DNA of 64,000 bases, taken from the NCBI GenBank assembly GCA_017455145.1, contig JAFTBP010000007.1, positions 19,505-83,504 on the forward strand, read 5' to 3'. Every line of letters begins with the position of its first letter. Within the stretch, counting starts at the first letter, position 1. The position numbers were made by a program, and so were the translations under genes. The DNA comes from Candidatus Saccharimonadota bacterium (GTDB taxonomy: Bacteria > Patescibacteriota > Saccharimonadia > Saccharimonadales > Saccharimonadaceae). This document shows, piece by piece, positions 1 through 64,000 of the stretch. Below the pieces are notes generated by a model. That model did no database searches. It worked only from the letters and a program-made list of their open reading frames with translations, and had not been told where the DNA came from.

Positions 1-222
1 ATTAGCCAAAAAGGCCTATTCAAAAAAACGATAGTGGACCTTGGCCTAGACAAAATCCAGAGCATTTCCGTTAATATTCCAGGCGCCATTGCTGGAATCT
101 TTGGCTATGGTACTATTTTAATCCAGACCGCTGTTGGCGACTTGGTCATTTCTCAAGTCCCAAAGCCAAACGTAATACATAATAAATTGCAAGATGTTGC
201 AAGGAAAGCAGATTATGAGTAA
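1..222 (+). CDS. Bacterial PH-domain membrane protein, 5'-truncated by window edge
   Basis: Frame open from base 1 (ISQKGLFKKTIVDLGLDKIQSISV...IFGYGTILIQTA), typical bPH_2 pattern. Confidence 0.7.
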   Translation: MSQKGLFKKTIVDLGLDKIQSISVNIPGAIAGIFGYGTILIQTAVGDLVISQVPKPNVIHNKLQDVARKADYE

Positions 223-1279
223 AATCGCCACCGCGATTAAGAAAAAACTACCAAAAAAGCCCGAGCACAAAACCGAGAAAGAAAAATTAGACGAGCGCAG
301 GGAAGAAATTTTGTCCAAAGGACGCAAGTTCAAATATCCAATGCAATTCGCTAAGCACCGCCTAGTCTTTTTGACGATTGCGATTGCATTTATCGCCCTA
401 ATTGGGGTAGGCGTTTTTGGCTATGTTTCACTGTACAAGACCCAGAACACTAGCGATATTCTTTATCGTTTTACGACGGTTCTGCCACTTCCAGTCGCCA
501 AAATTGACGGCGAGCCAGTCCGCTATAGTGACTATCTGATGATTTATAGAAGTAGCATCACTCCAGTTGAGCAACAGAACGGTACATTTTCTGACAATCA
601 GACCGACGCTAACTCTCTACGCGATTATTACAAGCGCACCGCCTTGACCGACGCCGAGGATTATACTTACGCTATTAAACTAGCCAAGCAGATGGATATT
701 AAAGTTACCGACGAAATGATTGACCAGGCTTTTGATACGCATCGCAAACTTGGTGGTGTCGAGCGTAGTCGTGAGGGCTTCCTTAAGGTTATTAAAGATA
801 ATTTCAATCTCTCCGAGAAAGAATATCGTCGCATGCTTTACCTCTCACTGGTCAAAGAAGAAGTTTCCAAAAAAATTGACACCGAAGCCACCTCTAAGGC
901 TGAACGTGCTCTCGCTCAGGCCAAAACCGCAAATGGCGATCTTAAATCCGTAGCAGATCGCTTTGGCTTGGAATATGAAGATACGGGCGGTTTAATTGAC
1001 GTAATGAACGTTGACGGTGGTCGTTCTGACGTTGCGTATAGTATGCAACCGGGCACACTTAGCGATATCCTTACCTCTAGCAACGGAGACGCATATTATA
1101 TCATTTATCTTAAAGAAAAAGCCGAATCCAAGGTGAATTATGTCTCTATTAAGATTCCATTTACGGAACTAGGGAAACGCCTAGAAAACGTCCGCGAAGA
1201 GAACCGCGTTGAAGAATATATCACAATAGGCGAATATAGCAATTCCGAAGTTGAGACAATTCAGTCAGATGATCAGTAG
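215..1279 (+). CDS. SurA N-terminal/PrsA-like membrane-anchored foldase
   Basis: N-terminal TM helix, LPVAKIDGEPV motif, helical SurA-like region, degenerate parvulin-like tail; ATG at 215 overlaps the upstream stop. Confidence 0.65.
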   Translation: MSKIATAIKKKLPKKPEHKTEKEKLDERREEILSKGRKFKYPMQFAKHRLVFLTIAIAFIALIGVGVFGYVSLYKTQNTSDILYRFTTVLPLPVAKIDGEPVRYSDYLMIYRSSITPVEQQNGTFSDNQTDANSLRDYYKRTALTDAEDYTYAIKLAKQMDIKVTDEMIDQAFDTHRKLGGVERSREGFLKVIKDNFNLSEKEYRRMLYLSLVKEEVSKKIDTEATSKAERALAQAKTANGDLKSVADRFGLEYEDTGGLIDVMNVDGGRSDVAYSMQPGTLSDILTSSNGDAYYIIYLKEKAESKVNYVSIKIPFTELGKRLENVREENRVEEYITIGEYSNSEVETIQSDDQ

Positions 1280-1301
1280 ATATGCTATAATATATCTACT
1301 A

Positions 1302-1376
1302 GCGGGTATCGTATAACGGCTATTATGTATCCTTCCCAAGGATAAAATCGGGGTCCGACTCCCCGTACCCGCACCA
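1302..1376 (+). tRNA. tRNA-Gly(CCC)
   Basis: GCGGGTA/TACCCGC acceptor stem, TATCC-TTCCCAA-GGATA anticodon arm, encoded CCA; TGcTATAAT promoter just upstream. Confidence 0.93.
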
Positions 1377-1395
1377 TTTGTAGGAAAGACTAAAA

Positions 1396-1433
1396 TTAGC
1401 ACTCTTGACACGAGAGTGCTAATTTGCTATCAT
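1396..1433 (+). promoter_or_regulatory. CIRCE operator (HrcA site) overlapping the sigma70 promoter of clpC
   Basis: Perfect TTAGCACTC-N9-GAGTGCTAA (1396-1422); TTGACA at 1405-1410 lies inside the spacer, 17 nt from TATCAT at 1428-1433. Confidence 0.93.
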
Positions 1434-1439
1434 AAAAGT

Positions 1440-3917
1440 ATGCAAGATGAATTTAACGAAATTATGAGCCATCTATCCGAAAACGCTCGTTTTGCTATCC
1501 AAAAAGCGGATATGTATAGTAAGCGCTATAACAATGGCTATATGAGCACCGAACACCTTCTTCTCGGCATCTTAGATATGGATAATTCTACTGGTGCCCA
1601 CATTCTAATAAACGAGGGAATTGAACTTTCTGACGTTGAGAAATCTATTAATGCTACCGCCGTAGAAGTCCCTAGTTCTCAGATGGCAATGATGTCTTTG
1701 TCTGAGGCTGCCGTACTTACTCTCAGAATTGCAAATAGTTTTGCTCGCGAATATGGTTTAGATGTAGTTGGTACGGAGCATATCTTATACGCTCTTGTTA
1801 CTCAGCCTAATTCTCGCGCTGCCCTTATCCTAGAAGGTCTTAAAGTAGATATTGATGATGTCGCCAAAACCATTGAAGATTTAGTTACAAACCAAGCCGA
1901 ATCTGCCAAAAAAGCCAAAGCCAAAGAAAAATACACTAATCGTCCTAAGCTCAAATGGCTTTCTCGCTACGGCGAAGATTTAACCGAGCTTGCCAAAGAC
2001 GGAAAACTAGATACGGTCATTGGTCGTGACAAAGAAATTGAACGCGTTGTCACCGTGCTTTGTCGTCGTACTAAATCTAATCCAGTTCTAATTGGCGAAG
2101 CTGGCGTAGGGAAGACCGCTATTGTAGAAGGTCTTGCTTCTCGCATCGCCAAAAACGACGTCCCAGGAAACCTAATCGGCAAACACGTCTATCAAGTAGA
2201 TTTATCGTCTCTTGTTGCTGGCACTAAGCTTCGCGGTGAATTTGAGGAACGTATTAAAGGTGTTATAGACGAAGCTGTTTCTAACCCGTCCATCATTCTG
2301 TTCATTGACGAGCTTCATCTTCTTGCGGGCGCCGGTGCCGGTAGCGAAGGTACTATGGACGCCGCCAATATCTTAAAGCCCGCCCTTGCTCGTGGCAATA
2401 TCCATCTTATTGGTGCAACTACCCTAGACGAATACCGAAAGAACATAGAAAAAGACAAAGCCCTTGCTCGCCGTTTTCAGACGGTACTAGTAGAGGAGCC
2501 AAGCAACGCAGTTACTCTTCGCATTCTAAAGGGGATTAAATCTCATTACGAAAAACATCACGGCGTAGAAATCCCAGACAAAATCCTAGACACCGCTATT
2601 AATATGTCTAGTCGCTATATTAATGATCGTTTTATGCCAGACAAAGTTATTGACGTTATTGATGAAGCTTCTGCTATTGCTAAGGTCGCCGAAGACAAAA
2701 AAGGCGGTAGTCGTTATAAGAAATTAAAAATTGAAGAAAAAGACCTAAATGAAAAAATAGAAGCCTCCGCCGAAGCAGAAGATTTTGAAAAAGCCGCGCT
2801 CTATAAGACTCGTCTAGCCCAAATCAAAGAAGAAATCAAAAAGCTAGAAAAAGCAGGCTTTGGCAAAGAAAAAACGCCAAAACTTACCGAAGAGCATTTG
2901 GCCAAAGCAATTTCGCTTAAGACTGGTATTCCAGTTTCCAAAGTTCACGGCTCTGAGATGGAGTTACTACTTAAACTTGAGGACCACATAGACAAGGCCA
3001 TTATCGGTCAAGACGAAGCCGTCCACGCCGTAGCTAAAGCCATTCGTCGCGGTCGTTCTGGTATTGCTAACAGCAACCGTCCAATCGGCTCCTTCCTCTT
3101 TATGGGGCCTACCGGCGTTGGCAAGACCGAGCTAGCTCGCGTTATTGCGCGCGAAGTTTTTGGCGGAGAAAACGCCCTAATTAAGATTGACATGTCCGAA
3201 TTCGGCGAAAAACACAACGTCTCTCGTCTAGTTGGCGCTCCGGCTGGCTATATTGGCTATGATGATGGCGGTAAACTCACTGAAGCTGTCCGTCGTCGCC
3301 CATATTCCGTCGTTCTCTTTGACGAAATAGAAAAAGCCCACCCAGACGTATTTAACCTCCTTCTTCAAATTTTGGAAGATGGTATCTTGACTGATGGTCA
3401 GGGCAACAAGATTAAGTTTAATAACACTGTAATTATCCTAACTTCTAATCTCGGCGCTGAAAGTATGTATCAGGATGATGATTTTGGCTTCTCTGCCCAT
3501 CACGATTCCGACAAAAAATCTCGCGAAGCCGAGTACGAGCTCCAAAAATCCGTAGCGCAACGTGCCTTGAAGAAGGCTATGCGCCCAGAACTAATTAACC
3601 GCTTAGACGCCATCCTAGTCTTCCATCCACTCACTAAGAAACAAGTTGAGCAAATCTTTGACAACCTCATAGAAGATTTAAGAAAACGTCTTGTCACCAA
3701 GCACCTAGGCATTAAAATTTCTGACAAGGCTAAGGCCTGGCTCATTGATGTTGGTTACGACCCAAAGAATGGTGCTCGCCCACTCCGTCGTGCTATTGAA
3801 GATAATGTTGAATCATTAGTCTCTGACGCAATTATTGCTGGCAAGGTCAAATCCGGCGACATCATTAGTATTGATCTCAAAAACAAAGAGCTAAAACTAA
3901 GTATTACAAAGGAGTAA
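1440..3917 (+). CDS. clpC: ATP-dependent Clp protease ATP-binding subunit ClpC
   Basis: Clp-N repeats, two Walker A motifs ([16 protein letters not shown]), UVR-like middle domain; start reassigned to ATG 1440. Confidence 0.92.
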
Positions 3918-3918
3918 T

Positions 3919-4902
3919 ATGAAAAAACAAATCCTAAGAATATTACCAATTGCCATCGTGGTAGTGACGGGCCTTTTAGGGCTTCTCGCCTACCAGAACC
4001 GGGTATATCTTACAGATTTGTTTCTAAGCTTTCAATATTCTGCCTCTCCAGAACTTTCTTCCCTAGAAAATGACCTTGAGCTAACCGATTCTGCAGGTTT
4101 AATTCTCCGCGCTTCTCATCCATCTCTAGAATCACGCGAAGAATTTAATATTCTATGTGATTCTCACGACGAACAAATTTCTGTTTTGGGTTGTTATACA
4201 GACCGAAAAATCTACATCTATAATATAGAAGAATCCGAACTTTCCGGAATCAAAGAATCAACTTTAGCGCACGAACTTTTACACGCGGTCTGGGCGCGCA
4301 CTCCATCTTCTGAACGTGACCATATTTCTCGCCTTCTTGCCGAAGTCTATAACCAGCAAGAATATCACGACCAGCTTGCCGAAGATTTAGAAACCTATGA
4401 TGATGCCGAGCGCGTAGACGAACTTCACTCTCGCATTGGCACAGAAATTGCTAATCTCCCAGCCGAGCTAGAATCTCACTATGCTAAATATTTCAAAAAC
4501 CAAGACAAAGTCGTAGATTTTTACGAAAACTACATTACTCCTTTCCGCGAGCTGTCCGAAGAGATTGATAATCTTTCCACGGAGCTAGAAAAACTAAACC
4601 AAGAAATTGAAGAAAAGACCTCAGCCTATTACAAAAGTGCAGAAAAACTTTCCGCCGAGATTGACGAATTTAATAATTGCGCTAGAACCTCTGGCTGCTT
4701 TGCTACGGAATACGCGTTTAATGCTCGTAGGAATCAACTTCTTGCCAATGAATCCGAAATAGAATCCGCCTATGAAAAGCTAAACAAAATGATTAACGAT
4801 TACAATAAATTGGTAGAAGAATACAACGCCAATGTTATTCGCGGAGAGACCCTAGAATCAGTAATTAATAGCAATGCTAAATACGAAGAAAAAATTAAGT
4901 AA
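3919..4902 (+). CDS. Membrane-anchored HExxH zinc-metallopeptidase-like protein with C-terminal coiled coil
   Basis: N-terminal [13 protein letters not shown] motif, heptad-rich C-terminus. Confidence 0.6.
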
Positions 4903-4912
4903 AGGAGAAATT

Positions 4913-5512
4913 ATGAAATCACCAAAAAATGACTATTTAGTCCCAACCGTCGTAGAAGAAACCGCTAAAGGCGAGCGCGCTTACGATATTTATTCTCGCC
5001 TCCTTAACGATCGTATCGTTTTCTTGGGCGAGGATGTTAACCCCCATACAGCTAACCTCGTTGTGGCCCAGCTTCTTTTCTTGGCTCACGAAGACCCAAA
5101 GAAAGATATCAAACTCTACATCAACTCCCCAGGCGGCTCCGTTTATGATGGCCTAGCTATCATTGATACCATTAACTACATCCAGCCAGATGTCCAGACT
5201 ATTGGTATTGGTCTTCAGGCCTCTATGGGTGCTATGCTTCTTTCTGCTGGCACCAAAGGCAAACGTTTTGTCCTACCGAATTCTCGCATTATGATTCACC
5301 AGCCATCTTACGGCTCTCCACAAAGCAAAGTTACGGATCAAGAAATTGAGCTAAAAGAAGGTTTGCTTCTTAAGAAACTCTTGATTGAGATGCTCGCCAA
5401 AAACACCGGCAAAGACGTCAAGCAAGTAGAAAAAGATATGGACCGTGATAAATGGATGTCTGCCGAAGAAGCCAAAAAATACGGTATCATTGACGAAGTT
5501 ATCACCAAATAG
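4913..5512 (+). CDS. clpP: ATP-dependent Clp protease proteolytic subunit
   Basis: [25 protein letters not shown] motifs; AAGGAG SD before ATG 4913. Confidence 0.96.
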
Positions 5513-5986
5513 TTAAAACTTATGATGTAACGAGTGGCAGATAGCTGCAGCCAAGGCATCTGCCGCATCGTCTGGTTTAGGCACTTGAGTCAGGTTTAGG
5601 TGCCTTTTTACGACCTCCTGCATCTGCTTTTTGTCTGCGTGTCCATAGCCCGTCATCGTGCTTTTAATCTCGTTTGGGCTATATTCAAAAATCGGAAGTT
5701 TATTTTGTTTGGCGACTAGCATACATACTCCGCGCGCCTCCGCTACAGAAATACCCGTACTAATATTTTGCATAAAAAACAATTTTTCTATACTAACGAC
5801 TTCGGGCTTGTTCAAATCAATAATCTCGTTTAGGGAATCATAAATATCTTCTAGACGCTCAGGCAGTGGCGTATGCGGTGGAGTAGCAATTACGCCCGCA
5901 TCTACCAGCGAAGCCTTTCCGCGTTTAAAATCAATCACGCCGAATCCGCAAATGCCCGTACCAGGGTCTATCCCTAGAATTCTCAT
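5513..5986 (-). CDS. ruvC: Holliday junction resolvase RuvC
   Basis: ILGIDPG...E...DDAADALA motifs. Confidence 0.96.
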   Translation of the reverse strand: MRILGIDPGTGICGFGVIDFKRGKASLVDAGVIATPPHTPLPERLEDIYDSLNEIIDLNKPEVVSIEKLFFMQNISTGISVAEARGVCMLVAKQNKLPIFEYSPNEIKSTMTGYGHADKKQMQEVVKRHLNLTQVPKPDDAADALAAAICHSLHHKF

Positions 5987-6018
5987 ATCTAAATTATAGC
6001 ACGTGATATAATAACCTT

Positions 6019-6597
6019 ATGATTGCACACGTCAAAGGAATAATTGCCGAAAAATTTAATACGTCCGTCATCGTAGACGTAAATGGCGTTGGCTATGAAG
6101 TTGCCCTGTCCGCACTAGATTATGAAGACGCCAAACTAGACGAAGAGAAGAAATATTACACTTACCACAAAATATCAGAAAATGCCGAAGAACTCTATGG
6201 CTTCTCTACACTTTCCGCCAAGAAAATTTTTGAACTTTTAATTTCCGTAAACGGCGTTGGACCAAAAGCCGGCATGGCTATTTTGTCGCTCGCCCCACCA
6301 GAAGAAGTCAGAAATGCGATTGCTAATGCTGACACCGGGTTTATCTCTAAGGCATCCGGCGTCGGCAAAAAATCCGCCGAACGCGTAGTAGTTGACTTGC
6401 GTGACAAAGTCGGATTACCGTCCAAATATGGCGCCACAGAAGTTGTTGGCGCAATCAAAACTGACGAGTCTGACGAGGCTCTAGATGCTCTTATGGCGCT
6501 TGGTTTCCCACTAAAAGAAGCCACGGATGCCTTATCAAAAGTAGATGCGTCCCTCTCTGTAGAAGAACGCATCAAACAGGCTCTCAAAAACCGTTAG
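6019..6597 (+). CDS. ruvA: Holliday junction branch migration protein RuvA
   Basis: VNGVGYEV, LISVNGVGPK HhH motifs, ALMALGF C-terminus. Confidence 0.96.
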   Translation: MIAHVKGIIAEKFNTSVIVDVNGVGYEVALSALDYEDAKLDEEKKYYTYHKISENAEELYGFSTLSAKKIFELLISVNGVGPKAGMAILSLAPPEEVRNAIANADTGFISKASGVGKKSAERVVVDLRDKVGLPSKYGATEVVGAIKTDESDEALDALMALGFPLKEATDALSKVDASLSVEERIKQALKNR

Positions 6598-6599
6598 TA

Positions 6600-7952
6600 T
6601 TAGTGATTCATATATTTAATTAGAGTATTACGTAAATCTTTGACCGGCAAAACAAACGGGTCTTTTATTGTGGCGGGAGCAATAGCGTGCGTAAATCCTA
6701 GTTTCTTTGCCTCAGAAATACGCTGGTCTGGACGGAAAGCAGAGCGAATTTCTCCGCCTAGCCCCACCTCGCCAAATACTACGTATTTTTCTGATAATTT
6801 TCGCTTTGCCACAGCAGAAGCGATAGCGAGACACACTGCTAAATCTGCCGCAGAATCCTGAACTTTTATCCCGCCGACCACATTAATAAAAATGTCTAGG
6901 TCAGATAATTTTAATTTGGTCCGACGCTCTAATACCGCAATAAGTAGATTTAGACGATTAATATCAAACCCCGAGCACGCGCGTTTCGGATACCCAAAAG
7001 TAGATGTCGTAGCGAGCGCCTGAATCTCCACGAGGAGCGGACGGTTTCCTTCAAGCGTAGAAAGAATAATAGAGCCGTCGGTATTTTGGCGCTCGGCTAG
7101 GAGCGCGGCAGAAGGGTCTTTTACTTCGGCTAGACCGAGCTGACCCATTTCAAAAATTGCCACTTCCATCGTAGAGCCAAACCGATTTTTAATGGCACGT
7201 ACAGTTTTAAATCCACCATAGCGATCGCCTTCAAAATTAATTACTACATCCACTAAATGCTCTAGGACTTTTGGACCAGCCAGCGAACCGTCCTTTGTAA
7301 CGTGACCAACTATTACAACCGCCGTATCAGACGCTTTGGCCGCGCGAATAATGAGGTTTCCGCAATTTGTTACTTGGGAAACGTTGCCCGGCGCAGAAGT
7401 GAGTTCTGCCAGCGACAAAGTCTGAATAGAATCCACTACCACAAATTTAAACTCGCCAGATTCTATGGTTTTAGCAATATCATTTCCGGAAGTACTGCTC
7501 GCAAAATTTAACATTTCCGACCTAGCACCTAAACGCTCTGCGCGAAGCTTAACTTGCCCGGCAGACTCCTCGCCAGAAACATAGAGCACGGGCTGCTCCT
7601 CAGAGATTTTAGAACAAATCTGCATCAGAAGTGTGGATTTGCCAATGCCCGGCTGACCAGTAAGAAGGGAAACAGAACCCTGTAAAAATCCTCCGCCAAG
7701 CACCGCGTCTAGGTCTTTGAATCCAGTTAAAAGTCGCGCCGAAGAATCCGACGGAATGATGTCGTTTATAGAAACACTTTCTAGGATTTTGCCAGAAAGG
7801 CGACCTTGCGATACGGCGTTTTTACCAGTTTCTTCCACGCCGACCTGTTCTACTAATGTGTTCCATTCGCCACAATTTTCGCACTTGCCGTTCCACTTGG
7901 AAAAACTGGCTCCACAACTTTGACAGACAAAATTCGCTTTATGCTTTACCAT
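6600..7952 (-). CDS. radA: DNA repair protein RadA/Sms
   Basis: C4 zinc finger, GQPGIGKST, KNRFG motif, Lon-like C-terminus. Confidence 0.96.
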   Translation of the reverse strand: MVKHKANFVCQSCGASFSKWNGKCENCGEWNTLVEQVGVEETGKNAVSQGRLSGKILESVSINDIIPSDSSARLLTGFKDLDAVLGGGFLQGSVSLLTGQPGIGKSTLLMQICSKISEEQPVLYVSGEESAGQVKLRAERLGARSEMLNFASSTSGNDIAKTIESGEFKFVVVDSIQTLSLAELTSAPGNVSQVTNCGNLIIRAAKASDTAVVIVGHVTKDGSLAGPKVLEHLVDVVINFEGDRYGGFKTVRAIKNRFGSTMEVAIFEMGQLGLAEVKDPSAALLAERQNTDGSIILSTLEGNRPLLVEIQALATTSTFGYPKRACSGFDINRLNLLIAVLERRTKLKLSDLDIFINVVGGIKVQDSAADLAVCLAIASAVAKRKLSEKYVVFGEVGLGGEIRSAFRPDQRISEAKKLGFTHAIAPATIKDPFVLPVKDLRNTLIKYMNH

Positions 7953-7969
7953 AGTCGCCTCCGCATAGA

Positions 7970-8512
7970 TTAATAATTCACAGCGCGGATTTCAAAGAAA
8001 CTCTGTGGATGTGAGCAAACTGGGCATACTTCCGGTGCTTTTTCGCCAGTAAATAGATAGCCACAATTTCTACATTTCCAAACCGTCACTTTTGGCGACT
8101 TAAACACTACATCATCATCAATGTTTTTAAGTAGCTTCTTATAGCGCTCTTCGTGGTCTTTTTCTATTGCGCCTACGCCCTCAAATTTCTGGGCGATTTC
8201 TTCAAACCCTTCCTCGCGTGCTACTTTGGCAAACTCTTTGTACATTTTGTTAGTTTCATAATCTTCACCCGCGATGGCGTCTTCTAGGTTTGCTGTCGTG
8301 TCTGGCATCTCATTATCGTGTAAGATTTTGAACCAAATTTTAGCGTGCTCTTTTTCGTTGCCAGCGGTTTCTTCAAAAATCGCACCCATTTGTTCGTAAC
8401 CGTCTTTTTTGGCTTTGCTCGCATAGTACATATATTTTGTATAGGCCTGCGCCTCGCCAGCAAACGCCGTTTGCAAATTTTTGTAAGTTTTAGAATCTTT
8501 AAACTCAGCCAT
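7970..8512 (-). CDS. rbr: Rubrerythrin
   Basis: AFAGE, EKEH, EKDH diiron motifs plus CRNC...CPVC rubredoxin domain. Confidence 0.93.
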   Translation of the reverse strand: MAEFKDSKTYKNLQTAFAGEAQAYTKYMYYASKAKKDGYEQMGAIFEETAGNEKEHAKIWFKILHDNEMPDTTANLEDAIAGEDYETNKMYKEFAKVAREEGFEEIAQKFEGVGAIEKDHEERYKKLLKNIDDDVVFKSPKVTVWKCRNCGYLFTGEKAPEVCPVCSHPQSFFEIRAVNY

Positions 8513-8619
8513 ATTCCTCCTTTTGTTCTCTAATTATAGCATAGCCACCCCCCACCCCAGTAATTTCAGCCAAAAATTGTGGAAAACTTGCATTTTTGAA
8601 AAAAGCATAAAAATTATGC

Positions 8620-8652
8620 TTGACAAAAGCGTCTGGGGGGGGGGGGTATTAT
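8620..8652 (+). promoter_or_regulatory. Sigma70 promoter with a G12 homopolymer in the -35/-10 spacer
   Basis: TTGACA (8620-8625), G tract 8635-8646, TATTAT (8647-8652); spacer 21 nt. Confidence 0.7.
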
Positions 8653-8704
8653 GAGAATACAAAAGGTCATAAATATAAAAACTGACATAAAGAAAGGAAC
8701 AAAC

Positions 8705-9574
8705 ATGTCTAAAACTACAAAAATTATTGCAGCCCTCGGTGTTGTCGCCGGCCTCGGCGTCGCCGCCTTGCCAGCATTTACGTATGCAGAATCTACCACT
8801 GGCGATGTAGAAGTTGATGTTGAAGTCCTTCCAGCTATCGCTATGACGATTGTTGGTAATAACGATGACGGCAGCGTAGTATCCTTTGGCGATGCGCGCG
8901 TAAGCTATGCCGCTGTTACTCCGGATGGTGACGAAGATCCTTCAGAGGAAGGCTGGTACGTAGAAAATGAAGGCGCATATACTATAACTACAGATACGTC
9001 CGTTCAGCCTGGAACGACCTACTATGAACAAATTACTAGAAATAGCTACAACTCAGTAGCTGCATTTAGCCCAGCTGATGCCGCATCTAGCAAGATTGAT
9101 ACCTATACTACCGGTGTTACTTCCATCAATGCTCTTTCATCTTCTGCATGGCAAATGCTTCCAAATCAGGCCAAGGAAGGCGGCGATTTTAAATCTACGA
9201 TTACCGTCTATACGAACGCAGCGTCTGGTTATAGCTTAACTCTTAAGGATGCTGACACTAACAACAGCCTCGTGAATGGAGCATACTCCATCCGCGCTGT
9301 TGGCTCATACGAAGTAGAAACCGGCGTCAATAATACTATCACTGCTGGTCAAGATTCTTGGGGCTACAGAGTTTCAGCACAGCATGGTGCAGACCTCCCA
9401 TCTCCTGCCGCCTGGGCTGCAGTTCCTACTGCATCTGGTGCCGCAATCTCCTCTCTTGGGACTAAGACCACAGGAGGCGACCAGACCGTAGTTGAATACG
9501 GTGTTTCCACTGCAGCAGATCAGGCAACTGGTATCTATAGAGATACGATTATCTATACCGCAACAACTAATTAA
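8705..9574 (+). CDS. Secreted pilin/WxL-like surface protein
   Basis: AAGGAA SD, signal peptide ending TYA, beta-rich body ending ...VEYGV...GIYRDTIIYTATTN; start reassigned to 8705. Confidence 0.6.
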   Translation: MSKTTKIIAALGVVAGLGVAALPAFTYAESTTGDVEVDVEVLPAIAMTIVGNNDDGSVVSFGDARVSYAAVTPDGDEDPSEEGWYVENEGAYTITTDTSVQPGTTYYEQITRNSYNSVAAFSPADAASSKIDTYTTGVTSINALSSSAWQMLPNQAKEGGDFKSTITVYTNAASGYSLTLKDADTNNSLVNGAYSIRAVGSYEVETGVNNTITAGQDSWGYRVSAQHGADLPSPAAWAAVPTASGAAISSLGTKTTGGDQTVVEYGVSTAADQATGIYRDTIIYTATTN

Positions 9575-9673
9575 TCTAGCTCACGCGCATGAGCGGGTGC
9601 GAATTTAAAAACTTTCTATAATATTTGTTATATGACCAAAACTAACCGATATTATATTTAGGACACGCATCCG

Positions 9674-9702
9674 GAAAATCCCCCTCCTGTAGGGGGATTT
9701 TC
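9674..9702 (+). terminator. Rho-independent terminator
   Basis: GAAAATCCCCCT-CCTGT-AGGGGGATTTTC hairpin. Confidence 0.75.
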
Positions 9703-9795
9703 AATGTATACTAGTTTAGCTTGCTATTTTAATAAAAAAGAAGCTCCAGGCTTAGCTCTAGGTGAGCCCTCTGGAACTCCAGTATCTTGATTATA

Positions 9796-10197
9796 TCAAA
9801 TTAACTTATCAATTTCAATAGCCTTACCGGCTCTGGTAACAAAAATTAAACGCTTAATACCACTTTTTCTCTTTAGCCTAGCGATTAGGTAGTTCTTAAT
9901 ACTTGAGTCCCTCAATTTTTTAACTCTGGATGAATCTATGACAATATTTTTAGACTGTCTCCTAAGCGCTTTTTGTAAATTATTTTCTACACACTTAATA
10001 GTGCTTCCTTCTGGGGATTTAAACTCAAAAAGAGTATCGTTTAGGTATGCATCTGCGGAACAAAAAGAATTATGCGCCGGTACGAATCTAACCGTATATC
10101 CAATCTCTTTTAACGCAAGGGCGCTATGCATTTCAAAAGGAAGCACGTTCCGTACTCCCGGCTCAATTACTATTTTGCCAGTATGCTTTATCCTCAT
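9796..10197 (-). CDS. Stand-alone PD-(D/E)xK nuclease resembling CdiA C-terminal toxin domains
   Basis: SADAYLNDTLFEFKSP...QSKNIVIDS pattern; ATG 10197 follows TACAAT. Confidence 0.55.
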   Translation of the reverse strand: MRIKHTGKIVIEPGVRNVLPFEMHSALALKEIGYTVRFVPAHNSFCSADAYLNDTLFEFKSPEGSTIKCVENNLQKALRRQSKNIVIDSSRVKKLRDSSIKNYLIARLKRKSGIKRLIFVTRAGKAIEIDKLI

Positions 10198-10276
10198 ATT
10201 CAAATTGTATCGTGTGCATATAAAATGGCAAGCATAGGCACATTTCAAGATATATCATGCTATAATAAGAGAAGCT

Positions 10277-11308
10277 ATGGGAATAGAACGCATCGTCAGT
10301 ACTACCGTTTCAGAAAACGACCAAGAAGAAGAGGTAATTGAAAAATCTCTTCGCCCGCTTTCTTTTGACGAATACATCGGCCAAGACCGTATGAAATCTA
10401 ACCTTAAAATCGCCATTGACGCCGTCAAAAAACGTAAGGCCGAAGGCGACACCGACGCTCCTGGCGCTACATTAGACCATATATTATTATATGGTCCTCC
10501 AGGGTTGGGTAAGACCACTATGGCTAACGTCATCGCTCACGAAATGAACGCCAATCTCAAGATTACTTCCGGCCCTGCCATTGAGCGCGCTGGCGACCTC
10601 GCTAGTATTCTTACTAATCTCCAGGATGGCGACGTTCTCTTTATCGACGAAATCCACCGTCTCCGTCGCACTGTAGAAGAAGTATTATATTCTGCCATGG
10701 AAGATTTTAAGCTGGACATTACTATCGGCAAGGGTCCAGCCGCCCGCTCCGTCCGGCTAGACCTCCCAGGTTTCACCGTGATTGGCGCTACTACTCGCAC
10801 CGGCTCCCTCGCTGGCCCGCTTCGCGACCGTTTTGGCATGCTTCACCGCCTAGAATATTACAAAGAGGGCGAGATTGAACAGATTATTGCTCGTACCGCC
10901 AACATCCTTAATACGCGGATAGAGGACGACGCAGTTAAGCTCCTTGCTACTCGCTCCCGACGTACCCCGCGTATTGCTAACCGCCTCGTCCGTCGCGTGC
11001 GCGATTATGCTGACGTTAATGGTGACGGCATTATAGATACCAGCATCGCCAAATCCGCCCTAGATTTAATGGAAATTGACGAACTCGGCCTAGACCCAGC
11101 AGACAGAAATATGCTAAAACTAATGGAAGAAAACTACGGCGACCGCCCCGTCGGGCTTAATACTATCGCCGCGCTCACTGGCGACGAAGCCACTACTATT
11201 GAAGACTATAACGAACCATATCTCTTACAAATCGGCTTTATTGAACGTACTCCGCGTGGCCGTCGCATTACCGCCAAGGCTAGAGAGCACTTAAAGCATA
11301 GCCACTAG
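10277..11308 (+). CDS. ruvB: Holliday junction DNA helicase RuvB
   Basis: [32 protein letters not shown]. Confidence 0.97.
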
Positions 11309-11357
11309 TAATTTTTGCCATTTTGTGCTATAATTAGACTAAGAAAGGGAAATTTGT

Positions 11358-12011
11358 ATGAAGAAAGAACTAATCAAACTTCATCACGCGCGTAGCGCCA
11401 AGGATTTTCCTGAGCTCAAACTTGAAGAAAACGAGTTCGTAGAGCTAGCTATCTCTCGCTCTAAGCTAGGTGTTGTTTTGATGTGGGGCGCCGCCGGTTT
11501 TGGCTACCTAGCCCTCTTTATTGCGATTTTATTCCTGGAGTTTAGTGTTGGTGGCGATGAAATCGTCGCATTTAACGGCTTCGCCAAATCCTATCTCTAT
11601 CTAATTATCCTAGTATTATTCGGCATTATTACGATTGCTACTTTAATTGGTACTAAGGTCTATAACGCTAACCGTCTTTACGTCACTAACAAACGCCTTA
11701 TTCATCACCAGGCCAACTCTCTTTTTTCTAAATCCGTCAATGTGATTGAGCTTCTTTCTATTGAAGACGTCTCCTTCCAACAAGAAAACATCGGCGACCA
11801 TATTTTCAAACTCGGCACTATTCGTATGTCTACCATTGGTGACGAAACTACCTATATTTTCAAATACGTCAACACTCCAAAGGACGAACTAGACACCATT
11901 ACCCACCTCGTCCACATGGAAAAAGAAAAGACCAAACGTCGCCACCGCCGTCCAGAAGAAGACCGCGAGACCGACGACGAAGACGAGTCCGAGTCTACCG
12001 ACACAAAATAA
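11358..12011 (+). CDS. Two-TM membrane protein with bacterial PH domain
   Basis: Two hydrophobic helices, LYVTNKRL...IEDVSF...FKLGTIRMST. Confidence 0.65.
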   Translation: MKKELIKLHHARSAKDFPELKLEENEFVELAISRSKLGVVLMWGAAGFGYLALFIAILFLEFSVGGDEIVAFNGFAKSYLYLIILVLFGIITIATLIGTKVYNANRLYVTNKRLIHHQANSLFSKSVNVIELLSIEDVSFQQENIGDHIFKLGTIRMSTIGDETTYIFKYVNTPKDELDTITHLVHMEKEKTKRRHRRPEEDRETDDEDESESTDTK

Positions 12012-12035
12012 CCCCCTATTTCAGGGGGTTATTTT
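12006..12035. terminator. Bidirectional terminator
   Basis: AAAATAACCCCCT...AGGGGGTTATTTT between convergent genes. Confidence 0.75.
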
Positions 12036-12424
12036 TAGTTACGGTTTTTCTTGATGTAGTCGTCTTCTTTTTCTAGTACCGCGCGAAGCGTATATTCTTT
12101 ACACTCGCCATCTTCGCAGTTGGCTGCTTCATAAGTATAAGAACATCCAGGCTCCCCGACCACAATTCCAGACGGGTCAGAAAACAGTTGCGGGTCTATC
12201 ACTTTTAGATTGCTCTCAGAAATAGTTTCTGGATAATATCCATTCTGTTGATAATACCCTTCTTCTAGCGCATAATACATTGCATTAATCGCGATCTTTC
12301 TATCTTTGTCGCGGTTCATTGCGTCGATGTTGATTTTTTGCAAAAAGAACAGCACTACGGCTAGGCTTGCAAAAGCAATTACGATAATAAGTTCTAAGAT
12401 TGTAAATCCAGATTTGTTTCTCAT
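12035..12424 (-). CDS. Type IV pilin/pseudopilin-like protein
   Basis: Class III signal MRNKSG|FTILELIIVI; start reassigned to 12424 after TGtTATAAT. Confidence 0.85.
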   Translation of the reverse strand: MRNKSGFTILELIIVIAFASLAVVLFFLQKINIDAMNRDKDRKIAINAMYYALEEGYYQQNGYYPETISESNLKVIDPQLFSDPSGIVVGEPGCSYTYEAANCEDGECKEYTLRAVLEKEDDYIKKNRN

Positions 12425-12473
12425 AAAATAATTATAACACAAAGAGGGAATTATGTGTTATAATATGGTAAGT

Positions 12474-12550
12474 GGCAACGTAGCTCAGTTGGTTAGAGCG
12501 TGGGACTCATAAGCCCAAGGTCACTGGTTCGATCCCAGTCGTTGCTACCA
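12474..12550 (+). tRNA. tRNA-Met(CAT), probably elongator
   Basis: GGCAACG/CGTTGCT acceptor, CTCATAA loop, GTTCGATCC T-arm, CCA; no initiator C1:A72 mismatch. Confidence 0.88.
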
Positions 12551-12635
12551 AAATCACCTATCTCGGCATTTTTCCTCGCTCGCTCGCCGATAAGGGCGCG
12601 CTTCGCTCGGAGAAAATACCAATCTAGGCGATTTT
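12550..12635 (-). repeat. tRNA-3'-adjacent structured hairpin element, copy 1
   Basis: Shares the core ATCTCGGCRTTTTTC..CTCGCTCG..CGCGCTTCG..GAGAAAAYACCAATCT with 13903-13987. Confidence 0.8.
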
Positions 12636-13805
12636 TTATTGCTTTTCCCATCCAAACACGTGCCACAGTCTTTCCCAGAACGTCGGTTCTTTTGGAAAAT
12701 CTTCTGCTATGAGCTTTGCCATGTATTCCGTTTCTTCACTTGCTAACTTTAGCGCGCTCGCATCTTCGTTCATCTCTGTCTTTATATTAGAAATCGCCAC
12801 TCCAGAAACATTTTCCGTCGCCACGATTGGCACTTTCCCGGTCCACCAAGATTCATAATATCCCACTTCTTCTCCCTCGCGTACTAATTCGCGAGTTTTT
12901 ATTTGCTCTCTTGCCTTTGCCATTAATTCTTGCGTCGCCGTAAACGACGTTTGTCTAGCCGGCGCACCCATCACGGCCATTGTTACAATTTCTTCACCCT
13001 CTTTATATCCCGAAGCTAGACAATATCCTGACTCGTCGCCGTTATAGCCGGTCTTCACGCCAATAATTCCGTCCACGCCAAGTAACTTATTAGTATTTTC
13101 TATCCTCCCCGCTACCGGTACGTCCGCCGACGCCTTTCCTACGATTTCTGCTAATACCGGTTGCCGGAGCACTGTGTTAGCTAGGATTACCAAATCTTCT
13201 GACGTTCCCGTTGTTTTTGTATTGAATCCGCTTGCATCCGGCCCAATCGTAATAGTACTAGCACCGAGCTTCCGTACCATTTCCGTCGCATATTCGCGGT
13301 AACTATCTATGTCGCCAAACGCCCAGATTGCTAGCGTGTCCGCCATATTATTAGACGAGGGAAGCATTGCCGAGGTCAGTGCGTCATATTCAGAAATCTC
13401 CTCGCCCAGTGCTACTTTAGAGGTGGAGCCATTGTTCGTGTTGTACCATATATAATTATTATATAGTTCCGGTGTAATAGTAATCGTCTCGCCAGCCTCG
13501 CCCAGCGCGAACGGCTTTTTCTCCATCACGGCCAGCGCCATAATCATTTTGGCCGTGCTCGCAATCGGTTTTATTTCTGTGTCCATACTACTTTCTGCTA
13601 CCACTTTTCCATTTAGCGCTACGGACCATTGCCCAAACCCAGGACTGTATTCTATCCCGCGATAGTCTACTGTCGGCGCTACATATGTGAAATAGCGTGC
13701 GATTTCTGTGTCCATCGTCGCCATGCGTAATGCCACAAAACTCAAAAACCCCGCCAAAATCAGGCAGGGAAATATCCAAATTTTTCTGTATCGTCTTTGT
13801 GTCAT
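12636..13805 (-). CDS. dacA: D-alanyl-D-alanine carboxypeptidase (peptidase S11)
   Basis: SxxK (ASTAK), SxN (SSN), KTG motifs; start reassigned to 13805 because the longer ORF overlaps tRNA-Ser. Confidence 0.85.
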   Translation of the reverse strand: MTQRRYRKIWIFPCLILAGFLSFVALRMATMDTEIARYFTYVAPTVDYRGIEYSPGFGQWSVALNGKVVAESSMDTEIKPIASTAKMIMALAVMEKKPFALGEAGETITITPELYNNYIWYNTNNGSTSKVALGEEISEYDALTSAMLPSSNNMADTLAIWAFGDIDSYREYATEMVRKLGASTITIGPDASGFNTKTTGTSEDLVILANTVLRQPVLAEIVGKASADVPVAGRIENTNKLLGVDGIIGVKTGYNGDESGYCLASGYKEGEEIVTMAVMGAPARQTSFTATQELMAKAREQIKTRELVREGEEVGYYESWWTGKVPIVATENVSGVAISNIKTEMNEDASALKLASEETEYMAKLIAEDFPKEPTFWERLWHVFGWEKQ

Positions 13806-13811
13806 AATTTC

Positions 13812-13897
13812 TGGCGGAAGGGACAGGATTCGAACCTGCGGAGCTTTCACTCTCTGGTTTTCAAGACCAGTGCCATCAACCACTCGGCCACCCTTCC
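13812..13897 (-). tRNA. tRNA-Ser(TGA)
   Basis: GGAAGGG/CCCTTCC acceptor, CTGGT-CTTGAAA-ACCAG arm, long variable arm, G73-CCA. Confidence 0.93.
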
Positions 13898-13902
13898 TCG
13901 GT

Positions 13903-13987
13903 AGGGACGTTCAGATTGGTGTTTTCTCGCTCCGAAGCGCGATTATACATCGAGCGAGGAGCGAAAAACGCCGAGATGGACGTTCCT
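13903..13987 (+). repeat. tRNA-3'-adjacent structured hairpin element, copy 2
   Basis: Same core as 12550-12635, in the same orientation relative to its tRNA, with compensatory changes. Confidence 0.8.
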
Positions 13988-14061
13988 GGTACCCCGGGTT
14001 GGAATCGAACCAGCATTGTATCCTTAGAGGGGATATGTCCTATCCGTTGAACGACCGGGGC
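13987..14061 (-). tRNA. tRNA-Arg(TCT), atypical C33
   Basis: GCCCCGG/CCGGGGT acceptor, TATCC-CCTCTAA-GGATA arm, GTTCGATTC, CCA. Confidence 0.85.
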
Positions 14062-14247
14062 ACTCTCTATATTATAACTAAAAATCGCCCAAAATACAAG
14101 TTCTGCTAATCTTAGGCGTATTCAAACCGCTCTTGCTTGCCGTATCTGTCTAACAGTGGTAAAATATCCACCAATGGGCGTTGAGGAGCGCGCATTTTTA
14201 TTGTATCTATAAACTTGCACATTAAAACATTAAAGGGGGTAGTAAAC

Positions 14248-16470
14248 ATGACAGTATACTATGCAGTAGTCGCAATAGCAATATTGGCTCTTATAGTATT
14301 GGCTAGAAACTTCGCCGACTTAAAAGCGCACGATGAAGGCACGGAGGAGATGAAAGACCTTGCGCAGATTATCAGAGACGGTGCAAAAACCTTCTTGAGC
14401 AGGGAATACCGCATCATTGTCCCGACAGCAATTGTTGTCGCACTAATCTATACTACGTTCATGGAAGTATCTTCTGGTCTGACATTTGTATTGGGCGCAC
14501 TCATGAGTTCTTGCGCTTGCCTTGTTGGTATGCGTGGTGGTACTTATGGTAACGTCCGTACTACTAACGCCGCCAGAGTTACTGGTTACATGAGTAGAAC
14601 TATCCGTATCGCTCTAATGAGCGGTAGTATTAGTGGATTTGCGGTTCCAGCTTTTGGAATTTTGGGCGCCTCTATTGTTTGGATTTTATCCGGCGGTCTT
14701 GACGCCAATGTAGCTGGCAAGAGCTTGATAGAAATCATCACCGGGCTTGATCTGGGAGCTTCTGCTAGCTCACTCACTATGCGTCTGACCACATATTCAC
14801 TTGGCTGTTCTACTGTGGCAATGTTTAACCGTGTTGCTGGTGGTAACTACACCAAGGCTGCAGACATCTCTGCAGATATCGTCGGCAAAAACGTAATGAA
14901 TCTTCCCGAAGACGATTCTCGTATGCCTAACACTATCGCTGACTTTATTGGCGACTGTGTTAACGACATCGCCGGCAACGTTTCTGACTTGCTAGAATCA
15001 TTTGTGGCCACTCCCGTAGCGGTCATCCTGGTTTCCCTGCAGAACTTTGGTGCTAGAGCGGACCTCTTAGCGGCAGCCTGCGTTTATCCGTTCATCTTAG
15101 CGGGTGGCGGACTTTTAGCTAGTGTTATCGGCGTTAACTATATCATCTTAAAGAATCGTAAACAAATTAAGGTGATAGACGGCGTAGAAACCGAAGTTTC
15201 TCGCGAAGATGTTGATCCCGAAGACGAGCTTAATCGCGCTACAATAGTTTCTGCTATTGCAGTTGCTTTGATCGGTCTGTTCTCCGCTAGAGCAGTCTTT
15301 GGCGATATCGCTCTGCCGAATTCGTTTAGGGTTGGTTGGATTTCTCCTTGCGTGGCAGCAGTACTTGGTATGATTAGCTCTGTTGCAGTCGGCAAGTTGA
15401 CCGAAGTCTATACTAGTCTTAAGTCTAGACACGTTAAACGCCTGGCTTACATGTCTCTAGAGGGAGAAGCTTTTGTTGTCACGGAAGGTGATGCCATTGG
15501 CTCTCTTTCTGTGCTTGCACCTTCCGCTGTAATCGTTATTTCAATGATTATTTCATGCTCACTTTGCGGAGCATATGGTATCGCTATCGCCGCTCTTGGC
15601 ATGCTTAGCTTTGTTGGTACTACTGTTTCTATTGACGCTTTTGGGCCTGTTGCAGATAACGCCGGCGGTATTGCCGAATCTTGTCACTTAGACCCCGAAG
15701 TTAGAGTTATTACTGATGAACTTGACGCCGTAGGTAACACTACTGCCGCTATCGGTAAAGGTAATGCTATCGGCGCAGCCGCTTTTGCTACGGTCGCCCT
15801 GATTATGTCGTTCATCGGCTCATTCCCGCTTCCGGATTTCTCCGAAGCTATGACCTGGGTTATGATACTCGGCGGAATCTTCATTGGTGGCGCTCTGATA
15901 GAATTCTTTATTTCTATCCTGACTAGAAACACCATTTCCGCAGCTAAGGATTTGGCTGACGCCGGCGCTAGACAGCTCAATAATAATCCCAAGATTCTTA
16001 CCGGCGAAATGCGTCCGGACTACGAGTCTATTATTAGTAAGGCATCAGATGACGCGCTAAGACATATGTTCTTGCCTGCTATTCTGGCACTGATTGTTCC
16101 AGTTGGCTGTGGTTTCTTGTTTGGACCAGTATTTATTCTGGGACTTCTAGTTGGAGCTACGGCTTATGCTATCGGACGAGCCCTGTTTATGGGCAACTCT
16201 GGTGGCGCATTTGATAACGGCAAAAAGTTCATTGAATGTGGAATGCTCTATCAGCTTGGCGAAGACGGCGAGCCTATCACCGATAAAGATGGTAATCATA
16301 TTGTTATCGGCAAAGGTACTCCCGCTCACAAAGCCGCCGTTACTGGTGATACTGTTGGCGACACCAGAAAAGATGTTGTTGGCGTAGCCCTGGACATTTT
16401 TATCAAGATGATGTCCACCGTTTCAAACAGCTTAGCACCTATGTTTTATGCTTTCCAGCTGTTTAGATAA
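14248..16470 (+). CDS. hppA: Membrane-integral pyrophosphatase (K+-dependent type, Na+ or H+ pumping)
   Basis: GGNYTKAADISADIVGK, DNAGGIAE, GNTTAA, GDTVGD motifs, many TM helices. Confidence 0.93.
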   Translation: MTVYYAVVAIAILALIVLARNFADLKAHDEGTEEMKDLAQIIRDGAKTFLSREYRIIVPTAIVVALIYTTFMEVSSGLTFVLGALMSSCACLVGMRGGTYGNVRTTNAARVTGYMSRTIRIALMSGSISGFAVPAFGILGASIVWILSGGLDANVAGKSLIEIITGLDLGASASSLTMRLTTYSLGCSTVAMFNRVAGGNYTKAADISADIVGKNVMNLPEDDSRMPNTIADFIGDCVNDIAGNVSDLLESFVATPVAVILVSLQNFGARADLLAAACVYPFILAGGGLLASVIGVNYIILKNRKQIKVIDGVETEVSREDVDPEDELNRATIVSAIAVALIGLFSARAVFGDIALPNSFRVGWISPCVAAVLGMISSVAVGKLTEVYTSLKSRHVKRLAYMSLEGEAFVVTEGDAIGSLSVLAPSAVIVISMIISCSLCGAYGIAIAALGMLSFVGTTVSIDAFGPVADNAGGIAESCHLDPEVRVITDELDAVGNTTAAIGKGNAIGAAAFATVALIMSFIGSFPLPDFSEAMTWVMILGGIFIGGALIEFFISILTRNTISAAKDLADAGARQLNNNPKILTGEMRPDYESIISKASDDALRHMFLPAILALIVPVGCGFLFGPVFILGLLVGATAYAIGRALFMGNSGGAFDNGKKFIECGMLYQLGEDGEPITDKDGNHIVIGKGTPAHKAAVTGDTVGDTRKDVVGVALDIFIKMMSTVSNSLAPMFYAFQLFR

Positions 16471-16482
16471 ACAAATACTCCT

Positions 16483-16511
16483 CAAAAAGCCCCGATTTTT
16501 CGGGGCTTTTT
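16483..16511 (+). terminator. Rho-independent terminator
   Basis: AAAAAGCCCCGA..TCGGGGCTTTTT. Confidence 0.8.
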
Positions 16512-16554
16512 CAAGTATTGCAAAAAAATGCCAAATCTGATAAAATAATATTAC

Positions 16555-16629
16555 GGTCTCGTAGTATAACGGTTAGTACATTGGGTTTTCATCCCAACAA
16601 CGCGAGTTCGACTCTCGCCGAGATCACCA
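16555..16629 (+). tRNA. tRNA-Glu(TTC)
   Basis: TTGGG-TTTTCAT-CCCAA anticodon arm, GAGTTCGACTCTC T-arm, CCA. Confidence 0.92.
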
Positions 16630-16660
16630 CGTTTTATCCTTATCCCCATAGGGGATATTT

Positions 16661-17125
16661 TTATTGGTACTCGCAATCATAAGTATATTTCACCTCATAG
16701 TCCGTACGCCCATACGGCGGATATGGAATAATCTGGATAGCGGTCTGGTTAGTATTGCAATAATACTGCCCATCAAAATACGCTCTAGATTTAGCATTTC
16801 TTCCATCATCAAACAATAATAACTCACGCAAATACGTCTTTGGGAACCCATATTCGGAATACGTCGTAAACGCTAGTGTATAGTCGCTCTCTGGGATTTT
16901 TTGTGTAAACACATCATAATAATAATTCTCATAATAATCCTTGGCCAATCTCTGTAGCTCGTCCTCGGCGAGCTTTTTTGGATCAAACACCGCGTGCGCC
17001 CCTAAGTTAAAGAAAACCAATCCAATACACAAAATAATTGCGAGCGTCGTAAACTTACGCGCAATCGGTTCAATCGGAAAATGAAGCGGTTCCGCTTTAT
17101 ATGGGTACGAATAATACCTCCGCAT
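16661..17125 (-). CDS. Hypothetical single-TM protein
   Basis: 154-aa ORF with one hydrophobic helix, TGgTAAAAT just upstream. Confidence 0.65.
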   Translation of the reverse strand: MRRYYSYPYKAEPLHFPIEPIARKFTTLAIILCIGLVFFNLGAHAVFDPKKLAEDELQRLAKDYYENYYYDVFTQKIPESDYTLAFTTYSEYGFPKTYLRELLLFDDGRNAKSRAYFDGQYYCNTNQTAIQIIPYPPYGRTDYEVKYTYDCEYQ

Positions 17126-17180
17126 ACCTAAATTTTACCATAAAAATAATAAAACTCCATAATTCTGCTATAATAGGGGT

Positions 17181-18614
17181 ATGAGTAAATTGTTTAAGAG
17201 AACCAAAATCCTTGCCACTATTGGCCCCGCTACCTTTTCTGCCGAAAAAATTGAAGAACTAATTATGGCCGGAGTTAACGGTTGCCGTCTGAACTTTTCT
17301 CACGGCGATTATATTGAGCGCGACCAGCAAATCGCCTGGATTCGCGAAGCCGCCGCTAAAAAAGGCCGTTCCGTTGCTATTCTCCAGGATCTCCAGGGTC
17401 CTAAAATCCGTCTCGGCAACATCAAAGACAACCGCTATGATGTTCACGTTGGCGACGAGCTAATTCTAGACCACGCTGTTACCGAGCACGATGGCAGTAA
17501 CGTCATTCCTATCCAATACAATCTAGCCGAGAAAGTTAAAGTCGGCGAGCCTCTCTCTATGTTTGACGGCAAGATTAAATCCACCGTCATAGACATTGTC
17601 AGCAAGACTGCCATCAAGATTAAGATAGAGAACGAAGGTTTCATCATGAGCCACAAGGGTCTCAACCTTCCTGACACCGACTTTGGTGGTGACATCATTA
17701 CAGAAAAAGACATGGCCGACATTGAGTTTGGCGCCTCCCGTGACTTTGACTATGTTGCGCTTTCCTTTGTCCAGAGCGCAGACGATATTGATAAACTCCG
17801 CCAGATTTTACTTTCCCACGGTTCCACCGCCCAGATTATTGCCAAGATTGAGACTAAAAAAGCCATAGAAACCGACGAAGCTATGGAGGCTATCGTCGAG
17901 GCCGCTGATGGTATTATGGTCGCTCGTGGCGATATGGCCGTTGAGGCCGGCGCCGAAGTCGTTCCTATTGTCCAGAGAAAACTAATCGCAATGTGTCGCG
18001 AACACGGCAAGATTTGTATCGTCGCTACCCAGATGATGGGCTCTATGGTAGATAATCCTGCCCCTACTCGCGCCGAGGTCTCCGACGTCGCTAACGCTGT
18101 CATCCAGGGTGCTGATGCCGTAATGCTATCTGATGAGACCGCTAACGGTAAATACCCAGTAGAAACCGTCAAGGCCATGAAAAAGGTTATTCTATATACC
18201 CAGAACCACTCCCATGTTTCCCCAATTAACCATGAGGTTACGGGTGAATTCAAAAACTACGACGCTATCGCCGGTGGTGTTACTCAACTTGCCGAGAAAA
18301 TCGGTGCAGATGTTATCGTCTGCCAGACCGCCTCTGGCGCAACCTCTGCCGCTATTGCCGCTCAGCGCCCTAGTCTTCCGCTAATTTCCGTTACGAGTAA
18401 CGCCCGCGTTGCTGGCCAGCTCGCTCTTACCTATGCTAACTCTTCCTTTGTCCGCCCATATTCAGAGAATTATGGCTACGATCTAGCCGTAGAACTAAAG
18501 AACTCCGGCTATCTACAAATAGAAGAGGGTAAGAAAGACATCCTCGCCGTCATTATTTCCGGCCACAAAGACGCCGTCGGAGGCTCAGACACTATCAAAA
18601 TCGTCAGAATTTAA
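17181..18614 (+). CDS. pyk: Pyruvate kinase
   Basis: RTKILATIGP, RLNFSHG, IAKIE, MVARGD, ATQM, MLSDET. Confidence 0.97.
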   Translation: MSKLFKRTKILATIGPATFSAEKIEELIMAGVNGCRLNFSHGDYIERDQQIAWIREAAAKKGRSVAILQDLQGPKIRLGNIKDNRYDVHVGDELILDHAVTEHDGSNVIPIQYNLAEKVKVGEPLSMFDGKIKSTVIDIVSKTAIKIKIENEGFIMSHKGLNLPDTDFGGDIITEKDMADIEFGASRDFDYVALSFVQSADDIDKLRQILLSHGSTAQIIAKIETKKAIETDEAMEAIVEAADGIMVARGDMAVEAGAEVVPIVQRKLIAMCREHGKICIVATQMMGSMVDNPAPTRAEVSDVANAVIQGADAVMLSDETANGKYPVETVKAMKKVILYTQNHSHVSPINHEVTGEFKNYDAIAGGVTQLAEKIGADVIVCQTASGATSAAIAAQRPSLPLISVTSNARVAGQLALTYANSSFVRPYSENYGYDLAVELKNSGYLQIEEGKKDILAVIISGHKDAVGGSDTIKIVRI

Positions 18615-18634
18615 GTTTAATTTTTGGAGGTAAT

Positions 18635-19702
18635 ATGTTTGATAAAGAAGTTATCACGAATGTCAAAGTTCGTGGCCAGACTGTTCTGGTCCGCGTAGAT
18701 TATAATGTCCCAATCAATGATGGTGTTATTACAGATGATTTGCGCATTCGCGCTAGTTTTCCAACCCTGGAACTACTAGCCAAAAAAGGTGCTCGCCGTA
18801 TTGTCCTCATTTCTCATCTTGGTCGCCCAGAAGGGAAAAAGGTGCCAGAATTATCCTTGAAACCTGTCGCCGATAGACTAAAAGAGCTCTTACCAGATAA
18901 AAAAGTCTTCTTCGTTGGAGATGTTTCTGGTCCAGACGTAGAGGAGGCCGTAGAAAAGTTACCAGTAGGTGGAATTTTACTCCTAGAAAACTTACGCTTC
19001 TTCCCTGGAGAAGAAAAAGACTCTGCCGAATTTGCCAAAGAAATCGTTGATGCTACCCACGCCGACATTTTTGTCCAAGATGGATTTGCTGTAGTCCATC
19101 GCGCCCACGCTTCTACCGACGCTATCACCAAAGAACTCCCATCTGTTGCGGGTCTGCTACTAGAAAAAGAAGTTACTTCACTTCTCAAAATCTCCGAATC
19201 CCCAGCCCATCCATTCGTCGTAATTATTGGGGGCGCCAAGGTGGAGGACAAACAGCCTCTTATTGATAAATTTGGCCGTATTGCCGATAAAATCATCGTA
19301 GGAGGCAAGATTTCTGCAGAGGGCTATACTAGCCCACTTAAGAATGTTTACGTCGTAGAGGACTTCTCTGACGCTTCAAAGTGTGATTCTGGCCCAATTT
19401 CTACTGCAAAAATCGTTGATTTTGTCAAAAATGCCAAAACCGTCCTCTGGAATGGCCTACTCGGTAAGGCTGAAGAGCCAGAATACGCCACCTCTAGCAC
19501 CGCCCTTGCAGAGTGCCTAGGCGAGCTAAAAAACGTCACCAGCATTATCTGTGGAGGCGACACGAGCGGTTTTGTCGAGAATTTACAAAAAGAACATAAA
19601 GATTTACACTATTCTCTTGTTTCTACCGGTGGTGGCGCTGCACTAGAACTTCTCTGTGGCAATGATATGCCTGGTATTGACGCCCTAGACGACAAAGCCT
19701 AA
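18635..19702 (+). CDS. pgk: Phosphoglycerate kinase (shortened C-domain)
   Basis: RVDYNVP, SHLGRP, LLENLRF, HRAHAS, GGAKV, STGGGA. Confidence 0.95.
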   Translation: MFDKEVITNVKVRGQTVLVRVDYNVPINDGVITDDLRIRASFPTLELLAKKGARRIVLISHLGRPEGKKVPELSLKPVADRLKELLPDKKVFFVGDVSGPDVEEAVEKLPVGGILLLENLRFFPGEEKDSAEFAKEIVDATHADIFVQDGFAVVHRAHASTDAITKELPSVAGLLLEKEVTSLLKISESPAHPFVVIIGGAKVEDKQPLIDKFGRIADKIIVGGKISAEGYTSPLKNVYVVEDFSDASKCDSGPISTAKIVDFVKNAKTVLWNGLLGKAEEPEYATSSTALAECLGELKNVTSIICGGDTSGFVENLQKEHKDLHYSLVSTGGGAALELLCGNDMPGIDALDDKA

Positions 19703-19714
19703 AAACATACTTCT

Positions 19715-19739
19715 AGAGCCGTACCCACGGCTCTTTTTT
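19715..19739 (+). terminator. pgk terminator (8-bp stem, 4-nt loop)
   Basis: AGAGCCGT-ACCC-ACGGCTCT followed by a T run. Confidence 0.8.
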
Positions 19740-19740
19740 C

Positions 19741-19980
19741 GGCGACGCAACGGACAGAGTAGCCGTAGGTCTTATAACCCGAACCATCTGGGTAGGCATA
19801 ATTGCCGTTATAGTACAGGAGGCGGGCGTTGGTAGCGGAGTCAGAGCCTGCCGACCAGAAGTAGCCGTTCGTACCCTGACCGTAAACCTTACCGTCAGCC
19901 CTGCCCACGTTGCCTGAATACGGCAGTGAGAATGGGAATTGATGGAGTGTATCATTGACGCGGGTGGAGCCTTGGCCGCC
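19741..19980 (-). pseudogene. Orphan (silent) C-terminal variable cassette C of the Fib_succ_major-like adhesin
   Basis: 80 codons GGQGSTRVNDTLHQFPFSLP...GYSVRCVA, colinear without indels with the 3' end of 52208-54256; anchor 59/61 nt identical; no obvious promoter, SD or N-terminus. Confidence 0.88.
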
Positions 19981-20125
19981 AAAACCGAGTACGCAAGCCA
20001 CCTTACGTATACTCCCTTGCGCTTTTTCCTAATCTTTGCTATAATAAAGCTACTAATCAATCACTCGTATCTTTTCTCTACAAGAGGTAGTAGAGATGTT
20101 ATACATTAAAAAGGGATTATTTTAT

Positions 20126-22255
20126 ATGAATCAAAACGAACAAGAACGTCGCGCTAGGTTACTGAGTGCGGCTAAAAAGCGCCTTCCAAGCATCAAAGAA
20201 CAGTTTGAGGAGGCCCAGAAACGCAATTTTAACAGCAATTTCAAAGAAGGTGGGAAGGATGCCCACTTAGTAGGTAAACCCCGTAAAAACGCATCTAAAG
20301 GCCCAAAAAAGGCAAAACCAGTTTCAAAAACCACCAAAAACGCCAAAAATCAGGCCAAAACCGACAAAAACAAGGTCAATTTGTCTGTTTCTACGCGTAA
20401 GGGCGAAATGGTCCACCACCAGCGAATGCTCTCTCAAGACGTGAATGCTCAGGCTACTCAACACATCATTGGTATCCCTGTTAACAAGTCCAGATACAAC
20501 GGTTATGATGGCGCCCAAGTTACTCACGCCCAGCTAAAAAACGCCCGTCCGTCTAACGACTCCGTCCACATCATTCCTATCGGTGGCGTCGGCGAATTTG
20601 GCATTGGCAAAAATATGACAATCATTGAGTATAAGGGCGAGATGCTCGTAATAGATATGGGTGTACTTTTTGCCGGCAACGATTACCCTGGCGTTAACTA
20701 TATGATTCCAGATATCAAATATCTTGAGGACAACAAAGACAAGGTGAAAGCCCTGCTCTTTACTCACGCCCACCTTGACCATATCGGCGCTTGCCGTCAT
20801 CTTTTGCCAAAGTTCAATCCACTCACCCCTATTTATGGTACTGATTTCACTATTGGTATGATTAAAAAACAGATGAGTGAACTAGAAGATGAGCCAGATT
20901 TGAACTACAACGTAGTAGATCCATTCAAACACGAAAAAATCCAAGTCTCCGAGCATCTTTCCGTGGAGTTTATCCACGTACTTCACTCTATTCCAGGTAG
21001 TACTGCTATCGTGGTACGTACTCCTAATGGCGTAATCTATGTCTCTGGTGACTGGCGCCACGAAGATCATCCTTATGGCAAGCAGACTGACTATGAGCGT
21101 ATTGACGAGATCGTCAAAAACGAGGGCATTGATTTAATGCTTAACGAGTCTACCAACATTGACTCCCCAGGTCATCACCCTCACTCCGAGTATGATGTTG
21201 GCGACAATCTTGGTAAGGTTATGGACCACTATGCTAATGGTCGTGTAATTATCTCTTGTTTCTCTAGCCAGGTTTCTAGAATTGAAAGCACCCTCCGCGA
21301 AGCCGCTAAACGCGGGCGCAAGGTTGCCTTTGCCGGATTTTCTATGATTAACAACGTAGAAGTTGCCCTTCGCACCAAACAGATTAAAGTACCAAAAGAT
21401 GTCATTATGAAAATGGAAGATATCGTTAAGCTTCCAGACGATAAAATCACTATTGTTTGTACCGGCTCTCAGGGCGAGCTCAATGCTGTACTTAATCGTA
21501 TGGTTACCGGTGCTCACAAATACATCAAGATTAAATCCACTGATACTATCGTGTTCTCATCCAACCCAATTCCAGGTAACGAGCCACACGTAGTCAGCAC
21601 AGTTGACGGCCTTCTTCGTGAAGGTGCCCAGGTCATCCAAAATGGCAAAACCCATCTCACTAACATTGGCCCACTTCATCTTTCTGGCCACGCCTACTAC
21701 GAAGACCACGTTGATTTCGTCACGCGTCTCCATCCAAAGAATTATATGCCATACCACGGCGAATTCTATATGCTTCAGCACAATGCCGAGATGGCAGAAA
21801 ATGTTATTGGCATCCCTAGAGACAACATTATCATTTCTGATGATGGTGATATCGTAGAATTTATGAAAGACAAGACCATCAAGAAAACTGGTCGTATTCC
21901 TGCCGGTAACAAACTTTATGATGATGCTGACCAGCCTGTTCACGAAGCCGTAGTAAAAGATCGCATTCACATCTCTCGCGAAGGTATCTTTGTAATCGTG
22001 CTTACTATTTCTAAGAAAACTGGTCGCCTAGTTAAAACCCCAGACATTGTTTCTCGCGCTTTCATCTATCTTGATAATTCCGAAGAACTTATTGGTAAAA
22101 TCCGCCACTATCTCCGTATGAAAACTGAGCGCTCTGTCTCTACAGATGATGCTATGAAGGCCCTCAAAGAAGAAATCAAAGAAGAAGTTACCCATATTCT
22201 CTACGACGCTACGGGCCATACCCCAATCGTCATCCCAGTAATTAACAAAGTCTAA
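20126..22255 (+). CDS. rnj: Ribonuclease J
   Basis: IGKNM, THAHLDHIG, ESTN, GSQGE, HLSGH, PYHGE motifs; Lys-rich N-terminal extension; start at 20096 or 20126. Confidence 0.95.
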   Translation: MNQNEQERRARLLSAAKKRLPSIKEQFEEAQKRNFNSNFKEGGKDAHLVGKPRKNASKGPKKAKPVSKTTKNAKNQAKTDKNKVNLSVSTRKGEMVHHQRMLSQDVNAQATQHIIGIPVNKSRYNGYDGAQVTHAQLKNARPSNDSVHIIPIGGVGEFGIGKNMTIIEYKGEMLVIDMGVLFAGNDYPGVNYMIPDIKYLEDNKDKVKALLFTHAHLDHIGACRHLLPKFNPLTPIYGTDFTIGMIKKQMSELEDEPDLNYNVVDPFKHEKIQVSEHLSVEFIHVLHSIPGSTAIVVRTPNGVIYVSGDWRHEDHPYGKQTDYERIDEIVKNEGIDLMLNESTNIDSPGHHPHSEYDVGDNLGKVMDHYANGRVIISCFSSQVSRIESTLREAAKRGRKVAFAGFSMINNVEVALRTKQIKVPKDVIMKMEDIVKLPDDKITIVCTGSQGELNAVLNRMVTGAHKYIKIKSTDTIVFSSNPIPGNEPHVVSTVDGLLREGAQVIQNGKTHLTNIGPLHLSGHAYYEDHVDFVTRLHPKNYMPYHGEFYMLQHNAEMAENVIGIPRDNIIISDDGDIVEFMKDKTIKKTGRIPAGNKLYDDADQPVHEAVVKDRIHISREGIFVIVLTISKKTGRLVKTPDIVSRAFIYLDNSEELIGKIRHYLRMKTERSVSTDDAMKALKEEIKEEVTHILYDATGHTPIVIPVINKV

Positions 22256-22962
22256 CGTTTTTTACGTTCAGCACGCTTAGCGCGTCGCTTGGCTTTTCTC
22301 TCGGCCTTGCGACGTGCTTTTTCAATTTTCTTAGCGATTTTTTCCGGTGTCGCAAACAGCTCTTTAATTACTTTTTTAGCATTTTTTTTAATTTCGGCAG
22401 TCTGATCTCCAATTGCTTTGCTAAATTCTTCCATGTTCTTAACTTTCATATTGGCATAAGATGAGGCTACTACATCAATTGTATATATCACCAACATCAC
22501 CCCAGCAAGTGTAATTTGTAGCCACTGAGGCAAAAAATCAATACATTTATCCGCTAGAGGTACCAAGAAAGAAATAAAAATACATCCACCTAGACCAAAC
22601 AAAAGGGAATTGCGTAGGCAAATCCGTCCATTAATATTAAACTTATGCGTCTTAGAATAGTCCCACCAGCGTAGATGAAAGATTTTTTCTAGGATATAGC
22701 TCGTACTATACTCTAGTATCACCCCAATTGCCATCGCGACCAGAAATACTATAAAAAGATTATCCTTTGGGATATCTTTTGATAGCATTATCATTATAAT
22801 TGCGCCAAATCCATAAATCGGCAGATACGGCCCAAAAAGAAATCCCCGATTACTAATTTTCTTCTTCCGAGGCAAAGTATTAAGTAATTCTACAAAATAG
22901 CCCATCACCGCAAAAATCGTAAAATACAGCGTATATCGGGAGACAAACAGAATAATATCCAT
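22252..22962 (-). CDS. Putative ABC transporter permease-like membrane protein (DUF1113/CmpB type)
   Basis: NRGFLFGPYLPIYGFG and WWDYS...NINGRICL motifs. Confidence 0.8.
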   Translation of the reverse strand: MDIILFVSRYTLYFTIFAVMGYFVELLNTLPRKKKISNRGFLFGPYLPIYGFGAIIMIMLSKDIPKDNLFIVFLVAMAIGVILEYSTSYILEKIFHLRWWDYSKTHKFNINGRICLRNSLLFGLGGCIFISFLVPLADKCIDFLPQWLQITLAGVMLVIYTIDVVASSYANMKVKNMEEFSKAIGDQTAEIKKNAKKVIKELFATPEKIAKKIEKARRKAERKAKRRAKRAERKKR

Positions 22963-23069
22963 ATACGGGTATTATAACACATAAGAATTTAGGCTTTACG
23001 CTTATTCTTTTCATTGACAAACTCGTCAAAAAAGCCTAAAATAGAGACAAATAAAAGGAGTCATATTTA

Positions 23070-24776
23070 ATGAAAAAGTTATCTTTTCTCCTCGCCACTA
23101 TTGGGTTTGCTGTGGCGAGTTTTTTGTCGCCTATTGTTGCAACGCGCGTTTTTGCTTCAACACCACAAAACGCTAATGATAACTACGGCTCTATCCAGTT
23201 TAACGCCAGTGGTATAGAAGGTCTTCAAATATCCTTCCCAAGTGTAGATGGCGCCTCTTCTGCTACGGTCATTATCACCGACTCAACCAACACTAACCAA
23301 CTTGCTACGGTCACTTTTTCTGGTTCTGGTCTTTACGCTGGCGATAATAATACCATCTATGCTAACGGCACCGTTTCGGTTGCGGCCGCACTTCCGTCCA
23401 ATGTTTCCTATACTGCTTCATTTTGGAGCGACGGAGTCGACCAACACGGACTTGGTACATCAGCTAGTTTAACTGTGGGTGTCCACAAGAACATTGACCT
23501 GGTATTTGATACGAGCGATAGTGGCGAGCCATCTGGCCCATCACACAATCCTGATGATACCAATGCTTGGTTTATCTGGAACTGTAATGGCGATCTTTGC
23601 CGCTATAAAATCACCGACCTAGAACATCCATTTGAAAATCCTTTCACTCAAGAACTAGCCTATATCACCAAATACATCAAATCCACCGATGTCAAAGATG
23701 CAAATGACAACACTAAGGTCCTTGATCTTAACGCGCTCCTAGATTTAGCGGCCTCCACCCCAGGCAACGCTTTGGCTCCTTATCTCTTTATTTATGACGA
23801 TTGTATTCAGGACGAATATAACATCGACATTACTAATACCTGTGCTGCTGGTATCTCTAGCGTTACTACGTGGTCTGGTCTTTCCACTTGGCTAGACAAT
23901 AATATCTATAATCAGCAAGATCCAGAAGAGGCCTTTAGGCTCTTTGCTATTGATCCAACCGGAGCAAGTAGTGGTGCGAATATCATTTCCACCAACGGCG
24001 ACCGCCGATTCCGCGCTACCATTTATGATGCATCCGACTATTATGGCATTTCCAATGCCTCTAGCCCGGCCGACCTCACCTACTATCCGTCCTACTGGGA
24101 TCAGACCTTCTTCAATCCAGCCTATGACATTTCTGGCACCAGTTTAGACGAGCCAATGACCATCCAAGCATATCTGCTTGAGCCAAAAATCGATCTAAGC
24201 AATGACAGTGTATCCGCTTCCGATCCAATCGCCAGTATTGCGATTGCTTCTTCAAATGTTCCAGCTTCTGCCGTCACTATTACCAAAGAAGATTCAGTCT
24301 TTAGTCTTGAGTTCAATTCTAATTATTACGACAATGTCACTTTTCTTGTGACGAGCACGAGTGGCAAAACTTACTACGTTGCGATTTCTCGCTCCGTAAT
24401 TGGTCACGTGCTTGATCCAATTGAACAAGACAAACGCAATGTCGGTCTCTTCGTTCCGGAAACTGATGATACTGAGTACGACATTCTAGCTACTTACTAT
24501 TGGGCTGATGGCACCGAAAAAACCTTCACCATGGAAGAAATGCAAATCGGCGATGACGGCGGTAAAGGCCTAGTCATGCGCCCATACCAGCTCAAATCTG
24601 CCGACGCCAGCCAAGTTGACGTTACACCAACTTCCGCTAACCCGCCAATCGGCGTCTCCTATATCGCCGTAGAGAGTGGTAGCACTACTAGCACGTTTAA
24701 GGGCGCGCTATCCGGCTCTGGTAAGGGTACTTACTACAAAATCAATCATGGTAATTACGAACTGGTCACTAAATAA
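23070..24776 (+). CDS. Large secreted/surface protein of unknown function
   Basis: AAGGAG SD, signal peptide, Ser/Thr/Asn-rich beta-type sequence. Confidence 0.7.
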   Translation: MKKLSFLLATIGFAVASFLSPIVATRVFASTPQNANDNYGSIQFNASGIEGLQISFPSVDGASSATVIITDSTNTNQLATVTFSGSGLYAGDNNTIYANGTVSVAAALPSNVSYTASFWSDGVDQHGLGTSASLTVGVHKNIDLVFDTSDSGEPSGPSHNPDDTNAWFIWNCNGDLCRYKITDLEHPFENPFTQELAYITKYIKSTDVKDANDNTKVLDLNALLDLAASTPGNALAPYLFIYDDCIQDEYNIDITNTCAAGISSVTTWSGLSTWLDNNIYNQQDPEEAFRLFAIDPTGASSGANIISTNGDRRFRATIYDASDYYGISNASSPADLTYYPSYWDQTFFNPAYDISGTSLDEPMTIQAYLLEPKIDLSNDSVSASDPIASIAIASSNVPASAVTITKEDSVFSLEFNSNYYDNVTFLVTSTSGKTYYVAISRSVIGHVLDPIEQDKRNVGLFVPETDDTEYDILATYYWADGTEKTFTMEEMQIGDDGGKGLVMRPYQLKSADASQVDVTPTSANPPIGVSYIAVESGSTTSTFKGALSGSGKGTYYKINHGNYELVTK

Positions 24777-24787
24777 GGAGGGACAAG

Positions 24788-25243
24788 ATGAATATTTTAA
24801 CTCTAAATACTTCAACTACAAATAGCACTATCTCCGTTAGTGGTACCACCGAAGACGGTATGCTCGCCGTAGGTATTACCGTCTACGACAAAACCGGCAC
24901 CACCCAAATCACCGTTCGCACTACTGCTGTTGTCAATAACGAATATGAATACACCGTAGATGGCCTAGAAGAGGGTGAATATCAAATCTGTGTAGCCGAT
25001 TTTGACGGCGGTGACTGTAAAACCGCTACCGTTACACTGTCTGCTACCGAAGACGAAGATTCTACTGCCGGTACGCCAGAAACCGGCTATCACACTATCG
25101 CAAAAGTAGAAGAGCCCGCTCCAGAAGCTAATGCCTCTGCTACTTTACCGGCCGTTTGTATTAGTTTAGCTATCGGTATGGCGATTTCTGCTGTTATCGT
25201 CTTCGGCGCTAGAAGATTAATCATCGCAAAACGTAAACAATAA
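24788..25243 (+). CDS. Ig-like protein with sortase-like TPETG motif and C-terminal TM anchor
   Basis: AAGGAGG SD; TPETG, hydrophobic helix, basic tail KRKQ. Confidence 0.65.
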   Translation: MNILTLNTSTTNSTISVSGTTEDGMLAVGITVYDKTGTTQITVRTTAVVNNEYEYTVDGLEEGEYQICVADFDGGDCKTATVTLSATEDEDSTAGTPETGYHTIAKVEEPAPEANASATLPAVCISLAIGMAISAVIVFGARRLIIAKRKQ

Positions 25244-25246
25244 AAA

Positions 25247-25333
25247 TGGTCCCCGAGGCAGGACTTGAACCTGTACCTAATTGCTTAGACTAGCACCTGA
25301 AGCTAGCGCGTCTACCAATTCCGCCACTCGGGG
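25247..25333 (-). tRNA. tRNA-Leu(CAG)
   Basis: CCCCGAG/CTCGGGG acceptor, CTAGC-TTCAGGT-GCTAG arm, long variable arm, CCA. Confidence 0.93.
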
Positions 25334-25413
25334 AAGCTTCCTGAATTATAACATAGATTTTGTCGTTTTGCGACTTTGCAGATTTTATCCGACTTATGCT
25401 ATACTAGTATCGT

Positions 25414-26556
25414 ATGAGACTTCCCAAAAATCACGTTAAAATGTCTCTAATTCTTTCTGGCGCAGTGCTTTCTGCCTTCATTTTTGGTACTATCGCATAT
25501 CATATCACTGCTAATACTTTCGCCGATGACGACCCTAGTTCTCCCGCTATTTTAGATTATCACTACGTTACAATTTACGATCAAGGTAAGAAGTTTACCA
25601 TTAAAACTAATGCCGTTACAGTAGAAGAAGCTCTCGCTCGCGCTAGTGTTGAGCTGTCCTCCACTGATATTGTTGAGCCGTCTCGTACCACTTTAATTAA
25701 TGATGGCAATTTCCATATTAATATTTATCGCGCTCGCCCTGTAATTATTTCTGATGGCGTGGTCAAAAAACGTGTTGAAACCGCTAGTTATGATCCTGCC
25801 ACTATCGCGCGTGATGCAGGCTTTTCCATTTATGATGGCGACGAAATCATTATGGTCGGAAACACTGATTTTATAGAAGCTGGTATTTCCACCGCCTACA
25901 AAATCATCAGAAACGGTGGCGAAACTTTGACTGAAGAAATTCGTTTGCCGTTTGAAGAAGAAATTGTTCGCGATATTAATCTCCCAATCGGTCAAAACGT
26001 AACCGAGCAAATTGGCGAGGAAGGTTTACAAGTTAAAAAATACAAAGTCAGTTTTGTGGATGGCGCCGAAGTAAAACGTGAACTAATTTCTGACGAAATT
26101 GTGCGTGAGCCAGTCAAACGCATTGTTAGAGAAGGCGCTAAGGGTATTGCTAATAACTCCACTTCTGCCGGAGAGAATGAACAAATTACTTGGGACTTCC
26201 TAAAGTCTAATGGCTTTTCTAACGTCCAAGCCGCAGGTATTATGGGCAATCTTATGCAGGAGCATCGCTTTAATACTACTGATACTGCCGGTGGTCTTGG
26301 TATTGCTCAATGGACCGGCGGGCGTCGCAATAATCTTCTTGCGCGCGAAAATCCATACAGTATTTACACTCAGCTAGACTATCTAATGTATGAGTTAAAC
26401 GGTGGATACGCTTCGGCCAAGAACGCTATTTTGACATCAACCTCTATTGAGGGCGCTACTCGTGCTTTCCAAAATCGGTTTGAGCGTTGCGGAATATGTC
26501 GCGAAGAGACCCGTATCGGCTATGCTTATGACATTTATAATAGGTATGCTAAGTAA
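25414..26556 (+). CDS. YabE/RpfB-like cell-wall hydrolase (DUF348 + G5 + phage-tail-type lysozyme)
   Basis: TVEEALARA, GEEG...Y...DG G5 pattern, QAAGIMGNLMQE...GIAQW...FERC lysozyme; upstream of rsmA. Confidence 0.85.
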   Translation: MRLPKNHVKMSLILSGAVLSAFIFGTIAYHITANTFADDDPSSPAILDYHYVTIYDQGKKFTIKTNAVTVEEALARASVELSSTDIVEPSRTTLINDGNFHINIYRARPVIISDGVVKKRVETASYDPATIARDAGFSIYDGDEIIMVGNTDFIEAGISTAYKIIRNGGETLTEEIRLPFEEEIVRDINLPIGQNVTEQIGEEGLQVKKYKVSFVDGAEVKRELISDEIVREPVKRIVREGAKGIANNSTSAGENEQITWDFLKSNGFSNVQAAGIMGNLMQEHRFNTTDTAGGLGIAQWTGGRRNNLLARENPYSIYTQLDYLMYELNGGYASAKNAILTSTSIEGATRAFQNRFERCGICREETRIGYAYDIYNRYAK

Positions 26557-27338
26557 TGAAAAATAACAAATCTCTCGGTCAGCACTGGCTAAAAGACCGC
26601 ACGATTTTAGATGAAATTGCCGAACTTACGCTTGGAAATGCCCCAGATTCGCCTCTAGAAGCCCCTGAAAACCGCTTATGCCTAGAAATAGGACCAGGAC
26701 TAGGCACACTTACATCTAGCCTTCTGAGGCTATTTCCGCGCGTTTTAGCGGTAGAATACGATGAAAATCTAGCGAGGAACCTCCCAAAATCCTTCCCAGG
26801 AAAAGACCTGACCGTTATAAACGAAGATTTTCTCAAATTTGATCTAAGTTCTATTAACGAGCCATACGTTGTAGCTGGGAATATTCCTTACTACATCACT
26901 TCTCCGATCATTATGAAACTCCTAGAGACAGAGAACAAACCAGATCGTATTGTGCTCCTAATCCAAAAAGAAGTTGCTGAGCGCGCCGTCGCTGGTCCAG
27001 GGAAGCATACTGTACTTTCTCTCTCTGTCCAGAATCTAGCAAACGCCTCTCTTGGTCCTGTCGTAACCAAAGAGCTATTCACTCCACCTCCTAGGGTAGA
27101 TAGCCAAGTTCTAATCTTAGATCCAAAACCTACTCCTACTATCTCTGATGAGGCCCTAAAGCTCATCAAATGCGCATTTTCTGCTCCGCGCAAAAAACTT
27201 ATCAAAAATTTGAGTAGTTTTTACCCTGTTGATAAACTAAAGGAAACGTGCTTGAAACTAGAAATATCCCTTGATGCGCGCCCATCTGACCCCGCGCTCG
27301 AAACTTGGCAAAACTTATATAATCTCTTGCAAAAATAA
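26556..27338 (+). CDS. rsmA: 16S rRNA adenine dimethyltransferase RsmA/KsgA
   Basis: KSLGQHWL, EIGPGLG, GNIPYYITSP, QKEVAER, FTPPPRVDS. Confidence 0.93.
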   Translation: MKNNKSLGQHWLKDRTILDEIAELTLGNAPDSPLEAPENRLCLEIGPGLGTLTSSLLRLFPRVLAVEYDENLARNLPKSFPGKDLTVINEDFLKFDLSSINEPYVVAGNIPYYITSPIIMKLLETENKPDRIVLLIQKEVAERAVAGPGKHTVLSLSVQNLANASLGPVVTKELFTPPPRVDSQVLILDPKPTPTISDEALKLIKCAFSAPRKKLIKNLSSFYPVDKLKETCLKLEISLDARPSDPALETWQNLYNLLQK

Positions 27339-27388
27339 ACCATAACCGCTATAATTTAACCAAAGTATCTATAAAAGGGAGGTTTTTA

Positions 27389-28798
27389 ATGAATCCGGAC
27401 GAAAACAATAATAACCAGCCAGGGGATAATCCTGTAGCGCCTGAAGTGACTATTGCTCCAGAAACCCCAGCCACTCCGGATTCTGCGCCACTGGAACAGG
27501 CGATTGCTCCAGAAGTGCCAGCAGACACTCCTATCGCCCCAGAAATGCCAGAAGCTTTAGAAGCTACGGAGGCGCCTGCCGAAGAACAATCTGCTTCTCT
27601 GGATCAAGTTGCTGCCGACCTTGCTGCCGTCGCTACAGAGGCTAACCCGGATTCTGCCCCTGTTGCTGAGCCATCCCCAGAAGCACCAATCGCCCCAGAA
27701 ACTACTCCTGAACCAGCGCCATTTGCTGAGCCATCCCCAGAAGCTCCAGCCACACCAGAAGCTCCTGTCGTTCCAGAAGCTCCTGCAGAGCCAGAGATGC
27801 CAGTCGCACCAGAGCTAACTCCTGCGCCTGAGTCTGCCCCAGCAGAACCTACACTAGAAACACAAGCAGAGACTCCAGCAGAAATGCCAACCGAGGCACC
27901 ATTAGAAACTCCTCTCTCAACAGAGGCTCCTATCGCTCCAGAAGAGACCCCAGCTCCAGAAATCACCCCAGAGCCACTTCCAGAAGATACTCCAGCTCCA
28001 GAAGAAACCTCAGCTCCGGCTTCCGCTAATTTTGTTGACGACGCTCCAGCAAGCCCTACTCCGGCCCCATCTTCGGATGACGAAGAGGAAGAGCCTCTCG
28101 TTCCAGCCGAGCCGGTTCCAGGCTCCATTGGTAGTGCTCTAGCTTATTCTGATACTGCCCCAGACCACGCTATTCCTGTTGGCAAACCCCTAAAAGTTAA
28201 AAAACAAAGAGCACCTCTTTCTAAAGAAAATATTAAACTCTTAGTAATGATTATCGGTGGTGTTACACTTGTTGCAATCGTAGCGGTTGTTATCTTCTTC
28301 ATTATAAACAGCGCATCTAATCGTAGTACATCCAGTACTACTCCAGCCAACAATAATAGTAATAACAACTCTTCAGTTGTCTCCAGCCTTACCTGTACTC
28401 GTAATGGTGGCGCAGACATATTTGGCACCTACGGCAATGTTGCCTCAGGTTCCGAGCAAGTTATCGCAATGTATACCAATGACAATCTCACCAGTTTTGG
28501 CACTACTTTGACTTTGACGTATGATTCAGAAGATTCTGCCAATGCTGGCCAAATTGTTGCTCGCGATATCTACAACCAGAAAGTTGCTTCTACCGGCACT
28601 ACTACAGACCCATTCACTAGTGCCTACGACGTCACTGGCACTACTTTGACCGTCACGCATCAAGCTGACGGCGAAGACATTACCGACAAAAACGCTAAAA
28701 TCCTAGGCTTTTATGTCATCAAAGGCGAGCCGGTTACTGACATTGACACTCTTCTTGACAACTACGAGTCCGAAGATTATACCTGCGTAGAAAAATAG
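27389..28798 (+). CDS. Pro/Glu/Ala-rich low-complexity membrane protein
   Basis: About 250 aa of APE/PEAP repeats, one TM helix, Cys-flanked C-terminal domain. Confidence 0.8.
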   Translation: MNPDENNNNQPGDNPVAPEVTIAPETPATPDSAPLEQAIAPEVPADTPIAPEMPEALEATEAPAEEQSASLDQVAADLAAVATEANPDSAPVAEPSPEAPIAPETTPEPAPFAEPSPEAPATPEAPVVPEAPAEPEMPVAPELTPAPESAPAEPTLETQAETPAEMPTEAPLETPLSTEAPIAPEETPAPEITPEPLPEDTPAPEETSAPASANFVDDAPASPTPAPSSDDEEEEPLVPAEPVPGSIGSALAYSDTAPDHAIPVGKPLKVKKQRAPLSKENIKLLVMIIGGVTLVAIVAVVIFFIINSASNRSTSSTTPANNNSNNNSSVVSSLTCTRNGGADIFGTYGNVASGSEQVIAMYTNDNLTSFGTTLTLTYDSEDSANAGQIVARDIYNQKVASTGTTTDPFTSAYDVTGTTLTVTHQADGEDITDKNAKILGFYVIKGEPVTDIDTLLDNYESEDYTCVEK

Positions 28799-28838
28799 TC
28801 TTCTTGCAAGAATAGCTAAACTATTATAAAATATAGAT

Positions 28839-30257
28839 ATGTCAAAAATCTATCTTACTACTGCTATTCCTTATGTCAATGGTGTTCCACATATTGGGCA
28901 CGCTTGCGATTATCTTTTGGCGGACGTCTATGCCCGCTATCAAAGAGGAAAGGGGAACGAAGTAAGATTCCAGGCTGGCACTGATGAGCACGGCAACAAA
29001 ATCGCTAAAAAAGCTGAGGAGCTAGGTATTGTTGTTAAGTCCTATGTTGATGATAATTCTAAAAAATTCCAAGATTTCATCAAGAAACTAGGCATTTCTA
29101 CGACTGATTTTATTCGCACTACGGATGCGGACCATATTCGTCGTTGCCAAGAAATCTGGCAAAAGCTAGAAGGCCATATCTATAAAGACAGCTACGAGGG
29201 CTGGTACTGCGAAGGTTGTGAGCGCTATATCACGGAAAAAGAATGTGAAGAAAACGGCGGAATTTGTCCAGACCACAACAAGCCATATCAGAAATTGAGT
29301 GAAGAAAACTATTACTTTAGAATTTCTGATTTCAAAGATCAAATCAAAGAAGCTATCACAAATAAAACAATGGAAATTCTACCAGAATTTCGCGCCAAAG
29401 AAATTCTGAACCTCTTAGACGACAGTCCAGATGTTTCTATTTCTAGACCAGTATCCGAGCTTAAATGGGGCATCCCAGTTCCAGGCGACGATAGTCAAGT
29501 TATGTATGTCTGGCTTGACGCCTTATCAAACTATATTACGGTTTTAGGTTATCCAGACCAAGATATTTCTGATTATTGGCCAGCTTCTGCTCAATATGTC
29601 GGCAAGGACATTTTGCGCTTCCACGCAATTATCTGGCCGGCTATGTTACTTGGCCTTGGCCTTCCACTTCCAAAAGTCATCCCATCTCACGGCCACGTTT
29701 TATCAAATGGTCAAAAAATGAGCAAATCCATTGGCAATGTAGTTGATCCAATAGAAGTCTTAGACGCTAAAGGACTTCCAGCTTTCCGTTATTTCTTCTT
29801 GCGCCACGTTGATACTTTTGCCGACTCTGACTTTACTTGGGAAAAATACGAATCTGCCTATAATGGCGAGCTCGCAAATGATTTAGGTAATTTGGTCCAG
29901 CGCCTTGCGAATCTTTGCAAAAAACAAGATTTACCTGGTCGTAAATTTGAGCCTAGCCGTGATGCTGAGTACGACAAGTTGATGGATTCATTCTATTTTA
30001 GCCGCGCCTTTGATTATGTCTGGAGTAAAGTCCAAGATTTAAACAAAGAAATTGACGAGAAAAAGCCTTGGGAATTAAACAAGATAGAAGAAAAACACGA
30101 CGAGTTAATTGCTATTTTGAATGATCTTGCCGATAAACTCCTTGTCGTAGCGTACCTTCTAGAACCATTCATCCCAGACACAGCTACCGCCATTAAGGAT
30201 ATTTTCACTGCCGAAAAAATCCTTCCACCAGCTACTCCACTCTTCCCAAAAAACTAA
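28839..30257 (+). CDS. metG: Methionine--tRNA ligase (short form)
   Basis: YLTTAIPYVNG.PHIGH, GTDEHG, GKDILRFH, KMSKS. Confidence 0.96.
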   Translation: MSKIYLTTAIPYVNGVPHIGHACDYLLADVYARYQRGKGNEVRFQAGTDEHGNKIAKKAEELGIVVKSYVDDNSKKFQDFIKKLGISTTDFIRTTDADHIRRCQEIWQKLEGHIYKDSYEGWYCEGCERYITEKECEENGGICPDHNKPYQKLSEENYYFRISDFKDQIKEAITNKTMEILPEFRAKEILNLLDDSPDVSISRPVSELKWGIPVPGDDSQVMYVWLDALSNYITVLGYPDQDISDYWPASAQYVGKDILRFHAIIWPAMLLGLGLPLPKVIPSHGHVLSNGQKMSKSIGNVVDPIEVLDAKGLPAFRYFFLRHVDTFADSDFTWEKYESAYNGELANDLGNLVQRLANLCKKQDLPGRKFEPSRDAEYDKLMDSFYFSRAFDYVWSKVQDLNKEIDEKKPWELNKIEEKHDELIAILNDLADKLLVVAYLLEPFIPDTATAIKDIFTAEKILPPATPLFPKN

Positions 30258-30278
30258 TCCTATTTAAAACCAACAAAA

Positions 30279-30300
30279 AAAGAGCCCTTGCGGGCTCTTT
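30279..30300. terminator. Bidirectional terminator
   Basis: AAAGAGCCC-TTGC-GGGCTCTTT between convergent genes. Confidence 0.75.
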
Positions 30301-30308
30301 CTTACGTG

Positions 30309-31247
30309 CTATTTCTTTTCAACACATTTGCAGCCAGCACCACATTGGCACTCGCCAGAAAGTTTAGTAGCAACGTCGGAAATAGCAAATCCGATTACGC
30401 CACCAATTACTGGGAATACTACATAAGTTGCAAGTGCGAGGCAGATATCGCCAAGTACCGCGCCAAAGTTTTCTCCGCCAGTTGGCAAAACTTGATACAT
30501 AAATGCAACTGCTGGGTTTACGATGAAGTTGTTCTGAAGTCCTAGGAAACTAGAAGAGACAACAATCGCAAATAGAAGTGCTACACAGATACCAGTGCCA
30601 TAAATCATAGCAAAGGTAAGAGTGCTGCGCTTGTAGGCGTGTGCTCTTGCAAAGAAGAATGCAAGAATGGTAGCTGCTACAAACTCAATCATAGTTACTA
30701 CCCAGAATTGCTCGCCTTCAATAGCGGTCATAGTTGGAAGCTCTGCAGATGCTCCACCATCAGCAGCATTTAGGAATGCGCTAGTGATGAGATATGCGAA
30801 CCAAGCACCAAGAATCTGAGAAAGGATGTAAACAACACCGCGAATCACAGACATACGGCGGCTAGCCATCATACCAACCGTTACGATTGGGTTGAGGTTC
30901 GCGCCAGAGAATGCTAGTACGGATGCAGTAATTGCAACCACACCAAACATCACATATAGTGGCTGGTATACGCCTAGGGTGAGCAAAATAATAGTAAGTA
31001 GCATTGTGCCTACTACCTCACCGAGTATTGCACCATAGATGCGTGGGCTCTTAAAGATTGTTAAAATGTTTTCGTTGGCATCATACTTACGAGCAAAAAA
31101 ACCTTTGAAAGGATTCTTGCCGGTCGTCTGAGTCGCAACTGGAGCTTCTGCAGTCTTTACAACCTTTGTAGTTTTGGTTGCGGTGGACTTAGAAGCTGGC
31201 TTTGAAGACTTCTTGGCAGTCGTCTTCTTGGATTTTGTTGTAGCCAT
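30309..31247 (-). CDS. MIP/aquaporin family channel
   Basis: GEVVGT, SGANLNPIVT, QILGA, IEFVAAT, NPAVA; about six TM helices. Confidence 0.85.
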   Translation of the reverse strand: MATTKSKKTTAKKSSKPASKSTATKTTKVVKTAEAPVATQTTGKNPFKGFFARKYDANENILTIFKSPRIYGAILGEVVGTMLLTIILLTLGVYQPLYVMFGVVAITASVLAFSGANLNPIVTVGMMASRRMSVIRGVVYILSQILGAWFAYLITSAFLNAADGGASAELPTMTAIEGEQFWVVTMIEFVAATILAFFFARAHAYKRSTLTFAMIYGTGICVALLFAIVVSSSFLGLQNNFIVNPAVAFMYQVLPTGGENFGAVLGDICLALATYVVFPVIGGVIGFAISDVATKLSGECQCGAGCKCVEKK

Positions 31248-31342
31248 TATTCCTCCTTAGTTGGTATATAAACCGATTATAACACACTTTATTCTATCTA
31301 GAAAAATTCTGGCAATTAAAATGGATATGTTATAATGAACCA

Positions 31343-31570
31343 ATGGGAATTATAGTATCAAAGAATAATGAAAAAAACTCAAGATTAAATCAGCGCATTA
31401 CGGCTGATTTGCGTGAACGCGCACAGAAAACCACCCTCGGAGAAGACCCAGACCTAGTAGAAGATTCCGATTATGCCAAAGATTTGAAAAAAACCGGCAA
31501 ATACACATGGATTTGGATTGTTCTCATCATCCTGGCGCTCATCGCCTTAGCAATTATCGTTCTAATCTGA
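31343..31570 (+). CDS. Small C-terminally anchored membrane protein
   Basis: 75 aa, C-terminal TM, TGtTATAAT 6 nt upstream. Confidence 0.7.
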   Translation: MGIIVSKNNEKNSRLNQRITADLRERAQKTTLGEDPDLVEDSDYAKDLKKTGKYTWIWIVLIILALIALAIIVLI

Positions 31571-31591
31571 TAATTATGATATAATTATCTT

Positions 31592-32539
31592 ATGTTGAGT
31601 GTAGAAGAAATTAAGGCAGAGCTTAAGGCTCTCAATGCCGAGTATGCCAAAATCAAAGATATTCCCGCCGAAGATAGAAAAGCATTCGGTCAGGAACTAA
31701 ACAAAAAACGCGAGGCGCTTCAAGCAAAGCTACAAAAAGCTTTGGATGACGCCGAAAGCGAAAACATTGAGCCAATTGATATTACAGCGCCGTCTGCGCC
31801 TAATCAAAACATTCCAGAAATCCCACGCGGTAGTCGCCATCCTTTAATGACAGAACTTGATCGCGTCGTAGATATCTATTCGCGTATGGGTTTTGATGTG
31901 ATGGAGGCTCAGCAACTAGATGATGAATTTCATATGTTTGAATCGCTCAACTTCCCAGAAGGACACCCTGCTAGAGACGGTTATGACACGTTTAGAACTA
32001 GCGAAGGTTTTATTCCTCCTGCTCATACTTCTACTATGCAACATCGCGCACTCAAAAAATACAAAAAGAACCTTGAAAACGGCGGTAAAATTGCCGTTGT
32101 TATTCCAGGTCGTGTCTTTAGAAACGAAGACGTTGACGCTACACACGAACATACTTTTTACCAATGCGAAGGCATCTTTGTAAGCAAAGGTACTACTATG
32201 GGCCAAATGATGGGCCTTCTCAAAAATTTCTTTGAAACTTATTACGGACAAAACTTAAACATCAAAACTCAGCCAGGCTACTTCCCATTTACAGAGCCTT
32301 CCGTTGAGCTTCTAATTGAAAAGCCAAAATCTCTTGGTGGTAAAGGCGACGGTTGGCTAGAAATGCTAGGTTGCGGAATGATTCATCCAAACGTTCTCAA
32401 AATGGCTGGCATTGATCCTAACACCTACAAAGGTTTTGCTTGGGGCGGAGGCATTGATCGTCTCGTAATGCTAAAATATGGTCTTACTGACGTCCGCAAT
32501 TTTGAATCTGGCAAACTTGAATTCTTAAAGGAGTTTTAA
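31592..32539 (+). CDS. pheS: Phenylalanine--tRNA ligase alpha subunit
   Basis: HPARD, GRVFRNE..DATH, YFPFTEP, GCGMIHP. Confidence 0.96.
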   Translation: MLSVEEIKAELKALNAEYAKIKDIPAEDRKAFGQELNKKREALQAKLQKALDDAESENIEPIDITAPSAPNQNIPEIPRGSRHPLMTELDRVVDIYSRMGFDVMEAQQLDDEFHMFESLNFPEGHPARDGYDTFRTSEGFIPPAHTSTMQHRALKKYKKNLENGGKIAVVIPGRVFRNEDVDATHEHTFYQCEGIFVSKGTTMGQMMGLLKNFFETYYGQNLNIKTQPGYFPFTEPSVELLIEKPKSLGGKGDGWLEMLGCGMIHPNVLKMAGIDPNTYKGFAWGGGIDRLVMLKYGLTDVRNFESGKLEFLKEF

Positions 32540-32540
32540 T

Positions 32541-35009
32541 ATGCGCGTAAGTCTAAACGAAATTAAAAAATTAGTTCCCGAAGCAGAAAAAGTCAGCACC
32601 GACGAACTCGTCAAATTGATTGGTTCTCGCCTTGTTGAGGTTGAAGAAAAAATTGACCTCGCTCCAAAATACCAGGGAATCAAAATTGTTAAAGTCGTAG
32701 AATGCGAGGCTATTCCCGAGACTCATCTCCACGTTTGCAAAATTGATGCTGGAGAAAAAGATTTGATTCAAGTTGTTTGTGGTGCCCCAAACGTGCGCAA
32801 AGATATGCTAGCCGTTTGGATTGCTCCAGGCTGTATCGTTCCAGAAACTTATGGTGGAGAGAATTTTAAACTTAGCGTTCGCCCACTTCGCGGTTTTGAA
32901 AGCCACGGTATGTTATCTGCGCTTGACGAACTGGACCTTGGCGAAGACCACGCCGGCATTATAGAAATTGACCCTGATTTTGCTAAGCCTGGCGACAGTT
33001 TTGCTGAAAAATTTGATTTGAACGATATTATTTTGGACATAGAAAACAAATCTCTCACTCATCGCCCAGATACTTTTGGTTTGATTGGTTTTGCGCGCGA
33101 AGTCGCTGGCATTTTGGGTGTGAAATTTAACGAGCCAACACTTGATTTTGGTAATCTAAAAATTTCTCAGACGCTTACTGCGGGCGAATTCGGCAAATTT
33201 GTCTCCGATTCTGAGCGTGTCAAAATTGAAGTCAAAGATGAAAAACTTTGTCCACGCTATTCTGTTGCCGTCTTTTCTATTTCTTCTGCCGGACTTAGTA
33301 CTGCAACGGATTCCGCCAACTACCTAACCGAAGGCGCTATTTTCTTAGCCAAAGCAGGTATGCGCACAATTAACAAAATCGTTGATGCGACTAATATTTC
33401 AATGCTTCTTACCGGCCAGCCTCTTCACGCTTTTGACTACGACAAGTTTAAGGCTGTCGGTGGTGGTGGCGAGCCAAAAATCACTGTTCGCTCCGCCAAA
33501 TCTGGCGAAACTCTAAAATTACTAGATGATAGCGAAATTGAATTAAACGAGACTGATATCGTAATTTGCTCTGGCGACACCCCAGTAGCTCTCGCTGGTG
33601 CTATGGGTGGCGAATCTACGGAGATTGATGCGAATACAAAGAAAATCATTCTAGAATCCGCTACTTTCTCGCTTTATAATTTACGCAAGACTCAAATGGC
33701 TCACGGTATTTTCTCCGAAGCCATTACTAGATTCACCAAAGGTCAGCCGGTCGCCGGCGTTGTTCCGGCTCTTGCTCGTTGTGCCTCTATGCTTCTAGCC
33801 TCCCCGTCTGACATTGTTGACTTTGAAACATCCGGTCAAGATTCCGCTATAGTAGAAATTTCCATCACAAAAGACGAGATTAATTCACTTCTTGGCACCG
33901 ATTACTCCCAAGATTTGATTGAAAAAACACTAAAGAACGTAGGTATTAATTACATTGATAATAAATATAATATCCCTGCTTGGCGTACCGACATCCATAT
34001 CAAAGAGGATCTCATTGAAGAAGTGGGTCGGTTGCTTGGCTACGACAATATTGCACTTGATTTTCCAACCCGCCCGTTCATCGGCGCCAAGAAAAACCCA
34101 CTTATTTCTCTCAAATCTACCATTCGTGATTTGCTTTCAAACCGTTTCGCATCTCACGAGCTTCTAACTTATTCATTCGTGAGCCGTCGTCTTCAAGAAT
34201 CCGTTGGCGAAAACCCAGACGATTCTTACGAAATCGTAAACAGCATTTCTCCAGAGCTCCAGCGTTTCCGCCAGAGCATCATTCCGTCCTTGCTTGAGAA
34301 AGTTTCGTTGAATCTAAAAGCAGGCTTCCGCGATTTCTCCGTCTATGAATTTAACCAAGTTAGCAAAATTTCCTTTGGTCGCGACGAGGACGGCGTCCCT
34401 CACCTCAAAAACCACCTTGCCTTTGTAACGACAGGCGATTATTATTCTGCCAAAGCCGTTTTGCTTGATTTACTTTCCGACCTTGGCATTAAGGGTGTAG
34501 AAGTCAAAAAATACGAAGATGAGTATGCCTACCTTGAACCGCTTCACTCTGCTTCCGTTATTATTAAATCTGCCGACGGTAAATCCGAGCTTACGGTTTC
34601 ACTGGGCGAGATTAAGTCCCCAGTCTTAAAACGCCTCAAGATCTCTGGTCCAGTTTCCGCCTTTGAACTTGACTTGGATCAGCTCTTGTCTATCCAGCCT
34701 TCTACCGCCGTATCTGCCCCAGAAATTAGCCGTTTCCCATCTGTAGAACGCGATTTAACCGTAAAAGTATCGGCAGATTTGCCATACGCAGATTTAATTG
34801 AACCGATTTTAAGCGTATTTAAAGCCAAGAATCTTATCATTAAATTAGACCCAACGTCTATCTACCAGTCCGACAAATCCACCAAAAACATCTCCTTCCA
34901 TTTGCGCTTCGCAAGTAGCGACAAGACTTTGGGAAACTCCGAGATTTCTGATATAATGGAGGAAATATCAAAGAGTGTGGGAAGCAGTCTTAAGGCTGAA
35001 ATCGTATAA
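32541..35009 (+). CDS. pheT: Phenylalanine--tRNA ligase beta subunit
   Basis: VVCGAPNV, GQPLHAFD, AGAMGG, RTDI...DLIEEVGR, FPSVERD. Confidence 0.95.
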   Translation: MRVSLNEIKKLVPEAEKVSTDELVKLIGSRLVEVEEKIDLAPKYQGIKIVKVVECEAIPETHLHVCKIDAGEKDLIQVVCGAPNVRKDMLAVWIAPGCIVPETYGGENFKLSVRPLRGFESHGMLSALDELDLGEDHAGIIEIDPDFAKPGDSFAEKFDLNDIILDIENKSLTHRPDTFGLIGFAREVAGILGVKFNEPTLDFGNLKISQTLTAGEFGKFVSDSERVKIEVKDEKLCPRYSVAVFSISSAGLSTATDSANYLTEGAIFLAKAGMRTINKIVDATNISMLLTGQPLHAFDYDKFKAVGGGGEPKITVRSAKSGETLKLLDDSEIELNETDIVICSGDTPVALAGAMGGESTEIDANTKKIILESATFSLYNLRKTQMAHGIFSEAITRFTKGQPVAGVVPALARCASMLLASPSDIVDFETSGQDSAIVEISITKDEINSLLGTDYSQDLIEKTLKNVGINYIDNKYNIPAWRTDIHIKEDLIEEVGRLLGYDNIALDFPTRPFIGAKKNPLISLKSTIRDLLSNRFASHELLTYSFVSRRLQESVGENPDDSYEIVNSISPELQRFRQSIIPSLLEKVSLNLKAGFRDFSVYEFNQVSKISFGRDEDGVPHLKNHLAFVTTGDYYSAKAVLLDLLSDLGIKGVEVKKYEDEYAYLEPLHSASVIIKSADGKSELTVSLGEIKSPVLKRLKISGPVSAFELDLDQLLSIQPSTAVSAPEISRFPSVERDLTVKVSADLPYADLIEPILSVFKAKNLIIKLDPTSIYQSDKSTKNISFHLRFASSDKTLGNSEISDIMEEISKSVGSSLKAEIV

Positions 35010-35033
35010 TATTTTCTAATTCCAGGAGGTAAT

Positions 35034-35729
35034 ATGGATCAAAAAGCACTAAAAACTACGTGGCAACAACGCGTTATAATTATCGTAATTGCACTTCTTT
35101 TGCTTGGCTCTACTATTGCGACCTATATTGGCATTATTTTATCTAATAATAACGGCAAGAAAAGCACTTCTGATTTGGAAGATCAATACACTGCTAAGCT
35201 TGCCGAGCTAAATGCTTATGGTGCAACCCTTTCTAAACAATATTTTGACACTTTTTCCGGGTTTCGCTCTCGCGTAAAAGCTTACAACGCCGAATCCGCC
35301 AACAGCACAGGCGTCAAAACTACTGACCTAAAGGTCGGTGACGGTCGTGAGCTTGCCACTGGAGATCTAGAATACTATGCCTACTATATTGGTTGGTGTC
35401 CAGACGAATCCGTCTTTGACTCTTCGTTTGATGATTTTGAAAAACCTACCCAACTTAAGACCCCAATCTACGCTGGTCAAGGCCTGATTGAAGGCTGGAA
35501 CACTGGTGTCGTTGGCATGAAAATCGGTGGCGTCCGCGAAATCCAAATGCCAGGCGAACTCGCTTATGGCTCATCCCGCGAGATTTGCGGTACGACTAAC
35601 TCTCCACTCAAATTCGTCGTTATGGCCATTGAAGATGAAAAACTAAACCAGCTTAACGACGAACTAGACAACGTCTATGCCGAACTAGTTGGCAAATATT
35701 ATGATTCTTCTAGCACGACTAGCAACTAG
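35034..35729 (+). CDS. Membrane-anchored FKBP-type peptidyl-prolyl isomerase
   Basis: FDSS, LIEGWNTGVVGMKIGGVREI..P.ELAYG. Confidence 0.9.
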   Translation: MDQKALKTTWQQRVIIIVIALLLLGSTIATYIGIILSNNNGKKSTSDLEDQYTAKLAELNAYGATLSKQYFDTFSGFRSRVKAYNAESANSTGVKTTDLKVGDGRELATGDLEYYAYYIGWCPDESVFDSSFDDFEKPTQLKTPIYAGQGLIEGWNTGVVGMKIGGVREIQMPGELAYGSSREICGTTNSPLKFVVMAIEDEKLNQLNDELDNVYAELVGKYYDSSSTTSN

Positions 35730-35829
35730 GTATTGACTTTTTAGGCAATCTGTGATATAATAGAACAGATGAGGTTGTTATAATACTCATCTGTTACTAA
35801 TAATCTGTTTCATTTACGGGGGTGTAAAA

Positions 35830-36180
35830 ATGAACGTAATTATTGAATCTTTACAGTTAATTAATTGGAAAATGCTGGCTGTTGTTGTCGTACTATATTG
35901 CCCGACTGCCTTTGGCTTGTCGTACAGTATCGCCGAAACTAACGACCCTAGAGCCGTCAAAATCTTCAATAACCTTTTGGCGATTTGCCTTGGCGTTTTG
36001 ATGTTATTTCAGCTCTACTGGGACGACGTTTTCCAAAAAATTACAAATGCGCATTCCGCAAGTTTTGCTTTTATTATTGTCACGGTCTGCACAGGTTGCT
36101 ACTTGATTTTAGAATTTTTCGCTCGTATTGCGTGGAATTATCACGCTAGAAAAATCGACGAACAAGTAGACAACGAGTAA
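35830..36180 (+). CDS. Hypothetical three-TM membrane protein
   Basis: Own TTGACT/TATAAT promoter, GGGGGTG SD, downstream terminator. Confidence 0.6.
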   Translation: MNVIIESLQLINWKMLAVVVVLYCPTAFGLSYSIAETNDPRAVKIFNNLLAICLGVLMLFQLYWDDVFQKITNAHSASFAFIIVTVCTGCYLILEFFARIAWNYHARKIDEQVDNE

Positions 36181-36184
36181 CAGT

Positions 36185-36211
36185 AATCCCCGAGTATTCT
36201 CGGGGATTTTT
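36185..36211 (+). terminator. Rho-independent terminator
   Basis: AATCCCCGAG-TATT-CTCGGGGATT followed by T run. Confidence 0.78.
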
Positions 36212-36237
36212 CATATTCAAGGTGTTATAATATAATT

Positions 36238-37710
36238 ATGAAACAGACTTTTTTCTTTTATGATCTAGAAACTTCTGGCCTCTCCCCGCGCGAAGACCGT
36301 ATTATGCAATTTGCAGGTCAGCGTACGGATATGGACCTAAATCCTATTGGCGAACCTGTAAATATTCTAGTAAAATTAACAAACGATACTCTGCCGAGCC
36401 CCGGCGCCATTATGGTTACTAAAATTACTCCACAACAAACTCAGTTAGATGGCTTAACCGAAGCAGAATTTTGCGACTACATAGACAACGAAATTTTCAC
36501 AAAAGACACTTGTGCGATTGGCTATAACTCTGTCCGGTTTGATGATGAATTTATGCGACATACTTTTTGGCGCAATTTTCACGATCCTTACGCTTGGAGC
36601 TGGAAAGATGGTCGTAGCCGTTGGGATATGCTAGACGTAGTGCGCCTTACCCGCGCCCTCCGTCCAGACGACATCCTCTGGCCTACCCAAGAAGTTGAAA
36701 TCGAAGATAAAGAAACTGGTGAGAAGCAAAATATTATAGCCGAAACTAACCGTCTAGAACTCATTACGAAACTCAACGGCATAGAACATAAACACGCACA
36801 CGATGCTTTGTCAGACGTTGAAGCCTTAATTGACGTTACTCGCCTTATTAAAGAAAAACAGCCAAAACTTTATGATTATCTGTTTACTATGCGCGATAAG
36901 CGTCAAGTCGCAAAACTAGTTAATCTAGAAAACAAACAGCCGTTTGTTTATGCTACTGGTCGCTATTCTGGCTTACATCACAAAACTTCCGTCGCCTTCC
37001 CACTAACTTCTGGTAGAAATGGCAACATTATCGTCTTTGATTTGCGCTACAATTTAGATGAACTTTTAAAAGACGCTAAAGAAGATGCTACATTTTTCCC
37101 AATGGTAAAAGAATTGAGTCTAAATAAATGTCCAGCAGTCTCGCCAATTAGTGTTTTGGATGCTAAAACAAAAGAAACCTTTACGGATGGCAGGGAACCA
37201 CTAGAGCAAACCGGCTGGGAGCGTCTTGAGCTTACTAAAGACCAAATCAAGAAAAATCTAGATAGTTTATTAAGTCATCCTGATTTTGCCGAGCGTATGC
37301 GCACTCAATTTGAAAATCGCCCAGAATTTCCAGAAGCCTTTGATCAGGAATCTAATTTATATGGTGGATTCTTGAGCCGAAATGACGAAAATCTATGTAA
37401 TGCCATTAGGAACGCCGACGAGCACCGATTATCCGATTTCCATCCCGAGTTTACAGACGAGCGTCTCCCGTCGCTACTTTTACACTACAAGGCCAAAAAT
37501 TTCCCAAATTCGCTTTCTGCAGACGAAATTCCGCAGTGGGAAAAATATCGCACCGCTAGGCTTAATCGTCAGCTCCCAAGTTTCGTGAAACAAATGGAAG
37601 AATTCCAAAAACTCCTCGCAGAAGGCATCAACACTACCGCGCGCGGTCAAAAAATTGACCCTTTTATCCTAGAAGAACTTTCCCTTTGGTACCAGAATTT
37701 ACAAGGCTAG
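36238..37710 (+). CDS. sbcB: Exodeoxyribonuclease I
   Basis: FYDLETSG, QFAGQRTD, GYNSVRFDDE, AHDALSDV, NKCP. Confidence 0.93.
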   Translation: MKQTFFFYDLETSGLSPREDRIMQFAGQRTDMDLNPIGEPVNILVKLTNDTLPSPGAIMVTKITPQQTQLDGLTEAEFCDYIDNEIFTKDTCAIGYNSVRFDDEFMRHTFWRNFHDPYAWSWKDGRSRWDMLDVVRLTRALRPDDILWPTQEVEIEDKETGEKQNIIAETNRLELITKLNGIEHKHAHDALSDVEALIDVTRLIKEKQPKLYDYLFTMRDKRQVAKLVNLENKQPFVYATGRYSGLHHKTSVAFPLTSGRNGNIIVFDLRYNLDELLKDAKEDATFFPMVKELSLNKCPAVSPISVLDAKTKETFTDGREPLEQTGWERLELTKDQIKKNLDSLLSHPDFAERMRTQFENRPEFPEAFDQESNLYGGFLSRNDENLCNAIRNADEHRLSDFHPEFTDERLPSLLLHYKAKNFPNSLSADEIPQWEKYRTARLNRQLPSFVKQMEEFQKLLAEGINTTARGQKIDPFILEELSLWYQNLQG

Positions 37711-37753
37711 GGTCTAGATTTTTTCACGAAAATCAGGTATAATATACGCGTTT

Positions 37754-40654
37754 ATGGAAAATGCAATCAAGATTCGCGGAGCGCGTCAACACAACTTAAA
37801 AAACATTGATGTTGATATCCCGCGCGACAAATTAGTTGTGCTAACTGGGCTTTCCGGTTCTGGTAAATCCAGTCTTGCTTTTGATACGATTTATGCCGAA
37901 GGTCAGCGTCGCTATGTTGAATCGTTGTCCTCTTATGCTCGTATGTTTCTTGGCGTAATGGATAAACCAGATGTTGATACTATCACTGGTCTTTCCCCTG
38001 CCATTTCTATTGACCAAAAATCTACTTCTAGAAACCCTCGCTCTACTGTCGCGACCGTGACGGAAGTTTTTGATTATCTTCGCCTTCTCTTTGCGCGCGT
38101 TGGCGTGCCACACTGTCCGATTTGTCATAGCGAAGTTAGCAGGCGTACTAACGAAGATATTGTAAATGAAGTTATGAAACTTCCGCTCGGAAGCAAATTA
38201 ATGCTTCTCGCGCCTATCGTCCAACAGAAAAAAGGCGAATTCCAACATATTCCAGAGCAATATCAATCAAAAGGTTTTTCTCGCGTTCGCGTGGATGGCA
38301 TAGTTTATGCTTTAGATGAATTTCCAGAGCTAGAAAAACAAGAACGTCACGATATTGAAATCGTCGTTGACCGATTTATCTTGAGTCCAGATTTAGAGAG
38401 CCGTATTTCTGGCTCCATTGAGCAAGCCTTGGAACTCGGTCAGGGAATTATCAAACTCCTAAAAATTACCGACAATTCTACTTCTGTTGATAATAAAACT
38501 ATCACAGACGAAAATTCCAATATATACACTTTTTCTCAGCGCTATGCCTGTCCAAATCATCCCGACGAGCTTATCCCAGAATTAGAGCCACGTCTATTTT
38601 CGTTTAATGCTCCACAGGGTGCTTGCCCAACTTGTACTGGCCTTGGCACGCGGATGGAAATTGACCCAGAGTTAGTTTTTAACGAAAATCTTACCATCGC
38701 CGAAGGCGGTATTCGTCCATTCAATCGCGTCAATCAGGACTCTTGGTGGCTCAAGCGCCTAGACGCAGTAGGTAAGGCTAATGGTTTTTCTATTCACGTC
38801 CCAATCCGCGATTTGTCCGAAGAAACAAAACAAAAAATCTTGTATGGTACTGGTGCTAAGAAATACAAAGTCAAAATTGCCGGCACCGGTAAGTTTTCCG
38901 AAGGCGCAGTTTATGAATCTACTTACGAGGGTGTAATCCCAACTTTGGAGCGTCGCCATCGCGAAACAGATTCTGATTTTATTAGAAAAGATATTGAACG
39001 TTTTATGCGCGTGCGCGAATGTCAGACTTGTCACGGTGCTAGACTAAAACCCGTTGTTCTCGCCGTCACGGTTCACGATTTGAATATTGTTGATATGTGT
39101 AATATGGACGTTGATACGACTTTGGAAGTCTTAAACAAAGATCTTGAATTTACTGAAGCCGAGCATCAAATCGCCGATCCAATTCTCAAAGAAATTAGAG
39201 AACGTGTTAAATTTATGCAGGACGTCGGTCTAGGCTACTTGGAGCTTGGGCGGGCCGCCAATACACTTTCCGGTGGCGAGGCCCAGCGCATCCGTCTAGC
39301 CACTCAAATTGGTTCCGGACTTCAGGGCGTTTTGTACGTCCTAGACGAGCCATCCATTGGTCTTCATCAGCGCGACAACGACAAGCTCATCGCTACTTTG
39401 AAACACTTACGCGATCTTAAAAATACCGTACTCGTGGTTGAACACGACGAAGACACAATGCTAAGTTCCGACTATATTGTTGATATTGGTCCAGGTGCAG
39501 GTATCAATGGTGGTAAAGTCGTAGCTTGTGGCACGCCAAAAGAAATTATGGCAAACCCTGACTCGCTGACCGGTCAATATCTTTCTGGCAAGAAAAAAAT
39601 TGACGTCCCGAAACGTCGTCGCAAAGTCAAAACCGCGATGGTGGATGGCAAAAAAGAGCCACAATATCTAACTGTGCTTGGTGCACGCGAGAATAATCTC
39701 AAAAACATCAATGTTAAATTCCCACTTGGCGTGATGACAGTTGTTTCCGGCGTCTCAGGCTCTGGTAAATCTACGCTCGTAAATGACATTCTAGCTAACG
39801 AGCTTTTGGCTCGCCTCCATCGCGCTCAAACTGTGTCCGGCGCACACGACAACATTGAGGGAATTGAGAATCTTGATAAGTGTATTGTTATAGACCAGAG
39901 CCCAATTGGTCGTACTCCACGTTCCAACCCAGCTACCTATACGGGCGTCTTTAATCAAATCCGCGAGTTATTCGCCAAACAGCCAGAAGCGGAAGTGCGT
40001 GGGTACAAAGCTGGACGCTTCTCCTTCAACATTAAAGGTGGTCGTTGCGAGACTTGTCAGGGTGATGGTGTCAACAAAATTGAAATGCATTTTCTTCCAG
40101 ACGTTTATGTCACGTGTCCAGCTTGCCACGGCAAACGCTACAATCGCGAGGCTTTGGAAATTAAATACAAAGGTAAGAGCATTTCAGACGTCCTAGAAAT
40201 GACTATTGACGAAGCGGTAGAATTTTTTGCCAACATCCCATCTATCGCGCCAAAACTTAAAACCATCCAAGAAGTCGGACTCGGCTATATTCGCCTAGGC
40301 CAGCCAGCTACCACTTTTTCTGGTGGCGAGGCTCAGCGCATCAAACTTGCTACCGAGTTATCACGCAGAAGTACCGGCAAAACTCTCTATATTTTGGATG
40401 AGCCAACCACTGGACTTCACACTGCCGACGTAAAAAAGCTCCTTAGTATTTTGAATAAACTTGTTGATGGCGGTAATTCAATGATTATTATTGAACATAA
40501 CCTCCACGTCATTAAATCCGCTGACTGGATTATTGATATGGGCCCAGAAGGTGGTCAACACGGCGGTACTGTTATTGCTGAGGGTACGCCAGAAGATTTG
40601 GCCAAATCTGCCAAGACTCCAACCGGAAAGTATCTAAAACAAATGCTAGAGTAA
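37754..40654 (+). CDS. uvrA: Excinuclease ABC subunit A
   Basis: [18 protein letters not shown], two LSGGEAQR-type signatures, zinc fingers. Confidence 0.97.
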
Positions 40655-40727
40655 TCTGGTCCACCCCTTGCATTTTTTGCGAAAATGCGGTAAAATATAC
40701 AGAAGTTAGGAAATAAAAGGAAATAAT

Positions 40728-41441
40728 ATGTCTGACAATAAATTGTCTCTAGAAAAACGCACTGTGACTGGCAAAAAATTAGCTGGCCTTCGCGCTGATG
40801 GCTTCATTCCATCCGTTATCTACGGAGATGGTAGCGAGCCAATTTTGGCACAATCTGCATACAATGAAACCGAAAAAGCTCTTCGCGGAGCAGGATATCA
40901 CTCTACTATTGATATGGACGTAGCCGGCAAAAAATCTATGGCTATCGTCAAAAATGTTGGTATTGATCCAGTTTCTCGCAAGATTTTAAACGTTGAATTC
41001 CAGACTGTGTCTGCCAACAAAGCTGTTGAAGCTACTACTCCAATCGTTATCATTAACTTTGAAGAGTCCGACGCTTCTAAACTTACCCACTTTGCTCTTA
41101 CCCAGAGTATTGAGGAAATTGATGTTAAGGCTAAGCCTGCTGATCTTCCAAAAGAGCTTACTATTGATGCCACCAATATGAAAGAGCTTGAAGACAAGCT
41201 TACTATTGCTGATATCGTTCTTCCAGCCGGCGTAGAACTTGCCGACAAAGAACTAGACCCAGAACAGGTTGTTGCCAGCCTTTACGACCCAGCCGCTGAA
41301 GCTGCTGCTCGTGAAGCCGAGGCTGCTGCTGCCGCTGAAGAAGCTATGGATGCCGCTGACGTTCCTTCCGAGAATGGTTCCAAACCTGAAGAAGGTGAAG
41401 GCGAATCCACCGAAGACAGCGAAAACAAAGAAAGCAAATAG
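40728..41441 (+). CDS. rplY: 50S ribosomal protein bL25/Ctc
   Basis: LR..G.IPSVIYG, DPVSR.ILNVEF, acidic tail. Confidence 0.9.
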   Translation: MSDNKLSLEKRTVTGKKLAGLRADGFIPSVIYGDGSEPILAQSAYNETEKALRGAGYHSTIDMDVAGKKSMAIVKNVGIDPVSRKILNVEFQTVSANKAVEATTPIVIINFEESDASKLTHFALTQSIEEIDVKAKPADLPKELTIDATNMKELEDKLTIADIVLPAGVELADKELDPEQVVASLYDPAAEAAAREAEAAAAAEEAMDAADVPSENGSKPEEGEGESTEDSENKESK

Positions 41442-41443
41442 TT

Positions 41444-41547
41444 CAGCGTTCCCGTTCTCGGGCGTATGATTATCACCTGCAAAAATAGAATCGTGCCGAT
41501 AGGTAACGATTCTATTTTTGTCTGGCACGCCCGAAATGGGAATGCTG
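41444..41547 (+). repeat. Long nested inverted repeat between convergent genes
   Basis: CAGCGTTCCCGTT/AATGGGAATGCTG, TCGGGCGT/ACGCCCGA and a perfect 15-bp CAAAAATAGAATCGT/ACGATTCTATTTTTG stem. Confidence 0.8.
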
Positions 41548-43359
41548 CTATTTGCGTTTCAGCGCTTCCGCATTGGCGATTAGCCTGTCGCGGAACGCAT
41601 TTTGTGCCGCTTCAGTATTGTTATTATCACCCTTCCAAGCCTCTAACGCTGGAGTTTGAAGTGCTCTAGAGAACGAGAACGTTACCGGCCAAGGGAACGG
41701 TCCATTATTTGTTACAGCCTGTAGATTATTCGTAGCTTGTTCTACCGTTTGTCCACCAGATAAGAATACTACGCCTGCCACATTTTCTGGTACGTGAGAC
41801 TTAAGCATCTCTGCTGTCGCGCGCCCAACTTCTTCTGGCGTAGACTGAATTGGATATTTCTTGCCCGCAAGTACCATATTTACCTTTAGGATAGTTGCGT
41901 CTAACTTCACGCCAGCCTTAGCGAGCTCATCAAACAGTACGTCTAGGATTTTGCCAGTCGTGTCTTTACATTGTTCAATCGTGTAGTTTCCATCATAGAC
42001 CACTTCTGGTTCTACGATTGGTACCATATTACAATCTTGGCAAATCTTGGCATATTTTGCGAGTAATTTACAATTTTCTAGAACGGCTTTTTCACTCGGC
42101 TTGCCAAGGTCAATTTCAAACGCTGCGCGCCACTTGCAAAAACGTAGTCCCTGTGCGTAATATTTTGGCAACCTCTCTTTGAGCCCGTCAATACCTTTAG
42201 TGATTTTTTCGCCTAGGTCGCCCAAATCTTCTAGTCCTTCGTCAACTTTTACGCCTGGAATAATTCCATAGGCGGTGAGATATGATACAAAATCGCGACC
42301 GTCGTCACTCTTTTGTCTAGTAGTTTCATCAAACAAGATTACACCATTTACATAGCGTTCTAGTTCTGGTGTAGATAGTAATATATTTCGATAATCGCGA
42401 CGATGTTGCTCGTCATCTGGAATCATCAAGCCTTCAAATTTTTGATGGATGTTTCCGCCTGATTCATCCGCAGCTAAGATACCCTTGCCTGGCGTCATCA
42501 TACTAGACGCAATCATTCTAATATCGGATTCTTCGGCGCGCTGATTTTCTGCGAGCGCCTTAATCTTTTCTACGGCCATTGTACCGGATAGTGAAGAATT
42601 TTCTGCGTTAATCTTTGCATATAGCAAAGCATCTTTTACAGACACACCCTTAACTAACGCACCAAACACCGTAGACGCAATAATTGAATGTACGGTCATA
42701 TGCGTCATCAAATCTGTGCGCTCAATTCTCCAAGCCTGCCTATGGCCGTTTAGAGAAATCTCGCTGTCATTGATATAGCAAATAGAGCCACTAACCTTTA
42801 TATCGTCATCAAGTTTATCTTCAGTAAACACGATACTTGCCAGTTCAATCAAACGTTTGTCCGCCTCTTTCAAATCTTTCGGCGCAAATACTGCTACGCG
42901 TGTATGTTGTGACATTGACAAGAAATTGCGAATTTCTGTGACCAATTCATCCGTCACGCCGGCAGAACGATCAATAAATAGCCACTCTACCATTCCTCTC
43001 GGAACAATCCACTTGGTCTCAGTTCTTTCGTTTGGAACTAGGTAAGTAATTTTATTCCCGTGGCATAGCATATAGCGATAACTATTAGCAACCTGTCCAT
43101 TAGGCACTATTTCTCCACTCGCGAATCCGAGTTTTGCTCCAGCAATTCTAGCAGAGTGGTCAAATCTATTTAGTACTTCAAGTGCGATGGCTGCTCCGCC
43201 ATAAATACTGACCCGACGGAAAAATTTATGCGAGCTTCCGTCAAATCCGAAATCAAGCCACGGCGTCCCGTGCTCGTCTATCTCAAAGTTGTTTAGCCTC
43301 TCATCCATCCTGAGGTAAACATCTTTCAAGATATTCCCAATTATCAAAATATTACTCAT
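41548..43359 (-). CDS. Class I fructose-bisphosphate aldolase fused to an N-terminal degenerate PfkB-like domain
   Basis: C-terminal half has GKGILAADES, VILFDET, KWR, VPIVEPEV, FLSGGQ, FSFSRALQ; N-terminal half has a ribokinase-like start and end. Confidence 0.85.
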   Translation of the reverse strand: MSNILIIGNILKDVYLRMDERLNNFEIDEHGTPWLDFGFDGSSHKFFRRVSIYGGAAIALEVLNRFDHSARIAGAKLGFASGEIVPNGQVANSYRYMLCHGNKITYLVPNERTETKWIVPRGMVEWLFIDRSAGVTDELVTEIRNFLSMSQHTRVAVFAPKDLKEADKRLIELASIVFTEDKLDDDIKVSGSICYINDSEISLNGHRQAWRIERTDLMTHMTVHSIIASTVFGALVKGVSVKDALLYAKINAENSSLSGTMAVEKIKALAENQRAEESDIRMIASSMMTPGKGILAADESGGNIHQKFEGLMIPDDEQHRRDYRNILLSTPELERYVNGVILFDETTRQKSDDGRDFVSYLTAYGIIPGVKVDEGLEDLGDLGEKITKGIDGLKERLPKYYAQGLRFCKWRAAFEIDLGKPSEKAVLENCKLLAKYAKICQDCNMVPIVEPEVVYDGNYTIEQCKDTTGKILDVLFDELAKAGVKLDATILKVNMVLAGKKYPIQSTPEEVGRATAEMLKSHVPENVAGVVFLSGGQTVEQATNNLQAVTNNGPFPWPVTFSFSRALQTPALEAWKGDNNNTEAAQNAFRDRLIANAEALKRK

Positions 43360-43397
43360 GCTTTCATTGTACCATAAGATACTGACTAGGGAAACAA

Positions 43398-43423
43398 AAA
43401 ATAACCCCGATAGGGGTTATTTT
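43398..43423 (-). terminator. Terminator after rpmA
   Basis: AAAATAACCCC-GATA-GGGGTTATTTT. Confidence 0.78.
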
Positions 43424-43430
43424 CTAAAAC

Positions 43431-43703
43431 TTAGCGTACTTCAACGCGAATGCGAGGCAAACTTTTGCCAGAGAAATGAGTTTTCTTGGTTTTTACGAAT
43501 GTTACAACGCCATCTTTTGCAGCGTGAATCGTAAAATTACGAGACATATAAGTGCCAGGACCAGCAATCTTGGTTGCGCCAGTTTGACGAACTAAAACTT
43601 CGCCATTTCTAACTTTCTGGCCACCAAAACGCTTGACGCCAAGGCGCTGACCCGCGTTGTTGTGGATATTCTTGGCGGTACCGCCAGCTTTTACGTGTGA
43701 CAT
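43431..43703 (-). CDS. rpmA: 50S ribosomal protein bL27
   Basis: MSHVKAGG..., RLGVKRFGGQ.V..G.VLVRQ. Confidence 0.95.
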   Translation of the reverse strand: MSHVKAGGTAKNIHNNAGQRLGVKRFGGQKVRNGEVLVRQTGATKIAGPGTYMSRNFTIHAAKDGVVTFVKTKKTHFSGKSLPRIRVEVR

Positions 43704-43704
43704 A

Positions 43705-44802
43705 TTATTTCTTCCTTAATACTATTATTTCCCGAGCCACAACCTGACCATCTCTAAAGTAGAGTAAATCCTCTTGACTCGTATTTGTGTACTTTATAAC
43801 ATTATACCCCAGCTTGTCCACTTCGTCAAGTATATTTAGCCTCCGATAATGCCCATCTGGGCGAAACCAAGCGGGCAAAGCCATCACTACTGGCGTCCCA
43901 GATTCTAGCTGACTTGACAAATTACGTAAAGTATGGTAATATAGGGGATAGATGTCCGCCACGACTGATTTCATTTTAATATCTGCTGGCGGTTGACTCA
44001 TTGGTGGCCCAAGATATCCTTCAAACGCCACCGCGTCTATTGGCTGTTCCCACTTAAAATCTTGCGCATCACCCACATCAAGTTTAAATTCTCCCTTGCC
44101 TAGCCACTCCAGGTTTTTCTTTGCGAACCCTACAATTCGCTCGCTAGCGTCCGTTCCATATCCACGACGTCCCATCAATATTGCTTCTTGTAGCACCACC
44201 CCAGTTCCGCAAAACGGATCTAGTACCGTAGCCCCAGATTTTAGCGGTCCACAGAGATTGATTAGAATTTGTGCTAATTTTGGTGGCAACATTCCATTTT
44301 TCGCATCTCTAGCCGGACGGTTTTGGTCACGGTCACGATACGCATTAATGTTTTGTACCCCTATTCCTACATACCAATCATTGTTAATTTTAATCAGTTC
44401 ATAGTGTCCAGGTTTTTCGCCTAGCTGATTATGATATACGGTCGCAGTTGATAATTCCGCAGATTTGTTATCTAGTACTCTCGCTGACATCCCATATTTT
44501 TTAAGTACGCGCTTTAGCTTTAGCGCTAGCGCCTGACTTTTTCTAGCACTCGCCCCCTTAGAATAATCCGATACGCCGATGATATATTTAGAAGTATAAT
44601 TTTGCTCAATCAAGAATTTTTCTGGACCGCCTTTTATCGGCTCTGCCAATTTTACGGTCCCACCTAGCCGGTCAATCTCAGGTTTCGCGCTGCTCTCAAA
44701 CGTCGCTAAATTTCCACCAAGATACCGCACTCCCTTGTAGAGTGATTCAAGTTCCGCCAAAGATATTTTTGGCAACCGTCCGAGTATAGCTAGATATCGC
44801 AT
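43705..44802 (-). CDS. Trm11/UPF0020-like SAM-dependent RNA methyltransferase
   Basis: GMLPPKLAQILIN, VLDPFCGTG, EGYLGPP. Confidence 0.8.
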   Translation of the reverse strand: MRYLAILGRLPKISLAELESLYKGVRYLGGNLATFESSAKPEIDRLGGTVKLAEPIKGGPEKFLIEQNYTSKYIIGVSDYSKGASARKSQALALKLKRVLKKYGMSARVLDNKSAELSTATVYHNQLGEKPGHYELIKINNDWYVGIGVQNINAYRDRDQNRPARDAKNGMLPPKLAQILINLCGPLKSGATVLDPFCGTGVVLQEAILMGRRGYGTDASERIVGFAKKNLEWLGKGEFKLDVGDAQDFKWEQPIDAVAFEGYLGPPMSQPPADIKMKSVVADIYPLYYHTLRNLSSQLESGTPVVMALPAWFRPDGHYRRLNILDEVDKLGYNVIKYTNTSQEDLLYFRDGQVVAREIIVLRKK

Positions 44803-44850
44803 ATGTCTATTATAGCATAAAATAGGGAATTATGTTATAGTTATAGTATT

Positions 44851-46050
44851 ATGAAGGAGAACAGAATTCCTCTAGCGGAGCGAATGCGTCCTAAGATTTT
44901 GGACGAAGTTGTTGGGCAGTCTGAGATTATTGGCGACGGTAAAATTTTGACAGAAATCGTCAAAAAAGGCGAGCCGGTCAACCTGATTTTTTGGGGCCCT
45001 CCAGGTACGGGCAAGACTACGCTCGCTCGCATTTTGGCTCAGGAATTCAAGGCTGATTTTATTGAACTATCTGCTGTTACGGCGCACAAATCCGACGTGG
45101 AAAAAGTAGTAGAACGCGCTAAACAGAACTGGAATCTAAAAACTCGCACCGTCCTCTTTGTGGATGAAATTCACCGTTTCAACAAGGCGCAACAGGATGC
45201 ATTTTTGCCTCACGTAGAATCTGGTCTCATCACCTTAATTGGTGCCACCACCGAAAATCCAAGTTTTGAAGTAATCTCTCCGCTCCTGTCTCGTTCTCGT
45301 GTTGTAGTAGTTGCGCCATTAAAGAAAGATGACATAAAAACCGTACTAACTCGCGCCATCAAAGCCGAAAAAGCCACAAAACGCGTCACCAAAAAAGCTA
45401 TTGATTATCTTGCTGAATTGTCTGGTGGAGACGCTCGTTCCGCTCTCGGCGATTTAGAACTCGCGCTATCTCTTTCTCAAAAAATTGACGAAAATATCGT
45501 CAAAGAGGCTGCCGGGCGCAAAGTTCCAGGCTATGACAAGAAGGGCGACAATCATTACGATAACATCTCTGCCTTCATTAAGTCTATGCGTGGCAGTGAT
45601 GTAGACGCTACGCTCTATTATCTCGCCCGTATGGTGGAGGCCGGCGAAGACCCTAAATTTATCGCTCGTCGTATGGTTATTTTTGCTAGTGAGGATATCG
45701 GTATTGCCGGAAATGGCGCACTAAATCTTGCTGTTTCAGCCTTCCAAGCCGTAGAACGCGTCGGTATGCCAGAGGGTGGAATTATCTTAAGCCACGTCGC
45801 CGTAGTGCTTGCTAAATGTAAGAAAAATCGTGATACGTATAATGGCTGGACTCAGGCCAAGGCTCTTGCTCATAACTCTATGGGATTGCCTGTGCCGATT
45901 CATCTTCGCAACGCTCCAACTAAACTAATGGAAGACCTAGGCTTTGGCAAGGGCCAAAAGTGGGAAGCCGGTTTTCACCTGGACAAAAGTTATCTCCCCG
46001 ACGAAATCTCCGGCCAAAAACTCTTCCACGACACTATAGATAAAAAGTAA
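44851..46050 (+). CDS. rarA: Replication-associated recombination protein RarA/MgsA
   Basis: PLAERMRP, WGPPGTGKTT, DEIHRFNKAQQD, SAFIKSMRGSD, ASEDIG. Confidence 0.95.
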   Translation: MKENRIPLAERMRPKILDEVVGQSEIIGDGKILTEIVKKGEPVNLIFWGPPGTGKTTLARILAQEFKADFIELSAVTAHKSDVEKVVERAKQNWNLKTRTVLFVDEIHRFNKAQQDAFLPHVESGLITLIGATTENPSFEVISPLLSRSRVVVVAPLKKDDIKTVLTRAIKAEKATKRVTKKAIDYLAELSGGDARSALGDLELALSLSQKIDENIVKEAAGRKVPGYDKKGDNHYDNISAFIKSMRGSDVDATLYYLARMVEAGEDPKFIARRMVIFASEDIGIAGNGALNLAVSAFQAVERVGMPEGGIILSHVAVVLAKCKKNRDTYNGWTQAKALAHNSMGLPVPIHLRNAPTKLMEDLGFGKGQKWEAGFHLDKSYLPDEISGQKLFHDTIDKK

Positions 46051-46052
46051 CT

Positions 46053-46865
46053 TTATTTAAATTGCTCTTTGTTAGTTTTGCGCAGTATTTCCAACTGCCG
46101 TGGTTTTGTCTCCATTTCTAGACCATAGGGGCCTTTTTCGGCATTCTTTTTATCGCCAAAAAGCGCGCCAAACAGCGTAGCTTTTCCTAGAGCCTTAGTT
46201 CTTTTTTGCCCATCATATTTTAAAGTCTCATAAAACAACTGATCTTCTAGCTTGTCAAAAAATCTATTGGTAAATTTTTCCGAGAATGTAAAAGCCTCCG
46301 CCTCAATAGGCTGTTTTAAATATTCAAGAAACCGTCCATCGGAACCGTCGCTGTCAATATAACATTTACTGCGTTGGCCGCGGTAAAATTCCGCTCTCGG
46401 ACCGTTATTTTTAATCTGGTCTTCTTGGTAGGCATGCCACATTTCGTGGGCAAGAACACGTACTGGCTGAACAATATTTCCTTCCTTAGAGATTGAATCA
46501 TACGTGCGTTCGGTCTGATAAATATTGATGGCGTTTTCCCGATATTTATAATGCCCGTCCTCGTGGCCCTTTTGGAACTTAGCTTCCGAAATAATAAATC
46601 CGCGAATTCGGGGCGTTTTTATATTCAGCACGTCTGACAAACAATGGATTAGTTTTTTGTAGCCCTCCATATGATCTTCACCAAACAAAAACGCCTCATT
46701 AATTGATGCGACGGTTTCATCATCAAGTTTTTCAACTATCGGGTTCATCAAATTACAATATTCTTCTGACCGTACGTTTTTCTCAATAATAGCTCTAGCC
46801 TGTTGTCTTAGAGTTAGCTCACTATCCTGATTAGCGCTACTATTTATCTGGTTAGGATTTTTCAT
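46053..46865 (-). CDS. Hypothetical HExxH zinc-metallopeptidase-like protein
   Basis: VLAHEMWHAYQ...QPIEAEAF; GGAG SD. Confidence 0.65.
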   Translation of the reverse strand: MKNPNQINSSANQDSELTLRQQARAIIEKNVRSEEYCNLMNPIVEKLDDETVASINEAFLFGEDHMEGYKKLIHCLSDVLNIKTPRIRGFIISEAKFQKGHEDGHYKYRENAINIYQTERTYDSISKEGNIVQPVRVLAHEMWHAYQEDQIKNNGPRAEFYRGQRSKCYIDSDGSDGRFLEYLKQPIEAEAFTFSEKFTNRFFDKLEDQLFYETLKYDGQKRTKALGKATLFGALFGDKKNAEKGPYGLEMETKPRQLEILRKTNKEQFK

Positions 46866-46874
46866 ATTGGACTC

Positions 46875-47768
46875 CTACGCCTCGTTAGCTTTTTCCGTAT
46901 TTGTTTCATCAAGTAGCTCTTCACCTTTTTTCAATAATTCAAGATACGAGCCATAAGAAGATTTAAAAAGATTAATGTCTTCTTCCAAGCTAGCCATTAT
47001 TTTGAGATAGTTTTCTGGAGATACTGCTTTAATCCTTCTTCCTGCCTGATTGTCGTACGAATCAAACTGGTCCCAGCCGTTTTGCCTTCCATATAACTCT
47101 CTAGCTGCATACGCTAGACCATACTCAATATCGCCAAGAAAATGATCTTTTGTAATTTTTAGGGCCGAAATCGTACCCTCCGTACCCTCTTCTTCCGGCT
47201 CTACATAGCGTCTATTGAATCTTCCTGCATCATCTTTTGTATAGTCTATCGCCACTTGTAATGCAGCCATATCTATTATTTCTTTTTTGCTCACTTTGTT
47301 ATTATTAGAATATTTTTCTTTCAGTACACCAATTTCTTCTTGCATCTCTTTCGCTTCTGTGTACCAATATATATATTCCTCAGCCTCATTCTGTTCCGCT
47401 TCTTCACATTCATATTTCCATATTCTGTCATGTATGTATCCAACCAGGCTCTTGTCTTTTTTGTCCGTTTCGTAGTCTGTAATATAATCCAAAATTTGCG
47501 CCATCTCAGATGGGTCGTCATATAGACTGTAGCTACCTTCAGTAGTGGCACCCAGCAAAAACGTGGCACAATCTTTACAATCGGGGTCTTTAAGCTTTTT
47601 TACTTTATCTATAAGCTCTGTCCGCCACGTCTCGTGACTTCCTTCTTTCTTTGAATCTTCTATGATTTCATCCATTTTTGTTGCCGTCTTTGCAATTTCT
47701 TGGATTGGTGAGCTGTGTTCATTATTTGACTCGCCCACGGTAGAAGATATATTATCTTTCTCGTTCAT
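46875..47768 (-). CDS. Hypothetical acidic helical protein
   Basis: 297-aa ORF with GGAGGT SD, no recognised motif. Confidence 0.7.
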   Translation of the reverse strand: MNEKDNISSTVGESNNEHSSPIQEIAKTATKMDEIIEDSKKEGSHETWRTELIDKVKKLKDPDCKDCATFLLGATTEGSYSLYDDPSEMAQILDYITDYETDKKDKSLVGYIHDRIWKYECEEAEQNEAEEYIYWYTEAKEMQEEIGVLKEKYSNNNKVSKKEIIDMAALQVAIDYTKDDAGRFNRRYVEPEEEGTEGTISALKITKDHFLGDIEYGLAYAARELYGRQNGWDQFDSYDNQAGRRIKAVSPENYLKIMASLEEDINLFKSSYGSYLELLKKGEELLDETNTEKANEA

Positions 47769-47785
47769 TTTACCTCCAGCGTCAT

Positions 47786-47967
47786 CCGCTATTAATTTTA
47801 TTCATAGCGGAGGCCCTAAAACTAAATGGAACACTCGCTATGGAGTGTTCGAAGTTCCACTTTCTACAGTAAGTGATTAAACCGACTGGAGCGAGTGCTC
47901 CATCTAGGATTTAATCTTTGCTTACCGTCGTCAATGGTAGCTTACTGCAAAATTAGAACTTCGAACA
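47786..47967 (-). ncRNA. Candidate structured 5' leader / cis-regulatory RNA
   Basis: Starts about 6 nt after TGtTATAAT; 12-bp, 8-bp, 7-bp and 6-bp nested stems plus mutually exclusive downstream hairpins. Confidence 0.5.
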
Positions 47968-48003
47968 ATTTTATTATAACACAATAAGCTCATTGAAGCT
48001 GGA

Positions 48004-48327
48004 CTATAATAGACCTAAGTCTGCATCTTCTAGCGTATGATAAATGCCGATAACCTCGACAGTTTTGTCATTTACCCTGTAAACCATATAGTATTTATAG
48101 TGTTTAAAATGAATGATACCATAACCATTCTTGGCGAGTTTAGGATTGTTGCTTAGGCCAAGACTACCGGCAAGATATGATAGTCGCTCTAACGTCTCCT
48201 CATAATCGTCAATCATCCTGTGGATGGCAAAAATATCGCAATAGTTGTATAAAATATAATCCAAACTATCTGCAAATTTCTTCTCTGCAGTTTCGGAAAC
48301 AACGATCTTATAAACCGAACCTGGCAC
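48004..48327 (-). CDS. RelE/ParE family toxin
   Basis: VYKIVVSETA...YYMVYRV....VEVIGIYHTLED; overlaps the end of the upstream antitoxin. Confidence 0.82.
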   Translation of the reverse strand: MPGSVYKIVVSETAEKKFADSLDYILYNYCDIFAIHRMIDDYEETLERLSYLAGSLGLSNNPKLAKNGYGIIHFKHYKYYMVYRVNDKTVEVIGIYHTLEDADLGLL

Positions 48328-48502
48328 GCAACTCCCTCACGGATGCACGCCCATCTATACATCTACCCTGCCTTATATCTTTCTCGCCCTTTTTAAGATC
48401 TTCAAGGAGTTCACTTATACTGGAAAAATGATAAAAAGGATCCTTCATACCAACTGTAGCTGGTGTTTGTCTAGTCGTAGTTGTTGTATGAAGTATTGTC
48501 AT
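48308..48502 (-). CDS. Cognate antitoxin
   Basis: 64 aa upstream of and overlapping the toxin; DLKKGEKDIRQGR...ELRARFGL C-terminus; leaderless TGcTATAAT. Confidence 0.75.
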   Translation of the reverse strand: MTILHTTTTTRQTPATVGMKDPFYHFSSISELLEDLKKGEKDIRQGRCIDGRASVRELRARFGL

Positions 48503-48619
48503 ATCTATATTATAGCACGTTCGTCAAGATTACAAAATCCGCCTCTTTAAAATCCTAGAAATTATGCTATAATACCACTGTTGTAACAATTGTTGTGATG
48601 CACCTTGAAAGGGGGAAAT

Positions 48620-49327
48620 ATGAACAGGAAGAAAACTCTTGAAATTTGCCGGGATTTAATCGTGCCATATCCCGAGGTTAAAATCGCGGATAATACCCAT
48701 GTCCTTAGCAAAGAATATTCTGCGCTCACTCATAAGATTGACCAGCTTCGTGATGCTAACCTGCCCAGCTCGGTTTTTAGGACCATTATTGAAGAAATTA
48801 CCGAGTTAGAGATTATTGAAGCTACGCGCAATTTTAAGTTGGAAGAATATGAGGTTGAGACGCCCATCTGTAAGATGGTTGCGCATCGTATCGCCGGCAA
48901 GAAAATGGTTCTAGCGCCGATTATGCGTGCTGGACTAGGCATGGAGCCAGCCGTAAAACGCGTTTTTCCACAGAGTCGTACCGGACACATCGGATTATAC
49001 CGTGACGAGGTAACTTTTGAGCCGGTAGAATATTTCTACAAAATGCCCAAAAACGCCGAAGAGCGCGAAATTTTTATCCTTGACCCAATGCTCGCCACCG
49101 GTGGTAGCGCTGATTCTGCTATTTCCAAGCTAAAGAGTATGGGTTGCGACGGCAGAAACATCAATTTTATCTGTATAATTGCTGCTCCGCAGGGCGTAGA
49201 TTTGCTTCAGAAAAAGCATCCCGAGGTTAGTCTTTATATTGGTACGGTAGACCTCGGTCTAAACAAGAATAATTATATCGTTCCGGGTCTCGGCGATGCA
49301 GGTGACCGCATTTTTGGCACAAAATGA
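48620..49327 (+). CDS. upp: Uracil phosphoribosyltransferase
   Basis: IMRAGLGM, GHIGLYRD, DPMLATGGS, YIVPGLGDAGDRIFGTK. Confidence 0.96.
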   Translation: MNRKKTLEICRDLIVPYPEVKIADNTHVLSKEYSALTHKIDQLRDANLPSSVFRTIIEEITELEIIEATRNFKLEEYEVETPICKMVAHRIAGKKMVLAPIMRAGLGMEPAVKRVFPQSRTGHIGLYRDEVTFEPVEYFYKMPKNAEEREIFILDPMLATGGSADSAISKLKSMGCDGRNINFICIIAAPQGVDLLQKKHPEVSLYIGTVDLGLNKNNYIVPGLGDAGDRIFGTK

Positions 49328-49404
49328 CTGTTCAATCTACAAAGCCAAAGGGTTGCGAAATCGCGACCCTTTTGTTATAATATGAATATCACAAATTATT
49401 TTGT

Positions 49405-49480
49405 GGCTCTGTAGCTCAGTTGGTAGAGCAGAGGCCTGAAGAGCCTTGTGTCACTGGTTCAAGTCCAGTCGGAGCCACCA
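49405..49480 (+). tRNA. tRNA-Phe(GAA)
   Basis: GGCTCTG/CGGAGCC acceptor, GAGGC-CTGAAGA-GCCTT arm (G37), CCA. Confidence 0.93.
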
Positions 49481-49629
49481 AGAAAATAAAACAATCCCCC
49501 GCAGGGGATTATTTTTTTGTTTCCTAAATATTTACCACCGCCCGCCAAATCAACTGAGGATGTAAGGCCACCATCAAAAGCTAAAGTCGTAAAATGAAAA
49601 AGCCTGCTAATATAATAGCAGGCTTTAGC

Positions 49630-50052
49630 TTAAGGTTGGCTGCGCTTTGCGACTTTCAATCGGTGTAGAAATTCATCGCGGAAATGCCTGCGCATTGCGT
49701 AATTTTTACACCCTCCGAGCAGAATTTCACCTTCCTGAATTGGTTGCACTACAAAAGGCGCCGGATACTTTAGGCTCAAATTCTCGTGAATGTGGTTAGG
49801 GTCATTCAAACACCCTATAACGATTACGCTAGAAATCAACATCTCTGCATCGTCTCCACAGAGGCGATAAACTTTTGCCCATTCGTCAGGCGAAAGCTCA
49901 GTCTTCAGGTCTTTGATCGCTCGCACACCGTCAATCCTGGAAAGTATCGGCTCAAGCGCCTTTTCTGCTTCAATGTTTCCTTTGCCGAGATCCCGCACAA
50001 TTTCGTGCACATGCTCAATTGTAGGAAAAGCCTCCAAATTTTTTATATCCAT
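49630..50052 (-). CDS. Hypothetical protein
   Basis: 140-aa ORF with AGGAGG SD, TGaTATAAT promoter and terminator at about 49599-49626. Confidence 0.6.
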   Translation of the reverse strand: MDIKNLEAFPTIEHVHEIVRDLGKGNIEAEKALEPILSRIDGVRAIKDLKTELSPDEWAKVYRLCGDDAEMLISSVIVIGCLNDPNHIHENLSLKYPAPFVVQPIQEGEILLGGCKNYAMRRHFRDEFLHRLKVAKRSQP

Positions 50053-50143
50053 ATTACACCCCTCCTTCTATGGTATTTTAATGTGCTATCTTCTCATTAT
50101 ATCACACTTATGTCAAAAAGTCAAGATGTGGTATAATATAACC

Positions 50144-51433
50144 ATGAAAAAGATTAACACCTCCCCAATTTCTGGCATGCAGGAGCTTTTACCTCCAGCG
50201 CAGGCTATTTTTAATAACTATAAAAAAGAAATTGCCGAGGCTTTTCATCTTCACGGTTTCCAGAATATAGAAACCCCGACTATTGACAGAAATGAGGTCT
50301 TATTTGCCAAGGCTGGCGGAGACACAGAGAAACAGATTTATCGCGTGATTAAGACCGACGAATCCGCCGAAGATTCCGACCAATCCCTCCGCTATGATCA
50401 TACCGTTCCGCTTGCTCGCTACATCGTAGAACACGAGAGTAATCTCGCTTTTCCGTTCCGTGTGAGCCAAATCGGTCGCAATTTTCGTGGTGAGCGTGCC
50501 CAAAAAGCTCGCTTCCGCGAATTTTATCAGTGCGACGTTGATGTAATTGGGCGCGGGGAATTGCCATTAAGCTATGACGCAGAAATTATCGCGACCCTAG
50601 TCGACGCCCTAAAAGCATTCAAACTTCCGGATATCAAGGTTCGCGTCAATAATCGTAAGTTCCTATCCGGCGTCCTGGATTTTCTAGGTGTCGCAGATTA
50701 TGCCACGGATATCATGGGTATTATTGACCACGCCGAAAAAGTTCCCGCCGAGAAAACTATCCAAAATCTCCGCGAGCTTACTATTCCAGAAGAAACCGTT
50801 GTAAAAATTACAACATTTATCAACGTTCACGGTTCTACAGACGAGCTTAAAAAACTTGATTTTCTAGATTTTAATGACACTCGCATCGCTGAAGGTTTTG
50901 CCGAGTTAGAATTCGTCATGAATGAGCTTAATCTTCTCGGTCTGTCTGACATCGCCGAGGCTGATATGAAAATCGTCCGTGGCCTAGATTACTATACTGG
51001 CACCGTTTTTGAGACTAACATCCCAGGCTACGAGCAACTCGGCTCTATCTGCTCCGGTGGCCGTTACGACAATCTAGCCAGCAACTACACCGACCAAAAA
51101 TTCCCGGGCGTTGGTGGTTCTATTGGTCTTACCCGCCTCTTTGCCGTGCTCGGCGAGGCCGGTTTACTAGAGAACGCCGTTTCCGCTCCTGTTGATATTG
51201 CTATTATGTGCCTTGGAGACACGCGCCAACCTGCCTACGAGCTTGCCGACAAACTTCGCGCTTCCGGCAAATCTGTTGATGTAATTTTGTTTGACAAAAA
51301 ACTCGGCGATCTCATGCGCCACGCTTCCCGCATCGCAAAATCCGGCATCGTCGTCGGAGAAAACGAAGTCAAATCTGGCAATTTTATGCTCAAAGATTTT
51401 GCCACCGGCGAGCAAACTCCGCTAGAAATTTAG
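50144..51433 (+). CDS. hisS: Histidine--tRNA ligase
   Basis: LRYDHTVP, FRGERAQ..RFREFYQCD, VRGLDYYTG, GGRYD; start reassigned to ATG 50144. Confidence 0.96.
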   Translation: MKKINTSPISGMQELLPPAQAIFNNYKKEIAEAFHLHGFQNIETPTIDRNEVLFAKAGGDTEKQIYRVIKTDESAEDSDQSLRYDHTVPLARYIVEHESNLAFPFRVSQIGRNFRGERAQKARFREFYQCDVDVIGRGELPLSYDAEIIATLVDALKAFKLPDIKVRVNNRKFLSGVLDFLGVADYATDIMGIIDHAEKVPAEKTIQNLRELTIPEETVVKITTFINVHGSTDELKKLDFLDFNDTRIAEGFAELEFVMNELNLLGLSDIAEADMKIVRGLDYYTGTVFETNIPGYEQLGSICSGGRYDNLASNYTDQKFPGVGGSIGLTRLFAVLGEAGLLENAVSAPVDIAIMCLGDTRQPAYELADKLRASGKSVDVILFDKKLGDLMRHASRIAKSGIVVGENEVKSGNFMLKDFATGEQTPLEI

Positions 51434-51436
51434 CTT

Positions 51437-52006
51437 ATGGATCAGAAATCTCACACTAGGAATCATCATTTGTCTCAACATTTTTTGCGCAGTCCACGCC
51501 TGGCGCTAATGTTGATCGGCCATAGCAATATCAAGAAGCGCGATTTAGTAATTGACATCGGTGCCGGCTCTGGTGTTATCACTTATGCTTTATCTAAGCG
51601 TTGCCGTAAGGTAATTGCCATAGAGCCGGATCATGGCACCGCAACAAAGCTCCGCAATAATTTAGCCCAGCGTGGCGTAGAAAACGTAGAAGTTATAGAG
51701 CAGGATTTCCTAGAATATGATTTGCCATCCGAGCCATACAAGGTGTTTTCTAACCCGCCCTTCCATTTGTCGTCCAAGATTGTGCATAAACTGCTAGAAG
51801 CAGAAAATCAGCCAGAAAGCTTTTATCTAATTTTACAAAAACAATTCGCCCTGAAATTGCTCAACACGGACCGCCACTACACCTCACAGCTCGGCCAGGC
51901 TTTAATAAAAGAGTACCAGACTAAGATTCGCTATCCGCTCCGCCCTACGGATTTTACTCCCCCTCCCGCCATCCCCACTGTGCTATTTGAAGCAAAAAAG
52001 ATTTAA
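51437..52006 (+). CDS. Short Erm/KsgA-family rRNA adenine methyltransferase
   Basis: SQHFL, DIGAGSG, FSNPPF, QKQFA, DFTPPP; lacks the C-terminal helical domain. Confidence 0.8.
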   Translation: MDQKSHTRNHHLSQHFLRSPRLALMLIGHSNIKKRDLVIDIGAGSGVITYALSKRCRKVIAIEPDHGTATKLRNNLAQRGVENVEVIEQDFLEYDLPSEPYKVFSNPPFHLSSKIVHKLLEAENQPESFYLILQKQFALKLLNTDRHYTSQLGQALIKEYQTKIRYPLRPTDFTPPPAIPTVLFEAKKI

Positions 52007-52242
52007 CGGACAGAAAATCCGTCGGTCTTATAGTAGTTATTCTCTGGGCGGGTATAATTACCGTTGATGAGCAGGTAGCGGGCGTTAGTACCGGAGCTAG
52101 CCCCCTGAGACCACCAGTAGCCGAGCGTACCCTGACCGACGGTAGCGCCAGATCCTCTGTCCACGTAGCCTGGATACGGCAGTGAGAATGGGAATTGATG
52201 GAGTATATCATTGACGCGGGTGGAGCCTTGGTCGCCGGAAGA
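52003..52242 (-). pseudogene. Tandem out-of-frame variable cassette B of the adhesin
   Basis: SSGDQGSTRVNDILHQFPFSLP...DGFSVR*; the 67-bp anchor 52176-52242 is identical to 52426-52492; repeat period 250 bp. Confidence 0.9.
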
Positions 52243-54256
52243 GTTGTGCGACGCAGCGGACAGAAAAGCCGTAGGTCTTATAGTCGTTATTCTCTGGGCT
52301 GGTATAATTACCGCTGATGAGCAGGGCCCGGGCGTTGGTATTAGAGTTAGCACCCTGCGACCACCAGTCGCCGCCCGCACCCTGAACGACGGTAGCGCCA
52401 GAAGCACTGTTCACGTTGCCTGACAACGGCAGTGAGAATGGGAATTGATGGAGTATATCATTGACGCGGGTGGAGCCTTGGTCGCCGGAAGAAGTTATTA
52501 AAGAGTAGGTGTCCTTAATTAGATACATCCAGGAGCCATTACCAGTGTAGCGGGGAAGCCACCAGCCTTTTGGACAAATGTCTTGGCTCGCTGTAGTTGC
52601 GCCCTGGCTCTTGCTTACGCTACCAGCCGTCGCGGCATACCAGTTGTAGTATACGCCGATTTTTTGGTTCTCGCCAGTGATATTACCACCAGCGCCAGTC
52701 TCGCGTACGTCATTGGTGGAACGAGATAGCCAGCGGTCAGAGTAGGCCCCAGCCGTGCTTCCTTCTTTCCATTGGGCAGTATCCTCTGTGGTCTGGGTTT
52801 TACCGTTAGAGGTTCCGCCAGTAGACGTTGAGTCTGGACCATTGATGGATGCTGGAGTAATTGAACTCGTGATATTAGTATCATCTGGAGTAAGTGTGCG
52901 ATTCTCAATGAACGATAGGTTGAGGTTATTCACCATCCAACAGTTACCGTCTGCGAGTTTGCGCACTTCATAAGTATTACCGTCGCGACTATCAGTTAAG
53001 GTCCTGTAGGCTACGTAGTTCGTGTCGCCATAGTGAGCTGGACCGCCTTTGCCGTCGCCTCCATCGCCGTTGGCATTCTTACTAGCAGTATGCGATGTGC
53101 CGGCTGGGTTTTGACCCTGAATAACGTCAGGACTTGGGGTAGTCATATAGCGCGAGTCATTACAAATTGAGTTTGTCATCTCTTGCATTGTCGTAATGTT
53201 AAAGAATGTTGCAATATAGTTAAACTGCTTATGGAAAGTCTGAGAATATTCTGGGATGTTGACATAGACCTGATATTGACCGATAGAGTTAGCAGGAGCA
53301 GTACAGTTATACTCTAGATATGCCTCGCCCGTAGATGTACACGTCATCTCGCTAGACGCAAGTTCCGCTAGTGTCTTTGTGCCAGCGCTAAGATCTTCAT
53401 AGTCACTCTGCGATAGCATATAGATATCTACGTTAGTAGCAGACGTCGTATAAAGCGGAGTGGTGACTTTGATAGTCTGACCAGAACCAGTGAGGTTTGG
53501 TGTCTCGCTAGGAGTAAGATTAATCTCGGACGTTGTCCCACCATTTGCCACTGCCGTATATAATACGGAGTTCGTATAAGTTCCAGCCGCTACGGAGTGG
53601 TCTGCTTGTACACCATACCAGACGTGGAATACGTTAGGACTACCATAGTTAGAAGTACTCGTCTGAGCCACTAACTGAGCCGGTTGTTCGTTAGTCGGTA
53701 GGGAAGCGAACATAATACTGTTATCTGGCTCTGCATTTGTAAGTTGTGCGTAGCTAGTATTAAATCCGTTTGGAGTGATAACCGTTGGATCATTTTTAGG
53801 GATAGCGTAACCCCACTTACCATTGGCTAGTGGGCTAGTACTTGTGAAAGAACCTGTGGAGGAGATTTTATTGTTTGAGTCAAGAATTAGGGAATTCTCG
53901 TCGTCATTCATACCCATATAGACTTTGTATCCGCCAGGGGCATTTGTCTGTGTAGAGACCGTAGCCACCCCAGTAGACATTGTACCCATCGGATACGCAA
54001 TCAAGTTAAGGTTTACCTGCGGGGTAACTGTCAGAGAGACAGAATAATTACCCTGAGTAATATTTGCGTTAATCTGGGTTTCTACCGCATTAGACATATT
54101 AATCGGTGCGTAGATAGAAGACGCCATAAACGTTGCCATAAACGCAAGACAGAATACTGGCACAGCACCGTAAAATACCTTTAAGTAAAGCCTGGAAGTC
54201 TTAAGCCCTAGCCTTCGCTTCCTGCTTAATTTTCTCCCCCCGAGATGTTGTGTCAT
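52208..54256 (-). CDS. Surface adhesin-like protein: signal/TM, pilin/WxL-like domain, C-terminal Fib_succ_major (FISUMP, CLec-like) domain
   Basis: AAAGGAGGT SD; LTDSRDGNTYEVRKLADGNCWMVNNL, YYNWYAATAG, DICPKGWWLP, WWS, GFSVRCVA motifs. Confidence 0.88.
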   Translation of the reverse strand: MTQHLGGRKLSRKRRLGLKTSRLYLKVFYGAVPVFCLAFMATFMASSIYAPINMSNAVETQINANITQGNYSVSLTVTPQVNLNLIAYPMGTMSTGVATVSTQTNAPGGYKVYMGMNDDENSLILDSNNKISSTGSFTSTSPLANGKWGYAIPKNDPTVITPNGFNTSYAQLTNAEPDNSIMFASLPTNEQPAQLVAQTSTSNYGSPNVFHVWYGVQADHSVAAGTYTNSVLYTAVANGGTTSEINLTPSETPNLTGSGQTIKVTTPLYTTSATNVDIYMLSQSDYEDLSAGTKTLAELASSEMTCTSTGEAYLEYNCTAPANSIGQYQVYVNIPEYSQTFHKQFNYIATFFNITTMQEMTNSICNDSRYMTTPSPDVIQGQNPAGTSHTASKNANGDGGDGKGGPAHYGDTNYVAYRTLTDSRDGNTYEVRKLADGNCWMVNNLNLSFIENRTLTPDDTNITSSITPASINGPDSTSTGGTSNGKTQTTEDTAQWKEGSTAGAYSDRWLSRSTNDVRETGAGGNITGENQKIGVYYNWYAATAGSVSKSQGATTASQDICPKGWWLPRYTGNGSWMYLIKDTYSLITSSGDQGSTRVNDILHQFPFSLPLSGNVNSASGATVVQGAGGDWWSQGANSNTNARALLISGNYTSPENNDYKTYGFSVRCVAQLFRRPRLHPRQ

Positions 54257-54414
54257 TTATACCTCCTTTGTATATCCCTATATGCCGTCAACCGACGGTT
54301 TCACACGCTCATTATAGCACGAACATTTTGCAAAGCGCAAGCACTTTTTTACAATTTTTACACAAAATCTTTATGGTTTTACACGCCCCAGATGCGATAT
54401 GGTATAATTATCCT

Positions 54415-55494
54415 ATGCAAACCGAAAAACGCCTAGAAACCTTAAAGACTGATTTTTTTGATACCTGGGAAAAACTAAAAATTGACGACGAGATTGCCAA
54501 ACTAGAAGAATTAGAACGCGAGGTTGCTAATCCCGAAATCTGGAAAAACCCAGACGACGCTCGCGAAAAAAACGAAGTCCTCGCTAGACTCAAAGAAAAA
54601 ATAGAGACTTGGCAAGTCCTAAAAATGCAAATCACCGACATTTCCGAACTCTTAGCCCTCGGCGAAGACGACCTAACAGCAGAAATTGACGACCAAATTT
54701 CCGCAATGGAAAAGACTTTCTCTGAACTAAAACAGGCTCTAAAATTTACCGGACCATATGACCACGGCGACGCTATTATCCGTATTACAGCCGGCGCCGG
54801 CGGGACAGAGGCAATGGACTGGGCAGGAATGTTAGAACGAATGTATCTTAGATTTTTTGAGAAAAAGGGCTTTAAGCCAACCCTCATAGAAAAAACCGAA
54901 GGCGAAGAAGCCGGCATAAAAACCGCCGTTTATGAAATTTCTGGCACTGATGTTTATGGGATGCTTAAAAGTGAGAATGGCACTCACCGCCTCGTCCGGC
55001 TCAGTCCGTTTAACGCGGACAATCTTCGTCAAACTTCTTTCTCGCTAGTAGAAATTTTACCCGTAATAAAAGGCGATACCGACGTAAAAATAGACGAAAA
55101 AGATCTTCGCATTGATGTTTACCATTCCGGCGGACACGGCGGTCAAAGCGTCAACACGACTAATTCTGCCGTCCGCATTACTCATATCCCAACAAACACC
55201 GTTGTCGCCATTCAAAACGAACGTAGCCAACTCCAAAACAAAGAAAAGGCTATGGAAATTTTACGTGGCAAACTCGCCCAGATGCAAATAGAGCAACAAG
55301 CCGAGAGCATTAACAAACTCCGCGCCGGCGAATCCGCATCTTGGGGACAACAAATCAGAAACTACGTTCTCCAACCATACAAACTAGTCAAAGACACTCG
55401 CACAAAATACGAAGAAACCGACGCCGACGCCGTATTAGACGGCAAAATTGATGGGTTCATTAACGCTTATCTTGACGCGAATCTTTCCGCCTAG
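54415..55494 (+). CDS. prfB: Peptide chain release factor 2 (no programmed frameshift)
   Basis: GAGGTEAMDW, RLSPF, GGQ motifs; continuous frame from ATG 54415. Confidence 0.96.
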   Translation: MQTEKRLETLKTDFFDTWEKLKIDDEIAKLEELEREVANPEIWKNPDDAREKNEVLARLKEKIETWQVLKMQITDISELLALGEDDLTAEIDDQISAMEKTFSELKQALKFTGPYDHGDAIIRITAGAGGTEAMDWAGMLERMYLRFFEKKGFKPTLIEKTEGEEAGIKTAVYEISGTDVYGMLKSENGTHRLVRLSPFNADNLRQTSFSLVEILPVIKGDTDVKIDEKDLRIDVYHSGGHGGQSVNTTNSAVRITHIPTNTVVAIQNERSQLQNKEKAMEILRGKLAQMQIEQQAESINKLRAGESASWGQQIRNYVLQPYKLVKDTRTKYEETDADAVLDGKIDGFINAYLDANLSA

Positions 55495-56089
55495 TTAGAA
55501 CTAGCATTGCCATAAATATATAAATATAGCCCGTTTCCCAAATCAACATTGTGCTCCAAAGTGCCTGCCACCTAATAGAATAGCCTGTAATATATACTAA
55601 TCCATATGCCATAAAAGCCAGTGTAGCGGTCATAGCAAGATTGTCTTTTCTAGCGGATAACCTAAATCTCTCTAACCCCATACAGAACATTGCGATAAAC
55701 ATTGTCCTCGCAAAGAAAATATGTGTGTTTACAAAAATCTCTCTAACATTTGGCTCGCCAAATTCTATATGCGGGAAAACCGATAGCCCCACAAACCCCG
55801 CTACTTCTACTAGACTTAGCACAAACCATAACGTAGAAAATTTTTTACGAACAAAAATAAAATATCTAAGCAGGAGTGTCGCGATAAGAATATTACAAAC
55901 GCAAAAGAATACTGAGCTCCAAAGTTCTAGTCCGACATAGCGCGAAATCGTTAGCGTAAGATTGCCAAAATAACCCTTAAAAATCCAGTAATATCCTAGA
56001 ATAATAATCTGCGAAAAAGCAAAAATCGCCGGCGCAAGCGCCAAACCAATGCTCGGTTTTGCAATGTTTCTAGCTAGTGACTTATGCAT
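55460..56089 (-). CDS. Multi-pass membrane protein (DUF998-like)
   Basis: About six TM helices, TISRYVG and H..FA patterns; start uncertain. Confidence 0.6.
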   Translation of the reverse strand: MHKSLARNIAKPSIGLALAPAIFAFSQIIILGYYWIFKGYFGNLTLTISRYVGLELWSSVFFCVCNILIATLLLRYFIFVRKKFSTLWFVLSLVEVAGFVGLSVFPHIEFGEPNVREIFVNTHIFFARTMFIAMFCMGLERFRLSARKDNLAMTATLAFMAYGLVYITGYSIRWQALWSTMLIWETGYIYIFMAMLVLTRRKDSRQDKR

Positions 56090-56166
56090 ATTCCATAATA
56101 TTATAACATTCAGAATAATCTCGCAAAAAACAAAATATTGTATAATATATGTAGAAAGGAGCAATC

Positions 56167-56346
56167 ATGGCGATAGCTACAATGGAGAAAGTTATTACTA
56201 AAAAAACATATAATCCTCTACGGCTTAAAAGCTATGAAGAAGTTCTTCAGGATCTTGCAATATCAAGAAGGCAATACGAATTAGGTCAATACGAGGATGC
56301 GGGTGCGGTAGTGAAGGAGATACGTACTCGTTATGGTATATCGTAA
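56167..56346 (+). CDS. Orphan antitoxin-like protein (59 aa, absent from the ORF track)
   Basis: AAAGGAG SD; MAIATMEK...SYEEVLQDLAISRRQYELGQYEDAGAVVKEIRTRYGIS aligns with the antitoxin at 48308-48502. Confidence 0.65.
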   Translation: MAIATMEKVITKKTYNPLRLKSYEEVLQDLAISRRQYELGQYEDAGAVVKEIRTRYGIS

Positions 56347-56371
56347 AGAAGTAAATGTGTGATATAATATA

Positions 56372-56510
56372 AGCAAAGACGGCGGCCCTGACGGTCACTG
56401 GAGAGTGGCCGGCAAGTCTAGGGTCTTCCGTAAGGAAGATATGGTGAATTGACATCTCAAGCCGCTTGCCCAGCCGTTGCGGAGACCACTTGGAAACAAG
56501 TGGTCTTGCT
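56372..56510 (+). ncRNA. Candidate structured small RNA
   Basis: Own TGaTATAAT promoter, several GC-rich hairpins, ends in the GAGACCACTTG-GAAA-CAAGTGGTCTT hairpin. Confidence 0.5.
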
Positions 56511-56563
56511 CATTTTACTCCACTCCATTTGCTTTTCATTTTTGCTTATGCTATCATAGGATT

Positions 56564-57331
56564 ATGATATTGTTAGATCAAGTGTCCAAAACTTACCGCG
56601 GAGATACCTATCCCGCACTTGACCACGTCTCACTTCATATTGAGCCTAATGAGTTTGTCTTTTTAGTTGGTCAATCCGGCGCCGGCAAATCTACCTTAAT
56701 GAAAATGATTACCAAAGAAGAAATTCCAGATTCCGGCAAAATCATTATCGGTGGTATTGACCTAGATTACGTCAAAAAACGCTACATCCCACATTATCGC
56801 CGTCGTCTCGGTGTAGTCTATCAAGATTTTAAATTACTTCCGTCTCGTACCGTTTATGAGAACGTCGCTTTCGCTCTGGAAATCGCCGGTATGAGCAATA
56901 GGGAAATAGACAAAACCGTACCAAAAGTCCTAGAACTAGTCGGACTTTTAGACGCCGCCAAAAAATTCCCGCGTGAACTTTCTGGCGGTATGGCCCAGCG
57001 CGTTTCTATCGCTCGCTCTGTCGCTCGCCAACCAAAAATCCTTATCGCCGACGAGCCTACCGGAAACCTAGACAAAATTACTCGTGGAGAAATTATTGAT
57101 TTACTCCAAAAAATCAACGATTTTGGCACTACTGTCCTCGTTACTACCCACGACGAAAATATCGTTAACAATCTTCAAAAACGCGTCGTCACTCTAAAAA
57201 ACGGCAAAATTGTTTCCGACCAGAAAAACCGTGGCGTCTATAAACTTGACGCTACGCCTATCGTTACTAGAACTCCGCTAGAGAAACCTATTTCTCAGCG
57301 CGTTGTTCGTACTACTAGGAGGGTAATTTAA
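56564..57331 (+). CDS. ftsE: Cell division ATP-binding protein FtsE
   Basis: GQSGAGKST, VYQDFKLL, LSGG, ADEPTGNLD; start reassigned to 56564. Confidence 0.93.
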   Translation: MILLDQVSKTYRGDTYPALDHVSLHIEPNEFVFLVGQSGAGKSTLMKMITKEEIPDSGKIIIGGIDLDYVKKRYIPHYRRRLGVVYQDFKLLPSRTVYENVAFALEIAGMSNREIDKTVPKVLELVGLLDAAKKFPRELSGGMAQRVSIARSVARQPKILIADEPTGNLDKITRGEIIDLLQKINDFGTTVLVTTHDENIVNNLQKRVVTLKNGKIVSDQKNRGVYKLDATPIVTRTPLEKPISQRVVRTTRRVI

Positions 57332-58374
57332 TGACTAAGGGTGGCACCACTAAAAAGAATTTAAAAACTATGAGCAAAAACAGCGGAGTCCAAAAACTCC
57401 GTAGTACCTCTCGCGTATTCAAATACGGCGCAATTAGTTTTACGCGTAATATCTGGCTTTCTATCGCCGCGACACTCGTAATGACTATGACGCTCATTAT
57501 CTTGTTTGTTACTGTTATTGCCAGCGCCATTCTCGCTTCCACCGCCGACACAATGCGCGAAAAAATTGACATCACCATCTATCTTCGCCCAGGCACTTCC
57601 GCCACTACATTATCTAGCATGGCTAGCACTCTCGCTTCTGATGATAACGTTAGTTCCGTTAGCGTTTCCACTTCCGAAGAGGAATACGAGCGTTTCCTCA
57701 TTGAAAATTCTGACAACGAAGATTTGCTAAACGCCCTTTCCGACGAATCCGGAGAAATGCGTACCAAAATGATTTCCAAGATGCAGTCCACTATTCGCAT
57801 CAAAGTCGTTGATATTGACGATTTGTCCAGTATTAAACATATCGTTGCTACAGACCGCAACTTCGTCATTCATATAGATCCAAACAACCCACCAACTTAC
57901 GACGTCAACCGTGCCGAAATAGAAACTATCACTAGCTGGGCTAACATTGCTAGAAATGGCGGCATTATCTTGTCTGTCGTATTCTTAGTAGTATCGGTTC
58001 TCGTTATCTTTAATACTATTCGTATGGCAATTTTCTCCCGCAGGGAAGAAATCTATATGATGCGCCTAGTTGGAGCAGATAATAATTTCATACGTGGGCC
58101 ATTCCTTATTGAAGCCCAAATTTCCGGCATCATCTCTGGTGTTATCGCTACCACACTTGGCTACTTCGGGTTTAACGCTCTCGCTCCTCATCTAGAAAAT
58201 TACGGCATTAGCGTATCTTCTATTTCTAATCTGCTAAATTCCAGTTCGCTCGTCCTAGTCTATCTTGGCGCTATCTTAATCGGTATCGTTATCGGCACCG
58301 TATCTTCACTTCTCGCTATTAGAAAATACCTAAACAGCACTCCAAAGAGAGTCAAAAAGAAAAAGCGCCATTGA
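57331..58374 (+). CDS. ftsX: Cell division permease FtsX
   Basis: RN.WLS.A, IFNTIRMAIFSRREEI..MRLVGA...FIRGPF. Confidence 0.93.
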   Translation: MTKGGTTKKNLKTMSKNSGVQKLRSTSRVFKYGAISFTRNIWLSIAATLVMTMTLIILFVTVIASAILASTADTMREKIDITIYLRPGTSATTLSSMASTLASDDNVSSVSVSTSEEEYERFLIENSDNEDLLNALSDESGEMRTKMISKMQSTIRIKVVDIDDLSSIKHIVATDRNFVIHIDPNNPPTYDVNRAEIETITSWANIARNGGIILSVVFLVVSVLVIFNTIRMAIFSRREEIYMMRLVGADNNFIRGPFLIEAQISGIISGVIATTLGYFGFNALAPHLENYGISVSSISNLLNSSSLVLVYLGAILIGIVIGTVSSLLAIRKYLNSTPKRVKKKKRH

Positions 58375-58405
58375 TTTTTCTTACCGCTTATGCTAAGATG
58401 AGAGT

Positions 58406-59566
58406 ATGAAAGCTCTCAAAATAAAAACACTCAAATTTTTTGTCCCCGTTCTAGTTTTAAGTTTAGTGTTCTCCGCAGTGTTAATGCCAGGAAAATCCGC
58501 ATTCGCTGATTACGCTATTTGTACTAGCGACGCTTGTAAGGCCGCCCAAGAAGCCGAAAACGCTCTTCGTCAAAAAGCCTCCGAGGCCGTCAACGAAGCC
58601 CAAACCGTAGAAGGCGAAATTGCCAAACTAAACGCCGAGATTGACGCCATCCAAGCCAACATTGATACGTCCGTCGCTATGGTAAACGATCTAAAAGAAC
58701 AGATCAAACAAACCGAAGAGCGCCTAGACGAACAAGAAACCGGTCTTGCTAGCCTACTCGTCCAAATGCACTTTGACCACGACACGGACCCTATCTCTAT
58801 CCTTGCTAGTTCTAAATCTCTTTCCGACTATGCCGAAAAACAAGCCCGAACAGAAAACATCAAAACCCAAATCGCCGCCGGAATAGAAACCATCAAAGAA
58901 CTAAAGGCCGATTTGGAAGGCCAAAAAGCCGATGTAGAACGTCTCATAGAAGAGCAGGAAGGTCAGCGCGCCGCTATCGCCGAGAAGAAAGCCGAGCAAC
59001 AAGAAATCGCCAACAAATATCGTGATGATGCCGCCGCTTTCTCCGCCGATGCCGACGCCAAACATCAAGAAATGCTTGCTCAAGTAGAATGGATTAGAAC
59101 TCAAGTCCACGCCGCTGGCAATATCGCCGGTCCACGTTCTACTTCTGGCAATGATACTTATCCTTGGCGCCAAAAATGTCTCTACGAAGGACTTGGTCCT
59201 TGGGCTGTAGTCAACTGGAAGTCTGGAGGATATGGCGGACTTTATTGTCAGTGTGTTGACTATGCCGGCTGGAAGATTTATGAATACACTCACGGTCAAG
59301 TCAATGCCGAGACTTGGGGTAATGCTAATATGTGGGGCTCTTCCGCTCGCCGTTATAGCAAAATCTGGGTGGACGAAATCGCCGCTCCAAACACTGTTGC
59401 CGTATCCGGCTACGGTGGCTACGGACACGTAATGTGGGTAGAGTCAGTCAACCCTGACGGTACGCTAAACATTTCTGAATACAACTGGTATCCATACGCC
59501 TTCTCTACTGGCGTAGTAACCAACCCATCTGGCCTACTCTACATCCACCTAGACAACTACCATTAA
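58406..59566 (+). CDS. PcsB/CwlO-like coiled-coil CHAP peptidoglycan hydrolase
   Basis: Signal peptide, long coiled coil, QCVDY...WGNA..W...YGHVMWVE...ISEYN. Confidence 0.9.
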   Translation: MKALKIKTLKFFVPVLVLSLVFSAVLMPGKSAFADYAICTSDACKAAQEAENALRQKASEAVNEAQTVEGEIAKLNAEIDAIQANIDTSVAMVNDLKEQIKQTEERLDEQETGLASLLVQMHFDHDTDPISILASSKSLSDYAEKQARTENIKTQIAAGIETIKELKADLEGQKADVERLIEEQEGQRAAIAEKKAEQQEIANKYRDDAAAFSADADAKHQEMLAQVEWIRTQVHAAGNIAGPRSTSGNDTYPWRQKCLYEGLGPWAVVNWKSGGYGGLYCQCVDYAGWKIYEYTHGQVNAETWGNANMWGSSARRYSKIWVDEIAAPNTVAVSGYGGYGHVMWVESVNPDGTLNISEYNWYPYAFSTGVVTNPSGLLYIHLDNYH

Positions 59567-59597
59567 CATTATTGCGAATTTGTGTTAAAATAAGGTA

Positions 59598-60779
59598 ATG
59601 ACAAAACCAGAAACTAAAAAGGTTAATCTTGGGAGCGCACTTGTTGGTGGATTTATTGCGCTAGTCATTGGTGTCTTTATTGGTATCGGCTGGAACAAAA
59701 TCGCCCCAAATTTCTTGCCGTATCTTGGATTCAAAATTACTGCTACCAACGATTGGAGCGAACTAGACGAAGTTTATTCAGAATTAGTATCTAAATACGA
59801 TGGCGCCGTAGATAAAGCCTCCGCCATAGAAGGCGCCAAAAAGGGAATTGCCGCTTCCGTAGGCGACGTCTATACGGCCTATATGACCGCAGAAGAAGCG
59901 ACGGATTTCAACAAATCATTACACGGTGAAGTCGGCTCCGGTATCGGCGTTGTACTTGCAAAACGTGATGGTTACATTCGCATCGTCCGCACATTACCAG
60001 ACAACCCCGCAAGCAAAGCGGGTGTGCTCGCTGGCGATATTATCTACAAAATTAATGGCGAGTCCGTCTATAATTTAGAAGCCGACGAAATTGCCACCAA
60101 ACTTCGCGGCACTTCCGGCACAGAAGTAGGATTATCCGTAGTCCGCGACGGGGAAGAAAAATCATTCAAAATGACCCGCGAAGAAATCAACAACGTTTCC
60201 GCCTATCTAGAATATAACGGCAATACCGCTATTATTCACGTTACCCGTTTTGATAATGATACCGGCAAACTCGTCCGCGATTTTACCAAAGAATTTAAAA
60301 GCAAAAATATAGACAAAGTCATTCTGGACTTGCGCGACAATGGTGGTGGCTATGTCTCTGCTGCCAAAGATTTGCTTAGTCTTTGGATAGACAGCAAAGC
60401 CGTCCTAGTTCAAAAATCCAGCAAACTTCCAGAGGAAACCACCTACGCTTCTCACGGCGTAGCCGACCTTGCCGATATGAAAACCGTCGTCCTAGTAAAC
60501 GGTAGCACTGCCTCCGCCTCAGAAATCGTCGCTGGCGCACTCAAAGATTATGACAAAGCCACTCTTATCGGCGAAAAAACTTACGGCAAAGGCGTCGTCC
60601 AACAACTAGTCAACTTGTCTGGTGGCACACTCCTTAAAGTTACTACCGCCCACTGGTATACTCCAAACGGCAACACCATAAACGGGACCGGCATCACTCC
60701 AGACATAGAAGTCACCCGCTCTTATGAAGACATCAACAAAAGTCGTGACCCACAACTAGATCGTGCTCTGGAATTTTAG
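59598..60779 (+). CDS. S41 family C-terminal processing peptidase
   Basis: PDZ domain, LDLRDNGGG, TASASEI, GEKTYGKG. Confidence 0.93.
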   Translation: MTKPETKKVNLGSALVGGFIALVIGVFIGIGWNKIAPNFLPYLGFKITATNDWSELDEVYSELVSKYDGAVDKASAIEGAKKGIAASVGDVYTAYMTAEEATDFNKSLHGEVGSGIGVVLAKRDGYIRIVRTLPDNPASKAGVLAGDIIYKINGESVYNLEADEIATKLRGTSGTEVGLSVVRDGEEKSFKMTREEINNVSAYLEYNGNTAIIHVTRFDNDTGKLVRDFTKEFKSKNIDKVILDLRDNGGGYVSAAKDLLSLWIDSKAVLVQKSSKLPEETTYASHGVADLADMKTVVLVNGSTASASEIVAGALKDYDKATLIGEKTYGKGVVQQLVNLSGGTLLKVTTAHWYTPNGNTINGTGITPDIEVTRSYEDINKSRDPQLDRALEF

Positions 60780-60804
60780 TTCATAATCTGCTATTATCTA
60801 TACA

Positions 60805-61017
60805 ATGGTTGTTAAAGTATATTCTACTAGTTGGTGTCCTTATTGCCACGTCTTAATGGACTGGCTTGATACTCTTGGCGTAAAATACGAAGAGATTGAT
60901 GCTGAGGGTATGGACCTCCAAGCTGTCCCAGTTACCGAAATCGGCGACGAAAAAATCGTCGGGCTAGACCGTCCCGCTATCAAAAAAGCCCTAAAATCCG
61001 CGGGGCTCCTCAAATGA
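60805..61017 (+). CDS. Glutaredoxin/NrdH-like redoxin
   Basis: YST.WCPYC, VPV motifs. Confidence 0.88.
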   Translation: MVVKVYSTSWCPYCHVLMDWLDTLGVKYEEIDAEGMDLQAVPVTEIGDEKIVGLDRPAIKKALKSAGLLK

Positions 61018-61736
61018 AAAAACAGAACCTAGTTTTTATCCACGGTTTTCGTGGAAGCTCACTTGGCTTGGAAGAATTATCAAAATGCTTTGACAAAAAG
61101 AAGTTCAATATCTACCTCCCCGATCTTCCGCCTGCCGGAGAGAACAGCCTACCAGAATACTCCGCCCGTCATTACGCTCGCTTCGTCGCAAACTACATCA
61201 AGTCCAAAAAAATCAAAGACCCCATTCTCATTGGGCATTCTATGGGTTCTATTATCGTCGCCGCTACCGCCGAACGCTATCCAGAACTCCTCGGCGACAA
61301 AATTGTATTTCTCTCCCCCATCTCCGTCCACCCAGGTCTCTTTTTCAAAGCACTCACTCCGCTTTCCGCACTCTTGCCTAACAAACTCGTAGGATATATT
61401 ACTACCAAATATCTCATCATTCCAAAAGACAAAGGTTTACTCCGCCGTACGCTTCTCACTACCTACCATTGTGGCGCAGACCAAAAAAATAAACGCGATA
61501 CTTATAAATCCGCCAAGTTCTCCTGCGAATACGCTATCTCCGATTTTGCTTTTGACAAGACTCCTATTTTTATCTCCGGAGCCAAAGATCGCCTCATTCC
61601 AAAGAAAAAGACCATAGATGTTGCTCATACATTTAATGATGCTGATACCGTCTGGATAGAAAACGCCGGTCACCTTCTAAACTACGAACAGCCAAAGAAA
61701 ACCGCTTCCGCCATCAAAAGTTTCCTCAAAAAATAA
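61014..61736 (+). CDS. Alpha/beta hydrolase
   Basis: FIHGF, GHSMG, G.KD, AGH. Confidence 0.88.
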   Translation: MKKQNLVFIHGFRGSSLGLEELSKCFDKKKFNIYLPDLPPAGENSLPEYSARHYARFVANYIKSKKIKDPILIGHSMGSIIVAATAERYPELLGDKIVFLSPISVHPGLFFKALTPLSALLPNKLVGYITTKYLIIPKDKGLLRRTLLTTYHCGADQKNKRDTYKSAKFSCEYAISDFAFDKTPIFISGAKDRLIPKKKTIDVAHTFNDADTVWIENAGHLLNYEQPKKTASAIKSFLKK

Positions 61737-61750
61737 CGCTGAGCCCAGCG

Positions 61751-63013
61751 TTATTTTTCTTTGTCCGCAAGCCTTATCGCTGTCTGATATATTTCCTCAA
61801 ACCGCGACAAAGTATGATTGATATCGTGCTTTTTTGCTATTTCTATACTGCCGGCGCTATATTGTTTATGAAGTGTCTTATCACCGATAATCTTCACCAT
61901 AGCCTTCGCCATCTGGTTAATATTACCAGGCTTACATAATATCCCATTCTTCTTGTTCTGACACAATTCTCTTACGGCACCAGCATCCACCGCAACCAGT
62001 GGCAACCCTGTCGCCGCCGCTTCTATTAAGACAATACCTTGTGTTTCCGTCTCACTTGCCGTCGCAAAAAGCGTACCAGTTTTATAGATTTCATACAAAT
62101 CTGGTGGCATCACTCGTCCTAAGAATCGTACTTCATCCTCTAGACCCCTTTCCGCTACTAATTTTTCTATTCTCGGTTTCGCTATTCCATCGCCCACAAT
62201 TAAAAGTTCCGCTTCCGGCACTCTCTTGCTCATGGCCGCAAATGCTTCCACTACGTTTTCTATACTTTTTTCTGGGTCCACACGCCCTACGTATAGCACG
62301 CGTGGCTTTTTTATGTCTATATTGTATTTCCGTAAAATCTCCGTGCTAGGCTTTCCGGGCTTAAATTCTGATAAATCTACTCCATTAGATAATGCTTCTA
62401 CTGGCACCTTAAAATGTTTCCGATTTTTCGGTACCAAATCTTCTATCGCCATCTCTGTTGGCATTGTAGCGTATTCTGCGTGTTTCAAAAAACTCGCCAT
62501 ATAGGCCCTTACCGTTGCGTCCACTGGTTTTTTGACAGGCTTTAAGAATTTGAACTGCCCCGTAATATTGTCTGGATAGGCGTGCCCGGTTGTCACGAGT
62601 GGGGTACCGTGTTTTCTAACATAATGTATTATTGCTATTGCGATAGTCTCCGCCGTCTGAAGATGTATCACGTCCGGTTGGAATTCGTCTAACACTTTCT
62701 TTACTTCCGTCAACGCCCTCGTGGACCACCAAATTCCATTCTTGTACGTAAGTCTTGGCATAGGTAATCCCAAAAACTCTTTCTTTTCCGGCACAGCATT
62801 AATTTGGTCCGGATAAAACGGAAACTTAGCCGACGTTAAATGTACTGTTTTTACACCTTCGTCATTATCAATATGAAATTTTCCATCAAAACTTGGCGCA
62901 ATCACTAGGACTTCGTGCCCACGCTTTCTTAATCCTAGTGCAAGATTATGCGAAAAAACCGCCACCCCATTCGTCATCGGATAGTAGATATCAGAGGCAA
63001 TCGCAATTCTCAT
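61751..63013 (-). CDS. GT4 family glycosyltransferase
   Basis: D.YYP..NGV, YVGRVDPEK, ETQGIVLIEA. Confidence 0.9.
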   Translation of the reverse strand: MRIAIASDIYYPMTNGVAVFSHNLALGLRKRGHEVLVIAPSFDGKFHIDNDEGVKTVHLTSAKFPFYPDQINAVPEKKEFLGLPMPRLTYKNGIWWSTRALTEVKKVLDEFQPDVIHLQTAETIAIAIIHYVRKHGTPLVTTGHAYPDNITGQFKFLKPVKKPVDATVRAYMASFLKHAEYATMPTEMAIEDLVPKNRKHFKVPVEALSNGVDLSEFKPGKPSTEILRKYNIDIKKPRVLYVGRVDPEKSIENVVEAFAAMSKRVPEAELLIVGDGIAKPRIEKLVAERGLEDEVRFLGRVMPPDLYEIYKTGTLFATASETETQGIVLIEAAATGLPLVAVDAGAVRELCQNKKNGILCKPGNINQMAKAMVKIIGDKTLHKQYSAGSIEIAKKHDINHTLSRFEEIYQTAIRLADKEK

Positions 63014-63034
63014 ATGATATAATTATATCATATG
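63011..63034. promoter_or_regulatory. Perfect 24-bp palindrome forming a bidirectional leaderless promoter
   Basis: CATATGATATAATTATATCATATG; both divergent start codons are its ends. Confidence 0.75.
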
Positions 63035-63442
63035 AAAAAAGGCCCTACAGACAACGTTACCGTCAACCGTCGCGCTAGATATGACTATCAACTCGGCGAA
63101 AACCTTTTGTGTGGTATGAGCCTGACCGGACTTGAAGTTCGCGCCATTCGTGACCATCACGTTCAACTAAAAGGTTCTTTTGTAACCTTAAAAGACGGGG
63201 AATTATGGCTAAACAATCTCACCCTCGGTGCCGAAACCGCCAGAAATATCAAACTTCTCGTTACTAAGCGTCAACTACGAGACCTTGCCCGCGCTCGCCA
63301 AGACGGATATGCTCTAGTCCCAGTTAAACTACTCGGCGGAGACAGACATATCAAACTCGTTATTGCTACTGCTCGCGGTAAAAAGAAATATGACAAACGT
63401 GAAACCATCAAAAAACGCGACTACGATAGAGGGAGGGCCTAA
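63032..63442 (+). CDS. smpB: SsrA-binding protein SmpB
   Basis: NRRARYDY, G..L.G.EV.AIR, ARGKKKYDKRETIKKRD. Confidence 0.95.
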   Translation: MKKGPTDNVTVNRRARYDYQLGENLLCGMSLTGLEVRAIRDHHVQLKGSFVTLKDGELWLNNLTLGAETARNIKLLVTKRQLRDLARARQDGYALVPVKLLGGDRHIKLVIATARGKKKYDKRETIKKRDYDRGRA

Positions 63443-63444
63443 TA

Positions 63445-64000
63445 ATGTCTAGTTATAATATCTTCTCTTGGAATGTCAACGGTATCAGGGCAATCACCAA
63501 AAAGGGCGCCCTAAAGAATTTTATTGAGGTAAAAAATCCTGACATTCTCTGTATCCAAGAAACCAAAGCAAAACAAGGTCAAGCAGAAATAGACCTAGAA
63601 GAATACAAAGAAATTTGGAATTCTGCTTCTCGCGCCGGCTATTCTGGTACCGCCATTTTTACTAAACCCGAGCCACTACAAACCATCTATGGTTTTTCCG
63701 AGAATATTAACAGTGGCTACAACTGGCAAGAAGACGCCTATGGTGACCCACTCTCAGAAGGAAGAGTTCTAACCGCCGAATATCCAGAATTTTTCCTTGT
63801 TACCGTTTATACACCAAACAGCAAACACGAACTGACCCGCCTAAAGCTCCGCGAATTACTTTGGGATCCAGCCTTCCTAAAATATCTAAAAGAACTAGAA
63901 GCGTCCAAACCCATTGTCGTCTGTGGCGATTTCAATGCCGCTCACACCGAAATAGATCTCGCTCGTCCCAAAGATAACGAGCTGAATGCTGGCTACACTA
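63445..64000 (+). CDS. xth: Exodeoxyribonuclease III, 3'-truncated by window edge
   Basis: SWNVNGIRA, CIQETK, GYSGTA, EGRV, YTPNS, CGDFNAAH.EIDL. Confidence 0.92.
   Translation, partial: MSSYNIFSWNVNGIRAITKKGALKNFIEVKNPDILCIQETKAKQGQAEIDLEEYKEIWNSASRAGYSGTAIFTKPEPLQTIYGFSENINSGYNWQEDAYGDPLSEGRVLTAEYPEFFLVTVYTPNSKHELTRLKLRELLWDPAFLKYLKELEASKPIVVCGDFNAAHTEIDLARPKDNELNAGYT

What the first reader, a model, noticed from the sequence alone, without database searches (positions are those of the whole stretch)
52003..54256. Adhesin with an expressed variable tip and silent alternative tip cassettes: candidate cassette-exchange diversification system
Seen: the last ~80 codons of the 682-aa surface protein (copy A, 52243-52492) recur as copy B (52003-52242, exactly 250 bp downstream, out of frame) and copy C (19741-19980). 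All three are colinear with no indels. A and B share an identical 67-bp 5' anchor (SSGDQGSTRVNDILHQFPFSLP). Over the next 57 codons they differ at 29 nt and 17 aa (hand count), while the scaffold residues (G.V, QG, WS, NAR, GNY, P, YKT, G.SVR) stay fixed. Known: Fib_succ_major/CLec-type C-termini are ligand-binding modules and common DGR targets, and silent-cassette exchange drives pilE/pilS and vlsE variation. Inference: this epibiont-type bacterium keeps a dispersed library of ready-made binding tips, each with a homology arm, and swaps them into one expression locus, perhaps to change host specificity. The swap could use general recombination; ruvABC, radA and rarA are in this window.
Basis: partly seen in the sequence, partly recalled or inferred. 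Interest (0 to 1): 0.92.

Follow-up and report, generated by a model that had tools for sequence, protein, structure and literature searches.

The report
Retroelement-fed library of silent binding tips
A tiny gut bacterium rewrites the tip of a predicted surface-binding protein with a mutagenic reverse-transcriptase element and also keeps many gene-less, reading-frame-intact copies of that tip around its chromosome, which it likely swaps back into the gene as a stored repertoire.

Summary
Its template (TR), reverse transcriptase, Avd-like gene and hairpin lie on contig C10. The window's A-to-B join is very likely a misassembly. The true protein is 671 aa, and tip A exists twice: once in the gene and once silent beside B.

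This 62%-complete Saccharibacteria genome holds 14 assembled gene-less tips from at least three template families. Some congeners hold dozens, and 181 of 183 anchor-defined copies are in frame and stop-free despite deep divergence.

Five proteins identical over residues 1-607 carry five different tips. Three fit the resident TR exactly, one equals a silent cassette, and tip A cannot be made from that TR. Two relatives of one congener share 98% of the N-terminus but carry unrelated tips, one 85% identical to a silent cassette of that congener.

Best reading: the DGR writes tips, silent copies store them, and recombination likely recalls them. Direction and mechanism are inferred. I found no description in ten literature searches; earlier scan notes saw the same class.

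The parts
52244..54256 (-). DGR target gene, 671 codons: N-terminal hydrophobic helix, beta-rich stalk domains, C-terminal Fib_succ_major (FISUMP) C-type-lectin-fold domain; native end ...SVRCVAQ-stop is on contig C10
   Evidence: TIGR02145 59.3 bits (cut-off 41.65); PF09603 37.8 bits (cut-off 33.9); model; fold neighbours; 671-aa form in five cluster members
52248..52440 (-). Tip A = variable repeat; in this assembly two identical copies (expressed A and silent A') are very likely collapsed here
   Evidence: 19/53 adenine and 12/140 other mismatches to TR C10:85160-85352; depth about 1.5-2.2x; P0079 and P0081
52426..52492 (-). 67-nt constant 5' anchor shared with B; its upstream part comes from the target gene, not from the TR
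   Evidence: TR shares only 1 nt upstream of its start; 13 of 14 cassettes share 38-76 nt
52243..52250 (-). A-to-B tandem junction; the same junction recurs at C3:115855 and C11:14477; as assembled it adds a spurious tail LFRRPRLHPRQ to the protein
52003..52242 (-). Silent cassette B, open frame through the variable part, 3' end cut after SVR; likely the last member of the C11 cassette array
19741..19980 (-). Silent cassette C between pgk and rnj; belongs to the DGKVY family that matches the TR of a sister species better than the resident TR
   Evidence: non-adenine mismatches 10/132 to sister TR vs 30/140 (ungapped) to resident TR; no promoter-like site on its strand
54412..55494 (+). prfB, upstream neighbour used as synteny marker
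51437..52006 (+). RrnaAD-family methyltransferase gene, neighbour of B used as synteny marker
5513..11308 (.). ruvC, ruvA, radA-like, ruvB: housekeeping recombination genes, not shown to be part of the system

Best explanation
Copies A, B and C are variable repeats of a DGR whose target is a predicted membrane-anchored lectin-fold protein, and the gene-less copies form a frame-preserved library that likely exchanges sequence with the single expression site by homology-based recombination. Step 1, writing (shown by sequence signature): the RT next to the target copies the TR with errors at adenines and replaces the tip. Step 2, storing (copies shown; route inferred): tips with short arms from the target gene, not from the TR, sit at intergenic sites. 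They come from the resident TR, from an unfound older template family and from a sister-species template family, so the store holds tips that the current TR cannot make. Step 3, recall (inferred): a stored tip overwrites the expressed tip by gene conversion through the constant 5' and 3' arms, probably RecA/RuvAB-dependent. DNA uptake may supply foreign tips and new insertions (inferred). The purpose is likely to change what the cell surface binds or is bound by: host receptor, phage or antibody (inferred).
For: DGR: RT C10:85399-86592 (PF00078 over cut-off, YVDD motif); asparagine-codon-rich TR; 12-bp-stem hairpin after the stop; Avd-like gene (Atlas lead 0.86 to bAvd); adenine bias 256/689 vs 188/1716; P0001, P0082, P0083 need 0 non-adenine changes. 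Library: 14 gene-less copies in 395 kb. Anchor-defined cassettes in frame and stop-free: G014 60/60, G016 16/16, G024 20/21, G010 85/86 in 558 kb, with lengths of 150-222 nt in steps of 3 and median inner amino-acid identity 17-53%; a neutral null gives P(no stop) of 0.15-0.50 per cassette. 16 DGR-linked VRs in congeners and in this genome's second DGR differ from their TR at 0-3 non-adenine sites, but this one differs at 13/142 and the G003 C16 one at 8/149, the latter sharing a derived motif with an orphan. In G010 the expressed tip differs by 1 nt from a short-armed silent cassette while other same-length cassettes differ at over 110 nt; no DGR lies beside that gene and its only RT match carries a stop. 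P0104 and P0113 share 627 of 637 N-terminal residues but have unrelated tips, and the P0104 tip is 85% identical to a G010 silent cassette, next best 39%. P0084 carries the tip of silent cassette C10:84356 on the full N-terminus. recA and comEC are present in 4 of 4 library-rich congeners.
Against: No read, long contig or time series shows a swap; all runs were short-word contigs that cannot span the arms. An identical expressed/silent pair fits copying out as well as copying in. Full-length proteins from short-read assemblies can be chimeras across the arms (a real risk for P0084, smaller for the short-armed G010 family). TRs themselves differ between close lineages (34/185 nt between resident and sister TR), so tip A could have arrived by transfer of the gene end from a strain with another TR, or from a second TR in the unassembled 38%. 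Library-rich G014 has a VR that matches its TR (2/144). The contrast rests on two discordant systems, plus L155 (7/132 and an insertion). recA and comEC were not found in G000 itself (incomplete). Frame preservation could partly reflect copying from functional alleles rather than use.
Confidence: 0.65

Rival explanations
1. One-way by-products: DGR activity or illegitimate recombination scatters copies of the target's 3' end, which are never recalled; open frames are inherited from functional alleles.
For: Fresh TR products are among the cassettes (C10:84356 1/140, C10:37543 3/140; G014 2-3/132). Arms have ragged ends. Sites are strain-variable: C5:~21130 is empty here and filled in L063 and L066. 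Among listed rows, the four RT-less congeners with matches show only long reading frames (35 rows not shown).
Against: 181/183 intact frames at near-saturated synonymous divergence (pS 0.71-0.77 in three genomes) with conserved non-coding 3' arms; unrelated tips on 98%-identical N-termini; tip A not derivable from its TR.
Confidence: 0.2
2. Cassettes are themselves remote DGR targets diversified in place, and whole-gene-end transfer between strains by natural transformation explains odd expressed tips; intragenomic recall is minor.
For: C10:84356 keeps 50 nt of the downstream arm including most of the hairpin; the same site carries different tip families in different strains (C12:2088 vs L065); C12:2088 matches the sister TR at 2/132 and has the sister anchor; natural competence is shown for other Saccharibacteria (PMC10633639, passages).
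Against: Most cassettes lack the hairpin (3' arms 0-26 nt in 12 of 13 scored here; mostly 20-30 nt in G014), which the prototype DGR needs for efficient homing (PMC3240598, abstract). It does not explain near-identical expressed/silent pairs within one genome (G000, G010).
Confidence: 0.1
3. Shufflon-like or rearrangement-based switching: crossovers between arms physically join the N-terminus to other tips by inversion or translocation, and the window's join is one such state.
For: The same 682-aa join occurs in a second assembly (P0078); cassettes lie at two synteny breakpoints relative to G022; head-to-head pairs are common in G010 and G014.
Against: Pairs are head-to-head, not the inward-reading layout of invertible segments (recalled); only one tyrosine recombinase in G000, G003, G010 and G016 and none in the DGR locus; gene order around the target is kept in sister species; two-copy depth of A fits a simple assembly collapse.
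Confidence: 0.05

Closest known systems
Diversity-generating retroelements with C-type-lectin-fold targets (Bordetella phage BPP-1 mtd/avd/TR/brt; Treponema TvpA; Patescibacteria clade)
   Same: RT, TR, adenine-specific VR changes, hairpin after the target, C-terminal lectin-fold target (PMC3240598 abstract; PMC8144416 passages).
   Different: Known remote targets are described as genes, at most seven non-adjacent per DGR in one survey (PMC5758913 passages; also PMC7517822, PMC10907252 passages). Here there are tens of gene-less tips, many not derivable from the resident TR. The TR is antisense to the RT gene in both DGRs of this genome.
Anaplasma phagocytophilum msp2/p44 functional pseudogenes
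   Same: One expression site and about 100 transcriptionally silent donors used by gene conversion (PMC11946796, PMC2789410; search listing only); conserved flanks around a hypervariable core (recalled).
   Different: Unrelated protein; no retroelement known to write those donors (recalled); conversion is shown there and only inferred here.
Borrelia vlsE/vls, Neisseria pilE/pilS, Mycoplasma synoviae vlhA
   Same: Silent promoterless partial copies with homology arms and one expression locus (vls: PMC11499132 abstract; pilS and vlhA recalled).
   Different: vls cassettes are contiguous, about 90% identical, and transfer is unidirectional and segmental; here cassettes are dispersed, down to 17% median identity, and flow appears to go both ways.

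Membership tests
DGR | Reverse transcriptase gene with intact frame and catalytic motif near the target | tested here: met
   397-aa ORF, PF00078 49.8 bits, YVDD; no RT phylogeny was built
DGR | TR/VR pair differing mainly at TR adenines | tested here: met
   C10:84356 17/53 vs 1/140; pooled 256/689 vs 188/1716; three expressed tips need 0 non-adenine changes. Tip A itself has 12 non-adenine differences.
DGR | Hairpin/cruciform just downstream of the VR | tested here: met
   12-bp stem, 10-nt loop, 19 nt after the repeat
DGR | Avd accessory protein | tested here: inconclusive
   268-aa gene at the expected place; no Pfam hit; Atlas lead to bAvd/MutS_I cluster at 0.86
DGR | VR at the C-terminus of a C-type-lectin-fold domain | tested here: met
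   TIGR02145/PF09603 over cut-off; VIA-align rows are mostly lectin/FGE folds: TvpA 2y3c Z 6.3, rmsd 4.5, 162 aligned; TaqVP Z 5.1; Mtd Z 4.8 (middling Z; Foldseek gave nothing at E<=0.001)
DGR | Ongoing retrohoming in the population | not testable with these tools
   Only contigs were available; strain-level tips differ
Silent-cassette gene conversion systems (msp2/p44, vlsE, pilE) | One full-length expression gene and many gene-less partial copies | tested here: met
   genome incomplete
Silent-cassette gene conversion systems (msp2/p44, vlsE, pilE) | Conserved homology arms around a variable core with preserved frame | tested here: met
Silent-cassette gene conversion systems (msp2/p44, vlsE, pilE) | Donor sequence transferred into the expression site, donor unchanged | tested here: inconclusive
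   Near-identical expressed/silent pairs and unrelated tips on near-identical N-termini; direction unproven, chimeric assembly possible
Silent-cassette gene conversion systems (msp2/p44, vlsE, pilE) | Dependence on RecA/RecF or RuvAB | not testable with these tools
   Genes present; needs genetics
Silent-cassette gene conversion systems (msp2/p44, vlsE, pilE) | Donors not transcribed | not testable with these tools
   No RNA run held the stretch; only copy C was scanned for promoters
Shufflon (R64-type) | Clustered invertible segments with an adjacent tyrosine recombinase | tested here: not met
   Cassettes dispersed or tandem; the single recombinase match in G000 is at C3:17639, far from the DGR

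The most novel reading that the evidence does not exclude
A write-store-recall system: a DGR writes new binding tips, working tips (own, older and foreign) are archived as tens to about a hundred silent cassettes, and recombination recalls them into one surface gene. In some lineages (G010) the library appears to run on after the retroelement has broken, which would show how an Anaplasma-like antigenic-variation system can be born from a DGR.
Probability: 0.5. Interest if true: 0.92.

Novelty: new variant of a known kind. Interest (0 to 1): 0.8.

Why it matters
It would join two diversification strategies that I found described only separately: retroelement hypermutation and silent-cassette gene conversion. 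A store of pre-tested tips removes two limits of DGRs, the dependence on one template and the many non-functional products. The origin of silent donor libraries is an open question, and this genus offers a graded series to test it: full-length paralogues only, DGR only, DGR plus library, library with a broken RT. Spending several percent of a sub-megabase genome on such cassettes points to the target as a key surface interaction protein of uncultured gut Saccharibacteria. In practice, these repeats break and misjoin short-read assemblies exactly at the target gene, and standard DGR finders that look only near the RT would miss them.

Tried and rejected
Two strain alleles collapsed at 52 kb: rejected, B has its own unique flank at single-copy depth and the library is genome-wide. 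TR inside the window: none; the AAC-rich copy is on C10. A second resident TR of the QGA family: not seen in the assembly or among the differences listed, but the tables were cut and the genome is 62% complete, so this is not an absence. Anchor in viral contigs: 0 matches. RNA evidence: no RNA holder listed. Full-length fold search was dominated by stalk domains and uninformative; Foldseek on the tip domain gave nothing at E<=0.001. Synteny from hisS/prfB/tsf coordinates alone was ambiguous and was replaced by gene-by-gene comparison. In one search the G004 pair was not scored properly (its TR fell below my filter of 11 AAY codons), TRs without a VR in the fetched DNA (G006, G010, G016, one of G001) were left out, G024's cassettes do not match its assembled TRs, and one non-adjacent G020 match (3/136) was not counted. 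The G024 count uses a loose 3' motif (34 hits, 21 with a 5' anchor). Earlier-finding look-ups by place and by sequence returned nothing. Literature searches found no description of gene-less DGR tip libraries; the library lacks most subscription papers, and no supplements were read, so a table in a DGR survey could list such copies.
Full report
Observation. The three copies, the 67-nt anchor and the counts of 29 nt and 17 aa are exact. The genome (G000, 395 kb, 12 contigs, 61.8% complete) is a Saccharibacteria genome: named homologues come from Ca. Saccharibacteria, and loci encoding homologues carry titles such as Ca. Nanosyncoccus sp. from ruminant gut. BLASTN finds 17 copies of the tip on four contigs: one template, tip A, a partial second A at the end of C10, and 14 gene-less cassettes.

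The copies are DGR variable repeats. The copy at C10:85160-85352 has asparagine codons at nearly all variable positions. It lies beside a 397-aa reverse transcriptase, a 268-aa gene with a weak Avd-like signal, a 12-bp hairpin and the 3' end of the target. The TR is antisense to the RT. A second, complete DGR of the same layout sits at C10:10.3-14.4 kb, with 20/63 adenine and 0/130 other mismatches. Against the first TR, 13 near-complete copies differ at 256 of 689 adenines and 188 of 1716 other positions (copies are related, so the Fisher p of 1e-46 overstates). Two cassettes are nearly pure products (1/140 and 3/140 non-adenine). The target has a Fib_succ_major domain. Its model (pLDDT 87.6) aligns with lectin/FGE folds including the DGR targets TvpA, TaqVP and Mtd at middling Z. 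An N-terminal hydrophobic helix (residues 23-45) suggests a membrane anchor; surface exposure and ligand are inferred.

The window is very likely misjoined at A. C10 ends with 102 nt identical to A and continues into the native stop and the DGR. The A unitig has depth 81.7 vs about 46 (X1), 146.7 vs about 97 (X2), 117 vs 67 (X3) and 52.4 vs 23 (X4) (one study, possibly the source; contig depth is a rough measure). Other assemblies give N-terminus+A+native end (P0079) and non-gene flank+A+B (P0081), although one more gives the 682-aa form (P0078). A sister species has prfB, target, avd-like, RT, TR, one orphan cassette, tsf, rpsB on one contig (L155). In G022 and G008 the methyltransferase gene next to B abuts the genes that precede the C11 cassette array. 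So the protein is 671 aa, and A has a silent twin heading into B.

The cassettes are copies of the gene end, not of the TR. Thirteen of 14 share 38-76 nt with the gene upstream of the TR start (the other has the sister-species anchor), and four keep 13-50 nt beyond the repeat. All are open through the variable part; B and C11:14477 have clipped 3' ends and one is cut by a contig end. They fall into at least three template families: resident; a QGA family (A, B and five others) with no TR found; and a DGKVY family (copy C, C12:2088, C11:14477) closer to the sister TR (2/132 for C12:2088, 10/132 for C). Occupancy varies by strain: C5:~21130 is empty here and filled in two other metagenome contigs, and the C12 site holds another family in L065.

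The library is a lineage feature. The tip matches in 23 of 24 congeners and 0 of 16 genomes of other families, and a tip profile matches 23 of 150 family genomes. The RT matches 19 of 24 congeners. Match counts reach 83 (G014), 53 (G010), 48 (G016) and 37 (G003), and the listed rows for these are mostly short frames (160 rows not shown). Each species' cassettes carry its own target's arms. Defined by DNA anchors alone, 60/60 (G014, 344 kb fetched), 85/86 (G010, 558 kb), 16/16 (G016, 98 kb) and 20/21 (G024) are in frame and stop-free; these counts include the expression-site copy in G014 and G010. Lengths run from 150 to 222 nt in steps of three, median inner identity is 17-53%, and synonymous sites are near saturation in three genomes. 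A neutral null leaves 15-50% of cassettes stop-free. This is strong evidence that the frames are kept by selection, either on the cassettes or on the alleles they were copied from.

Evidence for exchange with the expression site. Five proteins are identical over residues 1-607 and differ at 19-22 tip residues from A. P0001, P0082 and P0083 need no non-adenine change from the resident TR; P0084 needs one and equals silent cassette C10:84356; A needs five. Eleven of A's 12 non-adenine differences occur in silent cassettes. Sixteen DGR-linked VRs match their TR at all but 0-3 non-adenine sites, including library-rich G014; the exceptions are this system (13/142) and G003 C16 (8/149), and L155 (7/132 plus an insertion; L157 1/142). 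In G010 a 717-aa gene with no DGR beside it carries a tip 1 nt from a short-armed silent cassette; the only RT match there has a stop (Pfam search found none). Two relatives share 627 of 637 N-terminal residues but have unrelated tips, one 85% identical to a G010 cassette. No single TR can do that. Limits: direction is not shown, short-read chimeras are possible, and TRs also differ between close lineages.

Mechanism. Shown: DGR signature, gene-derived arms, preserved frames, variable expressed tips, near-identical expressed/silent pairs. Inferred: archiving of expressed tips, recall by gene conversion, RecA/RuvAB involvement (genes present; recA not found in the incomplete G000), uptake of foreign tips (comEC in 4 of 4 congeners; competence shown for other Saccharibacteria, PMC10633639), and a binding role. 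How a cassette is inserted at a new site is unexplained; I noted many G010, G014 and G016 cassettes right after hairpin or T-rich sequences (by eye) and 27 head-to-head pairs among 128 cassettes.

Comparison and novelty. It is a member of the DGR class. It works like Anaplasma msp2/p44 or Borrelia vls, but the defining transfer is not proven. Papers seen: passages of PMC8144416, PMC5758913, PMC12386605, PMC10907252, PMC7517822 and PMC10633639; abstract and outline of PMC11499132 and PMC3240598; search listing only for PMC11946796 and PMC2789410. pilS, vlhA and shufflon details are recalled. In these passages remote DGR targets are described as genes; none describes gene-less tip libraries, and ten searches found none. 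No supplements were read. Five earlier notes of this scan report the same class in other genomes; they are not independent support. What this window adds is the expression-site evidence and the misassembly. Verdict: new variant of a known kind, interest 0.8.

Noticed in passing
G000 C10:10341-14448 (L002, L135): A second complete DGR (577-aa target, avd-like gene, RT, antisense TR) with a clean adenine-only VR and no clear orphan library of its own.
   Followed up: partly
G000 C10:83759-84148 and C10:9015-9476; L157:10278-10862: A small gene resembling PemK/MazF toxins (label recalled, not searched) lies beside both DGRs here and inside the DGR of a relative.
   Followed up: no
G010 L109:11551-11739 and L061:2812-3000; G024 L033:90-275 and 709-894: Duplicate TR-like copies, one far from the RT in G010 and two in tandem in G024; neither matches the genome's cassette family.
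   Followed up: partly
G000 C1:25718-25945, C3:2460-2632, C12:2693-2806; L063:1476-1694: A ~220-nt repeat, part of which flanks a cassette in inverted orientation in L063; possible small mobile element that helps cassettes move.
   Followed up: partly
G000 C10:76034-76276 and C11:13335-14720: Cassettes sit at two points where gene order differs from congener G022; cassettes may seed rearrangements.
   Followed up: partly
G024 L031:8-643: Three tips fused in one 245-aa open frame at a contig start.
   Followed up: no
G000 C1:1039-2928 and C3:135-2351: Full-length paralogues of the target without a matching TR; RT-less congeners have 10-24 such domains.
   Followed up: partly
G014 C39 and C40 (L129, L132): Two further RTs of about 560 aa with strong RVT_1 scores, probably group II intron type.
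   Followed up: no
window 27389-28798: 469-aa Pro/Glu/Ala-rich repetitive protein with one hydrophobic segment and no Pfam hit.
   Followed up: no
G125: A genome of another genus in the family with 138 candidate tip matches, several in short frames; possible library outside the genus.
   Followed up: no
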